Below are positions 1 through 64,000 of a stretch of DNA of 64,000 nucleotides, piece by piece. Below the pieces are notes generated by a model. That model did no database searches and was not told the DNA's origin. It saw nothing but the letters and a program-made list of their open reading frames with translations. How positions within the stretch are numbered: the first letter of the stretch is position 1; every line of letters starts with the position of its first letter. The position numbers were made by a program, and so were the translations under genes. The stretch spans positions 1-64,000 of the forward strand of contig CBDCXV010000010.1 of assembly GCA_965223905.1 (NCBI GenBank), read 5' to 3'. This DNA is from Candidatus Latescibacterota bacterium (lineage in GTDB: Bacteria > Latescibacterota > UBA2968 > UBA8231).

Positions 1-2492
1 CCGGATTTCTCGACCAATGAAGGGGGCGGTCCGGAGATGCCCAAAGGGCCGTCGATCTCTATGCCCTGGGGATAGCAGAACACGTAGGCATCTCCTGCCT
101 CGATGCTCGACTCGCGATAAGTGAACCGCCACAGGACATAGAAGCGCGTTATGGAATCCACCGCCCCGACGGCGGCGCCGCTCAGGCCGAAAATCTCCTC
201 GAGCATCACGTCGAGCACCACGCCCTCGACTTCACGGAGGGTACCGCTCCGCCGGCATCGGTTCGCCATTGGCATACTCGACCTTGGCAAACCTCGTGTA
301 GGCGCGCAGACCGGCTCCAACCGCCGCCATCAGCAGATCCGCGCCGCCGATGCCCTTGCCCCCGTCCCACAGCGTCACCACGCGCTCGCGCTCGATGCGG
401 TGGAGATCGGGTTCCACATCGGTCTCGTATTCTCCCGTAGCTGCCTCTTCCCGGCGCCGTGCCACGAAAAAGATGCTGTCGGAGAGGGCGGCAGCGTCGA
501 GAGTATTCATTCGGCCGCTGGACTCCGTTTGCACGGGCCAAGCTTCGGTGACCGTGAGCCCGGCATCGACAAGGGCTCGGATCAAGGTCGCCCAGCCCTC
601 CGTCGTTTTGTGAGCGTATACGCAGACGAGCGGAGCCCCCGGCTTTAGAACGCGCCGAGCTTCAACGAAGGAACGGCGCATGAGATTCTGGTAGTGCTCG
701 TTTGCCTCCTGGACATTGCCTTCGTGCTCGCTCGGCTGCGCGACGGCTTCGCGGCGCTTTGGTGGTGCCGGCAGGGTGAAATGCTCGGGATAGAGGTCGC
801 CCACGATGCGCTTCAACCAAACGTAGAAGAACGCCGAGAGGTCCGCGTAGTAGATGCTGCTGTAGTAAGGCGGGTCCGTGACAACAGCGTCGAAGGTTTC
901 ATCGTCGTAGAATAGTTTCTCGGCGTTGCCTCGCGTTACGACTGCTGCGTTTGTGATCTTGGCGAGTTCACGAATGCAGTACGCTTCTCGATCCAGTGCG
1001 AAAGGAAAACTTCCTGTGGTCGTTGCGAATGGGTTGATGTCTGAGAAGTCGTAGATCATCTTGAGAGCCTGCCGATCACCTATAGCCCCCCTTGTGATCT
1101 GGTCTTTTGGTTCCCAGCGTGAAAACTTGTTGAACGTGATGACTAAGCGTCCAAACGCCATTGCGAAATACGTTGCCAAGGCGCGAGCGCGGTCCTCGCT
1201 CATACCCTCGGCAAGCATCTCGACATGGGCGGTCCGAATCTGCTTGACCAAGGTGAAGAGCGCGAGAAGTTGCCGGGGAGTGAATAGTTCACACCATCTT
1301 GAGATGCCGTATCCACGACCCGCTACTGTCGTGGAATCGGCGGTGTTCATCTGTTCGTCAAGCTGTGCGAGGGATGTTTCGGCGAGAAGCTGGTCTAGCC
1401 GATCAAGGAGGTCGCCGTCGTGCGGAAGTATGGTCGTACTAGGTGGCAAATAGAGCTTGGAGCGTTTGCCATCAACGACTACGGCAGCAAGCGATTCGGC
1501 GAGGTGCCCGGCCTTGGACATTTCCTTCACATGGTCGGACGGCACCGGCGTATTGCATGCGACGCAGACCGCTTGGCCGGCACCGGTCTGGCTTTCCTGT
1601 GCACTGACTTCTTTTGCAGAGCTACCGGACACGATCTCCCACCGCAGACTGTTATCACGGGGAGCACCCTAAAGTTGACATCACACCCCTCTGTATCAGG
1701 CGGAAAATTGTCAACTATTGACCGCTCCTGGTAATACCATTCTCGACTCTTGGCACGGCGGGCGACCGCTCCGCCGGATTTTCGCAGCCACGCCTGGCGG
1801 ACGAGGGGCACCGGCGCATCGCAGCCGGGACGGCGGCACGGTACCGTACGAGCCCAGATATAGGCCACAGGTTCAGCGCCACAGGCGACCTGCGGTTTGC
1901 TGCCTCCGAACAGATTCGTCTGGGTAAGAACCTCTTTAGTCTCAGGTATATAGACCGGTGGGTAGAGATCCTGAAGTTCCTGTCGCACCCGATCAAGGAC
2001 AACCGCGCTCCAACTTTGGAAATCATCAGCAAGGCTTGGCCCGAATGTCTGCGGATAGACAAGCGTGCAAAGCTCGATCAGGTGCGCCACCGGGTTGTAG
2101 TCGAGGGCATGACTCTCGCAACCCAGCCGCGCAGCTTCGAGCGGAATTGCACCCCCACCGGCGAACATATCGAGGATCTTCGGGGCCTCGCCCCCGTGCA
2201 ACTTTCTGATTCGTGCGCTCGCCTCGGTGACGATCTTCTCATCAGGTTTATACGCGGCAAGGTCGGCAACGAATGAAGCCGCGTCCTCGCGTTCAGCATC
2301 AGTACGCGGTGCGGGAACGAGCGCGGCGTAGACCGCAGCACGGCATGCGGTCGTCGGCCGGCGCGCCGGCCAGTAGTGGATCAATGAGACATAATGGCGT
2401 GGGTGCAGCTTTTCCTTTGACGCAACGGCATTGAGCACGTCCAGAGGAAGGTAGTCCTCGATCAGCCGGCGCTCGTTCGCGGTTGTAGTCAT
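1..2492 (-). pseudogene. DUF1156-family adenine-specific DNA methyltransferase, disrupted; runs off the left edge
   Basis: ORF 1527..2492 has the N-terminal 'LIEDYLP...HYWPARRP' and motif I 'DMFAGGGAIPLEA'. ORF 232..1632 has catalytic 'TDPPY'. Reading is broken by an extra C near 1760, an 80-bp insert at 1655-1734 and an extra C near 238, after which 'LREVEGVVLDVMLEEIF' continues. Confidence 0.85.
1655..1734. mobile_element. 80-bp MITE-like insertion with imperfect terminal inverted repeats and a TA target duplication (IS630-like)
   Basis: TA at 1653-1654 and 1735-1736. 1653-1680 matches the reverse complement of 1709-1736 at 20/28 nt, including AGTTGACA. Removing the element and one TA restores 'VENGNSLRWEIVSG' in the methylase. 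Confidence 0.75.
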
Positions 2493-4435
2493 CCGGTGTC
2501 ACCCCCGGCTTGCCCAGGAATAAACTCATCTAGGCCTCCCATCTCCTCGAGAAACCGCGATGGGTCCTTCGGCCAACCTCGGTACTCCCGCGCCCGGGAC
2601 AGGATGAGGCGGTTCCTGGTACGGGTGATGGCTACGAAACAACCGCGCCGCTCTTCTTCGAGTGCAGCGCTGCCGTCGCCCTTCTTCACGCTGTGCCAAG
2701 AGGGCAGGACCTCTTCCGCCATCCCGATCAGGTACACCGTATCGAATTCCAGACCCTTGGCCCCGTGAATGGTCATCAACAACACCGTTCCCGGTACTGG
2801 AACCGGCTCCTTGGAGCGCAGTTCAATTTCCTGCAGAAACTGGCCAAGCGGCAAGGCTCCCCTCGCTGACCGGATTTCACGCCGAATCCTCTGCCATGTG
2901 CTCAAGTCGTCCTTGAGGTCCTCATCAGGGTTGTCGTCCTCGAAATGGCTGAGAACTTGGTCAATCGCGTCAGGTAGTTCGATGTGGCCGGCGGAAAGGT
3001 TGGCGATTATGTCAACCATTTGTCCGGTGGAACGCGGCACTTCGGCCCGGCGTACGGCGTTTGTCCAGACCTCCAGGTAGTTGATGCCTTCGGCCTCGGA
3101 CCGGGGCACGAGCACATCAGAGTCCAAGGCCGGGGAAGCGAAGCCGTTGAACGCCTCCGCGAGCCTCGTCATGTTGCGCCGGTCCAGAGGCCGGTTGATC
3201 TGTTTGAGGCAGGCGACGAGCCAGCGCATCTGTGGCGACAGGAAGTCGTCGCGGCGCGTGGTAATGACCGATGGAACGGCCCTGGCCGTCAGGGCGCGGT
3301 GCATCGCTTCAATGAGTGCCCGTGTTCTGGCGAGAACGGCGGTCCCGCTGCGAGCCTCGACGTCCAAGCGCTCGATTTCGCCGGCGACGCCCGCAACCTC
3401 GTCCTCATCCGTGGTGAATTCCCGGTACTGGATCTGTCCTTCGTCCGAATATGCCGAATGCGCCGCGGCGACCGTCGCTGGCTGCTTCGGCCATGCGCGC
3501 AAGGCGTTGTAAACCACGAGACGGTTTCCCGCTTCGACCACGCCGGGCGGACAGCGGAAATTCGTCGGCAATTGCACCACGTCGCAGGAGAAGTCCTTTA
3601 CCAAGTCACCGATGCGGCGAACGTTGGCGCCGTTCCACTCGTAGATGGTCTGATCGTCGTCGGCAACGGTAAAGACCTTGCGAAAGCTCTCGCCGGCCAT
3701 GCGCCGAAGCAGCGCATACTGTGCGCCGTTGGTGTCCTGGAACTCGTCGATCAGCCAGTAGCGATAAGCCGTCTGGTAGAGGCGGGTCATGGCCCGATAG
3801 GCGAACAGCCTGTGGGCTTCGAAGATGAGCGAGTTGAAATCGAGCGCATTGGCACGACGAAGCTCATCCTCGTACAAGCTGTAAGCATGGGCAACGCGAG
3901 AGGCGACCTGCGGGCCGGAGCCCGCCATGCTTTCGACGTACGCCTCTGCCTGTTCAGGTCCGACGAGCCGCGACTTCAAGTGGTCGATCAACGGCAGGAA
4001 CCGAAGGTCGTCGTGGCCTTCATCCAGCGAACCTTCGCGTCGCAAGGCATCTTCCAGCACGGCTCGTCGATCTGCTGCCTGGGAATAGATGGCGAAATCC
4101 GGCTTTATGCCCAAGTGAGAGCCATGTTGCCGCAGTACCTGTGCGCAGAAGCCGTGGAACGTGTTGATGTTCGCGCGGGCTTCCAGTCCCGGGGCGAGGG
4201 CTGCGACGCGCTCTACCATCTCGTTCGCCGCCTTGTTGGTGAACGTCAGGGCAAGGATGCGGAAACGCTGATCCCGCGACTCATCGAGCAGGCGGGCGAT
4301 TCGACAGGTGAGCACCCGGGTCTTGCCGGAGCCGGGTCCGGCAAGCACGAGCAGAGCGCCATCGTCCCAATAGACGGCGCGGCGCTGAATGTCCGTCAGC
4401 GCGGCGAGGTTCGATTTCAGCGTGTCGTCCATCAT
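2489..4435 (-). CDS. UvrD/REP-family SF1 helicase (GajB-like context)
   Basis: Motifs 'AGPGSGKT', 'IDEFQD', 'TNFRC', 'TIHGAKGLEF', 'EERRGCFVAITR'. Confidence 0.92.
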   Translation of the reverse strand: MMDDTLKSNLAALTDIQRRAVYWDDGALLVLAGPGSGKTRVLTCRIARLLDESRDQRFRILALTFTNKAANEMVERVAALAPGLEARANINTFHGFCAQVLRQHGSHLGIKPDFAIYSQAADRRAVLEDALRREGSLDEGHDDLRFLPLIDHLKSRLVGPEQAEAYVESMAGSGPQVASRVAHAYSLYEDELRRANALDFNSLIFEAHRLFAYRAMTRLYQTAYRYWLIDEFQDTNGAQYALLRRMAGESFRKVFTVADDDQTIYEWNGANVRRIGDLVKDFSCDVVQLPTNFRCPPGVVEAGNRLVVYNALRAWPKQPATVAAAHSAYSDEGQIQYREFTTDEDEVAGVAGEIERLDVEARSGTAVLARTRALIEAMHRALTARAVPSVITTRRDDFLSPQMRWLVACLKQINRPLDRRNMTRLAEAFNGFASPALDSDVLVPRSEAEGINYLEVWTNAVRRAEVPRSTGQMVDIIANLSAGHIELPDAIDQVLSHFEDDNPDEDLKDDLSTWQRIRREIRSARGALPLGQFLQEIELRSKEPVPVPGTVLLMTIHGAKGLEFDTVYLIGMAEEVLPSWHSVKKGDGSAALEEERRGCFVAITRTRNRLILSRAREYRGWPKDPSRFLEEMGGLDEFIPGQAGGDTG

Positions 4436-4845
4436 GTCAATCCTGGCAACTGTCGAATCGCTGCCCGGAACGCCTCCGGCGCGCGTTGCGCCAGGTTCGA
4501 GTCGGCGTACAAACGAGCAGCCAATTTAGCTGCGTAGGCCGTCTTGTTGGCTCTCAGCCGGCTGACAAGCGCTTCGTCATTTAGGCCAAACGCATCATCA
4601 AATCCCAGCTCTTTCAGAATCTCGCGCAGTTCCGTTCCCAATCCATCGGCCACGAGCTCTGCTTCCAGGTCCCCGGCCTGATGCGTGAAGCATCGGTTCG
4701 TCATCTCGGCTCGACTGAATCCGCGCACGCTTATGGCCTGCACGTAGTTCCTTCCCGCGTCATCGCCGTCGAACACCGCAAGCCAGGGAATGCCCAGCGC
4801 CCGTGCAAGTACTGCGAACGTGTCCGGGTTGCCGTTGTTCTGAGT
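4432..4845 (-). pseudogene. C-terminal TOPRIM fragment of an OLD-family ATP-dependent nuclease
   Basis: 'QNNGNPDTFAVLARALGIPWLAVFDGD' carries the TOPRIM DxD motif. It overlaps the UvrD start and lacks the ATPase half. Confidence 0.65.
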
Positions 4846-5473
4846 CGATGGACGAGATGACCTGGGACTCGCGCTCCCAAAGATTCAGAAGCTGCTGCTG
4901 GTCGTTCGCGGAGTGGATTATCTGGAACGACTCGTTGAAAAAGCGGAGCAACTCGTCCTGCCACTGAATGGTCAACGGGGCAGGCACGAGGATGAGGCAC
5001 CGGTCGATGGCCTCTCTCAGCTTGAGTTCCTTGATGAGGAGGCCGGCCATGATCGTCTTGCCCGCACCCGGGTCGTCGGCGAGCAGGAAGCGCAACCGGG
5101 GCTGTGGCAGCATGCGCAGATAGACCGCTTCGATCTGATGGGGCAGAGTGCGGATGCCGGACAGGCTGACCGCGAACTGGCGGTCATAGGCATAGGCGAG
5201 GCGGATGCGAGCAGACTCGATCAGGAGTCTCAGCCTTTCCGCATCCGCGGGCTGGGCCGCTGGTTTCTCCTCCACGCCGGAAATGGTGGCGGCCTCTTCG
5301 GAGGAGATGACGGTCTCCTCGAGTGCACCATCGGGCAGTCGGACGCGGCACTCGTACCCGGCAGATCCGTCCATGCCGAGGGACCTGACATCCTCCAGGA
5401 TGACTGGTGTATCGAAGTGGCCTTGGAGGAATACCCTCTGGCCGACCCGCGCTGATAGGGAATTTTCAGCCAT
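4846..5473 (-). pseudogene. N-terminal fragment of an SNF2/RapA-like helicase
   Basis: 'LPHQIEAVY...LRFLLADDPGAGKTIMAGL...QWQDEL', truncated at 'VISSID' before the DEAH motif. Confidence 0.85.
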
Positions 5474-5487
5474 TCTTGCCGATCCTC

Positions 5488-5883
5488 TTACCAGATGCGG
5501 TTGACGCCATACCGGTCAAAGAGCGTCTCGACCGACACGAGGGGGAGGTCGAAAGCCAAGGCTTGCGCGATCAACATGCGGTCGAAGAGGTCGCGATGCG
5601 GTCCCGGCAACCGGCCGGCACGTTCGCCGTTGTGGACGGTAATCGGCAACTCCTGGAACCCCTGGCTCGCGATGCAGCCGGCAACGTCGTGCGCCACCGC
5701 CTCGGCGCCCGCGAGCTTTCCAAGTCGATGCTTGGTAGCGATCTCCCAGGCGGAAGCGGCGCTGATGAGGATATCGTTCTCCGGGCGGGCGATTGCGGCG
5801 TGGGCGGCCTGGGACAAACGCTTGCTCCCGGTCAGCCACCACAAAAAGGCATGCGTGTCGAGCAGGATGCGCACGGGACTCAC
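5488..5883 (-). CDS. vapC: VapC/PIN-domain toxin
   Basis: 'ILLDTHAFLWW...SAASAWEIATK...HRDLFDRMLIAQA'. Confidence 0.92.
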   Translation of the reverse strand: MSPVRILLDTHAFLWWLTGSKRLSQAAHAAIARPENDILISAASAWEIATKHRLGKLAGAEAVAHDVAGCIASQGFQELPITVHNGERAGRLPGPHRDLFDRMLIAQALAFDLPLVSVETLFDRYGVNRIW

Positions 5884-6116
5884 GACTCCCAGGCGGCCAG
5901 CTCGGCCTCCGGGAGCGGGTCGAAGAAACTGTCGTCGACCTCAAACTGTCCCTTCATGGCGCCGAACCGCCGGATGCCCGGACGATCTTCGTAGCGGACG
6001 AGCCGCGCAACCGGAATGCCGTTGCGGGCAATCACGACCTCTTCACCGGCCTCTGCCCGCGCCAGGAGGCGGGAGAGCTGGGTCTTGGCTTCATGGACAT
6101 TGACAACCGACATCAT
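5880..6116 (-). CDS. Phd/YefM-family antitoxin
   Basis: 'VNVHEAKTQLSRLLARAEAGEEVVIARNG'; 4-nt overlap with the PIN gene. Confidence 0.92.
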   Translation of the reverse strand: MMSVVNVHEAKTQLSRLLARAEAGEEVVIARNGIPVARLVRYEDRPGIRRFGAMKGQFEVDDSFFDPLPEAELAAWES

Positions 6117-6144
6117 GGACTCCTTTCACAACAGCCTCAATCTC

Positions 6145-6170
6145 GACTTAGCTAAGTCTATAGCTAAGTC
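6145..6170. promoter_or_regulatory. Palindromic operator of the first TA pair
   Basis: GACTTAGCTA-agtcta-TAGCTAAGTC inverted repeat about 30 bp upstream of the antitoxin start. Confidence 0.6.
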
Positions 6171-6178
6171 GGCTCAGG

Positions 6179-6607
6179 TCAAATCCCGGGAGATAATCCC
6201 CCACTCAGGAAATCTGCCGGACTCAAAATCGGGATGTTGTGAAATGGCGACATTACCTGCAGGTCCTGATCGCCGGTGACAACACATTCAGCCTCTCCCA
6301 TGAGCGCCGTTTCGAGAAACTTGTCGTCTTCCAGATCGCGGCATCCCAGTCTTGCTCCCACGATCGACACCCATTCCGAAACGGGCTCGAGCAGGGCCAG
6401 AAATACCGACCGGTCTTCACGGCTTACATAGCTGGCGAACTTGGAATGACCGAGCCGGGTCTCCAGCTCGTTGAAGGTCTCGTCGGAGAATAGAAGAACC
6501 CCGTTCGGCGCTCGTATTGCATCCACGACCGCCCGCGGCGACCCATTCGGTTTCAGTGCAGCGCTGATCAGAACGTTCGTATCCAGAACGACCCGATCAG
6601 CTTTCAT
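6179..6607 (-). CDS. PIN-family putative TA toxin
   Basis: 'VVLDTNVLISA...CRDLEDDKFLETA...VTGDQDL'. Confidence 0.9.
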   Translation of the reverse strand: MKADRVVLDTNVLISAALKPNGSPRAVVDAIRAPNGVLLFSDETFNELETRLGHSKFASYVSREDRSVFLALLEPVSEWVSIVGARLGCRDLEDDKFLETALMGEAECVVTGDQDLQVMSPFHNIPILSPADFLSGGLSPGI

Positions 6608-6848
6608 CGGCCAGGAGTTCTTCCAAGCGGTCGGGCGTCAAACCGCTGGCCGCGGCCTCGGCTCCCAGACGGTCCATGGTCTCGGTCAGGCGAGCCCATG
6701 CCGCGCCCCGCAGCCGTTCGTACTGTTCCATAGACATCACGACGCCGACGGGCCTGCCTTTCTTGGTAACGCAGACAGGGGCGCTTTGGGCGGCATCCAG
6801 CAAGCGGCCGAACTGGTTTTTTGCCTCTCTGGCAGCGATCTCTTTCAT
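6597..6848 (-). CDS. Phd/YefM-family antitoxin
   Basis: 'MKEIAAREAKNQFGRLLDAAQSAPVCVTKKGRP'. The ATG at 6848 lies next to the palindrome ATAATAGCTATTAT (6855-6868). Confidence 0.88.
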   Translation of the reverse strand: MKEIAAREAKNQFGRLLDAAQSAPVCVTKKGRPVGVVMSMEQYERLRGAAWARLTETMDRLGAEAAASGLTPDRLEELLADES

Positions 6849-7052
6849 AGAGCTATAATAGCTATTATGGCCTTCTGCGGCAAACTCCACCTAAGTCCAG
6901 TTGTAGCTTCTTCCAGCCATTAACTCAGGGACATTAACCAGTATATTCCCTTTCCGCCGAAAAGATTCCAGGCCATGGACCTGTAAACCGATGCGCCCGC
7001 CATGGCCGGCGGATTTTCTCATTTATCGCCCCGTACCTGACGCCTGGCGAAA

Positions 7053-7961
<909 letters not shown>

Positions 7962-8095
7962 AGCCGCGCTTCTGCGGACCGAAGGGCTCCGGGAACCGGG
8001 ATCCGGGCCGGATGGTTTTTCAACCGAGGCCCGAAACAGGGCGGCCGGCACGGCGCGGCTTATATTTCCTTGCGCGCAAACCGGACAACTGCTGA

Positions 8096-9772
8096 ATGAC
8101 TTCATCCCACAACGGCCACCTCATCGACGCCTGGCGCGGGCAGCCGGCCCCCTTGCTGCCGGTGCTGCACGCCTTCCACGACCGCGATCAGTTCCTCAGC
8201 GACGCCGCCATCGAGGAAGTGGCCGAGGGCCTGAACATCCCGCTCGCCGAGCTCTTCGGCACGGTGACCTTCTACCATCACTTCGCCCGCAATCGCCCCG
8301 GGCAGGCCGCCCCGCGGGTCTGCACCGGCCCGGTCTGCTGTCTGCGCGGCGCCGGCGACCTGGTCGAATCCCTCGACGGCGCCACCCCCATGCCGTGCTC
8401 CGGGCGCTGCGACGAGTCGGTTCCCGTGCTCGTCGGGCACCGCACCCTGGTGGGGGCCCCGGACGGAACCCTGAGGGAGCTTCCCTCCCCGGTGCCGGCC
8501 CCCAATCCGGGCGGATTCGAGGAGTGCGTCTTCGCCGGCATCCGCCTTCCGGGCCGCGCCGGCATCGAGGGGTACCGCGGCAGCGGCGGCTACGAAGCCC
8601 TCGAGCGCGCCCTCGCCGGCATGTCTCCGGATGAGCTTCTCGACCTCGTCGCCGACAGCGGCCTGGCGGGACGGGGCGGGGCCGGATTCCCGACCGGACA
8701 GAAGTGGCGGGCGGTCGCCGAGGCCCCGGGAAATCCGAAAACGGTGGTCTGCAACGCCGACGAGGGAGAGCCCGGCTGCTTCAAGGACCGCGCCCTGCTC
8801 GACTACGACCCCCATGCCGTGATCGAGGGGATGCTGCTGGCGGCCTACGCCTCCGGGGCGGAGCGGGGGTTCATCTACCTGCGCTACGAGTACCCGGAGA
8901 CCCAGGAGATTCTCGAGCGCGCCATCGCCGAGGCCGAGGCGGCCAACCTGCTCGGCGCCGGCATCCTCGGCAGCGGCTTCGAGTTCCACCTCTACCTGAG
9001 GCGCGGGGCCGGGGCCTACATCTGCGGCGAGGAGGGTTCCCTGCTCAACAGCCTCGAGGGGCGCCACCCGTTCCCGCGCAACCGCCCCCCCTTTCCGGTC
9101 ACGCACGGGTACGAGGACCTGCCGACCGTGGTCAACAACGTCGAGACCCTGGTTTCGGCTCCCCCGATCGTGCGCCACGGGGCCGCCTGGTACCGGGGGC
9201 TCGGACTCGGGGAGCACGCCGGCACCAAGCTGATCAGTCTCAGCGGGGACATCGAGCGCCCCGGCAACTACGAGGTGCCGCTCGGCCTGCCCCTGCAGAC
9301 GCTGCTGAACGACTGGGCCGGCGGCGCTCCCGGCGGCAGGTCGATCCAGGCGGTGACCATGGCCGGCCTCTCCGGCGGCTTCCTCGCCGGCGACGACCTC
9401 GACGTCACCCTCGACGAACCGGACATTCGTTCCCGCGGCTCCTTCCTCGGCGCCGGCGGCATCATGGTCTTCGACGACAGCCGCGACATGGTCGAGGCCG
9501 CGCACGGCGCCATGGAGTTCTTCGCCGAGGAATCGTGCGGCAAGTGCTTCCCCTGCCGCATCGGCACGCAGCGGCTGACCGAGCGCCTTTCCGGAGCCCC
9601 GGGGTCGCCGCGAAAGCCGGCTGCCTGGCGCCGCGAGGTCGAGGACATGGGGGCGGCGATGGCGGCGACCAGCGCCTGCGGTCTCGGCACCGCGGCCCCC
9701 AACATCACGCAAAGTCTGATGAAGTACTTTCCCGGAGAAGTGGAAAGACACGTGCGCGCCTCCGGCGCGTGA
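8096..9772 (+). CDS. NAD-dependent formate dehydrogenase flavoprotein subunit (NuoE-NuoF fusion)
   Basis: NuoE-like N-terminus with 'CTGPVC..CSGRC'; NuoF motifs 'GRGGAGFP', 'NADEGEPG', 'YICGEE', 'ESCGKCFPCRIG'. Confidence 0.9.
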   Translation: MTSSHNGHLIDAWRGQPAPLLPVLHAFHDRDQFLSDAAIEEVAEGLNIPLAELFGTVTFYHHFARNRPGQAAPRVCTGPVCCLRGAGDLVESLDGATPMPCSGRCDESVPVLVGHRTLVGAPDGTLRELPSPVPAPNPGGFEECVFAGIRLPGRAGIEGYRGSGGYEALERALAGMSPDELLDLVADSGLAGRGGAGFPTGQKWRAVAEAPGNPKTVVCNADEGEPGCFKDRALLDYDPHAVIEGMLLAAYASGAERGFIYLRYEYPETQEILERAIAEAEAANLLGAGILGSGFEFHLYLRRGAGAYICGEEGSLLNSLEGRHPFPRNRPPFPVTHGYEDLPTVVNNVETLVSAPPIVRHGAAWYRGLGLGEHAGTKLISLSGDIERPGNYEVPLGLPLQTLLNDWAGGAPGGRSIQAVTMAGLSGGFLAGDDLDVTLDEPDIRSRGSFLGAGGIMVFDDSRDMVEAAHGAMEFFAEESCGKCFPCRIGTQRLTERLSGAPGSPRKPAAWRREVEDMGAAMAATSACGLGTAAPNITQSLMKYFPGEVERHVRASGA

Positions 9773-9786
9773 CAGGAGCACCCGAC

Positions 9787-12579
9787 ATGACAACGACGAC
9801 AGCACCTGAAGAGACCCGGGTCGCCGGCAACGGCGCCTCCAGGGGAAACGGCCGGCCTCCTGCCGGCCAGGTGATCACCATCGACGGCACCGAGGTCGCG
9901 TTCACCGAGGGGGAGACCATCTACGAGGCCGCCACCCGCTGCGGACACGACATCCCCACCCTCTGCTACGACCCGCGCCTGGAACCGTTCGGGGCCTGCC
10001 GGCTGTGCGTCGTCGAAGTCGAGGGAGCTCGCACCCCGGTCGCCTCCTGCACCACGAAGGCGGTGGCCGGCATGTCGGTGCGCACCGCCACCGAAGAGGT
10101 CGAGAAGCACCGCCGCACCCTGCTGGAGATGGTCGCCTCCGAGAACCGGGAGATCGACGTCGACCCCCTGACCTCGTACGCCTCCCAGGAGCTGACCGGC
10201 CTCGTCGACCGCTACGAAGCCCGCAGCGGCCGCTTCGCCGGGGCCAGGTCGGGGACCAGCAAGGAGGACGCCAACCCTTTCCTGCTGCGCGACTACGAGC
10301 AGTGCATCTCCTGTTACCGCTGCGTCCGCGTCTGCGCCGAGCAGGAGGGGGATCACGCCATCAGCGTCATGAACCGCGGCTTCCAGACGCAGATCACCAC
10401 CGAGTTCGACGGCCTGCTCAAGGACTCCTCCTGCACCTTCTGCGGCCAGTGCGTGCAGACCTGCCCCACCGGGGCCCTGGGCGACAAGAAGGCCTTGCGC
10501 TCCGCGGAGCTGCCGGGAGAAATCGAGAAGACGCGCTCGGTCTGCCCGTACTGCGGGGTCGGCTGCTCGGTCGATCTGCTGACCAAGGAGGATGTCCTCG
10601 TCGGCATTCACCCGGCCATGGACGGCCCGGCCAACGAGGGGGCGCTCTGCGTCAAGGGGCAGTTCGCCTTCGATTTCGTCCAGCACGGCGACCGCCTCGC
10701 GCACCCGATGGTCCGCGGCGAGGACGGCGAGCTGCGCGAGACGACCTGGGACGAGGCCCTCGAGCGCGCCGCCGCGGGTTTCCGGCGCGCCGTCGACCGC
10801 TACGGCGAGAACAGCGTCTACGGCATCGCCTCCGGGCGCGCGCCGTCGGAAGCTGCCTACACCATGCAGAAGTTCATCCGCGCCGGGTTCGGCACCAATC
10901 AGATAGACAACTGCAGCCGTGCCTGACACGCTCCCACGGTTGCCGGTCTGGCAGCCACGATAGGGCGCGGCGCCATGTCGAACCCGCTGGCCGACATGAC
11001 GAAACCCGACGTGCTCTTCTGCATCGGGACCAACATGACCGAGTGCCACCCGGTGGCGGCGACGGCGATCAAGAAGGCGATCGCCCGGGGGGCCAGGCTC
11101 ATCGTCGCCGACCCGCGGCGCATTCCGCTGGCCGACATGGCCGACCTCTACCTGCCGCTGCGCGTCGGCTCCGACGTCGCCCTGCTGGCGGCGATGGCCC
11201 ACGTCATCGCCCGCGAGGGGCTCGTCGACGAGGAGTTCATCTCCCGGCGCACCAGCGACAGCGGGGCTTTCTTCGAGCACGTCGGGCGCCTCACCCCGGA
11301 GTGGGCGGAGGCGATCTCCGGGGTGCCCGCGGCCGACATCGAGAAGGCGGCGATCTGGTACGGCGAAGCCGAGCGCGGCGCCATCTTCTACACCCTCGGC
11401 ATCACCGAGCACATCTGCGGCGTCGACAACGTGCGGTCGCTGTGCAACCTGGCGCTGATGACGGGCAACCTCGGCCGCGAGGGGACCGGCATCAATCCGA
11501 TGCGCGGCCAGAACAACATCCAGGGGGCCGGCGACAGCGGCGCCCTGCCCGACAACTACCCCGGCTTCCAGAAGGTCGGGGACCCGGCGAACCGGGAGAA
11601 GTTCAGAAAGCTGTACGGGCGCGAGATCGACGGCGAGCGCGGCATCACCAAGGTGACCGCCCTGGACCGCTGCGGCGACGGCATCCACGCGATGGTCATC
11701 AACGGCGAGAACACCCTGATCTCCGACCCGGACCGCGCCCACTGCCAGCACGCCCTCGAAAGCCTCGACCACCTCGTCGTCATCGACATCTTCCTCACCG
11801 AGACCGCCGAGCTCGCCGATGTCGTCTTCCCGGCGACCGCCTTCGCCGAGACCGACGGGGTCTGCGTCAACACCGAGCGCCGGGTGCAGCGGCTGCGCGC
11901 CGCGGTGCCGCCCCCGGGAGAGGCGAAGCCCGACTGGTGGATCGTCAGCCAGATCGCGCGGCGGATGGGGATTGCCGGCTTCGATCATGCCAGCGCCCGC
12001 GAGGTCTTCAACGAGCTCTGCAGCCTGTCGCCGATCTACGCCGGCCTCGACTGGGACCGCATCGAGCGCAGCGAGTACCAATGGCCGGTGCCGCACAGGG
12101 ATCACCCGGGGACGCCGATCCTGCACGAGGACGAGTTCCCCAACGGCCGCGGCATCTTCAGCCGGGTCGAGTACCGCGACCCGGCCGAGACGATCAGCGC
12201 CGAGTTCCCGGTCTGGCTGACCACGGGACGACGCCTGCCGGCCTACCACACCCGCACCCAGACCGGCCGCGCCCGGGGAATCGACTACCTGCTGTCGGAG
12301 GAATCGCTGGAGGTGCACCCGGAGGACGTCGCCTCCTGGGGGCTGACCGAGGGGGGCTGGTGCCGTATGAGCAGCGCCAGGGGGGAGGTCGACATCAAGG
12401 TGCAGGCGACGGACCGGTCGCCGCGCGGCACGGTGTTCGCGAGCTTCAGCTTCAGCGAGGTGCCGGTGAACGTGCTGACCGGATCCGGGTACGACCCGGT
12501 GACCCACACCGCCGAGCTCAAGGTCTGCCCGGTGCGCGTCGAGCCGCGGTCGGGCCCCGGCGCCAGCACCGGCTCCTGA
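9787..12579 (+). CDS. fdhF: Formate dehydrogenase alpha subunit (Mo/W-bisPGD) with selenocysteine at UGA 10924-10926
   Basis: 2Fe-2S and 4Fe-4S motifs, 'CPYCGVGC', then 'DNCSRA-UGA-HAPTVAGL' in frame with 'PMRGQNNIQG' and the C-terminal molybdopterin dinucleotide domain. The ORF track splits the gene at the UGA. Confidence 0.93.
10927..10956 (+). promoter_or_regulatory. Bacterial SECIS element
   Basis: Hairpin GGTTGCC-GGTCT-GGCAGCC (10938-10956) 11 nt after the UGA, resembling the E. coli fdhF SECIS. Confidence 0.85.
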
Positions 12580-12901
12580 GCGCCGGCCCGCCCGGCTTCC
12601 CGGGGAACGGGTTCCGCGAAAGCAGTCGCGCCCCGATTCCCCTCAGTCCGGCTCCCCGGGGGGCCAGCGCCCAGTTTTGGAAAGGCGCCCAGCGGCTCCT
12701 CTCGACCTTCGAGCCGTGGCCGCCTCCTTGGCGGCGCCTCTGCATGGGCCGCGTGCCCCGGCCCGATTCGGCAAAACCTGGGCGGCCCTCGGCGCAGTAC
12801 CGGTTCACCTCCCACTGCCGGAATCCGGCACCGGGCGGCCTCCAGATTGACCTCCGCTCCGGCTCCCGGCTTACAGGCCCGCTGACCTGCCGGCCGGCCC
12901 T

Positions 12902-13769
12902 CTATCCCTTCCAGGTGCGCAGCGCCCCGCGCCACACCCTTTCGATCTCGCCGCGGGCGACGCAGGCGTCCTTCCAGACGTCGGGGAAGCACTCCAGGGC
13001 GTACCCCGAGCCCTGGGGACCGAGTTCGACGACGCCGTACAGCTCGGTCCCGCTACTTGCCCCCTCCAGCCAGGACTCCAGCATCGGGTGCAGGAAGTGG
13101 TCGCGCCACAGGGCGAAGTCGCGGTCGATGCGGCCGCGGCCGTTGGTCACCGGGGTCTGGCAGTGGCTGCCGGTGAAGGGCCGGAAATGGATCAGCTCCC
13201 CTGCCCTCAGCAGGTCCGGCCTTGCATTTGTCTTGGGCTCCCAGTAGTCGGGGGCGCGCACCTGCTTGATGATGGCGGGATGGGAGTGGTCGAAGTTGAT
13301 GCGCAGCTTCTCCTTGTAGCGGCGCTGGTACGCGTCGGCGAGGGCGAAGGTCTTCTCCGGCGTCTCCGTGCAGGTGTCGCGGTGGACCTCGATGGCCGGC
13401 TGCAGCCCGAGCTTCCCGCCCGCCTTCATCACCGCTCTGGCCACCGGCACCGAGACCTTGAGCTCGGTGTCGTGATCGCAGAGTTGCACGTTGACGTGAA
13501 AGGCCCCGACCTCGACGAACTCCTTGAGGGTCGGCTCGGCCTGCTCCACCTCGGCGATGTCGACGCCGCCGACGTAGACCATCCCGTGTTTCTCGCACGC
13601 CTTCGCCAGGTCGATCGGCCGCGTGGCTGAAACCGGCGAACCCGGCCTCTTTTGCCCGTCTGACCTTGGTCTCCATCGACCAGGGTCGTTTCGCCGACGG
13701 GTAGTTCTGCAGCGTCCAGTTTGCGGCGCACAGGTGCAGCTTCGGTTTTACGGCTTTTTCCTTGGCCAT
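12902..13769 (-). CDS. Xylose-isomerase-like TIM-barrel protein, frameshifted near 13615
   Basis: The N-terminus 'KVRRAKEAGFAGF' and the body 'IEVHRDT...NFDHSH...IHFR...ELGP' are in different frames. Confidence 0.7.
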
Positions 13770-13804
13770 GGCGATCTACTCCCGTTGTCTCAGGTGATGG
13801 GTGC

Positions 13805-14635
13805 TCAGTGCGTGATCCGGCCGGCGCCGGAATAGATGTTGAAGCCGCGTCCGCGCAGGAACCCCAGCAGCGTCATGCCGGCCTCGCACGCCAGATCGAC
13901 GGCCAGGCTCGACGGCGCCGAGACCGCGGCGACCACCGCTATCCCCGCCATTCGCGCCTTCTGCACGATCTCGAAGCTGGTGCGGCCGCTCACCATCAGC
14001 AGGGACTGCTTCGGCGGCAGGCGGTCGCGCAGGAGAAAGGACCCGACGAGCTTGTCGACGGCGTTGTGGCGCCCGACGTCCTCGCGCAGCGCCAGCAGCT
14101 CTCCCCCGCGGTCGAAGAGCCCGGCCGCGTGCAGCGAGCCGGTCTGGTCGAACACCTTCTGCGCCTGCCTCAGCTTGTCGCTCAATCCGTACAGGGTTTC
14201 GGCGTCGATGCGGAAATCCGCGTCCGCGAACGGGGGGGCCTGGGCTGCGATGTGGTCGATGCTCGCCTTGCCGCACACGCCGCAGCTCGAGGAGGCGTAG
14301 AAGTTGCGCTTCAGGCGGTCGAAGTCGAAGCGAACCCCCTCGGCCAGTCTGACCTCGACGATGTTCTCGAGGTTGGGCGGCTCCGCATCCTTGCAGTAGG
14401 AGATCGCCCCCAGCTGTCCGGGTGCGTCGATCAGGCCTTCGGTCAGCAGGAATCCGGCGACCAGGTCGAAGTCGTCGAGGGGGGTGCGCATGATGACGGC
14501 GACCGCCTCCCCGTGCAGGCGGATCTCCAGCGGTTCCTCCACCGTGACCAGGTCCGGCCGCGCCGCATGCTCCCCGCCGCGGTAGTCGACCACCTCCCGC
14601 TCGACGACTCGAACCGGTGTGCGTTCAAGTGTCAT
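13805..14635 (-). CDS. fdhD: Formate dehydrogenase accessory sulfurtransferase
   Basis: 'EEPLEI', 'SSCGVCG', 'EDVGRHNAVDK', 'SGRTSFEIVQKA'. Confidence 0.95.
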   Translation of the reverse strand: MTLERTPVRVVEREVVDYRGGEHAARPDLVTVEEPLEIRLHGEAVAVIMRTPLDDFDLVAGFLLTEGLIDAPGQLGAISYCKDAEPPNLENIVEVRLAEGVRFDFDRLKRNFYASSSCGVCGKASIDHIAAQAPPFADADFRIDAETLYGLSDKLRQAQKVFDQTGSLHAAGLFDRGGELLALREDVGRHNAVDKLVGSFLLRDRLPPKQSLLMVSGRTSFEIVQKARMAGIAVVAAVSAPSSLAVDLACEAGMTLLGFLRGRGFNIYSGAGRITH

Positions 14636-14794
14636 CCTACTGTCGCGTCCCAGGGATAGCTTGTGAAATTCCGAGGCGCCCGGTTCGCAAGGCGCCTGTG
14701 CGAGCCGTGCCGGGGATGTGCCGCGTGTAAACGCAACGCCGCGAGACGCAATGCACCGGCGCCGGAAATTGCAATGGATTACAGGGACGCGGCA

Positions 14795-16255
14795 TTACAT
14801 CGGCCCGACGCGCCGGGGGCCCCGGTCCATTGCCAGCATGGAGGCGTCGAAGCTGCGCTTCATCAGCTCGAGCTTGAGCGGCTGCGCCTCCGGCTCCGAC
14901 CACATGTTCTCGAACTCCTCCGGGTCCTCGTCAAGGTCGTACAGCTCTCCCTCGTCGTGGCCGTGGTAGACGACGAGCTTGTAGCGTTCGTCGCGGTACA
15001 TGGTGGCGAAGGTGCCGTCCGGCAGATCGAGGGCGTCGTAGTACTCGCAGCGCACGAAGTCGCGGTGCTCCACCTCCTCCTCCTCGCCGCGGAGCAGCGG
15101 CAGCAGGGAACGGCCCTGCATGCGCCCGGGCACCTCCAGCCCTGCCAGCTCCAGCAGGGTCGGCGCGATGTCGAGGAGCTCCACCAGGGCGTCGCAGCGC
15201 CGGTCGCTGCGGAACCGCGGCGGGCAGGAGAAGATCAGCGGCACCCGCACCAGCCCCTCGTAGAAACGGCAGCCCTTCTGGATGAGGCCGTGGTCCCCGA
15301 GCATCTCCCCGTGGTCGCTGGTGAAGATGACGACCGTGTCCTCGAGCTGCCCGCTGTCCTCGAGGGCCTCCACGATGTCGCCGACGCGGTCGTCGATCAG
15401 CTCGATCATCGCGTAGTACGCCGCCTGCAGGGTGCGGGCGTCGTGGTCGGCGAAATCCCCGTCCGCCGGCGCCGCCGCTCCCTGCCCCGGAGTCTTCGGC
15501 GTCAGCGGATTCCGGATGTCGAGCTGGTCGGGGCGGCGCCCCTTTGACTGAAAATCGACCGCGGCGAGGCGCTGCTGCTGCTCAAGGTCGCTTTCGGCGA
15601 ACAGCGGCCCGGGCATGCGCTCGCGGTCGAAGCGGTCGCGGTACTTCCTGGGCGGGTTGAAGGGCGGATGCGGGTCGTAGATGTTGACGCTCGCCAGCCA
15701 CGGCCCCTGCCGTTCCCCGGTGATGAACTCGATCGTCTTTTCGGCGCACCAGGTGGTCTGGTACAGCTCCGCCGGGACCCCGTCCCGGTCGGCGATCAGG
15801 TTGCCGAGGACCTCTCCCTTCGAACGCACCCAGTCGGCGTAGTCGTGCCCCTGCTCCCAGTCGTCGCGCGGCGCGTGGCTGTACTGCCAGTAGCGGTAGC
15901 CGTCGTCGGTGCGCGGCTCGATGCGGCCGCTGGCGCTCGCCAGGTGCAGCTTGCCGATCAGGCCGCAGTCGTACCCGGCGTTGGCGAGCGTTCTGGTGAC
16001 CAGCTCGGGCGCCTCGGGGGGAAAGGACTCGTTGCCGTTTCCCAGCACATGCACGGCGCTCGGGTAGCGGCCGGTCAGGAAGCTCGCCCGGCTCGGAGTG
16101 CAGATCGGGCTCTGGCAGTAGGCGCGGGTGAAGCTGACGCCGCTGCGCACGAGCCTGTCGATGTTGGGAGTCGCGACCAGCCTGTTGCCGAGCGCGCCGA
16201 TGGTGTCGTAGCGCTGCTGGTCGGTGCAGATCCAGAGAATGTTGGGGCGTTTCAT
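14795..16255 (-). CDS. Formylglycine-dependent sulfatase
   Basis: 'PNILWICTDQ', 'CTPSRASFLTGRY', 'SDHGEMLGDHG'. Confidence 0.93.
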   Translation of the reverse strand: MKRPNILWICTDQQRYDTIGALGNRLVATPNIDRLVRSGVSFTRAYCQSPICTPSRASFLTGRYPSAVHVLGNGNESFPPEAPELVTRTLANAGYDCGLIGKLHLASASGRIEPRTDDGYRYWQYSHAPRDDWEQGHDYADWVRSKGEVLGNLIADRDGVPAELYQTTWCAEKTIEFITGERQGPWLASVNIYDPHPPFNPPRKYRDRFDRERMPGPLFAESDLEQQQRLAAVDFQSKGRRPDQLDIRNPLTPKTPGQGAAAPADGDFADHDARTLQAAYYAMIELIDDRVGDIVEALEDSGQLEDTVVIFTSDHGEMLGDHGLIQKGCRFYEGLVRVPLIFSCPPRFRSDRRCDALVELLDIAPTLLELAGLEVPGRMQGRSLLPLLRGEEEEVEHRDFVRCEYYDALDLPDGTFATMYRDERYKLVVYHGHDEGELYDLDEDPEEFENMWSEPEAQPLKLELMKRSFDASMLAMDRGPRRVGPM

Positions 16256-16345
16256 CCTGTCTTTGGTGTCCTTCGGGGGGGCGAACCGCTGGAATATAGG
16301 TTGGGCAACCCTGCCTGCAATCGCCTCGCGGCAGCCCGGGGCGCT

Positions 16346-17665
16346 TCAGCTTTCGGGACCGAAGCGCTCCCGCACCAGCTCGAGGGCGGCCTCGCGGGAG
16401 CGGACCGCGCCCTCGAGCTGGGCGTCCTCCACCGCGGTGAGGATCTCCTTGAACCGGGGGCCCGGAACAAACCCCATGGCGATGAGGTCGGCGCCGCTGA
16501 TCAGGGGGGGCGGCTCGAGGTCCTCCCTGCCCTCCTGCTCGAGCCGCTCGCTGCAGAAATCGTGCAGGTCGAGCATCCCGTGGCTGGCGAGGCAGTCGAT
16601 GCGGTGCAGCTCGAGCAGCTCCGGGAAGTACTCCTCGCGCAGGAAGCGCTTGAGCTTGCTCGGACGCATCTCTCTGACGTTGCGGAAGCGCATGTGGTGC
16701 GCTGTGAGCTCCCCGATCCGCTCGATGTCGGCGTTGGCCATCCGCAGGCGCCGGCATATGTCGCCGGCCATCCTGGCGCCCACCGCCTCGTGCTTGTTGA
16801 AGCGGATGCGGTCGGCGACCGAATAGGTGGGCGGCTTGCCGACGTCGTGCAGGAGCACCCCCCAGGCCAGGGTCCGGGTCGGGTCCTGCAGTTGCTCGAG
16901 CATCATGCGCACGTGGGTCCAGACGTCCCCTTCCGGATGGAACTCCGGCGGCTGGGGGACCCCCTCCATTTTTGCCACCTCCGGCAGGATCGCCCCCATC
17001 AGGCCGAGGTCCATGAGCAGCTGCACTCCCGCGGCCGCGCCCCCTTCTGTAAGGATCATGGTCAGCTCGTCGCGGATCCGTTCGGCACTGACCGCCCCGA
17101 TCCGCACCGCCCCGGCGCGGATCGCAGCCAGGGTCCCGGGTTCGATGGCGAAGCCGAGGCGGGCGGCGAAGCGGACCGCCCTCAGCATGCGCAGGTAATC
17201 CTCCGAGAAACGCTGGTCCGGGTCCCCGATGGCGCGGATCAGCCGCTTCTCGATGTCCTCGCGGCCCCCGACGTAGTCGATGACGCGGCCAGCGGCGGCG
17301 GCGTAGAACATGCCGTTCATGGTGAAGTCCCGGCGCCGGGCGTCCGCCTCGGGGCCGGCGAACTCCACTTCCCGGGGGCGGCGGCCGTCCTCGTATTCGC
17401 CGTCCTTGCGGAAACGGGCCACCTCGTAGCAGCCGTCGTCGAGAAGGACGGTGACGATGCCGAACCTGGCGCCGATGGCCAGGGTGCGGTCGAAGAGGCG
17501 CCTCACCGCGTCCGGACCGGCATCGGTGGCGACGTCCCAGTCCTTGGGCTCGAGGCCCATCAGGAGGTCGCGCACGCAGCCGCCGTTCAGATAGGCCTGA
17601 TACCCGTGGCCGTTCAGGGTGCGCAGGATGCGCAGCGCCCCCGGCTTTACGTCGTCGTTGTTCAC
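16346..17665 (-). CDS. cca: CCA tRNA nucleotidyltransferase with HD domain
   Basis: 'GGCVRD..KDWDVAT', 'RRDFTMN', 'EDYLRMLRAVRF', 'HDVGKP'. GTG start at 17665 is assumed. Confidence 0.88.
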   Translation of the reverse strand: MNNDDVKPGALRILRTLNGHGYQAYLNGGCVRDLLMGLEPKDWDVATDAGPDAVRRLFDRTLAIGARFGIVTVLLDDGCYEVARFRKDGEYEDGRRPREVEFAGPEADARRRDFTMNGMFYAAAAGRVIDYVGGREDIEKRLIRAIGDPDQRFSEDYLRMLRAVRFAARLGFAIEPGTLAAIRAGAVRIGAVSAERIRDELTMILTEGGAAAGVQLLMDLGLMGAILPEVAKMEGVPQPPEFHPEGDVWTHVRMMLEQLQDPTRTLAWGVLLHDVGKPPTYSVADRIRFNKHEAVGARMAGDICRRLRMANADIERIGELTAHHMRFRNVREMRPSKLKRFLREEYFPELLELHRIDCLASHGMLDLHDFCSERLEQEGREDLEPPPLISGADLIAMGFVPGPRFKEILTAVEDAQLEGAVRSREAALELVRERFGPES

Positions 17666-17750
17666 ACTGAAAAAGGTATCGCCTCGGGGACGGATTGACA
17701 CATCGCCGAAGGCCCGCTTACCGTAGCGCCGGACCGTTCACCGGAATCGA

Positions 17751-18356
17751 ATGGAGACGAAAATGACCAGGGTGCGGCGCGCCCTCGTAAGCACCGCGGA
17801 CAGGACCGGGGTCGCGGAGCTGGCGCAGGGGCTGGTAGAGCTCGGGGTGGAGATCCTCTCGACCGGTGGGACCGGTGCGGCCTTGAGGGAAGCGGGGATA
17901 CCGGTGACCGAGGTCGCCGGGGTGACCGGATTTCCCGAGATCCTCGACGGCCGCGTCAAGACCCTGCACCCGCGCATCCACGCCGGACTGCTGGCCCTGC
18001 GCGGCAACGACGGGCACCTGGCGACCTTGCGCGAGCACGGCATCGAGCCCATCGACCTGGTCTGCGTCAACCTCTACCCGTTCGAACGGACCATCGGCCG
18101 CCCCGGCTGCACCCTCGCCGAGGCGATCGAGCAGATCGACATCGGCGGCCCCTGCATGCTGCGTTCCGCGGCCAAGAACTGCGAGTCGATCTACGTGCTG
18201 AGCTCCCCGGACCAGTACGGGGAGGCACTGGAAAAGCTGCGGGGCTCCGGCGGCGTCATCGACCCGGAGTACGGACGCCGGCTGGCGCTGGAGGCGTACC
18301 GGCGCACGGCCCGCTACGACCGCGCCATCGCCTCCTACCTTGCGGAGCAGGAGTGA
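17751..18356 (+). CDS. IMP cyclohydrolase (PurH N-terminal MGS domain only)
   Basis: 'RALVS..STGGT..GRVKTLHP..VNLYPF..IDIGGP'; ends at 201 aa with no transformylase domain. Confidence 0.88.
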   Translation: METKMTRVRRALVSTADRTGVAELAQGLVELGVEILSTGGTGAALREAGIPVTEVAGVTGFPEILDGRVKTLHPRIHAGLLALRGNDGHLATLREHGIEPIDLVCVNLYPFERTIGRPGCTLAEAIEQIDIGGPCMLRSAAKNCESIYVLSSPDQYGEALEKLRGSGGVIDPEYGRRLALEAYRRTARYDRAIASYLAEQE

Positions 18357-18386
18357 GCGGATGCCGCGGCGGGCGGTCCCTGCCGC

Positions 18387-18688
18387 TCAGACCCGGCGGC
18401 CCGACCAGCGCCCCTTCCAGTACTCGCCGAGACCGACTTCCCCTTCGATGCGGTCCCCGCTCGCCTTGCCGGTGAAGCGGTAGGTGGCGCCGACCCCCTG
18501 GTACTGGATGTCGACGCTCATGTCGATATCCCCTCCATCCGCCCTGCCGCCGACTTCGTGCTCCCCGTACTGGGAGCGATACCTTCCGGATATCACTGAT
18601 CCGGCCTGGTTCAGGCGGGCCCCGTGACGGGCCCTGCCGCCAGAGGAAGTCGACGTCGATCTTCCCACTCGCCGCTGAAGATGGCCAT
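18387..18688 (-). CDS. Small beta-rich hypothetical protein, probably frameshifted near the 5' end
   Basis: 'MAIFSGEW' precedes an ORF ending 'EVGLGEYWKGRWSGRRV'. Confidence 0.4.
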
Positions 18689-18739
18689 TGGATCCACCCC
18701 TTTCTATTTCTTCAAAAATCTATCAGGATATCGGCACAG

Positions 18740-18792
18740 TAGGTGATAGATTTCATACCACATACATTTGACAATGTCCAATCTATACCTAA
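18740..18792 (+). promoter_or_regulatory. AbiE promoter with imperfect inverted repeat
   Basis: TAGGTGATAGATT ... AATCTATACCTA flanking TTGACA (18768-18773). AbiEi proteins are known to autoregulate through promoter inverted repeats. Confidence 0.5.
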
Positions 18793-18831
18793 ATTTTTAT
18801 AAAAGCGCTGTATGTAGCTTGAAAAAGGCCG

Positions 18832-19665
18832 ATGACTAGCACGAAGCCTAAGCAATCCCTGGTGGGAATCGAGATGGTCAGACTGCTTGCATATGAGGGA
18901 GACCGCATCTTCTCGACAGACCGAGCCAGGGAACTGGCCCCTCGCGTAGGCCTCAAGGGCCCTTACCTCCGGGAGGCCCTCTATCACCTCCGGAAAAACG
19001 GTTGGATCGTCCCGTTGCGCCGCGGCCTCTACGCGCTGTCTTCTACGGTCCCCGGCATTACGTCCGCCCACGAGTTCGAGATCGCCATGTTCCTGACCGA
19101 TTCCGCCGCCATCTCGCACTGGTCGGCCCTCCACTATCATGGCCTGACGGAACAGGCGCCCCGAAAGATATTCGTGCTCACGACAACGGAGGTCTCGGTT
19201 CCCCGCATGCGGGGGGCTGAGACCAGGCACACTGAAGGCGGCTTTCTGGTAGGAGACACGACGTACCAGTTCATCCAGGTAAGGCCAGCGCGCTTCTTCG
19301 GTACGAAGAAGGTGTGGGTGGGCGATGCCCGGATATCGATTACCGACCCGGAGCGCACGCTGCTTGACGGCCTCTCAATGCCCCGGTACTGCGGTGACTT
19401 CGCCGAGGTTCTCCACGCCTTCCAGGCAGGAATGGACAAACTGGACATCAAGCGGATCACCCAATACGCCGTCCAGTTGGACACCGCGACTGCCAAGCGC
19501 CTGGGGTGGGTCCTTGAACACCATGATTACCATGGCTCGGCGATTGACTGGCTGGCAGCGCTTCCCATCAAGGGCTTCCGCAAGCTCGACCCTACCGGAC
19601 CGAGGAGTGGGCCATGCAACAGTCGTTGGATGATCCAGGAGAACCTTCCGGGGATGATTTTTTGA
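18832..19665 (+). CDS. abiEi: Type IV TA antitoxin AbiEi (transcriptional regulator)
   Basis: wHTH 'GWIVPLRRGLY', 'ISHWSALHYHGLTEQ', 'TDPERTLLD'. Confidence 0.88.
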   Translation: MTSTKPKQSLVGIEMVRLLAYEGDRIFSTDRARELAPRVGLKGPYLREALYHLRKNGWIVPLRRGLYALSSTVPGITSAHEFEIAMFLTDSAAISHWSALHYHGLTEQAPRKIFVLTTTEVSVPRMRGAETRHTEGGFLVGDTTYQFIQVRPARFFGTKKVWVGDARISITDPERTLLDGLSMPRYCGDFAEVLHAFQAGMDKLDIKRITQYAVQLDTATAKRLGWVLEHHDYHGSAIDWLAALPIKGFRKLDPTGPRSGPCNSRWMIQENLPGMIF

Positions 19666-20203
19666 TGAGGCCCCTTTATACACGCCTGCAGGAAGCACGC
19701 CGGGGTCTCGCCATTCCGTGGGAGATCCTTGAGCGGGACTACCTGCTGTCCTGGGTTCTGGCCGGGATCGGCCAGGCGCCGGCGCTCCGCGATACGCTGG
19801 TCTTCAAGGGCGGCACGGCCCTCAGGAAGTGCTACTTCGGGGACCACCGTTTCTCTGAGCGATTCTTCAGCAGGCGGCCATGCTCGAGAGGCGCGGTTGG
19901 AGCCGCTCGCGGGCACGCGACTACTACGACCTCTGGCGAGTTCTCGGTTCCTGCAAGGACCGGATGGACCTGAGTGGCTTCGACTCCCTACTGCATGAGA
20001 AGTGTGCCTTGCGCGGTGTCGCCTTTGAGGGCCCGGATGATTTCTTCCATGCCCGAATGCTTGCCGAGGTCGAACGGACATGGGACAAATGGCTTGGCCC
20101 GCTAGTGCCGGGACTGCCCTCATTCGGGACGGTAATCAAGGGCCTGCGCCCACAGGTGGCGGCCCTTGTCCACCCCAGCCGGTTGCCGGGGGATGCCTCG
20201 TGA
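19665..20203 (+). pseudogene. abiEii: AbiEii nucleotidyltransferase toxin with an internal deletion
   Basis: 'LERDYLLSW..LVFKGGTALRKCYF..RFSE' joins out of frame to 'AILQ..RARDYYDLW'; the DLD catalytic segment is missing. Confidence 0.82.
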
Positions 20204-20377
20204 GCATTGCCAACTCCAAAGGTAGTGTTGTCGAGTCGGGCCTCTCACGAAACTTACACCATAGGGTGGATTTGGATTGTAACTGATTCTTTAATAAGTG
20301 CGGTGCCCAGCACTATCTCGGACCAATAGAAACCCTGTCCCCGCCCCGGCGAGACCGCACCGACCGAGCAGACGGAC

Positions 20378-21259
20378 ATGCCCCGAAGAATCAACCGAGC
20401 CATAGAGCTTCTCGAGCAGGACCAGCCGGTCTATTACGTCGGCGGCCACACCGGGCACGTGCTCACCCGCGAGCAGGGCATCGCGGACGCCGGAACCTGG
20501 GCCGACTACATCAACGTCGGCATGGAGCACGGGGCCTTCGACATGACCGGCCTGGACGCCTACATGCAGGGACTGATCGAGGGCCCGACCAACAGCGGCC
20601 ACCGCACCCCTGCGGTCATCGTCGAGGCGCCCGTCGAGGCCTCGGGGGAGCAGATTGTCCGCTTCAACGCCTGGCAGTTCCGGCAGATACTGGCGCGCGG
20701 AGTGCACGGCATCCTCCTCTGCCAGGCGGAAACGCCGGATGCGGTCAGGGCGTTCGTCGAGTCCTGCCGCTACCCTGTCGCCCGGATCGGCGAAGGCCGA
20801 GGGCTCGGCACCGGCACCCGGGGGGTGGGCGCCGAGCCCTCGGCGGCCCACGTGTGGGGCGTCGACGCTGAAGAGTACGTCCGCGGCGCCGACCCGTGGC
20901 CGCTCAATCCCGAGGGGGAGCTCCTGCTCGGCCTCAAGGTCGAGTCCGCGCGGGGCGTGCACACCATCGAGCAGATGCTCTCGGTGCCGGGGATCGGATT
21001 CGCCGAGATGGGCCCCGGCGACCTGCACATGTCCTACCGCATACCGCGGCAGCCCGGGCCCTACACCGACCCGCGGATCATCGAGGCGCACGAAAGGGTC
21101 AAGGCAGCCTGCGACGCCAACGGGGTCCGCTTCCTCGAGGCGGCCACCCCCGAAACCGTCAGGAAGGCCATAGACGAAGGGGTCCGCGTCATCGCCGGCC
21201 ACGGGGAGGACACGGCCGAGGTGGGGAGGGGCTACACCAACCGCAGGATGCCGGTGTAA
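20378..21259 (+). CDS. HpcH/HpaI aldolase/citrate lyase family protein
   Basis: 'MEHGAFD', 'LKVESARGV', 'EMGPGDL'. Confidence 0.8.
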   Translation: MPRRINRAIELLEQDQPVYYVGGHTGHVLTREQGIADAGTWADYINVGMEHGAFDMTGLDAYMQGLIEGPTNSGHRTPAVIVEAPVEASGEQIVRFNAWQFRQILARGVHGILLCQAETPDAVRAFVESCRYPVARIGEGRGLGTGTRGVGAEPSAAHVWGVDAEEYVRGADPWPLNPEGELLLGLKVESARGVHTIEQMLSVPGIGFAEMGPGDLHMSYRIPRQPGPYTDPRIIEAHERVKAACDANGVRFLEAATPETVRKAIDEGVRVIAGHGEDTAEVGRGYTNRRMPV

Positions 21260-21615
21260 GGGATTATAGCCGCTGAACCTCTTCACGGACGCCCGCCAGT
21301 GACTGCCCGCTGAGCCGGATAAACCAAATCTTTCCACCGGGACCTTCGCACCCGTGTAACAGTCGGCGCCATTTCCATCGAAGGTCAAAGCCCCCAGGCG
21401 GGTGATCGAGAATAGCGCGTGGTCGTCGCCCCCGCTGATCGCGTAGCTGGTAATGTAGTCTCCGGTATCGGCATCGGTGGCGATTACCGTGCCGACTGCA
21501 GTTTCGTTTCTCCGACCTCAAAGCGGTCCTTACTGGTGAAATCCGGTGCGGCATTCGTATTGTCGGGCATCTCCAGAACCGTGACCTGCGCGGCCGGGTC
21601 TAGTACCAGCACCAC

Positions 21616-24600
21616 CTACGGCGCGGCCTGCACTCGGGCCGAGACGGCCGATACGGGCGGGGTCGGATTCGAGGCAGTGTGATGGCGGTCCCTGTAGCTG
21701 GCGGTGGCGCGCAGATATCTGGTCACATCGCCGCTCTGCGGCGTGTACTCGGAACTGTTCACACTGCTGGTCACCGGCCCGCTGGCAGCGATCCAGGAGT
21801 TAGGGTCGGTGGGGGGGGTGGCGGACCTCCACCACCGCCAGATGACGGCGTGGTCAGGGTTGTCCGGGTCGCGGTCAGGATCGTTCAGGGTCGCGGTCAG
21901 GCGGGTCTGGGCCTGTGGCTCGTCCGGGGACAGGCGGACCGTCCCGGCCTCGTCCACGTCGGTGACATGGATGGTCACTAAAATGGAGTCGTCGGTGTCA
22001 GCCTCGTTCCCGGCCCCCGCCTCGCCGTCCTCCGCCGACACCACAACCTCATAGTTGTTGTTGCCATCCGCGTCGGCCGGCTGCTCGTAGTTGAGGACGG
22101 TGGCCGTCTGTAACTCGCCCTGGGCGGTGATGGTGAAGGGAGTGTGATCGCTATGGCCGTTCAGGCCGGCCAGGCTGTAGGTCCGGTCGGCCTCAGGGTT
22201 CTCACCCGCCACTGTGACGACCTCCTCGCCCGCGGCCGTGTTCTCGGCCACGCTGCCTGACACCTCAGGGAGCTTCAGGATCGTGAAGGCGTCCCGGATG
22301 CCGTCCCCGATTCTGGTACTACCCAGGAATATGGCGTCAAGACGGTTCCCGTTCACGTCGAGCACCATTGACCCCAGAGTCCTGAACGAAACGGCCATGG
22401 CCGGGTGGTCCAGCCACCCTTCTGTTTTGATGACGCCCGCGGTCCCGGCTACGACGTACACGGCGCCGGCGTACGGCGCGCCAACCGTTGCGGGCTTCTG
22501 ATAGGCCCCGTCGCCTGTTGCGCTGCCGTCGCCGGGATTCTTCTTCATGGCGTCGGTGAAGGTGTCGGACAGCCCGTAATGGCCATCGATGAGATAGGAA
22601 CGCTCGTAGGAGTGACTATGCCCGGTGAGCACCAGATCGACGCCGTACCGCTCGAGAATTGGCACGGCGTTCTGCCGCAGGGCAATCTGTTGCCCGTCCG
22701 TGTCGGAGTTGGCCGATCCCCTGGAATAGGGGGGGCGGTGCCAGAACGCGATGATCCATTCCTTGTCGTTCGCCGCCAGATCCGCTTCCAGCCAGGTCAT
22801 CATCGCCCCGTCCGGCGAGAGATCGGTTTCGGAGTTCAGGCAAACGAAGTGCAGATTCCCGTAGTCGAAGGAGTAATAGGCTTCCGTCCCGGAGGCGACT
22901 CCGCCGGCTTCGCCGTTGCGAGGAAGGGAAAAGATGTCGTAATAGGGACCACTTCCGGTGGCGGAGTCGGATGTGCCGGCGCCATGGTTTCCGAGGGTCG
23001 GCCAGAGCACGGTCCTGGGCAGCACCTGCGGGTAGGTATTGAAAACCGCCCTCTGGTACTCATTATCGGTTCCGTCGTAATAGGCGTTGTCGCCCAGCAT
23101 GATCCAGAGGTCCGGGGCGCGCGACCCGGTGAATTCGCGAAAGGCATCCCGGACGGCTCTGGCATTGGCATCGGCGGTGCCGGAACATCCGATGACCCAG
23201 ATTCGCGTCGGCTTCGCCGTGCCGGGGACGGGAGCGGTGACGAAGAAATGATCGCGGTCCCCCCCGGCCAGCTGAAGGACCGATGAGCTGCCCACGGAAT
23301 AGAAGTACTTGACGTCGGCGGACAAGCCCGTGAGTTGCACTGCGTGCTCGGTTGTGGAGGTGGCGTTCGATGCCGACAGCTGCAAGCCGTCCGGGTCGTG
23401 GTCGAGGCCGTACCGCACGACGCTGTCGGTCGCTTCGTCCGTTCGCCACTTGATGATGACGCTCGACGACGTGCCGCTCTGCAGATAGGGACCTCGAAGT
23501 ATAGTTGGCGACGGCGCGGTGAGCGTCGTCCCGTTGACCGAATTGGACCACGCGCCTTTCCCTTCGTCGTTCTCCGCCTGTACCCGGATCTGATAGGTGC
23601 TGCCCGAACTCAAGCCCGTGATCGTGCGGGTCAGGGACGGGCCGGTGTCCGGCCAATCGGTAAACGCGCCGCTGATGCGGTATTGCACATGGTAGTTGGT
23701 GATGTCGGGCCCGGTGTTGGCCGGCTCTGTCCATGTCGCGGTGAGGCTGTTTTCCGTCTCGCCGCTCACCGTCGGCGGATCAGGCCTGCCCGGCGGTTCG
23801 TTCACGTCGGTGACGTTGATGGTCAACGTGACGCTGTCGCTGAAACCACCCGGGTTCGTGGCGGTGACGATGACCTCGTATGAACTCCGGGTCTCGTAGT
23901 CCAGCGCTACTTTGGCGCGCAACTCTCCGACGGTTGCATCCGCGATATTGAAGGATGGCGCATCGGGGCCGCTGAGCGTGTAGGTGAGCGTTTCGCCCTT
24001 CGGGTCGAGGGCCAACACTCTGGCGACGACATCCGAGGCGCTGCTGTTCTCTTCCACATGTTGAACCTGGGTGTCGGTCAGGAACGCGGGCGCCCGGCTG
24101 GCGGTGACCCGGAGTATCCGGTCCGCGCCAGCGCCGTTCGAGGTGGTCACGTACAGGGCACCGTCAGGACCGAGCATGGGAGTCCGCAGCCGGCCGTACG
24201 CACCGTCCAGGCCGGGCGCAACGACATGGCTCATGAACGCGCCGCTCGCGGAGAACTCGAAGACCCGCAGCGACCGCCCCTTCAGCGTCGCGATCGCCAG
24301 CCGCCCGTCCCACTCGCCCCAGTCTTCTCCCTCCAAGAAGATGCCGCCGCTGGTGGCCAACGTATGATTTCCCGACGACCATCTGGCCTCGACCGCACCG
24401 GGAAACTTCACCAGGTCGGTCATGGGCACGCCCTCGTTGTAGGACGGCACCGGATCCCAACCGTAGTTGCCGCCCGCGCTCAGCAGGTTGATCTCGTCGT
24501 CCACCGTAGGGCCGTGCTCTACCGACCACATCTGGTTCGTGCCCGGACGGCGCGCCAGCCCCTGTGGATTGCGATGGCCGTAGGTGTAGACTCGCGTCCC

Positions 24601-27600
24601 GAACGGGTTGCCCGGCGCCGCCGCGCCCGTCGAGGAGTTGACGCGGAGCACTTTCCCGCCGAGCGAGTTCCGATCCTGCGGGACTGTCCCGGACGAGGCG
24701 TCGCCGGTTGCGATCCACAGATACCCCTCCGGACCGAAACGCAAGCGGCAGCCGCTGTGCTGACTGGCGGCGGGGATGTTGTCAACGAGGGGGTCATCGG
24801 CGCGGGTGGCCGCGGTGTAGGTCGCGTCTATCGTCCAGGCAATCACCTGCACTTCCGGCCCGGTATGGGCCTGACAGGTGTAGAACCGTCGGTTGGAAGC
24901 GAACGCGGGGTCGACGACGATGGCCATCAATCCGGCCTCTCCCGAGACGAGCAGGTCGTCGAAGTCGGCGCTGACGGACTGGACCGTCCCGTCGGTCAGC
25001 CGACTGCTCAGCCTGTCTCCCCGCTCGGTGAACAGCAGCGTCCCGTCAGGCGCGAAGGCGATCCCCCACGGAACGCTCAGGCCGGAGACGAGCGGGACGA
25101 CGGTCAGCTCCGGGCCGGGCTCCCGCTCGCCGACCACATGATCCGACACCACCTCGGTGGTCTTCCCGGTGCCCTGGCCGTCGGTGTAGCCCGCCGTGGC
25201 TCTCAGGTATTGCCCCTGGACGCTGTCCGTGGGCGTGTAGTCGGCCTGGGTCGCTCCGTCGATTCTGGTCCAGGCGGTCTTGTCCGAGGACTCCTCCCAC
25301 TGCCAGGACACGGCGTGGAGATCCACACCGTCCGGGTCGCTCAGCGCTGCCCGGACCACCGTCCACGCCCGGAGCTGAGCCGGAAACAGCGACACGGACC
25401 CAGGCTCGTCGACGTTGGTGACCTCGATGGTCACCCTGACGGAGTCGTCGACCTCGTTGTCGTCGGGCAAGTCGTTGGTATCCTTGCCGTCGCTGACCGA
25501 GACGACGACTTCGTACTCGTTGACCACCTCGTAGTCGAGGGCGGCCTTGGTCAGCAACTGTCCCGTTGAACTGTTGATGTCGAACAGGTCCGCATCCATG
25601 CCCGACAGTGCGTACTGCAAGGGATCGACATCGGCGTCGTCGGCCTCGACCGGTGAGTCGAAGGGCTGGCCCGCCGCGGTGTGTTCGGCCACACGGCGGA
25701 CCAGCGACGCTGAAGGAAACTCCGGATTGCTGTTGGGCGCGGCGCCTACGGCGCTGGACGTCTCGCTCTGTGCGGTCTTGCCCGGACCGTGGGTGTTGGT
25801 GTAGGTGACCGTGGCCCGCAGATACTTGCCGGCATCGTCCGCGACGGGCGTATACGACGCCGACCGAGCCCCGTCGATGTCCTCCCAGCCGGTGACGCCG
25901 TCGTCTGATCGCTCCCATTTCCAGGTCGTGGCGGTGACGCCGTCGTCGGGGTCAGACAGGCTGGCCTGGAACGGGCTACCAACCCGGGGCTGGGTCGAGG
26001 AAAGGGTCACCGTCCCCTCGTGCTCCACGTCGGTGACTTCGATGGTCAAGGTGACCGTGTCGCTGGTGTTCTGATCGTCGGTGGCGGTGACGGTGACTTC
26101 GTATGTCTGCTTGGTCTCGAAGTCGAGTTGCGTTGTCGACGGGACTCGCAGCTCGCCGATGTTCTCGTCCAGGATGTAGAACGACTTCACGTCGGTACCG
26201 CCCAGCGTGTAGGTGAGTTCGTCGTGGTTGTAGTCGGTCGCTTCGACCGTGGCGACGACCATGTCGCCGCCGGTGTTCTCGGTCACCTGCCGGGTGTCGG
26301 CGTCGTTCGGGAACTCAGGCGCCTGCTGAGGGGTGACCCTCAGGATCTCATCCCTCCAACCCCTCGTAGAAGTGGAGAGATACAAGGCATTGTCGGGACC
26401 GATCATCGGAGTCCGCAGTCGGTGGTCACGGTCACCGAAGTGGTCGAGTTCCTCCGGAACGACGTGGCTCACGAAGGTCCCGTCTTCGGTGAACTCGAAG
26501 ATGCGTAATGATCGGCCCTTGAGCGTGGCCACGGCCAGCCGGCCCTCCCAGAGGCCCCATTGCTCGCCTTCGAGGAAGATGCCCCCGCTCGTGGCCAGGG
26601 TCGGGTTACCCGACGACCACCTGGCCTCGATCGCACCGGGAAACTTCACCAGGTCGGTCATGGGGGCGGTGTCGTCGTAGCCGGAGGTCGGGTCACCGTT
26701 CTCGTCGGTGGGCACTGGATCCCAACCGTAGTTGGCGCCGGGGACCAGCAGGTTGATCTCGTCGTCCACCGTCGGGCCATGCTCGACCGACCACATCTGC
26801 CTCGTACCGGGCCTCAGGGCCAGGCCCTGCGGGTTGCGGTGACCGTACGAATAGACCAACGATCCCGGGAACGGGTTGTCCGCGGGCGCGGCGCCCGTCA
26901 AGGGGTCCACCCTCAGTATCTTCCCGCCGAGCGAGTTCAGGTCCTGCGGGACGGTCCCGATAGCCTCGGTGTCGCCGGTGGAGATCCACAGATTGCCATC
27001 GGGGCCGAAGCGCAGGCGGCAGCCGTTGTGGTTGTCCACCCTCGGGATGTTCCCGACAAGGGGATCATTGGCTCGGGTGGCCGTGGTGTAGGTCGCGTCT
27101 ATCGTCCAGGCGACCACCTGTATCACGGAGCCGGTACGCTGCTGGCAGATGTAGATCCGCCGGTTGTCGACGAAGTCGGGATCGACTTCGAGCCCCATCA
27201 CGCCACCGTTTTCATCGGTATCCAGGTCGCTGAAGTCGGCAGACACGGTCTGGAGCGTGCCATCGGTGAGCCGGCTGCTGAGCCCTTCGGGAGGGTCGGG
27301 AAGTGGGTCTTGCTGCCGATGGCCATCCCGTTCGGTGAACAGCATCGTCCCGTCGGGAGTGAAGGCGATCCCCCAGGGAAATCTCAAGCCGGATACCAGC
27401 GCCTTGACCGACAGCTCGGGGCCGGGCTCCCGCTCGCCGACCACGGCGTTCGACTTCGTCCATGAAGTCTTGTTGGAACCTTCGCCGTCCCTGTAGCGTG
27501 TTGCCGTGGCCCGCAAGTACTTGCCCCGTCTCGCTTCCGTCGGCAGGTAATCGGCCTGGGTCGCCCCGTCGATGTTGGTCCAGGTGGTCTTGTCCGAGGA

Positions 27601-30600
27601 CTCGACCCACCGCCAGGACACGGCGCTGAGATCGCCATCAGGATCGGTGAGGGTGGCCCGGACCACCATCCGCACCCGGAGTTGCGCCGGAAACAGCGAC
27701 ACGGTGCCGGCCTCATCCACGTTCTTGACGGTCACAACTACGTCTTCCGTATCCGTATGGGTGCCGTCGCTGACCTGCACGGTGACTTCATAGGTGCGAT
27801 CAGCGTCGGCGTCGCCCGGGTTCTCGTAGTCGGGGGCCGCCGCGAAGGCCAGGACGCCGGCGGTGCTCAGCGTGAACCGGCCCGCGTCGGCGCCGCCCGC
27901 CTTTGACCACTCCAGGTCCGCCGCGGCGGTGTCCTGATCCTCCGCGGTCAAGGTCGCCACCGCTGTCTTCCCCTCATCGACGGTGAAGGTCGAGGCACTG
28001 ATCTCCGGCGGCGCGTCGGTCGGCGCGGTGAGCGTGGTGCCGTTGACCGAATTGGACCACGCGCCCTTGCCCTCCGCGTTCTCCGCCTGTACCTGGATCT
28101 GGTAGGTGCTGCCCGAACTCAAGCCGGTGATCGTGCGGGTCAGGGACGGGCTGGTGTCCGGCCAATCGGTGAATGCGCCGCTGGTGCGGTATTGCACAAA
28201 ATAGTTCGCGATGTCGGGCCCGGTGTTGGCCGGCTCGGTCCAGGTCACGGTGAGGCTGCTCTCGGTTTCGTCGCTCACCGTGGGCGGATCGGGCTTCCCC
28301 GGCGGTTCGTCGACGTCCTCCACGGTGACGGTGATCGTCTGCGTTCCCGTCATCTCCCGGGTCCCCGTACCGCCGGTCGCCGTGACCTCCACGATGTTTT
28401 CGTTGTCGCCCCCCGCATCCGCCGGCCGCTCGAAGTCCGGATCGTCCTTGAAGCGCAACTGGTTCGTGCCGGCGATCTCGAAGCGGCTCCCGTCGGCTCC
28501 GCCGGTGACCTCGTAGCCGGTGATGCCGTCGTTCCTGTCGGCGTCCTGGGCGGTTACCCGGCCGACGATTTGCTGATTCTCCTTGACCTTGAAGGCATCG
28601 TCACTGGTGAAGACGGGCGGTTCGTTCACGTCGGTGACGGTGACGGTGATCGTCTGCTGTGCGGTCAGGGCGCGGCCTCCCGTGCCGCCGGTGGCCGTGA
28701 CCGCGACGCTGTACTGGTTGTTCCTTCCGGAGTCCTTGGGATCCTCGAAGTCGGGGGCGTCCTTGAAGCGCAACTGGTTCGTGCCGGCGATCTCGAACAG
28801 GTCGCGGTCGGCGCCTCCGGTGATGGTGTAATTCGTGATATCGTCGGCACTATCCTCATCACGGGCGACCACTGCGCCGACCCTCGTGCCATTTTCTACC
28901 GTCTCGAAGGTTGCGTCGCTGGTGAACGCCGGCGGCTCGTTGACGTCGTTCAGGTTTATCAACACGAGGATGGTGCTGCTGCCGCCGTGCCCGTCGGTTG
29001 CTTTGATACTCACAACATAGCGGGGTTTCGTCTCGTAGTCGTAGGTCTGATCCGATTTGGTCCGAAGTTGCCCGCTGCGCGAGTTGATGGTGAAGGCATC
29101 CGCATCCGTGCCTTCGAGGCTATAGGTCAGCGTGGTGTTCTCCGGGTCGGTGGCACTTACCGGATCGCCGATGTTCTGCACGCCCGTGGTGTTCTCGTCG
29201 AAGGCGCGGGTGGCGCTCGACCCGTCGGCGAATATCGGTCGCCCATTGGCACTGGTGCTTCCCGTACCCGACGGCGACCAGTCGCTGGTGCCTTCGGCGT
29301 TGCGCGCTCGCACCTGCACCTCATAGCTCGTGCCCGGGCTCCGACCGGTGATGGTCGCGGTGCGTTCCGCGCTATTGTGTGTCCAGGGGGTAAAGCCGCC
29401 GCCGCCCCCTTCGCGGTATTGCACGTCGTAGTCGTCGATGTCGGGACCGGTGTTGGCCGGCTCGTCCCAGGTCACGGTCAGGCTGGTTGATGAGGCCGGT
29501 ATGACGCTGGGTGCTGCCGGGTCCCCGGGCGGTTCCTGTTCGTCTATCAGGTTGATGGTCACCTCGATGGTATTGCTGCCGCCCTGACCGTCCTCTACGC
29601 GCACGATCACGACGTAGCTGGGCTTCTCCTCGTAGTCGTAGGTCTCGCCCGATTGGGTCTGAAGCTGGTTGACATCGAGAGTGAAGGAGGCCCGGTCCGT
29701 GCCTTCCAGGCTATACGTCAGCGTCCCTCCGTCGCGGTCGGTGGCGGTTATCGGGTTGCCGATGTTGTGGGCGCCGGTCGTGTTCTCCGCCAACCTGCGC
29801 GTGGCGCTCGGACCTTCGTTGAACGTGGGGGCCTGGTTGGCGACGGTCCGTCCATTCCCCGATGGCGACCACTGGCTCGTGCCTTCGTCACTGATCGCCT
29901 GCACCTGAATCTCATACGAGGTGTCCGACTCCAGGTTCGCAATCGTCGTCGTCGTGCGTATGCCATCATGTGCCGCCGCAGTGAAGGCGCCGCTGCTGCC
30001 TTCGCGGTATTGCACATTGTAATCGGTGATGGGCGGCCCGGTATTGCTCGGCTCGGTCCACCGCAGGGTCAGACTCGTCAGCGTCGAGGCCGTCACCGAG
30101 GGCCGGTCGGGTCTTTGCGGCCGTTCGTTGTCGTCATCGGTTATGTCAATCGTCACCGCGATGGTGGCGCGGCCCCCCTGCTCGTCCTGCGCTTCCACCG
30201 TCACCGAATAGCGATTTCGCGCCTCGTAGTTGTACTCCACGCCGGTCTGTGTGCGCAGCTGGCCGTTGTTTGGATCGATGGTGAACGAGCTCGCGTCCCG
30301 TCCGGAGAGGCTGTAGGTCACCGCGCCGCCCTCGGGATCGGCCGCTCTTAGCGGGGTGCCGATGTCCCGATCGGGCGGGGTGTTCTCCGCCAGGCTGCGG
30401 GTGGCGCTGCCCCCCTCGTCGAAGACCGGCCGCTGGTTGGCGCTGGTCGTCCCGAAACCCGAGGACGACCATGCACCCGTGCCTTCGTCGTTGGAGGCCC
30501 GCACCTGCACCTCGTAGCGCGTGTTCAGGTCCAGGTCCGTGATGGTTGTGCTCGTGCCGGAGCCGCTGTGCGGCCAGGGGAGGAAAGAGCCGCTCTTGCG

Positions 30601-32245
30601 GTACTGCACGTCGTAGCCGTCAACGCCGGGACCGGTGTTGACCGGCTCGGTCCAGGTCACGGTCAGGCTGGTGGAGGAGGCCGGCTCGACCCGGGGCCGG
30701 GCCGGGGGCTGGGGGGGCTCGTCGACATCGGCCACATAGATGGTCACGTCAATGGAGGCGGCGCCGCCACGACGGTCGTCTGCCTCCACCGTCACGGAGT
30801 AGCGGTCTTTATCCTCGTAGTCGTAGGTGACGCCTGACCGGGTGCGAAGCTGACCGTTGCTTGTGTTCAGCGTGAAAGAATCGGCATCGTCTCCGCTCAA
30901 CCGGTAGGTCAGTCGGTCCCGGTCTTCATCGGTGGCGCTGATTGGGTGCTGGATGTCTTGTCCTCCTGCCGTGTTCTCCGCCACGCTGCGGGAGGTGCTC
31001 GGTCCGTCGTTGAAGGCCGGAGCCCGATTGGGACCCGGCGGAGGTGGAGGTGGTGGCGGCGGCCGTGGAGGGGTTACCGGGCCACCACCACCATTATCAC
31101 TGCTCGAGCCGGGCGGGGGCCTGGGCGGTCTGGGGGGCGGCTTGGGCTCGACGGTGACCCCGAAGCTCAGGGCCGCTTCCAGGCCTTCGGGGTCGCGGGC
31201 GGTCACTGCGATCCGGGTCTGCCCGATGCTCTTGGGGGCGATGCCCATCCCGGTCCCCTCGACGGCCGCGGTGGCCACCGCCTCGTTGCTCGAGGCGGCC
31301 GTGTAGGTCAGCACGTCTCCTTCGTCCGGGTCGGTGAAGGCGGTGGTCAGCTCGACCCGGTCCGGGCGGTCGATGCGGATCTTGCGGTCGGCCAGGGTGA
31401 GGGCCACCGGGGGGCGGTTGGCCGGGTACACGGTCACGGCCACCGGCAGAGTGGTCTGCCGGCCCCCCTCGTCGCGGGCAGTCACCGAGACCGTCACCCG
31501 GCCAGGGGTCACCGGGGCGATGGTGACCACCGAGTCGGCCAGGGTCGCCGCGGCGACCCCCTCGTCGCTGGAAGACACGGTCAGGGTCAGGGGGCCTCCC
31601 TCCGGGTCGCGGAAACGACCGGCCAGGTCCAGGGTGGCAGAGACGCCCTCTACTTTCAGGATCTGCGCCGGCAGGCCGGCGCCCAGGCTCAGGCCGTACG
31701 GCTCCTTCAGGCCGGAAGTGACCAGATCCTCGACCTGGCTGCCGTCGAGGTGGGCCCGCTGGATCTTGTCGGTGCCGTAGTCGGTCCAGTACATCTTGCC
31801 GCCTGAAAGGTCGAGGGCGATCGCCTGGGAGGTCTGCAGGCCCTCGGTGACCAGGTCCTCGATTTCGGAACCGTCCAGGTTGGCGCGCTGGATCTTGTCC
31901 GTGCCCCAGTCGGGCCAGTACATGCGGCCGTCTTCCAGGTCGAGGGCGATCCCCCGGGGCTGGTTGAGGCCGGTGACCAAGTCCTCGACTTGTGAGCCGT
32001 CGAGATTGGCCCGCTGAATCCGATCGCTGCCCCAGTCGGTCCAGTAGATCTTGCCCTCCCCCAGGTCGAGGGCGAGGCCGTAGGGCTCGTTCAGACCGGT
32101 GGCGACCAGGTCTTCGATTTCGGAGCCGTCGAGGTTGGATCGCTGGATGCGGTCGGTCCCCCAGTCGCTCCAGTAGATCTTGCCGCCGCCCAGATCGAGG
32201 GCGATCCCGAACGGCTCCTTCAACCCCTCGGTAACCAGGTCTTCC
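21616..32245 (-). CDS. Giant (about 3540 aa) surface protein: YWTD repeats, cadherin and FN3 repeats, two PQQ glucose/sorbosone dehydrogenase domains and a purple-acid-phosphatase-like domain; N-terminally truncated
   Basis: 'KIYWTDWG..IQRANLDGS' repeats; cadherin 'DYE' and 'DVDE' motifs; two 'YGHRNPQG..VEHGP..DDEIN' domains; 'GDNAY..GNH..GHSHSYER'. No signal peptide. Confidence 0.88.
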
Positions 32246-32715
32246 GCAGTTGTAATGTTGTAAGTTGCTGTTAATTCGTAACTTGAAAAATAACCCGAGA
32301 GCCGTTATGCCAGCAGTTATCACTCGCGGGGGATTTTTTGGGTCGCGCTGTCCAGACGGGAGTTTAAGGTTGGGTTGCTACGGTTCGTGCGGTTTCAAAA
32401 GAGCTTCTTTGACGGGGCCGCATCGTCGTCTCCCAGTTCCGATAGTATTGCCACTCAATTTTGCCGCCGAACCTCTTTAAATCCCCCCCCCAGGGTTTTG
32501 GGCCCTCAACCGACGTTTCGCGGCGGCCCAAGATCGATTTCGAGGGAGACTCGTTTTCAAATATTGGCGACGATTCGTGCCCTGGGTTCTGATCCTCAGC
32601 GCAGGCCAAAAAAGCAGCGCGACGAGCGAAAGGGAGACGATGACATCAGGAAATTAAAAAGGGGAACTGCCCACTTCAGGCAGTTCCCAAAAAAAGACCG
32701 ACCTACCCCGTGATC

Positions 32716-32931
32716 TCAGGAACCGGAAGGAACCTCGCTGTCATCTGGGGTGGTCAACCGCTTCTGAACCACGGGAAGGCCCACGTCGATACACTCCCGG
32801 ACCGTCTCGGCCAGCGACCAACCCGCCCGGTCGGCGACCTCCTCGACGGCTTCTTTCGTGGCTTCGGTCACGGCGGCACTCAACTGCCCGGGATAGTGGG
32901 ACCTGCGTCGGTATCTTCTGTTCTCAGCCAT
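32716..32931 (-). CDS. Ribbon-helix-helix (CopG-like) DNA-binding protein
   Basis: 'LSAAVTEATKEAVEEVADRAGWSLAETVRECI' fits a beta-helix-helix pattern. Confidence 0.6.
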   Translation of the reverse strand: MAENRRYRRRSHYPGQLSAAVTEATKEAVEEVADRAGWSLAETVRECIDVGLPVVQKRLTTPDDSEVPSGS

Positions 32932-33079
32932 TGTTCATTGGTTTTACATATTCATTTAGGAGATGGGATGCCGATGCTCTTTCTCCCCCTTGGCCTGGCG
33001 ATGGAGGCCACCCCAAAAAGCCAGGTTTGAAAGGGTTTGCGGATCATCCCCAATCACATCCCATCTCCCGGATTTTTCT

Positions 33080-33133
33080 GGAAAGAAAGAAGGGGTGGGA
33101 GGGAGACGACGAATGGTCTCCCTTCCCAACCCC
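33080..33133 (-). terminator. Probable intrinsic terminator after the FN3 gene
   Basis: GC-rich stem (33092-33107 pairing with 33116-33133) followed by a T-rich run on the minus strand. Confidence 0.5.
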
Positions 33134-33161
33134 CCTCTGTATCCGTACCCACATTTCTACT

Positions 33162-36100
33162 TTACTTCAGCAACAGCATCTTTCTGACCTGCGCGAACTC
33201 TCCCGCCCGCAGGCGATACAGGTAGATCCCTGAAGACACCGCGTGGCCACGGTCGTTGGTCGCGTCCCACGTGAAGGCGTAGCGACCTACGCCCTGATGC
33301 TCGGCCACCAGGGTTCGCACCTTCTGGCCGAGCGAATTGTAAACCACCAACTCCACGTCCGACGCCTGAGGAAGCGCGTATTTGATCGTGGTCTCCGGGT
33401 TGAAGGGGTTCGGGTAGTTGAACCCCAGAGCGTACACCTCCGGCAGCGTCTCCATCTCCACCGGGGCCGGCAAGGCCAAGGCGTTGACGGCAAAGGTACC
33501 GTCGCGGACCTGGCCTTCGGTGACCCTGATGAAGCCGGTTTCGAACTCCCTGAGAGCGCGGAAAACCACATCCACGGCCACCGTGCCTTCCGAGACGGCA
33601 TCCCCGTAGGCGACAATGGCCCGTTTCCCGTCGGCTGCGCCCAGGACCTGCGGTAAGGCCAAGGGGCCCTCGCCGAGGCCGTTGTCGGCTGCCACGGCGC
33701 GGACGACCTCCAGCTCCTCGCCGTTGAACTCGAGCTGGAAACCGTAGCCCTTGAGCAGACCGAAGTCGCTCAGGTGCAGGGTCAGGACGAACTCCTCCCC
33801 GACCTTAGGCATCGGGACACCCCCGTAGAAATCCAGCCGCGTCTGCTCGTTGCGGCCGGCTCGCAGCGGGATCACCTTCCCGGTCGAGGCCGTCTGACGA
33901 CCGAAGTTCTGGGCAAACACCGCCAGTGATTCCCAACCGATCGACTGGTTCGAGGCCAGATCGAAGGCCGGGTCCCACTCGGCATCCGTCGCCGTGAACC
34001 CGTAGTTATCGGCGAAGTGGAAGAAGTCGTCGAACCCGACTGTCCGGTCGGCTCCGAACAGACCGAAGACGTACTTGCCGGTGACATCCACCTCCCGGTT
34101 ACGGATGGCCATAGCCGATTGTTCTTCGGAGGTGGTTTCGTTGTCCTCGTCGAAGGCGGCCACCGTGTAGGTGAAGCGCTCCCCGTTGAGGGCCGTCGTA
34201 TCGACATAGGAGGTTGCGCTCCGTCCGACCGTGTCCAGAAGCGCAAACGCCCCGTCGGCTGGCTGGCGGTAGATGCGATAGCCCGCAACCCCACGGCTCA
34301 TGTCGGAGACCGTCGGACCAATCGCTCCTTCGACCCGGCGGTTCACCAGGCTGTCCGACAACGAGCCTTCCCAGGTCAGGAGAATGCGGCCCCCGTCGTC
34401 GTCGGGCGCGTCGACCGCACGGAACCGACGAACCGCCGACGGCGCGACGTTGTCGACGGCGCGCACCGAACCCGACCTCGTAACCGAGGAGCGCCGAACC
34501 TTCTTCGGGTCCATTTCGGGATCCTCCTCCATGTCGGGATCTTCCTCCTCCATCATGGGCGGCTCCGGCGTGGCGAGAACGATACCCGACGACAGGGTAA
34601 TACTCGACGATCGCCCAACGGTCAGGGGCTCTTCGGGATCGTTGGGCGGCGGGGGCGTCACCGGGGTATCCCCTCCTCCCGAAGTCGGCTCCATTTCGAG
34701 CTCGAGCTCGGCGGCAATCCCCCAGGCGGTGGTGACCGTGTCCAGCGTCGCCACCACGGCGCGGCCCTCCTCAGCTTCCAGATCGGCCGCCACCCGGCCC
34801 CACTCCATTGGCTCGCCGTTGATCGGCGTACGGAAAATGCGGTAGCCGTCCAGGATCGAATGATCCAAGGACAGATCCCACGTCAGCTCGATGAATCCAC
34901 CCTCGTCGCCGGGAAAATCGGCGGAAACCAGCTGATCCGGCGCATCCAGAGGCCGCACGATGACCGTCTCCGACTGGCTCACCGCGCCATCCTCCGAATC
35001 ACGGAAGGTCAGAACCAGCTCCTCGGTCAACAGCGAATCGCTTTCTACCCAGAACCGCCCGGTGCCTGCTTCCAGGTTCACCGGGCCCGAACGGACGCCG
35101 GCCTGGTTGGCCGAAAGCACCACCTCGCGGTCGTCGTCGGCGACGCGGACGTTGCCGTAGCGGTCAAGAAGCGTCACTTCACCCCAATACTGGCGGTTCA
35201 CGGTCAGGGTGTCCGGCAGGCCGTCCACCCGAAGGCCGTGAGGCACCTCCGGGTTGTAGACGATCTTCGGCTCCAGCGCGGCCACCTGCTCTCCGTCCGC
35301 ATCCTGAAGCACCACCGACAAGGTGTCCACCGCTACCGTGTCCTTCAAAACCACGGTGCGCTGCTGATTGTTCGACCAGGACTCGGCATCCAGCCGGGCC
35401 CGGCCTGAACCCTCGTCGGTGACGCCGGTCCCGCTCAGGGTCACCCCCCGGCCTCCGGTCACTTCCAATACATAGGAGGCGACGGTGGCCACCGACACGG
35501 TCAGGGTCACTTCCTGGCCCGCGTCCAGATGCCCGGCCGGGTCCAGACCCAGACTCGACCGCTGGGAGCGGTCCCCGCGCGGCTGCTGCGCACTGGGGCC
35601 GCGCACGTCCCCTTTCAACCCCCCCGCGATCCGGTTGGACGGCTGGGCCTTCCGGGGCGTACCGGTCAACTCCTGTGAAGCCGGACCGTCGCCGTGCTCG
35701 TTGTAGGCGACCACCCGCACCGTGTATTCGGTCTCGTGACTCAGGTCCCCTATGGTATGGATCACCCACGTGAGCGGGCCGGTAGCGGTGTCTTCGCGGG
35801 CCGCGGCATACGACTCCGACCCGGATTTCCACTGCACCTTGTAGCCGCTCAACGAGCCCCGGAAGCCGGCTTTGGCCAGCGACAGCCAGCGGACCTGAAG
35901 CCCGCCATCGGTCGCCTTCAGGCTGACATGCTTCACCTGGGGCGGCGCCGAAACCGCCACAGGCGGTTTCGGGGTCGGTGGCTGAGGAGTCGGTGGCTGA
36001 GGAGTCGGCGGCTGTGGAGTCGGCGGCTGTGGATCGGGCCGCCTGGGCGGCTGCGGATCAGGCCGCGGTGTCGTTGTCGTCCTCGTCGGCGTGCCCATTC

Positions 36101-39100
36101 CCTCCGATGAGGGCGGTCCGTCGATCCCGTTCACGACAGCAATCACCTGCACCGTGTACTCGGTGTCTGCCACCAGATCCGTGATCGTATGACTCGTACG
36201 GGTTCCCACGTCCATTTGGCGGTTGGCCGCGTACTGCTGCGATCCCGACCTCCACTGCACTTTGTATCCGGTGGCTCCCGAGACCGGGTCCCACCTCACC
36301 GCAAGCTGCGTCCGGCCGGGAGTCACCTGCACGTTCGCCACCTGGTCTGGATTGGCCCCCGCCGTGGCGGTGCGTTCGTCCGAGGGCGGTCCTTCCAAAG
36401 CTCCCTTCGTGGCGATCACCCGCACCGTGTACTGGGTGCCTCCCATCAGGTTTGTAATCGTATGCCCCGTGGCGGTCGGCGTGGCTTGGCGGCTTTCCGA
36501 GTACTGCTCCGCCCCCGACTTCCACTGCACTTTGTATCCGTCGGCCCCCGGGACCTCGTCCCACGATACCGTGAGAAGCTCCACATCGTCGGAGGTCACC
36601 CGCACGTTCGCCACCTGGTCCAAACTCGGTGTTCCGAATGCCTCGTCCGACTCCGGGGGGGCCAGCACGCCGGGCAGCATGGCGGTCACCTGAACCGCAT
36701 ACTCGGTGCCTCCCTTCAGATCCTCAATCGTATGCCTCGTACCGGTCACCTCAGCTTTGTCCTCCGTCGCGAAAGTCCCCGGCTCCTCCCTCCACTCCAC
36801 GGTGTATCCGGTAGCCTGGAGAACCGCTTTCCACGATACCGTGAGCTGCCCCACCCCGGGGATCACCTGCAGGTTGGTTACCTGGCCTTCCTGGACCGAC
36901 AACGGCGTACCTCTTACTTCGGCGGAAACCGATCCGTCGCCGCTCGCGTTCGAGGCGAAAACCTGCACCACGTACTCCGCGTTCGTCAGATTCTGAATCC
37001 CATACCTCAAACCGTCTGTCCTGCCTCGGCGGCTAGACGCGTAATCCTGGGACCCCGTCCTCCACTGCACCGTGTATCCCGTAGCCCCGGTGACCTCCTC
37101 CCAGTTCACCGAAAGCTGCCCCGCGCCGGGAGCCACCGTCACGCCCGTAACCTCGCCCGGCTTCGGCCTGCCCGGGACCTCATCGGAGGCCGGGCCGTCG
37201 CCGCCCGTGTTCACGGCGATCACCCGCACCGTGTACTGGGTGTTCGCCTCCAGACTCGGGATCGAATGACTCGTGCCACTCACCGCAGTTTCGCGATCGG
37301 TGGTGTCGTAATCCTGGGACCCGAACTTCCACTGCACTTTGTAGCCATCAGTGGAAGCGACCCCCGTGACCGCGTCCCACATCACGGTGAGGCTCGTGGA
37401 GCTTCCCCCCACCCCGGGGGTCACCGTTACCCCGGTCACCTTGCCCGGTTGCGGGGTACCCATGGCACTTGCTCCGGTATCATCTGAAGGCGCTCCGTCG
37501 CCGCCGTCGTTCGTAGCGGTCACCTGCACCGTGTACTCGATGCCCGCCTCCAGATCCCCAATTTTATACTCCGTATCGGTCGTCGTGCGTTGTTGACCAG
37601 TAGGGTACGTCGTCTGACTCGCCGTCTTCCACTGCACCTTGTAGCTGGCCGCCCCCGGGACCGCGGTCCAGGATACCGTGAGCTCCTCCGAGCCGGACAT
37701 CACGCCCTGTCCCGTTCCAAACGTCACCTGGGCCGGCTTAAGCATTCCGGTGGCTTCGCTCGACCACGGCCCCCCTGGAGGCTTGGCAGCAGAATCGGTC
37801 GCCTGCACCCGCACCATGTACAGGGTGCCCGCTTTCAGATCATCGTCAGCGACAGAAATTGTATGTGTCGTTGTACCGGCTTCCTCCGTTCCTTCGCGAG
37901 TTGTGGCGTACTGCTGAAAGCCCGCTTTCCACTGGATCTTGTAGGCAGCCCCGGGGATTGCTTTCCACGTTACCACGAGCTGAGTCACCTCGGAAGCCAC
38001 CTTCACCTCCGTCACCTGGGCGGGTGTAGTCGCCGTCGGCGTGCCCATGGCCTCCACAAATGCGGTCGGGTCGGCTGTTTCCCCGGACACGGTAGCCTTT
38101 ACCCGCACCGTGTATTTGGTGCCTCCCGTCAGACCCGTGATCACATGCCTCAGCCTGCGGATCCCCGTGGCCTGGGTGGTCGATGACGGCGTTTCGTCGT
38201 AGGAGCCCACTGACTCCTTCCACTGCACCGTGTAGTCAGAGGCCCCCCGGACCCGGTTCCACTGCACCGTGAGCTGCTTGTCGCCCTCAGTCACCCGCAC
38301 GCCCGTCACCTGGTTCGCCTCGGCAGCCGTCGGCCTGCCGGTGGCGTCGGCGGAGGGCTCGCCGTCGACCGAAGCCACCGTAGCGATCACCTGCACCATG
38401 TATTCGGTTGCTCCCGTCAGGCCCCGAATCACATGGCTGATCTCTGTCGTAATGGCCTGGCGGCTGGCCGCGTATTTCTGGTCCCCCGACTTCCACCGCA
38501 CCTTGTAGCTGGTGGCCCCCGTAACCGCGGACCACGATACTGTAAGCTGCTCCGGGCCCTCTACCACACGCTCACCCGTCACCTGGGCCGGCTTCGGCGT
38601 ACCCATAACCCCAGCGGAGGCCGGGCCGTCGCCCCCGTCGCCGGGGTCGGTGTCGTCGCCGCCATCGTTCGTGGCGATCACCCGCACCGTGTACCGGGTG
38701 CCCGCATCCAGACTGGGAATCGTATGGCTCGTAGTGGTCGACGTGGCTTGGCGGTCGGTCGCATCGTAATCCGCGTCCGTCGCCGACTTCCACTGCACTT
38801 TGTATCCATCAGCAGAGGCGACCCCCGGGACTGCGTTCCACATTACCATGAGCTCCCCGGCGCCGGGAGTCACCGTCACGCCCGTCACCCGGCCCGGCTT
38901 CGGCGTGCCCATGACTTCGGCTGATGCCGTGCCCTGGCCGCTCCCGTTCCTGGCGGTCACCCGCACCGTGTACTCGGTGTCCGCATCCAGATTCGGAATC
39001 GTACGGCTCGCACCGGTCGCCGTGGCTCGGCGGCTGGCGGTGTACTCCTCACTTCCCGACTTCCACTCCACTAGGTATCCCGTGGCCCCCGTGACCGCGC

Positions 39101-41878
39101 CCCACTTGACCATGAGCGCACCGACCTCGGAAGTCACCACCACATCATCCTCTGTCCCATCTGCCGCCCCCACCGTGCCCGGCTTCGGCGTGCCTGTGGC
39201 TTGGTTTGAGGACGGGCCGGGTCCGCCGGCGTTCGTGGCGGTCACCCGCACCGTGTGCGGGATACCGTCCAGAGGCGTGTCCTCTGTTGGCGTCGCATCC
39301 CCAATCGTAGTATTCAACCCCGTCACCAGGACTCGGCGGTTCGCCATTCCGTCTTCGTCCCACTCCTGGGACCCCGACTTCCACTGCACTATGTAGCCTT
39401 CCGAGGCAGAGACCCCCGAGACCTCGTTCCACGATACCGTGAGCTGCTGCGGGGCGGTGGGAACCACCACCTGCACGTTCTGCACTTTTGCCGGCTTCGG
39501 CGTGCCTGTGGCTTCGGCTGATGCCGTGCCATCGCCGCTCGCGTTCGTGGCGATCACCCGCACCGTGTACTGGGTGCCCGCCTCCAGATTCGGAATCGTA
39601 TGGTTCGTACCGGCTGGAGTGGCTTGGTTGGTCTCGTTGTAATCGGTATTGGATGGGCTTTGTGCATCCGTCCACTGCACCTTGTAGCTACTGGCCCCGG
39701 TGACCGCGCCCCACTTCACCATGAGCCCCCCGACCTCGGAAGTCACCACCACATTATCCTCATCCCCATCTGCGGCCCCCACCGTGCCCGGCTTCGGCGT
39801 GCCTGTGGCTTCGTTTGAGGCCGGGCCGTCGCCGCCCGCGTTCGTGGCGATCACCCGCACCGTGTACTGGATGCCCTCAAGAGGCGTGTCCGCGTCTGTC
39901 CCCGCCGTCCCATCCCCAAGCGTAGTAGTAATCGGATCCGTCGCTTGGTCCACCAAGACTTGGCGGCTGGCGTCGTACTGCTGAGACCCCGACTGCCACT
40001 GCACCTTGTATCCACCAGTAGAGACGACCCCCTCGAGCCGGTCCCATGATACCGTGAGCTGCTGCGGATTATCGGCTTGAGGAACCACCTTCACGTTCTG
40101 CACCTTGCCCGGCTGCGGCGTGCCTGTGACTCCAGATGAGGCCGGTTCATTATCGACCTCGGGAACGTCAGCCGTCACCGTCACCGTATACGGGGTTCCG
40201 CTCGTCAAACCCGGAATCACGGTACGCGTACGGGTCCTCTCGAATGGACCATCATCCGGCTGGGGGTTCAAGCTCACTGTGTATTTTGTGGCCCCCTGTA
40301 CCGGGTTCCACTCCACGGTGAGTTGCCCCACGCCGGGGGTCACCTTCACCCCCGTCACCTGGTTCTCTGAAGCAGCAGTCGGCGTGCCTGTGGCTTCGCT
40401 GGAGGGCAGGCCGTCGCCGCTCGCGTTGGAGGCGAAAACCCGGACTGAGTACTGGGTGCCTCCCGTCAGATCATAAATCACCATTTCCGAATTGGCCGTA
40501 GTGGCTTGGCGCTGGCGCCGTACAGCTGATCCCCCGACTTCCACTGCACCGTGTATCCCGTAGCCCCATCGACATCATCCCAATTCAAACCGAGCTGCTC
40601 CCTGCCAACTGTCGGCGTCAAGGTGACCACCTGGGCCGGCTTGGGCGTGCCCATGGCCTCAGCGGAGGCCTTGCCGTCGCCGCCGGCGTTCGTGGCCGTT
40701 ACCTGCACCGTGTGCGGGATGCCCTGCAGACCCGTAATCGTATGACTCGTACCGGTCGATGTGACTTGGCGGTCGCCCGTGTTGTAATCCTCCGGCCCGG
40801 ACTTCCACTGCACCTTGTATCCCTCAGTGGCCCCCGTGACCGGGTTCCACGATACCGTGAGCTGCTGCGGCGTTGCGGCAGCCCTCACCCTCACGCCCAT
40901 CACCTGGCCCGGCTTCGGCGTGCCTGTGGCTTCGTCTGAGGCCTCGCCGTCGCCACCCGGGTTCGTGGCGATCACGCGCACCGTGTACAAGGTGCCGGCC
41001 CTCAGGGTTATCGTATGTTCCTCACCGGTCGCCGTGGCTTGGCGGCTCACGTCGTACCGCTCCGCACCGGACTTCCACTGCACTTTGTAGCTACTGGCCC
41101 CCAAGACCTCGGTCCACTCCACCTTGAGCGCCCCCACCTCGGAAGTCACCGTCACATCTGTACCCACCTCGCCCCCCACCTTGCCCGGCTTCGGCGTGCC
41201 CATGGCCTCATCGGAGGCCGGGCCGTCGCCGCCGTCGCCGGCATCGTCGACATCGCCGCCATCGTTCGTGGCGGTCACCTGCACCGTGTACTCGGTGCCC
41301 GCAACCAGATTCGCAATGTCATTACTCGTAGGAAGAGGATCATCATCCACCAGTGTGTTACGGGTACCCGAGGTTTCGCTGTACTTCTCCGTCCCCGACT
41401 TCCACTGCACCCTATAGGCAGTGGCTCCCGGGACCTCGTCCCACGATACCATGAGGCTCATGGCGTTCCCCCCCACGCCGGGAGTCACCGTCACGCCCGT
41501 CACTTTTCCAGGCGCCGGGGTGCCTGGGACCTCCGAGGACATGCGATAGTCGCCGTTTTCGTCCCAAGCGGTCACCTGCACCATAACAGGGTTATCGGGG
41601 TCCGCCTTCAGACCCGGAATCGTATGACTCGTACCGGTCACCCTGGCTTGGCGCTCGGTCTCGCTGTACTGCTCATCCCCCGACTTCCACTGCACCGTGA
41701 ATCTAACGGCCGTCGAAACCGCTTCCCACGATACCTTGAGCGCCCCCACCTCGGAAGTCACGGTCACCATAGGAGCCTCTGGCTGTGCTTGGGCACCCCC
41801 GGGGACAAAGAACATGGCCAGAAAAACGAGCATTCCTGCCCATCTGTATGTGAACGGTGCTTGGTAGCTGGATTTCAT
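33162..41878 (-). CDS. Giant (about 2900 aa) secreted fibronectin type III repeat protein with a cohesin-like domain and FlgD/T9SS-like C-terminal domain; 1-nt frameshift near 40511
   Basis: Signal peptide 'MKSSYQ..GAQAQP'; about 20 'YKVQWKSG..YTVRVIA' repeats; C-terminal 'NYPNPFNPETTIKY..SSGIYLY..RKMLLLK'. Confidence 0.88.
35960..36070 (-). repeat. 15-bp tandem repeats encoding a PTPQP linker
   Basis: GGCTGAGGAGTCGG(T/C) units translating to PDPQPP/PTPQPP. Confidence 0.8.
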
Positions 41879-41977
41879 CGAGATTTCCCCCCCTTGATGG
41901 ATTTTGTTCGCGTTTTCACGCGGTTTTTCCCGGTTTTTGTTGCTAAGGCTTACTTGCGATACGATGCGTTATCGCTA

Positions 41978-43647
41978 CCTGAATCCGTGAAGTCCAGAGC
42001 TTGATTTTCGGTGGTTTTCCGAGGGGAATGTGGGCTATCTTAGAGGAGGATATCCACTCACCTTGGAGGTGAAGAATTGCGACTGGTTTCGTATGAAGTT
42101 ACGCAGGGCGAAGAAGCGCTGACCTCGCATTCGGGCTTGGCCTTGATCGGGGCCTTGATGGGACGCACGCGCTTGGCCGCGCGGGTGGATGAAATCCTCT
42201 TGCCGGAGCGACCCTGCCCCGAGGTTTCTCACGGCGACGTGATGACGTCGATGATCGGCTTGCTGGCGCTGGGCAAGCCGGATTTCGAGGCGGTGGAAGC
42301 GTTTCGCACCGATCCCTTCTTCGCCCAGGCCCTGGGCCTGGATGCGGTGCCGTCGGCGGCCACGCTGCGGCAGCGGCTCGATGGCTTGGGCGCACAGGGG
42401 GAGACCGCCATTCGAGAGGAGTCGGCCGACATGGTGGCCCGTCACGCGCCGCCGCTCACCCCCTGTTACGAAGTCGCCGACGGGCGCTACGGTCCCTGGA
42501 TCGCGCTGGATATCGACGTGTCGGTGTTCGACAACTCCCACACCAAAAAACAAGGGGTGTCGTGGACCTACAAGAAGGTCGACGGCTTTGCCCCGATCTT
42601 CGCCTACCTGGGCGAGGAAGGGTATCTGCTCAACTGCCAGCTGCGCGAAGGCAGTCAGCACTCCCAGGAAGGAGCCCCGGACTTTATTCGAGAGACGCTG
42701 CGGCTGGCGCGCCGCATCACCAAGGAAAAGCTGCTGGTGCGCATGGACAGCGCCCATGACGACATCGCCACCGTACAGCAGTTGCGCCGCACTCCCAAGA
42801 CCGACTTCATCGTCAAACGCAACCTGCGCAGCGAATCGAAACAGACCTGGCTGGAGGACGCCGAAGCCCTGGGCGAGCGCACCTGTCCGCGGCCCGGCAA
42901 GGAGATCTTCACCGGCTCGCTGGTGTGCGAGCGCAAGGACACCTTCGAACGCGTCGTTTACGAGGTCGTGCGGCGCACGATCAGCGTCGACGGTCAGGCG
43001 CTGCTGATCCCCGAAATCGAGGTGCAGACCTGGTGGACCAACCTGATGGCGCCGCCGGCGCACGTGATCCGGCTCTACCGCGAGCACAGCACCTGCGAGC
43101 AATTCCACTCCGAGTTGAAAACGGACCTGGATCTGGAACGCCTGCCGTCGGGCAAGTTCGCCACCAACGCGCTCCTGCTGCTGCTGGCCATGATGGCCTA
43201 CAACGCTCTGCGCCTGTGCGGCCAAATCGGTCTGCGCGAGTCCGGCAATCTGCCCCCCGAAAAGCACGTGGCTTTTCGTAAAAAGGCCGGCCGTCGTCGT
43301 CTCCGCAGCGTCCTTCTCGATCTCATGTACCAAGCGGCCCGCTGGGTCCGGCATGCGCGCCGTTTCGGCCTCAGCTTCGGGTGTTTCAATCCCTGGTTCG
43401 ATGTCTGGAGACGGACCTACCTGCGTGTGTGCACCTGAAGGCGACGATCTCACCCGCACTCGACTCTCCGCCGTACGCAAGGCACCCGTATGCCCGTTCT
43501 TGCGACTCCAGCCGACGTCGAGAGCCACCGACAGCGGCATCAGCCGTAATGGCGAGTCGTTGACACCCAAATCCTCTGTTGAGAAGTGCCTGATCATGCT
43601 AAATATCAAACTTGACCATTTGCTATAGAAGTGATCACGGATTCAGG
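41978..43647 (+). mobile_element. Complete IS1380-family insertion sequence (1670 bp)
   Basis: 13-bp TIR CCTGAATCCGTGA (41978-41990 and 43635-43647) with a 5-bp target duplication CGCTA on both sides. Confidence 0.92.
42077..43438 (+). CDS. IS1380-family DDE transposase
   Basis: 'LDIDVS', 'VRMDSAHD', 'YREHSTCEQFHSELKTD..LPSGKFATN'. Confidence 0.92.
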   Translation: MRLVSYEVTQGEEALTSHSGLALIGALMGRTRLAARVDEILLPERPCPEVSHGDVMTSMIGLLALGKPDFEAVEAFRTDPFFAQALGLDAVPSAATLRQRLDGLGAQGETAIREESADMVARHAPPLTPCYEVADGRYGPWIALDIDVSVFDNSHTKKQGVSWTYKKVDGFAPIFAYLGEEGYLLNCQLREGSQHSQEGAPDFIRETLRLARRITKEKLLVRMDSAHDDIATVQQLRRTPKTDFIVKRNLRSESKQTWLEDAEALGERTCPRPGKEIFTGSLVCERKDTFERVVYEVVRRTISVDGQALLIPEIEVQTWWTNLMAPPAHVIRLYREHSTCEQFHSELKTDLDLERLPSGKFATNALLLLLAMMAYNALRLCGQIGLRESGNLPPEKHVAFRKKAGRRRLRSVLLDLMYQAARWVRHARRFGLSFGCFNPWFDVWRRTYLRVCT

Positions 43648-43764
43648 CGCTAGTAATCCGGGCCCCTGGAGGCGTCCATTTCCGACCCGGGGGACTTGGA
43701 AGGAACCGGGCCGCATGTGGCCAAATAGGCCATTTCCCGGGGGTCAATTCCGGGGGTGGGCAGG

Positions 43765-44560
43765 TCCCATAACTGGCGGGCGTCGGCCTCGGGCACCCTG
43801 GCGTCGATGAAGCTGCCGAAGGCGCGGGGCCCGGGTCGCCAGGTCGGCGCGGGCCAGTTCGGAGAGGTCGACCCGGATCTCGGGCCCGACCTTGGCCTGC
43901 CGTTCGACCTCCAGGCGACGAGGCAACCGGGGGGGGCGTGGACGAAGTGGGCGCCAGCCGTCGCGGGTGTCGACGGCCTCGGGAACGCCGCAAACGGCCA
44001 GCAGGGTCGCCCAGGCGGCGGTGCGCTGGGAAACCAGGGGATCGGGCGGATGGGCGCAGAGGCGTTGCGGTACGCCGTGGACCCCGGAAGGGTCGCGGAG
44101 ATACCACAAGAATGGTCAGGCTGGGAACCTTCCGGAGCTGACGCAGGAACCGAGTTTTGGCCGCTTTACCGTCGCCCTGGCCAGTGACTTCGCTGCTGAG
44201 GTGGGGGCCTCTGGGCGCGAGGCCAGTTCGCCTGATAAGGTTGCCCCCGGGCGGCGGTCGCCCTCTTCAGGGGGATCGCCCCGAGTCCGATTCCCAGGTC
44301 AGGAGAACCTATACCAACCGGCCGCCACGGTGGGCCGGGGCGCCTGTCGGTCGAGGCCGGGTTGGGGCATGTCGACCTGGTAGCACGCCAGGATCGGCCA
44401 AGCGCCTACCACGTCCCATTCGGCGGGCGGCAGCACGAGGCGGCCGTTGACCACCTCCAGGACGTGGAGGGACTCTCCGTTTCTCACCAGGTCGCGGCCG
44501 ATGCGGGCGAGCACCGCCGGGGGTGGATGGCGGCGACGGTGGGGGGCGATTCCACGGGCG
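43765..44560 (-). pseudogene. Degraded phage portal-like gene remnant
   Basis: Fragments 'AVLARIGRDLVRNGESLHVLEV' and 'LSELARADLATRA..SFIDARVPEADARQL' in shifting frames; assigned by resemblance only. Confidence 0.35.
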
Positions 44561-44758
44561 CCCCGGGGCGGGATCAATCGAGGGCCGATCCGACGTTTAC
44601 CGTATGGCCGGGGGGAAGGAAACCGTCGTTTAAGGCGCCGTTCTCGTCAGCGAGATCGTGAGGGCGAAAATTGGAAACAACTTGCGTCGCTCAGACTGCT
44701 TATCCGTCGGGTCGGCTTGTCGGTCGGGCGAAAAAAAGCACTTGACATATACGTCAGG

Positions 44759-44804
44759 ATTTTTGACCCTATGGTGACAATATTTTTGACCCTATGTTGA
44801 CAAT
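44759..44804. repeat. 23-bp tandem direct repeat in an AT-rich intergenic region
   Basis: ATTTTTGACCCTATG(G/T)TGACAAT twice. Confidence 0.85.
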
Positions 44805-45242
44805 GAATTGGTAAATAGTTTGTTTATCGCATCTTATAAAAACCATTTTTTAGCATTTTAAAACCATCAGGTCGCGTTTAACTATACGCTCGCGCACTCC
44901 CGCCCGGGGGGGCGCTACTGTCGCCACAAGTTGGATTTCGGGGCGCTGGATACCGTCGACAGCAAGGTTGACTGGCACCTCTGCGAAAACCGCTGGCGGC
45001 GGTTCGAGACCATGCCTTTTCGGCCCCAATCTTCCAGGGAACTGAACGGTTACCTTTCGAGTTAATAACTTGGGTCGCTTTCACTAAGCGCTGGGGAATG
45101 CCACCATCCCGTACCGGTACTCGGTACGGGAAACAACCCCGGTCCAGGAAGCATGAAATGCACCTTATTTCACCCCATTTTTTCTGTCAGTTGACGGAGT
45201 ACACCTCAGGTCCTCCTAGAGGACAGCTTATCGGCACATTAA

Positions 45243-46184
45243 ATGAGCACCCACGCCGCACCAGTCGCCGTCAAACAAGCGCCGTCGCTCACTGTCTCAA
45301 GTCAGGCCCTCGAGCTCGTCCAGGCCAGCATTTCCGCCAACACCAAGCGGGCTTATACGGCCGCGCTGGCGAGGTTCGACAAAGCGATCGGCGACAACCC
45401 CGTCACCGATACCGTCGTTGCCAACTACCTCGCCGCCCTGTACGATGCCGAGAAGTCGCCGGCGACGTGCTCCCAAGTAGTCGCTGCGCTCAAGTTCCGG
45501 GCCAAGCTGCAGGACCTTCCACCGCCGGTAGGTCCCCGAACCAACCGGGTTCTTGCCGGGATCCGCCGCCAGGGGCGAGGAAGAGGACGAGGGCAGGCGA
45601 CCGGCGTGAACTTCACGCAAGCCGAGGCCGCCGCGGCTATCGCCGCTGGCGAAGGGTCCCTCCAAGGGCTGCGCGATGCGGCGATCATCTCGGTCATGTC
45701 GGACGGCTTGCTGCGCGTCTCCGAGTTGGTAGCCCTCCAGGTCGACGATCTCGCTTTCGAACCGGATGGGGGCCGCGTTACCATCCGCCACTCCAAGACG
45801 GACCAGGAAGGGATCGGAGTCGTGCTCTATCTGGGGCCCCCTACCGTGGCCAGGGTCAAGGCGTGGCTGGAAGCGGCCAAGATTACCTGTGGGCCTCTGT
45901 TTCGCCGCCTCCATCGAGGCGGAAATGTCGGCGGCGAGAAGGAACTAAGCACCCTAAGCGTCCGACAGATCATTAAACGCCGATGCACGGCCGCTGGCGT
46001 AAGGGGGTCGGTTTCGGGTCACTCGCTCCGCGTCGGCGGCGCTGAGTCGCTCGCCGCCGGCGGTGCTTCGATTGCCGAAATGCAGACGGCCGGACGCTGG
46101 CGGTCACCGGCGATGCCAGGTCACTATGCGCGGGGCCAGCTTGCTGTTCGTGGGGCCGTAGCTCGCATCCGCTACCGCAGGTGA
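45243..46184 (+). CDS. Cre-like tyrosine recombinase/integrase
   Basis: Catalytic R ('LLRVSE'), K ('SKTDQ'), HxxR ('HSLR'), W ('GRW') and Y ('HYARG'). Confidence 0.9.
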   Translation: MSTHAAPVAVKQAPSLTVSSQALELVQASISANTKRAYTAALARFDKAIGDNPVTDTVVANYLAALYDAEKSPATCSQVVAALKFRAKLQDLPPPVGPRTNRVLAGIRRQGRGRGRGQATGVNFTQAEAAAAIAAGEGSLQGLRDAAIISVMSDGLLRVSELVALQVDDLAFEPDGGRVTIRHSKTDQEGIGVVLYLGPPTVARVKAWLEAAKITCGPLFRRLHRGGNVGGEKELSTLSVRQIIKRRCTAAGVRGSVSGHSLRVGGAESLAAGGASIAEMQTAGRWRSPAMPGHYARGQLAVRGAVARIRYRR

Positions 46185-46205
46185 ACGGAACCCCGGCAGG
46201 ATATT

Positions 46206-46490
46206 TCATCCTGGTGGCGATTCGGGTCCATTGTGGCAGCGGTGGCCGCTGGCCATCTGCTCCTGCAGAACCCCTGCAAGGATGGCCAACGGAAGGGTGA
46301 ACTGCCCCGACCGGTCCGTGGCGGCCGCCAGCGGAGCGGCGCGCAGATCCGACAAATCGAACAGCAGCACCTGCGCGCCGGGCACCGGTGCGCCTGAGGG
46401 CAGCCGCACCCGGCCCTCGACGAGGGGCTCGGCCCCGCCATGCCCCCATGATCTTACCAGCCCGAGGATGCCGATGATGGCTGCTTTCAT
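46206..46490 (-). pseudogene. N-terminal fragment of a secreted protein (carboxypeptidase-regulatory-like domain)
   Basis: Signal-like start, then 'EGRVRLPSGAPVPGAQVLLFDL..TDRSGQFTL', then truncated. Confidence 0.45.
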
Positions 46491-46502
46491 ACCCTCAACT
46501 CC

Positions 46503-48664
46503 TTATGGGCTAGGTATCCCCATCGACCCCGTCCCCGGCTTGGGCGAATGGCGAACACCGGGACCCTCCGTCACCCCGAATCCACAACCAGGCCGCGGCG
46601 CGGGGCTGCCGCCAGCCGGTCTCCTCGACGTTGACCATTGCCTGTCGGCGAAGGAAGCGCTCGCCTCCTCTACCGGACCCGCCAGGGCCGCGGCCACTTC
46701 CGCAAACGAGCGTACCCTACCGGAACTGGGTCAGGCCACGTACAGGGTACCGACCCAGGAAGTCGTAGGTGCCGGAGGTGCCGAGGAACCCGTTGAAGAT
46801 CACCGCCGGCGGCTGATCGAACAGGTTGTTGACGCCCCACCCACCCACACGGAGCCTTCTTTCCCTTCCCACCGAATCAACGGTGCCGTTTTACTCCTCC
46901 ACCGTCAGTTCGATCTGGAGGCTCCGGGTCCCTTCGATATACAGACCGACCGCCGCCGCCGCCGAAACAGTGGGCGGCGAGCCATCGGGGGAAAAAAGTC
47001 CACTACCGAGTGGAGAAACTTCCTCCCCCTCAGGGAGAGGGGAGGGCTCGGAAAACGTCAGGCGCGCCTTCAGGACGAGGTTCTCGTCGGGTTTGTTCAG
47101 CCGGGCGAAGACCTCCTCCAGGGTCTCTTCGTCCTCGAACCCCCCGAATCCCCCACACCCCGAAATCCCCTTCGGTGTCGTCCGCCAGGCTGGCGGCGGA
47201 AGCCACCTCGAGCCGGTACCTACCCGGAGGAATCGTATCCGGCAGGGCGAGCTCCAGCTCGATTTTCCGGTCGTCGCGCCGGCCCACGCGCAGCGACGCG
47301 GAAATGGCCAGCGTACTTCCCAGACCGGCCACGGGGTCGGCGGTGACCTCCACCACCTGGGCGAAGCCAGGCTCCGGGATCATTTCGATGCGGACCTCGG
47401 CGTCGCGGACCCGCAAGGCGTAGTCGTTCCTCATCATCAGCTCGGAAAGTACCAACGACAGGTCGCCCGAGGCAGCCCCGATCAGGGAGAAAAGCCTTCC
47501 ATCCGGCCCCGCGTAGAGGCGGGTGCGGGAAAGCACCGAATCCCGTGCCGGCGAACGAGATATTCGTCGCGACGCGGAGACTGTGGTCCGGCTCGTCGTC
47601 GACCCGGGTGTACAGGGGTCTGAAAGAAGCATCGGTGGCGAGACTGAGCGTGGTGTACGAGTCGAGGCCGACCGTGGGCATCCGGTGCGTGAGTTCGAGC
47701 TCGCTCCCGGAAGGAAAGGGTGTACTGGGTCCGGATCGGTACCAGCTCCGGCTCCTCGTCGAGGAGGCCGCGGACCGCGGGCAACCGGTCTTCGGTTATG
47801 GTTCCGCGCACCGTCGGGTTCAAGGTCGCGAACTTGAAGGGAGCGGTGAGATTGGAAATTTCACCGAGCACCTTGGCTTCGATAATGGGAAGCTCGACCG
47901 GACCGAGGCTGTAGAAGGGATGCCCGAATCCGTATATCCGGTTTTCGTCGACGTAGGATATGGTTCCAATCGCCCCTCCGGTGATTTCACCGAGCAGCAG
48001 ACCGACGGCCAGCGGCCTGCCGGCCTCGAAGCTCTCCTAGCGCTCCTGGGTCAGACCCGCCGAAACCGCCTCACCCAGGGGAAAGGAACCCCCTCCGGGC
48101 GGCGGCTGCAGACCGTTGAGCCCCGTGCTCACCAGGGGGATCTCCAGGGGGGTGATACGGGCTTCCGTCCCACGTGGCCGCCGGTTTGGCCGCGGGCAGG
48201 GTTCCCTGCGAGCCGATCACCCATTCTATGGGGGTGGCGAAGAAGTAGTACGGCGGGCTGTCCTGGTAAGCGAAACCGTAGGCGATGGCGCCCAGGGTGC
48301 CCTGTTCGGAAAAGACGGGGGAGCCGCTCATGCCCTGGGCGATGCCCCCCAGCTGGATCAGCACCGGATCGGAAGATTCCACCATGATGACGGGCATGGG
48401 CGCGAGAAAATCGTCGACCACCTGGACGAAGGTCATCTCGAGGTCGGCGAGCTCGCCGTTGGCAAACTCCGTGGGCAGGAACAGGAGGGTGCCCGGGGGA
48501 AGGGCGCGGACCGAGTCGATCGGCACGACGGCGGAAAGATCCCAGGGCATCAGTTCCCCGCTGGGGCGCAAAACCTTTCTTTCCGGAGCCGCCGGTGGAG
48601 CGTCGTCGTCTCCACAGGACCAGAGGCAAATCCCGAGCGCGAGCAGGGCCAATCGAATCGTCAT
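46503..48664 (-). pseudogene. Lipoprotein with a SpoIVB/peptidase S55-like domain and several frameshifts
   Basis: Lipobox 'LWSC' and 'GGIAQGMSGSPV..GAIAYG'; continues through ORFs 47482..47871 and 47030..47632 in other frames. Confidence 0.65.
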
Positions 48665-49100
48665 GTGTGTTCTCCTTGTTCTCCAGGGCCTAATGGTGTT
48701 CTCCACGGCTCCAGCACGAATCGGTGGCGCTTCATCGGATGGAGACTATGATGGGGTCTTTCTGTCCTGACTCCTCCCCGTATTCCAGCCCCATGTAGAA
48801 ACCGCTGTCCCGAGCGCACGTAGCGCCTGTCAGCAAGACACCGGCCGATAGCAATTGAATACCTGTCATGGCGGTTGGGGTTTTCGCTGTTTTGATGGGG
48901 AATTGTATACCATCCACCCACGGCCCTGAGCGCAGGCCGCAGGGATGCAACGGGCCGGGGGATGCCGTCTCGGGGAGGGAAGGGGCAAGCCCCCATCACA
49001 CCCACTGTAATTTTGAACTGGCCTTCAACAGGCTGGATTTGTCCAGCCTCCTCTTTTGCCCGGCGCCGTGATCGAGGCATGGCTCTCCCCCCCGGATACG

Positions 49101-49922
49101 TCAAGACCAGTTGACAAAATCCTGGTTTGCCAGGTCGTCTATGATGATCTCCACCGCACTGGCATCCACTGGCTCGAAGCCATCGAATGAATAATCCGGT
49201 ACCTGGATTCCCCTCCCTACCGTGTATCCAACTTTGAATGGCTGAAGCCAAGGAACTTTCTCCAGGGCCTCCTCATCTCGCCGACTGAACACCACGTGGT
49301 GCCGGGGCGATGCCCCCAGGATGGTTCCCGAATAGTCATCGTCCAGAATCCCCTCCTCCAGGGAATTGTCGGCGACTACTACGAGAGCACCCACCCCAAA
49401 CACATCAGCCAGCAGTGCTTCCATCGGGGGCGCTTTTTCGAATTCCAGCGTGAAGGTTCCCGTCTCCAGGTCGATTCCCCCTGAGCCGTACACGTAGGTG
49501 TAGTCCCCTTCTCCCGTGTCTGAAGTCCAGAACACAACGACCCGAGCGCTGTCGGGAAGGTCTTCCTCGGTTTCGTTGGTGATGGTTCCTGACACGGTGA
49601 ATCCGGCCCAGGTTATTTCGGATCTTATGGTGGTGTCCCCCATCGCCGTGTCCGGCATGGAGACCATGGTGGTGTCCATCACGGTCGAATCAAGCATAGT
49701 CGTGTCGATCATCGCGGTATCCGGCATTGCGTTGCCGGAATCTGGCATGGATTCCTTCTCCTCCATCATGCGCTTGCGGCCTTCACTGGTTCCGGCCACC
49801 GGCTCCGAGAAGGTTATGCTGCTGCTGATGCGCTTTCCGGCGGGTTCGCTCTTGACGGTGTTGCCCTTCTCCGAGCAGGACGTCCAGAGCAGAGCAGCGA
49901 AGAGGCACAGCGTGAACTTCAT
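49101..49922 (-). CDS. Hypothetical lipoprotein with DT(A/T)M pentapeptide repeats
   Basis: 'MKFTLCLFAALLWTSC' signal; 'PDTAMIDTTMLDSTVMDTTM'. Confidence 0.7.
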   Translation of the reverse strand: MKFTLCLFAALLWTSCSEKGNTVKSEPAGKRISSSITFSEPVAGTSEGRKRMMEEKESMPDSGNAMPDTAMIDTTMLDSTVMDTTMVSMPDTAMGDTTIRSEITWAGFTVSGTITNETEEDLPDSARVVVFWTSDTGEGDYTYVYGSGGIDLETGTFTLEFEKAPPMEALLADVFGVGALVVVADNSLEEGILDDDYSGTILGASPRHHVVFSRRDEEALEKVPWLQPFKVGYTVGRGIQVPDYSFDGFEPVDASAVEIIIDDLANQDFVNWS

Positions 49923-50229
49923 GATCTTCTCCTTCGTGGGATGGGCCTGGGCGGCCTTGCGGGCGATTTCGGAGCGCCGGTGAGGGCTCACCTTGGCGAC
50001 ACGGGCGGCCCTTGCCGCGGGGCGCTTCCGTCCTCCACGGCGCCGATGGCGGAGTCGACGATGAGCTTGGCGCTGTTCGAGTCGCGCCGGACGCTTCCTG
50101 ACGCCTGATGTTGTTTTAGAATCAACCAGTTTATTATAAGGAACTCTTCGTGACCTTTAAGTGATTTCCTGGGCAATGCAGATTATATTTTGGTGATAAT
50201 TGGGAGGCCCCCGTACCCACGGCCCGGCC

Positions 50230-50340
50230 AGCGGTTGAAGATCTCCAGCCGCACCGGACCCGGGCTTGCGAGCCGGTAGACGATCCGGGTGCTGCTGTTG
50301 AAGGGGTTGGGGTAGCTCCAGGCCGATGGCGGCCGGCTCC
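50230..50340 (-). pseudogene. Fragment of a FlgD/T9SS-like C-terminal domain
   Basis: 'SYPNPFNSSTRIVYRLASPGPVRLEIFN'. Confidence 0.6.
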
Positions 50341-50497
50341 CCCTGCAGGGAAACCGCCTTGGCCGCGTCCAGCCGTGCGCTGGCTCCCAAGGGAGACGCC
50401 CTCGCAACCCGTTTTCGGTTTTCTGTTTACCCCAGTTCCGAATTGACCGTATCATCAAGCACGATAATTTTCGGGCAGGCAGCTATTGCGTTAGACT

Positions 50498-50530
50498 AAA
50501 TGTACGCGAAATGTACGCGAAATTTACGCG
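50498..50530. promoter_or_regulatory. Three 11-bp direct repeats, candidate OmpR/PhoB-type binding sites
   Basis: AAATGTACGCG-AAATGTACGCG-AAATTTACGCG upstream of the hybrid kinase gene. Confidence 0.6.
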
Positions 50531-50728
50531 TGCATGTATGATTTTTTGATGATACTTTGGCGTTTCAGATGATATATTGGTGATTATCCGGGACCTGTGG
50601 CGGTCCCGTCCTCAAATCCGTCCCGGCTGGGCTTATTTTGCGGCCCGCAGGCCGGTACCCGCCTCGAGCCGGAGCCGGAGACCCCGGAAGAGGTTGACCG
50701 CCCGTTCCTACGGGCTATGGAGGGTGAA

Positions 50729-53113
50729 TTGAAGAGAGCCGACTCGCGCGACCAGGAGGAGATGGAGGCGTTGCGGGAGCGCCTGTCCCGGCTGAGCGAG
50801 GCCAGCCTGCGCATCAACGAGAGCCTGGACCCGGACACGGTGCTGCAGGAGGTGATGGACAGCGCCCGGTCCCTGACGGAGGCCCGCTACGGCGGGATTA
50901 CCACCTTCGACGACTCGGGCGGACTGCTGGACTTCATCACCTCCGGGGTACCTCCCGAAGAGTACCAGCGGACATTGAGCCTGACCCAGGGCGAGCGGCT
51001 GTTGGACTACCTCCGCTCGATTCGAGGCTCCCTGAGATTAGGGGACGTGGCCGGCCACATGCGGTCGCTGGGGTTTCCCGAGGACCACCCACCGGTCAAG
51101 ACCCTGCTGGGGGCGCCGATGCGCCACCGGGGCGAACACGTAGGCAATCTCTACCTGGCCGAGAAGGAGGGGGGCCGGCAGTTCACGCCCGCAGACGAGG
51201 AGATTCTGGTCCTGTTCGCCTCCCAGGCGGCGCTGGTCGTGGCCAACGCCCGCCGCTACCGGGACGAGCAGCGGGCCCGGGCCGACCTGGAGACCCTGAT
51301 CGACACCTCTCCGGTGGGCGTGGTGGTGTTCGACGCGAGGACGGGAGCGCCGGTGTCCTTCAACCGGGAGGCGAGACGCATCGTCGACCGCCTGCGGAAG
51401 CCGGACCAATCGACGCCGCAGCTCCTCGACGTCGTGACCGTTCGCCGCGCCGACGGGCGGGAGATCTCCCTGGAAGAGGTCTCCCTGGTCCAGGCGCTGA
51501 GCGTCGGGGAGACGGTGCGCGCCGAGCAGATCGTCTTCCAGGTGCCCGACGGACGGTCGGTCACCGCGCTGGTCAACGCCACGCCGATCCCCTCGGAGGA
51601 GGGCCGGGTCGAGTCCTTCGTCGTGACCCTGCAGGACCTGACCCAGCTTCAGGAGCTGGAGCGGCTGCAGGCCGAGTTCCTGAGCATGGTCAGCCACGAG
51701 TTGCGCCGGCCGCTGACCTCGATCCGGGGCTCGGCGAGCGCCCTGCTGGACGCCTCGGCCGACCTCGACCCGGCCGAGCTGCGCCAGTTCCACCGCATCA
51801 TCCTCGAGGAGTCCGACACCCTGCGCGAATTGATCGGCGAACTGCTCGACGTGGCGCGCATCGAGACGGGCACGCTGCCGGTCGCACCCGAACCCGCCGC
51901 GGTCGCCGATCTGGTGGACCGGGCCCGGAACACCTATCTGAGCGGAGGGGGCAGGAACCCCCTCGAAATCGACCTGGACGCGGATCTCCCCCTGGTGATG
52001 GCGGACCGGCGGCGCATCGCCCAGGTCATCGGCAACCTGCTGTCCAACGCGGCCGGGCACGCCCCGGAGTCGTCCGCCATCCGGGTGACCGCGGGGCGCC
52101 GGGACGTCCATGTCGCCGTCGCCGTCGCCGACCAGGGCCGGGGGATTGCCGCCGAGCGCCTGCCCCACCTGTTCCGCAAGTTCGCCCGGATCGACGGCCG
52201 GGACGGGGCGCGGGAGATCGACGGGTCGGGCCTGGGCCTGGGCATCTGCAAGGGGATCGTGGAAGCCCACGGGGGCCGCATCTGGGCCGAGAGCGACGGT
52301 CCCGGCCTGGGCGCGCGCTTCACCTTCACCCTGCCGGTCGTCGAAGAGGCCGCCGACGGGGCCTCGCCGCCTCCCGCGCGCTCGAGGAAGGCGGCGAGAA
52401 AGGCGGCCCGCATCCTCGTGGTCGACGACGACCCGCAGACGCTCGCGTTCGTGCGCCACGCGCTTACGGAGGCGGGCTTCGAGCCGATCGTGACCGCCGA
52501 CCCGGACCAGGCGCTTCCCCTCATGCAGAAGAACCGGCCCCACCTGGTCCTGCTCGACTTGGTGCTGCCCGGCTCCGACGGCATCGAGCTGATGAAGGAC
52601 CTTTTCGGCATCGCCGACCTGCCCATCATCTTCCTGTCCGGCTACGGCAGCGACCAGACCATTTCACGGGCCTTCGAGTCGGGGGCCACCGATTACATCG
52701 TCAAGCCCTTCTCGCCCACCGAGCTGGTGGCCCGGGTCCGGGCGGCCCTGCGCCGGCAGGGAGCCGGGACCGCGGCCGAGCCGACCGAACCCTATGTGCT
52801 GGGGGATCTGACCATCGACTACCCCAAACGCCGCGTCACCCTGGCCGGCCGTACCCTGAAGCTGACCGCTGGCGAATACGACCTGCTCTTCGAGCTGTCG
52901 GTCAACGCCGGACAGGTGGTCACCCACGACCAGCTGCTGAGAAGGGTATGGGGACCGACCCACTCCGGGGATTTGCGGGTGGTCCGCACCCTCGTCAGAA
53001 GACTCCGCCGCAAGCTGAAGGACGACGGGAACAACCCCACCTACCTCTTTTCCGAGCCGCGCGTCGGATACCGAATGCCCAAGGGGCAAGAACCGGATCC
53101 GGGGACGGAGTGA
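50729..53113 (+). CDS. Cytoplasmic hybrid sensor kinase/response regulator (GAF-PAS-HisKA-HATPase-REC-OmpR wHTH)
   Basis: 'VSHELRRPL', 'NLLSNA', 'GSGLGL', 'VVDDD..LLD..KPF', 'EPRVGYR'. TTG start after GGAGG is assumed. Confidence 0.92.
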   Translation: MKRADSRDQEEMEALRERLSRLSEASLRINESLDPDTVLQEVMDSARSLTEARYGGITTFDDSGGLLDFITSGVPPEEYQRTLSLTQGERLLDYLRSIRGSLRLGDVAGHMRSLGFPEDHPPVKTLLGAPMRHRGEHVGNLYLAEKEGGRQFTPADEEILVLFASQAALVVANARRYRDEQRARADLETLIDTSPVGVVVFDARTGAPVSFNREARRIVDRLRKPDQSTPQLLDVVTVRRADGREISLEEVSLVQALSVGETVRAEQIVFQVPDGRSVTALVNATPIPSEEGRVESFVVTLQDLTQLQELERLQAEFLSMVSHELRRPLTSIRGSASALLDASADLDPAELRQFHRIILEESDTLRELIGELLDVARIETGTLPVAPEPAAVADLVDRARNTYLSGGGRNPLEIDLDADLPLVMADRRRIAQVIGNLLSNAAGHAPESSAIRVTAGRRDVHVAVAVADQGRGIAAERLPHLFRKFARIDGRDGAREIDGSGLGLGICKGIVEAHGGRIWAESDGPGLGARFTFTLPVVEEAADGASPPPARSRKAARKAARILVVDDDPQTLAFVRHALTEAGFEPIVTADPDQALPLMQKNRPHLVLLDLVLPGSDGIELMKDLFGIADLPIIFLSGYGSDQTISRAFESGATDYIVKPFSPTELVARVRAALRRQGAGTAAEPTEPYVLGDLTIDYPKRRVTLAGRTLKLTAGEYDLLFELSVNAGQVVTHDQLLRRVWGPTHSGDLRVVRTLVRRLRRKLKDDGNNPTYLFSEPRVGYRMPKGQEPDPGTE

Positions 53114-54581
53114 CCGCGGGAGAGGGGGGGGGTAAGCATGATAACGGCTTTGCTCATCTTTGCCGCGGCGGGCTTGGCGGCCGCCGAATCACCGTACTTC
53201 GAGAGCGGGGACACGCGCCTGTCGTGGTCTCCGCAGGGAGACCGCCTGGTGTATGTTGCCGAGGGGGAGCTGGTGGTGGTGGACGCGTACAGCCGACAGG
53301 CCACCCCCCTCGGGCCCGGGTATGATCCGACGTGGTCCCCGGTCGGCGACCGGATTCTGTTCACCCACCTGGACGAGGCGTCTTCCTACAAGACGTTTAT
53401 CGTGCAGGCGGACGGCTCCGGCCGGCGACGGGTTGGGGATGGATGCGCGGTGGGCTGGTCGCCGTCCGGAGACCGTTATGCCTATTGGAGGCGCGTGTAC
53501 TTTGATGAATGGAAAACAGGGAAGAATCAGGTTGAGCAGGTGCCGGTGATTTTCATCGAAGATGCCCGGGACGGATATTCCCGCGGCCTGATTCCTCTCG
53601 GCTACCTCGACTTCCAGGTGGCCGACTGGTGGTCGATCGGAATTGTCTACTACTCCGTAAGTGGGTGGGCCATACGATCGTCACAATACCGGTACGCGTC
53701 TATTGTGAATCCAGACATGTGGGATCCATCCAAATGGGCCCTGGAGGAACGCCGACACCGGGGCTCGGGTTGTCAACCCGGGACCCTGGCTTGGTCTGCG
53801 GCTGCTTCCCGGCTGGCGTGTTTCTACGTGCAACCCGAAGGCACGGACACATCACCGCCGGAGGGTTGGGTTCCCGAGCGCAGACTCAACGTGCGGGAGA
53901 TAGGTGGCGACTTTTGGGAAATCGGGGAAAACCTCAGAGGCTACCAGCTCTCGTGGTCTCCCGACGGCCAACGGCTGGCGTTTGACCTCTGGCTTGAAGA
54001 GGAGGACACCCGGGACATCTTCGTCGCCGAGGGCGAGAGGCTGGACCGGATCCGGCGCCTCACCTTCGAGAAAGGGTGCTGTCCCCACTGGAGCCCGGCC
54101 GGCGATCAGATCGCCTACTTCAGCAAAGGGTCTTTGAAGTTCGTGCAGCCAGATCAGCCTACCGGAGTCAGGGCGCTCAGCTGGGGCCAAATCAAAAACC
54201 AGCACCAATAAAACGGGGGCGGCTGCGGACAACGGCGTCGCCGCACTGGGCTGCAGCGCCTGACGGCACTGTGGGAAGGCGCTCAACAACGCATACGATA
54301 ACCTTGAAGCTGACCGCCCCCGAATACGACCTGCTCTTCGAGCTTTCCGTCAACGCCGGACAGGTGGTCACCCACGACCAGCTGCTGCGAAGGGTATGGG
54401 GACCGACCCACTCCAGGGATTTTCGGGTGGTCCGCACCCTCCTCAGGAGACTCCGCCGCAAGCTGAAGGACGACGGGAACAACCCCACCTACCTCTTTTC
54501 CGAGCCGCGCGTCGGCTACCGCATGCCCAAGGGACAAGAACCGGATCCGGGGACGGAGTGACCGCGGGAGGTGGGGGGGGT
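52853..54581 (+). repeat. 281-bp direct repeat (52853-53133 and 54301-54581) flanking the TolB-like gene
   Basis: Both copies encode the wHTH C-terminus and stop codon; about 16 mismatches by eye. Confidence 0.9.
53138..54211 (+). CDS. Secreted TolB-like (PD40 repeat) beta-propeller protein
   Basis: Signal peptide, repeated 'WSP.G', C-terminal 'PTGVRALSWGQIK'. Confidence 0.8.
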   Translation: MITALLIFAAAGLAAAESPYFESGDTRLSWSPQGDRLVYVAEGELVVVDAYSRQATPLGPGYDPTWSPVGDRILFTHLDEASSYKTFIVQADGSGRRRVGDGCAVGWSPSGDRYAYWRRVYFDEWKTGKNQVEQVPVIFIEDARDGYSRGLIPLGYLDFQVADWWSIGIVYYSVSGWAIRSSQYRYASIVNPDMWDPSKWALEERRHRGSGCQPGTLAWSAAASRLACFYVQPEGTDTSPPEGWVPERRLNVREIGGDFWEIGENLRGYQLSWSPDGQRLAFDLWLEEEDTRDIFVAEGERLDRIRRLTFEKGCCPHWSPAGDQIAYFSKGSLKFVQPDQPTGVRALSWGQIKNQHQ

Positions 54582-55021
54582 CGTCAATTCAACCCTCCAT
54601 CTCTTTCGACCGCGTTTCCATCCTCTTCCCAAATGAGGCTGCACCGGTCGGGCGGCAGCAGGCCCAAAGCCGGTGCTGATTTGAAGATAGGGCCGCCCCC
54701 CTGGAAGTCATTTGTTTGTCATCTGATATGGGGGAAATATCACCCTGAAATCATTCATACTTGAGTATATTGTGTATTTATCCAGTTACTCACTTTCTCC
54801 CTAAGACTAAGTTACCACATTTCCCCAAGCGCCAAGCCGGGACATAAGGCACCATTGGGGGTATCCATTTAACCGGAACTCCTGAACATGGGGGCAGCCT
54901 TACTCTTTGTTCAGTATAGACGTGCTCGTCCGGGGCCGTAAGTACCTTGAGGGCCGGAAAAGGAGTGCCGCCATCGAGGAATTCCAGGCAAGGCCGGGGC
55001 ATTGCGGCCGAGGAGACCATC

Positions 55022-55270
55022 ATGAAGCGCCTGACAGCAGCCATCATTCTGGGGCTGGCCAGCCTCTTCTTGGCAGTGAACCCCGCCGTTGCCCAGGACG
55101 ACGCGAGGGTAACGGCCAGTGACGTGGTAGACCGGGAATCCTTGAAAGCCTTCGTGCTGGAGGCGAGGGAGTACCTGGATAGCTTCGAGACCCTTTCCGG
55201 GTACCGGGACGCCTTGGAGAGCTTCAGGGCCGGCGGGGATTGGAAGCAGGGCTCCGTCTACCTCTTAACC
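55022..55270 (+). pseudogene. Truncated secreted Cache-domain-like protein
   Basis: Signal peptide plus 'TASDVVDRESLKAFV..GDWKQGSVYL', then unrelated sequence. Confidence 0.5.
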
Positions 55271-55274
55271 GGAC

Positions 55275-55600
55275 TGCTGAAACACCAAGCCAAACTCTCG
55301 GGGTGCTTCGGAAATTTCAAGTCTTCCCGAGATGACTTCAGCGGTCATTGCGTCACAATACTCGGTGACCAGTTGAATCTCCTTTGAGGCGATGCTGGAT
55401 GACTGAGTCAGTTCTGTCCAAAAAAAGGCAATTTCAATCTGGCTTTTCCTTTGTGGGAAGGGGGGGACGACAGAGAATACACATCCTTCCGGGCTAAGCC
55501 GGGAATGTCGCCCCGCCCAAGGGAGGAAAGATTTTGATTTCGCAGCATCCAGTAGAGAAAGCGGGGGATGTATGCCATTTGGTTCAACGAAATAAAAAGG
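55275..55600 (-). pseudogene. Degraded type I R-M specificity subunit (HsdS) C-terminal fragment
   Basis: 'PRFLYWMLRNQNLSSLGRGDIPGLARKDVY' and 'KEIQLVTEYCDAMTAEVISGRLEI' resemble the conserved HsdS region. Confidence 0.45.
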
Positions 55601-56044
55601 GAATTCTGGAGTATTCCATTTAAGCGGACTCCTTTAACCCCCCCGCTCTTGCAGCCGTGGTATGATGTTCTATCGCGTGCTCGAGCTGGCTGTCGGCCAC
55701 GCCCCGGTGCGCTATCTGGATCTCGTCGCCGGCCGGCGCCCCAGAAAGGTGCCACCAGCGCCGCTGGCTCAACGTGGACGCCCGGGGAGCTCGGAACGTC
55801 CGGCGGCGAACCGACCGTAGCGGGCTATCAAGAGTAGGTCCAGTTAAATGGATACCCCCAAACCCCCAACCCCCAAGGGAATTATATACGTGAGTAGACA
55901 CGAACGCTGCTGGCCGCTTCTGCTAGTTCTGACAGTCTGGATGGTCAGCTTCGCCACGTCCTCGGGGAAGAACCCGAGGACAGCCGGGGCCGTTCTTTCT
56001 CGGAGGCAAGGGACCGCGACGCCTTCAGCCAAGAAGAAGGCGTA

Positions 56045-56999
56045 GTGAAACTAACCCCCGGCATCGCTCTTATTGGCGGTTTGCTGTCCGCCTGCCAATC
56101 CTTATCTCCGCTCAGCCCTGAGCAAATCGAGCTGGCACGGCAGTTTCTAGACGACTTGGAAGCGGCCAACGAAACCGCTACCAACCCCTCAGGCAATCCC
56201 GCTCCAGCCGGCAAGTTCAACATCAAGCTGGTCTACACGGTGGACATCTTCCAACAGCGGCACAAGGATCTCATCCGGGAAGCGGCAGACCGTTGGGAGA
56301 GCGTTATCGTCGGCGACCTGCCCGACCAGCCCTACTCCGTGAACGATCCCTTGGTCCTCCCCGACTATCGACATTGGTGGATCAACGAGCATTCCGGCCA
56401 GAGAAGGTACAGAATTACCGAGCCCATTGACGACATCGTGATTTACATCGGCCAAGTAGAAGCAGCCGACGAAGACACACATTATGGATGGGGAGGGGCT
56501 TCTCTCTTGCGTCCAGTATTGGCGCGGTTTGCCGATTGTGGGTGCGGTCCTGTTCAGCCAGAAACACTTGGGCCACGAGCTATTCTACACCACCGCGTTA
56601 CACGAGATCGGTCACGCCTTGAGATTCGGCACCATCTGGAAAGATCATGGTCAAATAGGCGGCTACCAGAGTCCGTATTTCCGGGGAGAGAATGCCCGGG
56701 CGGCCTTCAACTCAGTGGGAGGGGACAGGTTTACCGGAAGCAAGGTGCCAGCGGAAGTCCCGCCGCATGAAGGCCATTGGCGGGAATCTGTATTCGGCGA
56801 TGAGCTTATGACCCATTTCGTCATAACCAGCGACCAAGAGCCGCTAAGCCTCGTTACAGTGCAGTCTCTGGCCGACTTGGGCTACGAGGTAGACGCCGGG
56901 CAAGCAGAGCCCTACACCCTCCCTACGGCGGCCAGCAAGCCCGTAGCCTCTGTCGGGCTACGGTGCAGGGCCATTCAAATAGGAGCGGAACAGCTATGA
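56045..56999 (+). CDS. Leishmanolysin (M8)-like zinc metalloprotease lipoprotein, frameshifted near 56500
   Basis: Lipobox 'LSAC', 'AADRWESVIVGD', 'HEIGHAL', 'GHWRESVFGDELMT', 'SLADLGY'. Confidence 0.78.
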
Positions 57000-57229
57000 A
57001 CAAGCCCGACCGGGAGCACATTTTCTCCCTCCTGTGCGAGATCGAATCGATCCTTGAGCAGGAAGTCAAAACGCTGGAACTCGACCTGAAACCGGGCCTG
57101 AAAACGCGGCTCGCTTTCCGGAGATCCGACCTGAAACTGGTGCGATCTCTCAAGCGCGGGAGGAACAACCAGTTCGGATTCCTGTTTCCCCGGGAGCGAG
57201 AAATTCAGGAGAATAGGAGGGAAGGGTAG
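56996..57229 (+). CDS. Hypothetical protein
   Basis: ATG overlaps the protease stop and follows AGGAG. Confidence 0.45.
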   Translation: MNKPDREHIFSLLCEIESILEQEVKTLELDLKPGLKTRLAFRRSDLKLVRSLKRGRNNQFGFLFPREREIQENRREG

Positions 57230-57332
57230 GGGGTGCCGCTGTTTCGAGGTGGTGGAGCGCTGCGGATCAAACCGCTGCCCCGGAAGTTCGAGGCATGGCG
57301 CGGCATGGCCTCGATTCATGCACCCCCTACCC
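57224..57332. repeat. REP/REPIN-like structured element with a 13-bp terminal inverted repeat
   Basis: GGGTAGGGGGTGC ... GCACCCCCTACCC enclosing internal hairpins such as TCGAGGC..GCCTCGA. Confidence 0.55.
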
Positions 57333-57386
57333 ACTACCAAATATCACCCTGTTCTTGTTTACCTTTCTATATAATTCCCGGCATAA

Positions 57387-57592
57387 GCCCTCCTACGCGG
57401 GGATAGCCCCGAGACGATCGACGGGCGCTTTGTGGAAGTCGCGGTTCCCCCGCACGCGCGGGGATAGCCCTTATCCGCAGATGGACGCGGCCTCTCAGGA
57501 GGGGGTTCCCCCGCACGCGCGGGGATAGCCCCGCCCTCCTCTCGATACAGCTCGACCTCATCAAGGTTCCCCCGCACGCGCGGGGATAGCCC
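57387..57592 (+). CRISPR. Orphan type I-E-like CRISPR mini-array: 3 intact repeats, 1 degenerate repeat, 3 spacers
   Basis: GGTTCCCCCGCACGCGCGGGGATAGCCC at 57443, 57504 and 57565 (61-bp period, 33-bp spacers); a partial repeat ends at 57409; no cas genes in the window. Confidence 0.93.
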
Positions 57593-57646
57593 CCTCGATT
57601 CGGTCTATTTTTCAAAACCCCTACTCTGACTGGAGGAAAAACACCT

Positions 57647-58804
57647 ATGAATCCAATCCTGCTACTGCTCATTATCCCGGTCGTTGCTGTCTCCGGGCAA
57701 GTTCATGAACCCGACCCGGGATGGCCGGTCTTCGCTCCCGATTCCAACCCCGACAGTCTCAACGTGGAACGGGTCGGCGAGATCGTGCTTCTCCCTACTC
57801 CGGAAGCCGGCGACGTAGGGTATGGAGCCGATTTCTATGTCTCCGGAAACCATGCCCTAATGTGCGACGTGCGCCGTTTTGTCCATGTCGTCGACATTTC
57901 CGACCCGGCCAATATGCGCAAAGTGGCCGAGGTCCAGACTCCGGGAGCGCCTCTGGACATCAAGATTTCCGGCAACCTGGCGGCGGTTGGAGTGCAGGAA
58001 ACCGATGACTTCGGTCTGCTCATCCTTGACCTGTCCGACCCGGCCAATCCCGTTGAATTATCCCGGCTGCACAAGGAAGGATGGGGCGGGATTCACAATC
58101 TGTTCGTTCACGGAGACCGCATTTACCTGGCCCACGCCGAAAGCTTGGGCATGACCATCGTGGACATTTCCGATCCGGCCAATCCGGTAATCTCGGGTTT
58201 CTGGAAGCACGATACCTTCAGCAACGTGATTCACGATGTATTCGTCCGGGATCATCTAGCCGTCGTCAGTGACTACGATTCCGGGCTGGTTCTTCTGGAC
58301 GTCAAGGACCCGGACAACCCCGAACTGTTGGCGTCTGTGTCCTTCATCGACGGCATGCACAGTGCCTGGGCGGAAGGCAACTACGTCTACTGTAACCAAG
58401 AGTTCGGCGGCTGGCACAAGGGGCTCAAGGTGGTCGATATTACGGACCCTCGTTCTCCGCAGAAGGTCCATGAGTTCGCCCCGGACTACCCGCCACCGAA
58501 TGAAGATATTCTCGGCTCTCACAACCCTTGGGCCCGGGACGGGCTGTTGTACTGGGCCTACTACGACGCCGGCCTGCGCGTCTTCGATCTCAGTAACCCG
58601 GCGCAGCCGGAAGAAGTCGGCTACCATACCTACCCCGGTTCCGCATGGAGCGTGCAGCCGCACGACGACGGCCTACTCTACGTCGCCGACAGCACGGTTG
58701 GCATTCAGGCGTACCGGTTCGACCGGTCCATCGGCGGCACTTCTACTGCCGTGAAGCCAGCCTCATGGGGCCGCGTAAAAACCTTGTTCAGAGACCGAAA
58801 CTGA
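57647..58804 (+). CDS. Secreted LVIVD-repeat beta-propeller protein
   Basis: Signal peptide, repeated 'VVDISDPANP', C-terminal 'TAVKPASWGRVK'. Confidence 0.88.
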   Translation: MNPILLLLIIPVVAVSGQVHEPDPGWPVFAPDSNPDSLNVERVGEIVLLPTPEAGDVGYGADFYVSGNHALMCDVRRFVHVVDISDPANMRKVAEVQTPGAPLDIKISGNLAAVGVQETDDFGLLILDLSDPANPVELSRLHKEGWGGIHNLFVHGDRIYLAHAESLGMTIVDISDPANPVISGFWKHDTFSNVIHDVFVRDHLAVVSDYDSGLVLLDVKDPDNPELLASVSFIDGMHSAWAEGNYVYCNQEFGGWHKGLKVVDITDPRSPQKVHEFAPDYPPPNEDILGSHNPWARDGLLYWAYYDAGLRVFDLSNPAQPEEVGYHTYPGSAWSVQPHDDGLLYVADSTVGIQAYRFDRSIGGTSTAVKPASWGRVKTLFRDRN

Positions 58805-59083
58805 AACCCGATTGTACTTAACCTACTGCGGTAAACCTAAAAGAGAGGGACATCCATGAAAGCAACTATCGCCCCGGTAAGCCTCCGGCAGCCGCGCGGT
58901 CACCGTGTCCTCGGCTAGAGGGCCTCGAGAAAGGGGTGCCTTTCCTTCTCTGTGATGGTATTCACCTGACAGTTGTCCATTGTCGAGGACAACCCATTCT
59001 GCCACATAGTACCTTCGCTGTCCATTTCCGTCTTATATATGAAAAGGCTTTTGAGAACAGCCCACCGGGGGGACAAAAACAAC

Positions 59084-59479
59084 ATGTCGAGAATGCGAGA
59101 CTTGGAAATCCGCAGTGACGAAAAAGAGCCGGATGGGCGCGTCCACGCCTGCATGAAAGGATCGCCGCGCCCTCCGGAGGATCTGGATTTCGGCAAAAGG
59201 CCGGAGGTGCCGGCGAAACTCTGGAACCTCCTGGACGAGATTCCTCGGGAAAGTCGCCGGATCTTCGTTCTCTTCCATATCGAGGGAAGCTCCTGCGAGG
59301 AGATCGGGGGCTTTCTCGGGCTCGCCGAGGAGTTGGTGAGAGCGCATCTGTCGAAGGCGGAAGGCCACGTACTGCATCGCGCACCCTGGATCAAGCTGTC
59401 GGAACTGACCGTCAGCAAGGCGCGCCACCAGCGGCTAGTGCTGCAGATCATGGCTTCTCTGCGATCCCGGGCAGGTTGA
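59084..59479 (+). CDS. Stand-alone sigma-70 region 4 HTH protein
   Basis: 'LDEIPRESRRIFVLFHIEGSSCEEIGGFLGLAEELVRAHLSKA'; no region 2. Confidence 0.6.
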   Translation: MSRMRDLEIRSDEKEPDGRVHACMKGSPRPPEDLDFGKRPEVPAKLWNLLDEIPRESRRIFVLFHIEGSSCEEIGGFLGLAEELVRAHLSKAEGHVLHRAPWIKLSELTVSKARHQRLVLQIMASLRSRAG

Positions 59480-59659
59480 CGCCCCGGGAGAGGCAGTTGG
59501 GAAACGGCAGGATGAACAAAGAACCGCCGGAGTAGCGCAGGGACAGGCCCTGTCCCCGCTCAAGGTTGCCCCGACGGCGGGCCCTTTCTTCCTGAGGTGC
59601 CCACGCGGACGAGCGAGCCAGCAGCTTGTTCCCGGTTGGGTCCCTGTTCAACGTATTCG

Positions 59660-60295
59660 TCATATCCGGGGCAATCCGGGCAACGAAAAGGACCGCCCTC
59701 GAGGGGATCGGCCGAAATGGCAGGTTGGACGAACAGCGGAATCGGTCAACACTTGCCTCGTCCCCTTTTTCCTGGTCAAGCCGCCTTCAGGACGAACTTG
59801 GCCGAACGGGCTGATCTCTGTGCGGGCTATTTCATGCAGACCGAGTTGGTTTTGCCTCGGTACACGCGCCGGAACAACGGCCCCTCCTCGATTCGGGCCG
59901 CTTCCAGCCACGCCTTGATTCTCTCCACGGTGGGAGGACCCAAAAACAGCATGACCCCGACGCCTTCCTGGTCCGTCTTGGAGCGCCGCACGGTAGCCCG
60001 GCCGTCGCCTTCCGGCTCGAAGGAGACGTCTGAGACCTCGAGGTCGGCCAGCTCGGAGATGCGCAGCAGGCCGTCGGACATCACCGCGATGATCGCCGCA
60101 TCGCGCAGCCCGAAAAGAGAGCCGTCGCCGGCGGCGATGGCCGCCGCTGCGTCTGCCTGCGAGAAGTTCACGCCCTGGGCTTGGCCCCGCCCGCGGCCGC
60201 GGCCCTTGCGCCGGATACCGGCCAGCACGCGATCGGTGGCCGGCCCGGTCGGAGAAGGCTCCCCGTTCAGCTTGGCGCGGAACCGGATCGCCGGA
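59660..60295 (-). pseudogene. Degraded paralog of the tyrosine recombinase at 45243
   Basis: Shares 'RVLAGIRR.GRGRGRGQA.GVNF', 'GLRDAAII.VMSDGLLR' and 'SKTDQEG'; lacks the N-terminus and intact HxxR/Y motifs. Confidence 0.85.
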
Positions 60296-60473
60296 ACCGC
60301 CGCCGGGCGCCGACGCGGACGTGTGGTATTCGATCCCGGCGAACATACATCGCAAGGCATCCGAAGTGGCCCAAGTGCTCCTGGGGGCCCGGCCCAACAA
60401 ATAACGCGCAAGCTCATAGCCCCTTGCCAAAGGGGCAGGGTGTAGGATAGATTGAGCAGTTAATCGGAAAGGG

Positions 60474-60546
60474 ATGGGGGACGGGGACTTGCACCCGACA
60501 TCTCGGCCCTCAAAAGGCCGCGTCCTACTTGTTGGACCGCACCCCA
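60474..60546 (-). tRNA. Degenerate tRNA-Gln(UUG)-like element
   Basis: Cloverleaf: acceptor TGGGGTG/TCCCCCA (one mismatch), D stem GTCC/GGAC, anticodon arm CGGCC-TTTTGAG-GGCCG, T loop TGCAAGT with an imperfect stem; no CCA. Confidence 0.55.
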
Positions 60547-60575
60547 TTTCCTTTCGCCTTTAAGCCGCCGCAGCC

Positions 60576-60840
60576 CTATGGGTCTGTGGCGGCTTGCGTT
60601 TCTGGTAAGATGTACCGATTTGGATTCTTGGAGGCGACTTCCACGCGCCCAATCCTGACAAGATTAGATACGTAGGCGTGAAAATTGGCCTTGGGGGATT
60701 TCCCGCTGCAAATCAATCCCGAGGCTGAAAACCGTTCCCAAATCTGGCCGATGGTCTGTGGCTCGGTGGCTTCTTTCAGAATCGAAATGATGGCACCGAC
60801 AACTTCCGGCCCTTGGATCTCCTTTTGTTCGTTCTCATTG
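60576..60840 (-). CDS. Winged-helix protein or fragment (HARE-HTH-like)
   Basis: 'AIISILKEATEPQTIGQIWERF..SGKSPKANFHAYVS..PNRY'; start uncertain. Confidence 0.45.
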
Positions 60841-60843
60841 CCA

Positions 60844-61203
60844 ATGACTAGGCCAATACTTTCCGCCGTTTGCCTCGGGGCCTTGCTGGCGTCTGCCGGT
60901 TGCGACCGCGTACTCGGGTCGCGCCCCGAGCTGGTCAAGTTTATCCTGGCGGACGAAATCCGCTCGCCGGCCGGCGTCTACGTGCTATCGGATTCCCGTT
61001 TTGAAGCGGGTGTCGTGCGGGGCGTATTCCTTGAGGTTGCCCTTGACCAAAGGGACAGCAGCAGTATGCACACGCCGCTTGGGGAATGGGCTCGGCACAA
61101 GGGGTGGGGTTCGATCACGTGGGCCGTAGTACCGGGGGCCGTTTGGATCAATGACCGCCACGAAAGGCTGAAAGGGACCACCGTTTGGGTTGCCCTTGGA
61201 TAA
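60844..61203 (+). CDS. Hypothetical lipoprotein
   Basis: 'MTRPILSAVCLGALLASAGC' lipoprotein signal. Confidence 0.55.
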   Translation: MTRPILSAVCLGALLASAGCDRVLGSRPELVKFILADEIRSPAGVYVLSDSRFEAGVVRGVFLEVALDQRDSSSMHTPLGEWARHKGWGSITWAVVPGAVWINDRHERLKGTTVWVALG

Positions 61204-61293
61204 GCCCCCCGGGAAAGGGCCGATTTTCCGGGCGTGCCAAAATCAATATGAAGCCGAAAACCTGGCCGCCCTGCCGGTAAGACCGGAGAACCG

Positions 61294-61422
61294 CTGCAGC
61301 GCTACGTTGACGAGTTTGCGGGGAGGCACAACACCCGGCACCTCGACACCATTGATATGATGATCCGCACGGCAGCCGGCTTGGTAGGGAAGCGGCTGCG
61401 TTACCGGGATCTGACAGCATGA
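61294..61422 (+). pseudogene. IS1595-family transposase C-terminal remnant
   Basis: 'LQRYVDEFAGRHNTRHLDTIDMM..GLVGKRLRYRDLT'. Confidence 0.8.
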
Positions 61423-61810
61423 AAGAGGGGGTTGTCATCCACCATGATGTCCCTGCCTTGCGGTGCCTCGCACTGCCAAGCTGCACCTTGGCATGCCAAA
61501 CCGCGTGGTGCCCAGCCCCGATGTCAGGATGACAACCCTCATTCATTACACTAATGGTGGTCTCGGAATCATAACAGCTGTACAAACGGTCAGGACGATC
61601 TCACTTGCCTGCCATGCGGTCCACGATCGCTTGGTTGTGACCCCATGCGTAGGCCCCTTTTTCCCTATCACTTAGGTCGCCTGGGCATTGATCGGGCAGG
61701 ATGATGAACTGTGCTCCATTGCCGTCAGCCTCGTCGTATCCTCGGTTATAGACTTTGTCCATAACCCTTCTTTCCTTCAGCTTGTGCCTTGAGAAACCCA
61801 TGGGGAAAAC

Positions 61811-62428
61811 CTATTCGTCCAATCGGAGTTGCAGTCCCAGAAAGAACTTGGTGTAAAGCGACGTGCTTGAGTCGTAGGAGTATTCGAGAACGCCGTTCGG
61901 GTCGCTGATGAATAGCTCGTTCAACGACTCGGTAATGGTCAACGACGGCTGGTCATCCTCATCGAAAGTGGCGGCGAAGTCATCGAACGGCTGCCAATCC
62001 ACAGGCCCTTGACCAACACGCAAGCCGTAACCGACTAGCTTGTTGACGAACGCCCCTTGAAAGTTCGTGGTGATGTCCTCGTCGTAGTAAGCCCAGCCCT
62101 TGCGGCCTTCAATCCACTGGAGCTGATAGCTTCCGCTGGAAGACTTCAGATTAAACACCAGTTCCTGCCACTGGAAAGCACCGACAGACAGGGAACCTCC
62201 ATCGGAACCTACCTCGACGGTGTCGTAGACCGTGACGGTGTTGGTATCGGGGTTGTCGCCCTGGTAGACGACGTTTTCGCCGCTGATATTGATCACGACT
62301 TGGCAGCCGGTCGTATCAGCGGCTTGTTCGGCAGCGGCTGTTTTTGGTGAGCCAGCAGGTCCCATTGGCCCTTCTGGACCTTGGCAGGCGAGGAGCAACA
62401 GCAGTGAGGGTAAGGCGAGCAGGCGCAT
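61811..62428 (-). CDS. Hypothetical lipoprotein with a short collagen-like segment
   Basis: 'LLLLACQGPEGPMGPAG'; GGAGG RBS. Confidence 0.75.
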   Translation of the reverse strand: MRLLALPSLLLLLACQGPEGPMGPAGSPKTAAAEQAADTTGCQVVINISGENVVYQGDNPDTNTVTVYDTVEVGSDGGSLSVGAFQWQELVFNLKSSSGSYQLQWIEGRKGWAYYDEDITTNFQGAFVNKLVGYGLRVGQGPVDWQPFDDFAATFDEDDQPSLTITESLNELFISDPNGVLEYSYDSSTSLYTKFFLGLQLRLDE

Positions 62429-62704
62429 GTTCCGTCCTCCGTGAGATTGGTCTCATGGTGCGGCTCCCCTGCGGGAGCCGGGCCTACCAATCCATCACCG
62501 GATGACGGGACGGCCCACTTATTTGCCAAGACAAAAGGTAGCTAACCCCTTGCCTCCGTGGTACTTCGGCTGTTCTATTCAGCGGGAGACCCGACAACTA
62601 CGCGGGTTTCCGATGACAGATTGGTCCTATACTGGCTCTCAAGAAGAAAATGCGTATAATCGCAGTATTCTATTGACCATTGGAAGGAAAAGGACAATCT
62701 CCCC

Positions 62705-62733
62705 TTGACATTTTGTTCTTGTCTAAGTAAGTT
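62705..62733 (+). promoter_or_regulatory. Sigma-70 promoter
   Basis: TTGACA-17 bp-TAAGTT directly before the RNA repeats. Confidence 0.65.
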
Positions 62734-62737
62734 AAAG

Positions 62738-62858
62738 ACAACCACCCATGCCTCGTTGCATGGCCCCCATGGGTTTCGGCTCTTGGGGCAACGTACAGCC
62801 ACCCATACTGGCTTGCCAGTATGGCCCCCAGGGGTTTCGGCCCCTGGGGTATTTTTTT
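62738..62858 (+). ncRNA. Candidate structured RNA: two tandem units, each with two hairpins, ending in a terminator-like T-tract
   Basis: Units 62738-62794 and 62795-62858 share ACA(A/G)CCACCCAT..ATGGCCCCCA.GGGTTTCGGC.C.TGGGG; stems are kept despite sequence change; T7 follows unit 2. Confidence 0.6.
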
Positions 62859-62873
62859 GACAGGGGCTCCAGT

Positions 62874-63539
62874 TTGGATACGGGGAAAACGGAGAAGAAA
62901 AAGAAAAAGACGGAGAAGAAAAAGAAAGTTGACGTATTCATTGATGGGTTCAACCTCTATCACGCTATAGACAATCTGAATAAACCTCATCTCAAATGGG
63001 TTGATCTTTGGAAGTTGTCAGAGTGTTTTATATCAAAGAAAACACATAAAATAGGAAGAGTTTTTTATTTCACATCTATGGCCAGATGGAAACCTTGTTC
63101 GCATAAAAGGCAAGAGGCATTTTTGGATGCTATACACTCTAAAGGAGTCGAAGTTTGGTACGGAAGGTTTCAGAGGAAACCCTTACAGTGTGATAAATGC
63201 AAGTACAAGTGGTTCACCTGGACAGAGAAACAGACCGATGTTAATATTGCCTCGTTTCTTGTCGGACGTGCGGCATTGAATAAATTCGACTCAGCTATTT
63301 TTATTTCTCAAGATTCTGATTTCGTCGTTGCTATTAGAACGATGGGTCATTTCAAAAAACCAATTAAAATTGTTACGCCACCTCGAAGAAAACATAGCAC
63401 AGAGCTTGTAAATGCCGCATCGGGAAACAAGGGGAAAATAATAATTCCTCAACTTGAGAATTGTCAGCTTGAAACCGTAGTCAAAGACAGCGATGGGAAT
63501 ACTATTGCAGTACGTCCACCAGAATACATGCCACCTTAA
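62874..63539 (+). CDS. NYN/LabA (PIN-fold) domain protein, putative ribonuclease
   Basis: 'VFIDGFNLYH', 'EKQTDVNIA', 'SQDSDF'; AT-rich; TTG start at 62874 is assumed. Confidence 0.9.
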   Translation: MDTGKTEKKKKKTEKKKKVDVFIDGFNLYHAIDNLNKPHLKWVDLWKLSECFISKKTHKIGRVFYFTSMARWKPCSHKRQEAFLDAIHSKGVEVWYGRFQRKPLQCDKCKYKWFTWTEKQTDVNIASFLVGRAALNKFDSAIFISQDSDFVVAIRTMGHFKKPIKIVTPPRRKHSTELVNAASGNKGKIIIPQLENCQLETVVKDSDGNTIAVRPPEYMPP

Positions 63540-63555
63540 GCATAGGAGAAGGGAA

Positions 63556-63714
63556 ATGGCTAAGAAGCAAAGCTCAGATGATGTGTCCTCTTTGGCAGGA
63601 CGTGTATTAGCTGGAAAGAGGCCCACTCCCAAAGAAGCCAGAAAGTTAGCTGGTTCTGTATTGTCTCAAGATGAGAATAAAGGAAAGAGAGGATCTTCTA
63701 GAAAGAAGAGATAG
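63556..63714 (+). CDS. Small basic hypothetical protein
   Basis: 'MAKKQSSDDVSSLAGRVL..KLAGSVLSQ' after a purine-rich RBS. Confidence 0.6.
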   Translation: MAKKQSSDDVSSLAGRVLAGKRPTPKEARKLAGSVLSQDENKGKRGSSRKKR

Positions 63715-63724
63715 GCAGTTTGAA

Positions 63725-63889
63725 ATGAGACTTTTGGACCGCTTACTGAGGCGCAGGCCCGCTGAGCCTGACTATACGGACATGCATGAGCCGATCCCCG
63801 ATACGCCTGAGAACATCGCTCGGGCGCTTCTGATGAGCCCGCCAGAAGATGACTGGGTTGAGGAAGAGGTTGATGGAGACCCCCCGTGA
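63725..63889 (+). CDS. Small hypothetical protein ('IPDTPENIARAL')
   Basis: Short ORF downstream of the small basic protein. Confidence 0.45.
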   Translation: MRLLDRLLRRRPAEPDYTDMHEPIPDTPENIARALLMSPPEDDWVEEEVDGDPP

Positions 63890-64000
63890 AGCCTTGGTAA
63901 ATTGCGTCTGCATTATCAGGCTGATGAGGGAAAAAGGGCTTGGTTATGGGGAAGCCTGCGAAGAGGTTAGAAGGAGAGATCCCAAGGGCCGTGTATTAGG

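Follow-up and report, generated by a model that had tools for sequence, protein, structure and literature searches.

A short structured RNA gene and the gene for an NYN-domain nuclease that lies directly downstream of it in the window (the whole 64-kb stretch of DNA analysed here) very probably form a real module. It looks like an undescribed RNA-plus-nuclease toxin–antitoxin or phage-defence module. Sequence comparisons show that the RNA has a conserved structure, that it is linked exclusively to NYN genes, that this linkage occurs in either orientation, and that the RNA gene carries its own transcription signals. The best overall reading, to which we give about an even chance, is that of a type III-like module on mobile DNA, with the RNA as the candidate antitoxin and the NYN protein as the candidate toxin.

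An earlier, sequence-only reading of this DNA had proposed a promoter-like TTGACA-17-TAAGTT site followed by two RNA units, each with hairpins A and B, and a T-run. We find all of these elements in the places where it put them (Table 1). The −35 element is perfect and the −10 TAAGTT matches TATAAT at 3/6 positions, which is why the site is omitted from a consensus promoter scan. The distance from the end of the −10 element to stem A is 13 nt, the modal spacing of the family, and the promoter-like site predicts an RNA start at ~62740; the transcript ends given for the window RNA are all predictions. The two units form a direct repeat with a 61-nt period and 71% identity over 56 nt, and the window version is a two-unit RNA of ~120 nt. 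Hairpin A varies in sequence between the units and retains its pairing, as had been described, and the single-stranded tails read ACAACCAC and ACAGCCAC (the family consensus is close to AUCAUCC). The terminator stem of unit 2 has 10 pairs, 8 of them G-C, and a 4-nt loop. The NYN gene had been placed within 16 nt of this terminator, and its TTG start is indeed in frame 15 nt past the T-run; in homologues the Shine-Dalgarno sequence and the start are located at the same place, directly after the T-run.

Table 1. Positions of the RNA locus and the NYN gene in the window
Feature	Position	Strand	Description or basis
Promoter-like site	62705..62733	+	−35 TTGACA 62705-62710, 17-nt spacer, −10 TAAGTT 62728-62733
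RNA unit 1	62738..62789	+	Fold and direct repeat D1; without T-run
Unit 1 tail	62738-62745	+	C-rich, single-stranded
Unit 1 hairpin A	62746-62763	+	
Unit 1 hairpin B	62765-62788	+	
RNA unit 2	62795..62858	+	Fold, repeat, terminator call, family model
Unit 2 tail	62795-62802	+	
Unit 2 hairpin A	62803-62824	+	
Unit 2 hairpin B	62826-62849	+	Intrinsic terminator
Unit 2 T-run	62850-62858	+	TA plus T7
Shine-Dalgarno-like AGGGG	62862..62866	+	7 nt before TTG start
NYN-domain nuclease gene	62874..63539	+	221 aa, start TTG 62874; Pfam, PADLOC, fold

The local fold of the window RNA region (−63.8 kcal/mol, z −1.84) is weak evidence when taken alone, with 8/200 shuffled sequences folding equally well, and its significance comes from comparison with relatives. 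When 54 upstream regions were aligned with MAFFT, pairing was present in 86.3% of cells compared with 67.8% in shuffles. Compensatory double changes occur at 15/15 base pairs and the covariation score is reached by 0/500 shuffles. Slid partners pair at only 38–48%, and a model-fitted alignment of 65 sequences is 89% paired. The family RNA is ~55–60 nt long and is composed of a C-rich 5′ tail, the covarying hairpin A, a short purine linker, and a hairpin B that doubles as the terminator, the stem of which is part of the family covariance model. Variation in the RNA is limited to the compensated stems and small loops, and the sequence of the tail and linker is conserved across phyla.

A covariance model built from homologous loci only, with the window left out (R1), identifies unit 2 with a score of 39.3 bits (E = 3e-7 in a search over the 64-kb window). 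The corresponding score in a genome-wide search is 47.5 bits for model R2, the training alignment of which (A4) contains window unit 2. Unit 1 gives only a weak match to the family model, scoring 8.8 bits (E = 0.024 when 251 nt were searched). No Rfam 15 family reaches threshold in window positions 58000-64000 (best score 18.8 bits, gathering score 70) or in the motif region of locus L014 (best 16.1 bits, gathering score 45), and 16 homologous loci contain nothing above threshold beyond tRNA and 5S rRNA. Even with filters off, R1 and R2 miss the motif in L063, L066, L073, L078, L085, L086 and the plasmid loci; its presence in the model-missed subfamilies (L063, L066, L078, L085, L086 and the plasmid form) was assigned by a descriptor scan, the background rate of which is 5%, or by eye. 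L040, which is very similar to L063 and L066, scores 27.6 bits, and the latter two are unmatched by the model.

Of the 78 loci with upstream DNA, 67 have a match to the RNA model at E ≤ 0.01 that adjoins the NYN gene. The seed alignment of the model contained 54 of these loci; independent matches are provided by window unit 2, by 30/53 viral-contig loci and by loci of relatives. In 6/6 whole genomes (the window's own and five others) the sole match at E ≤ 0.01 adjoins the NYN gene, and there were no RNA matches in 47 NYN-negative relatives. The RNA–NYN pairing is present in relatives from many bacterial phyla, and the window's own genome yielded no second copy of the RNA or of the NYN gene. 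We found no conserved protein neighbour of at least 60 aa, and no conserved small ORF, next to the NYN loci, in agreement with the earlier statement that an adjacent upstream protein antitoxin is lacking. Homologues of two small downstream ORFs were likewise not found. A divergent HTH gene on the enterobacterial plasmids was considered as a partner and rejected because it encodes a DnaD_N/HTH_36 replication-type protein.

A promoter-like site scoring at least 9/12 precedes the motif in 30/65 loci, compared with 11/650 control segments, and in 22 of those 30 loci the end of the −10 element lies 12–14 nt from stem A. The motif is co-oriented with the NYN gene in ~90% of loci, with the terminator abutting the NYN ribosome-binding site. 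Promoter, RNA, terminator and nuclease gene is the family norm, and to this extent the ToxIN-like layout proposed by the sequence-only reading stands. Its other element, tandem repetition, is not a family trait: one RNA unit is normal, and a clear tandem copy is found in only 1 of 74 loci, that of the window (z 17.4; next best 3.0). Additional copies of the RNA are present in the window, in L083 (two units within one model match), in L104 (two complete RNA genes), and in L045 and L028. In most loci the NYN gene starts 8–17 nt past the T-run, which leaves no room for a separate NYN promoter. Divergent copies of the RNA come with a 10/12 promoter and a terminator of their own, and they lie at about five separate places on a quick tree of the NYN proteins. 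The RNA of L101 is ~95 nt from the NYN start and, like the two RNA genes of L104, is set apart from that start and so cannot belong to the NYN mRNA. In two divergent loci, L016 and L019, the NYN start and the promoter of the RNA overlap, so that the two transcripts could do so as well. An RNA that has its own promoter and terminator, and that is divergent in several NYN lineages, points to a partner that acts in trans, beyond the role of a leader.

The window protein matches Pfam PF01936 (46 bits, with the cut-off at 24.2; E = 9.7e-12; profile positions 1–139 of 145) and the PADLOC HEC-09 model PDLC04163 (E = 2.7e-45, 152.5 bits, profile positions 2–197 of 203). It matches no other Pfam or PADLOC family and does not group with ToxN, CptN or TenpN. 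An AlphaFold2 model of the protein (mean pLDDT 93.4) has as its best PDB folds 2qip (E = 1e-8) and the MARF1 NYN domain (5yaa, 6fdl). Residues D24, D122, D147 and D149 are invariant across 26 sequences, and the acidic motifs are thus intact as had been noted. On the basis of the fold and the invariant aspartates, the protein is predicted to be a metal-dependent ribonuclease. A 21-nt tandem duplication (D2, 62886-62927) gives the window protein a Lys/Glu-rich N-terminal extension.

The available text of the preprint that introduced HEC-09 describes a MARF1-like NYN RNase that is embedded in defence systems and is a single-protein candidate (bioRxiv 10.1101/2024.01.29.577857). In the only published test of this protein family, HEC-09 was cloned there with ~150 bp of upstream DNA and gave no protection from the phages tried, and in the same text only HEC-03 and HEC-04 are called apparently toxic (bioRxiv 10.1101/2024.01.29.577857). 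The null result fits an intact RNA-neutralised module and would be equally expected of a harmless gene. The NYN proteins of PF01936 in bacteria run into the thousands. A 2017 survey of the PIN-like superfamily, in the portion available, recorded none that had been studied as a nuclease (PMC5499597). Defence catalogues list HEC-09 as a lone gene with activity not shown there, and a conserved RNA partner changes how the HEC-09/NYN family should be annotated, cloned and tested.

The NYN gene of the window is a low-GC islet (0.38–0.46, compared with 0.55–0.76 around it) and a search of 36 genomes from the family to which the window's genome belongs did not find it. Together these observations indicate horizontal acquisition, which had previously been suggested from the low GC. 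Neighbours of the islet include an integrase fragment, an ISL3 transposase and Toprim/AAA_25 genes, the larger neighbours having been scanned against Pfam only. NYN loci are also found on predicted viral contigs, and the phylogeny of the NYN proteins (a quick tree) conflicts with taxonomy. Two loci sit inside a single defence system: L014, which is between mad3 and mad1, and L075, which is between the S and R subunits of a Type I system. PADLOC matches at E ≤ 1e-10 were obtained for 15/144 nearest neighbours, in 13/76 loci, in a baseline-free count that includes some generic families. The NYN gene is the sole cargo of enterobacterial plasmids of 3.5–4.3 kb, including 3.5-kb E. coli plasmids, and the latter offer a compact two-part form that is directly testable. 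The plasmid form of the RNA has three hairpins.

In the ToxIN, CptIN and TenpIN systems a promoter, a non-coding RNA and an intrinsic terminator precede an endoribonuclease gene, there is no protein antitoxin, and the systems reside on plasmids, prophages and islands. The NYN module has the same gene order, lacks a protein antitoxin, has a mobile location, and possesses an intrinsic terminator between the RNA and the nuclease gene (62826-62858 in the window). However, its nuclease has an NYN/PIN-like, predicted metal-dependent fold in place of the ToxN-type fold, and to our knowledge an NYN toxin would be unlike every classical type III toxin in this respect. In addition, there is normally one two-hairpin unit in place of 2–5 tandem pseudoknot repeats, and in some loci the RNA gene and the nuclease gene point away from each other.

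A mechanism like that of a type III toxin–antitoxin or abortive-infection system has, in our estimation, slightly less than an even chance of being correct. Abundant RNA would bind the NYN protein directly and hold the nuclease inactive, perhaps with its single-stranded tail at the active site or close to it. In the co-oriented layout, terminator read-through would be the only source of NYN mRNA, and the RNA would thereby stay in excess; the additional unit of the window and the duplicated RNA genes of a few relatives would raise the RNA dose. If transcription stopped, for example because a phage had infected the cell or the element had been lost, the RNA, being labile, would decay and the freed NYN protein would cut cellular and phage RNA.

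The RNA could alternatively be a positive partner, acting as a scaffold, activator, specificity subunit or dedicated substrate of a housekeeping-like or defence NYN ribonucleoprotein. We regard this as unlikely, although the exclusive linkage in either orientation and the conserved unpaired nucleotides fit it equally, and the available text on cloned HEC-09 reports no toxicity. A role as a guide is disfavoured by the lack of a variable single-stranded segment in the RNA, and a nuclease limited by read-through, combined with duplications of the RNA only, better fits an inhibitor in excess. It is rather improbable that the RNA is an obligate subunit and sensor of an NYN ribonucleoprotein immune effector, in which the tail and hairpins would switch the nuclease on or off at a phage cue (RNA cleavage, modification or displacement). 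Similarly improbable is a cis-acting leader or attenuator in which a strong promoter and a terminator throttle NYN expression, perhaps with autoregulation by NYN, leaving the free RNA without a function. The co-orientation of most loci, with the terminator next to the NYN ribosome-binding site, is the arrangement expected of such an attenuator. However, it does not account for divergent RNA genes that have their own promoter and terminator and show compensatory changes in several NYN lineages, or for the L101 RNA and both L104 RNA genes, which are outside the NYN mRNA; nor would a plain attenuator need a tail and linker with sequence conserved across phyla.

The C/U-rich tail and the G-rich NYN sites, together with the possible antisense overlap in L016 and L019, would suit an RNA that base-pairs with the NYN ribosome-binding site or 5′ region in a type I-like, anti-Shine-Dalgarno mode of translational repression. 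This is very unlikely, as predicted duplexes between the tail and downstream sequence (mean −4.68 kcal/mol in 62 loci) are no more stable than those of cross-locus pairs (−4.75) or those formed by shuffled tails (−4.67), with a permutation p of 0.63. Furthermore, co-oriented RNAs are sense to the mRNA, and the L101 and L104 RNAs are clear of the NYN mRNA start. The sequence-only reading had itself raised the possibility that the region is the N-terminus of a longer NYN protein translated from the ATG at 62748, and the frame from 62748 is indeed open. Both this and the idea that the hairpins are there by chance, which the modest local z-score might suggest, are barely tenable: homologues are ~207–236 aa long and start just after the T-run, the PF01936 domain begins only at residue 60 of the long (263-aa) ORF, and the RNA is conserved at the level of its base pairs, every one of them compensated. 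Gene callers merge the RNA into the over-long ORF, as in the 263-aa form in the protein database (P0001).

The preferred reading of the RNA as an antitoxin has counterparts outside the classical type III systems. In Clostridioides difficile, the available text on AbiF/RCd22 reports that an upstream motif RNA neutralises the toxin in cis and in trans through direct binding (bioRxiv 10.1101/2025.04.15.648962). Both that system and the NYN module pair one effector gene with a conserved RNA motif that lies upstream of it, and both were first found by comparative genomics. However, as far as that text goes, the AbiF protein is of the Abi_2/AbiD/F type with Cas13-like links, and its RNA motif differs from that of the NYN family. 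In AvcID, a single non-repeated sRNA antitoxin binds the protein toxin and is lost once host transcription stops, according to the portion of the report available (PMC10511110). The NYN module resembles AvcID in normally having a single non-repeated RNA, for which an antitoxin role is proposed here, but AvcID has a deoxycytidylate deaminase as its toxin and an RNA of ~171–300 nt and, in that portion of the report, no terminator is predicted before the toxin gene (PMC10511110). If the preferred reading is correct, an NYN-fold toxin and a new class of RNA would join the small set of RNA-antitoxin systems. HEC-09 as published is the same protein family and appears in the available text without an RNA partner, the word 'non-coding' being absent from it. 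The literature searched, to the extent of its available text, contains neither an RNA partner for HEC-09 nor an NYN–antitoxin pair of this kind, and we found no mention of NYN in the ncRNA-discovery literature searched. HEC-09 is otherwise named in surveys of defence systems and of plasmids.

We examined the window locus by folding, repeat analysis and scans for transcription signals. The layout that the sequence-only reading had proposed, with a promoter, two RNA units, a terminator and an NYN gene, is borne out in both order and position (see table). The promoter was missing from the list produced by a consensus scan because its -10 element, TAAGTT, agrees with the consensus at just 3 of 6 positions. 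The two units form a direct repeat with a 61-nt period and 71% identity across 56 nt, and each folds as a C-rich single-stranded tail followed by two hairpins. The terminator scan picks hairpin B of unit 2 (10 pairs, of which 8 are G-C, around a 4-nt loop), and the transcript ends are predicted from such signals. Over the 156-nt stretch the fold z-score is -1.84, with 8 of 200 shuffles equally stable. The window by itself is insufficient to tell RNA structure from chance.

Features of the RNA-NYN locus and its surroundings in the window
Feature	Coordinates	Strand	Description and basis
Promoter-like site	TTGACA 62705-62710; TAAGTT 62728-62733	+	17-nt spacer; read from sequence
Unit 1	tail 62738-62745; hairpin A 62746-62763; hairpin B 62765-62788	+	folding
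Unit 2	tail 62795-62802; hairpin A 62803-62824; hairpin B 62826-62849	+	folding
T-run of unit 2	62850-62858	+	TA and seven T; sequence
NYN gene	62874-63539	+	TTG start, 221 aa
Partial phage-integrase match	59827-60417	-	PF00589, 27.6 bits, profile positions 18-86 of 172

The open frame from ATG 62748 to 63539 encodes 263 residues, the form entered in the protein database (P0001), and because this frame runs through both RNA units its start is likely an over-call. Translation of the RNA region from this ATG, an alternative that the sequence-only reading had itself raised, is disfavoured by the Pfam NYN domain (PF01936; 46 bits, cut-off 24.2), whose match begins only at residue 60, and by the length of the homologues, mostly about 207-236 aa. 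Out of 564 candidates, a protein search yielded 365 proteins with E <= 0.001, the closest non-self proteins being 45-48% identical, and aligned homologues begin about 5-10 residues ahead of an invariant DGFNLYH motif. Past the terminator the frame offers a single start, TTG 62874, which the T-run precedes by 15 nt and AGGGG by 7 nt. In most homologous loci the nearest NYN start lies 8-17 nt past the T-run, and we therefore read the window gene from this TTG. A 21-nt tandem duplication (62886-62927, 95% identical) codes for a Lys/Glu-rich N-terminal extension that is absent from the aligned homologues. The AlphaFold2 model of the protein has a mean pLDDT of 93.4, with NYN proteins 2qip and MARF1 as its best PDB matches. 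D24, D122, D147 and D149 are invariant across 26 aligned sequences, and the nuclease is apparently active.

We extended the analysis to NYN relatives, scanned in one genome per species (546 among 589 matched stretches), keeping 80 loci and reading 260 nt 5' of NYN in each. The upstream order is near-universal: promoter-like site, C-rich tail, hairpin A, short purine linker, hairpin B, ribosome-binding site and NYN start, with hairpin B being G+C-rich, closed by a UNCG-type loop and followed by a T-run. For 54 upstream regions, selected by simple terminator finding and visual inspection and omitting the window, a structure-blind MAFFT alignment has 86.3% of cells paired compared with 67.8% in shuffles. 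Double changes occur at all 15 of 15 pairs, the covariation score was reached by 0 of 500 shuffles, and sliding the partners by 1-3 columns lowers pairing to 38-48%. The structure is shared among NYN homologues. In a model-fitted alignment of 65 sequences 89% of cells pair, a figure that favours the model by construction. Searches with Rfam 15 gave no family for the RNA in window positions 58000-64000, in 16 homologous loci (where only tRNA and 5S rRNA reached threshold) or in the motif region of locus L014.

A covariance model built from the 54-region alignment (R1) has a sole match in the 64 kb, the window's unit 2 (39.3 bits, E 3e-7), whereas a local search run with filters off brings unit 1 to just 8.8 bits. 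Across the 80 loci R1 gives 68 matches at E <= 0.01 in 67 loci, all of which have a match adjoining an NYN ORF; discounting two loci whose upstream stretch is too short, this makes 67 of 78. Because 54 loci served as seed, we counted independent support separately. It comes from the window, from 13 loci outside the seed at E <= 0.01, from loci in relatives of the window's genome, and from viral-contig loci in an unrelated collection, where 30 of 53, including several near-duplicates, match at the same threshold (8 of 61 loci with weak or partial protein matches having been dropped). In five whole genomes of 2.1-5.9 Mb and in the window's own 7.9-Mb genome, the only RNA match at E <= 0.01 is the one beside NYN. 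The NYN family is carried by 14 of 61 related genomes. At E <= 0.01 a second model whose training alignment includes window unit 2 (R2) matches none of the 47 NYN-negative genomes and two of the NYN-positive ones (G000 and G057), each directly upstream of NYN; the other 12 fall below the genome-wide threshold, and most of the loci examined there carry a divergent RNA form. The models also miss, with filters off, motif copies at L063 2072-2146 and L066 2900-2974; the very similar L040 scores 27.6 bits.

The claimed absence of an adjacent protein antitoxin holds in that clustering of all ORFs of at least 60 aa across the 80 loci gave no conserved protein neighbour. The largest non-NYN cluster, and the only one in more than three loci, is an IS1595 transposase (4 loci), and two small ORFs downstream of the window NYN have no counterparts elsewhere.

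The RNA could be simply a leader of the NYN mRNA. However, promoter-like sites scoring at least 9/12 lie within 48 nt ahead of the motif in 30 of 65 cases compared with 11 of 650 control segments, and in 22 of these 30 the -10 ends 12-14 nt before stem A (13 nt in the window). R1 matches on the strand opposite to NYN occur in L016 (37.3 bits), L019 (34.9 bits) and L036 (54.5 bits), all with a terminator and the first two with a 10/12 promoter. A descriptor scan, with a background of 42 of 800 control strand-segments, finds 65 loci co-oriented, 5 divergent (L031 ambiguous) and 8 without a match; L085 and L086 look divergent as judged by eye only. In a sister family from the window's class (L101 to L105), a divergent RNA with stems compensated between genomes lies about 100-160 nt from the NYN motif, and L104 has two complete RNA genes about 205 nt apart (2142-2446), each with a -35/-10 site and a terminator and both divergent from NYN. 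In a quick tree, many of whose forks are weak, the divergent loci are scattered over about five places between co-oriented loci. The linkage is kept through repeated inversions and in some loci outside the NYN mRNA, and the RNA is therefore not merely a leader; on this comparative evidence, we take it that the RNA is a gene of its own. An IS1595-type transposase lies near the divergent-RNA loci L016 (Pfam-confirmed), L036 and L078 (both by clustering).

The window NYN gene is a low-GC islet (GC 0.38-0.46 compared with 0.55-0.76 in its surroundings), in a region containing an integrase fragment, an ISL3 transposase and Toprim/AAA_25 genes. The integrase match sits among overlapping long ORFs on both strands and is probably a remnant marking an island edge. 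A search of 36 other genomes from the window's taxonomic family did not find the NYN family, and a quick NYN tree is at odds with taxonomy. Near-identical loci occur in a Gemmatimonadaceae MAG and a Latescibacterota MAG (L009 and L010), and identical or near-identical ones in MAGs assigned to Methylocystis and Rhodobacter (L063 and L066); both pairs point to recent transfer or binning cross-assignment. Of 144 nearest neighbours contributed by 76 loci, 15 match PADLOC models, spread over 13 loci; this is a raw count, and some of the matches are to generic families. The NYN gene lies between two MADS genes in L014, while in L075 it is flanked by Type I restriction S and R subunits. Rfam tRNA genes lie within 3 kb of the module in L014, L024, L026 and L040, consistent with insertion at tRNA-linked integration hot spots.

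The window protein matches the PADLOC candidate defence family HEC-09 (E 2.7e-45), described in its source preprint as a MARF1-like NYN candidate embedded in Hma defence systems. There, HEC-09 was cloned together with, where possible, about 150 bp of the DNA upstream, and the clone did not protect against any of the phages tried; in the passages available, toxicity comes up solely for HEC-03 and HEC-04 and an RNA partner not at all (bioRxiv 10.1101/2024.01.29.577857). HEC-09 is also named in three other defence-system or plasmid surveys, and according to a 2017 survey of PIN-like domains no PF01936 protein had yet been studied as a nuclease (PMC5499597). Our searches of open-access papers and bioRxiv turned up no description of an NYN-partnered RNA. 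The predicted RNA-NYN module is widespread and was not found described in Rfam 15 or the literature searched.

These data show that a small structured RNA, equipped with transcription signals of its own, is exclusively and persistently linked to an NYN nuclease that is apparently active and lies on mobile DNA. A toxin-antitoxin or defence function is the best-fitting candidate. On that model the RNA would, like the RNAs of type III systems, bind the nuclease directly and neutralise it, read-through of the terminator would restrict nuclease synthesis, and continuous RNA production would be required. The closest worked example is AbiF/RCd22, in which an upstream motif RNA binds the toxin and acts in cis and in trans (bioRxiv 10.1101/2025.04.15.648962); in AvcID, a single unrepeated sRNA serves as a type III antitoxin (PMC10511110). 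The same linkage could also arise if the RNA were an activating or scaffolding subunit of NYN, which we consider rather unlikely. Pairing of the tail with the ribosome-binding site was unsupported (p = 0.63).

On the neutralisation model, duplicated RNA copies would increase RNA dose. The tandem repetition that the sequence-only reading took as a trait of the system is instead, in clear form, peculiar to the window (z 17.4; next best 3.0 among 74 loci tested). Elsewhere, L083 has two units within one model match, L045 a partly decayed second RNA gene 320 nt upstream, and L028 a nearly identical second copy (2361-2435) 2 kb downstream of NYN and directly before a Bro-N domain protein of 461 aa; genes other than NYN may sometimes follow the RNA. 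In L072 (2998-4144) the NYN gene itself is in tandem, the first copy behind a degenerate motif and the second truncated and preceded by a strong model match (56 bits).

An NYN gene sharing 32-34% identity with that of the window is found on enterobacterial plasmids of 3.5-4.3 kb. Besides NYN, their annotation lists one or two HTH proteins and, in some plasmids, Rop or MobA. Two plasmids were tested, and in both the HTH protein adjoining NYN is a DnaD_N/HTH_36 replication-type protein. All these other genes are of maintenance type, leaving NYN as the only apparent cargo. Upstream of NYN lies a three-hairpin form that keeps the UUCUUCC-type tail and hairpin A, has a further hairpin ahead of its terminator, and leads into the ribosome-binding site. 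R1 and R2 give no match to it, so its homology rests on layout and reading by eye. The plasmid form is present in 12 of 5,426 complete E. coli genomes, where the annotation marks the coding sequence alone. It folds with z-scores of -6.7 to -8.5, and each of its three stems shows compensatory changes from plasmid to plasmid.
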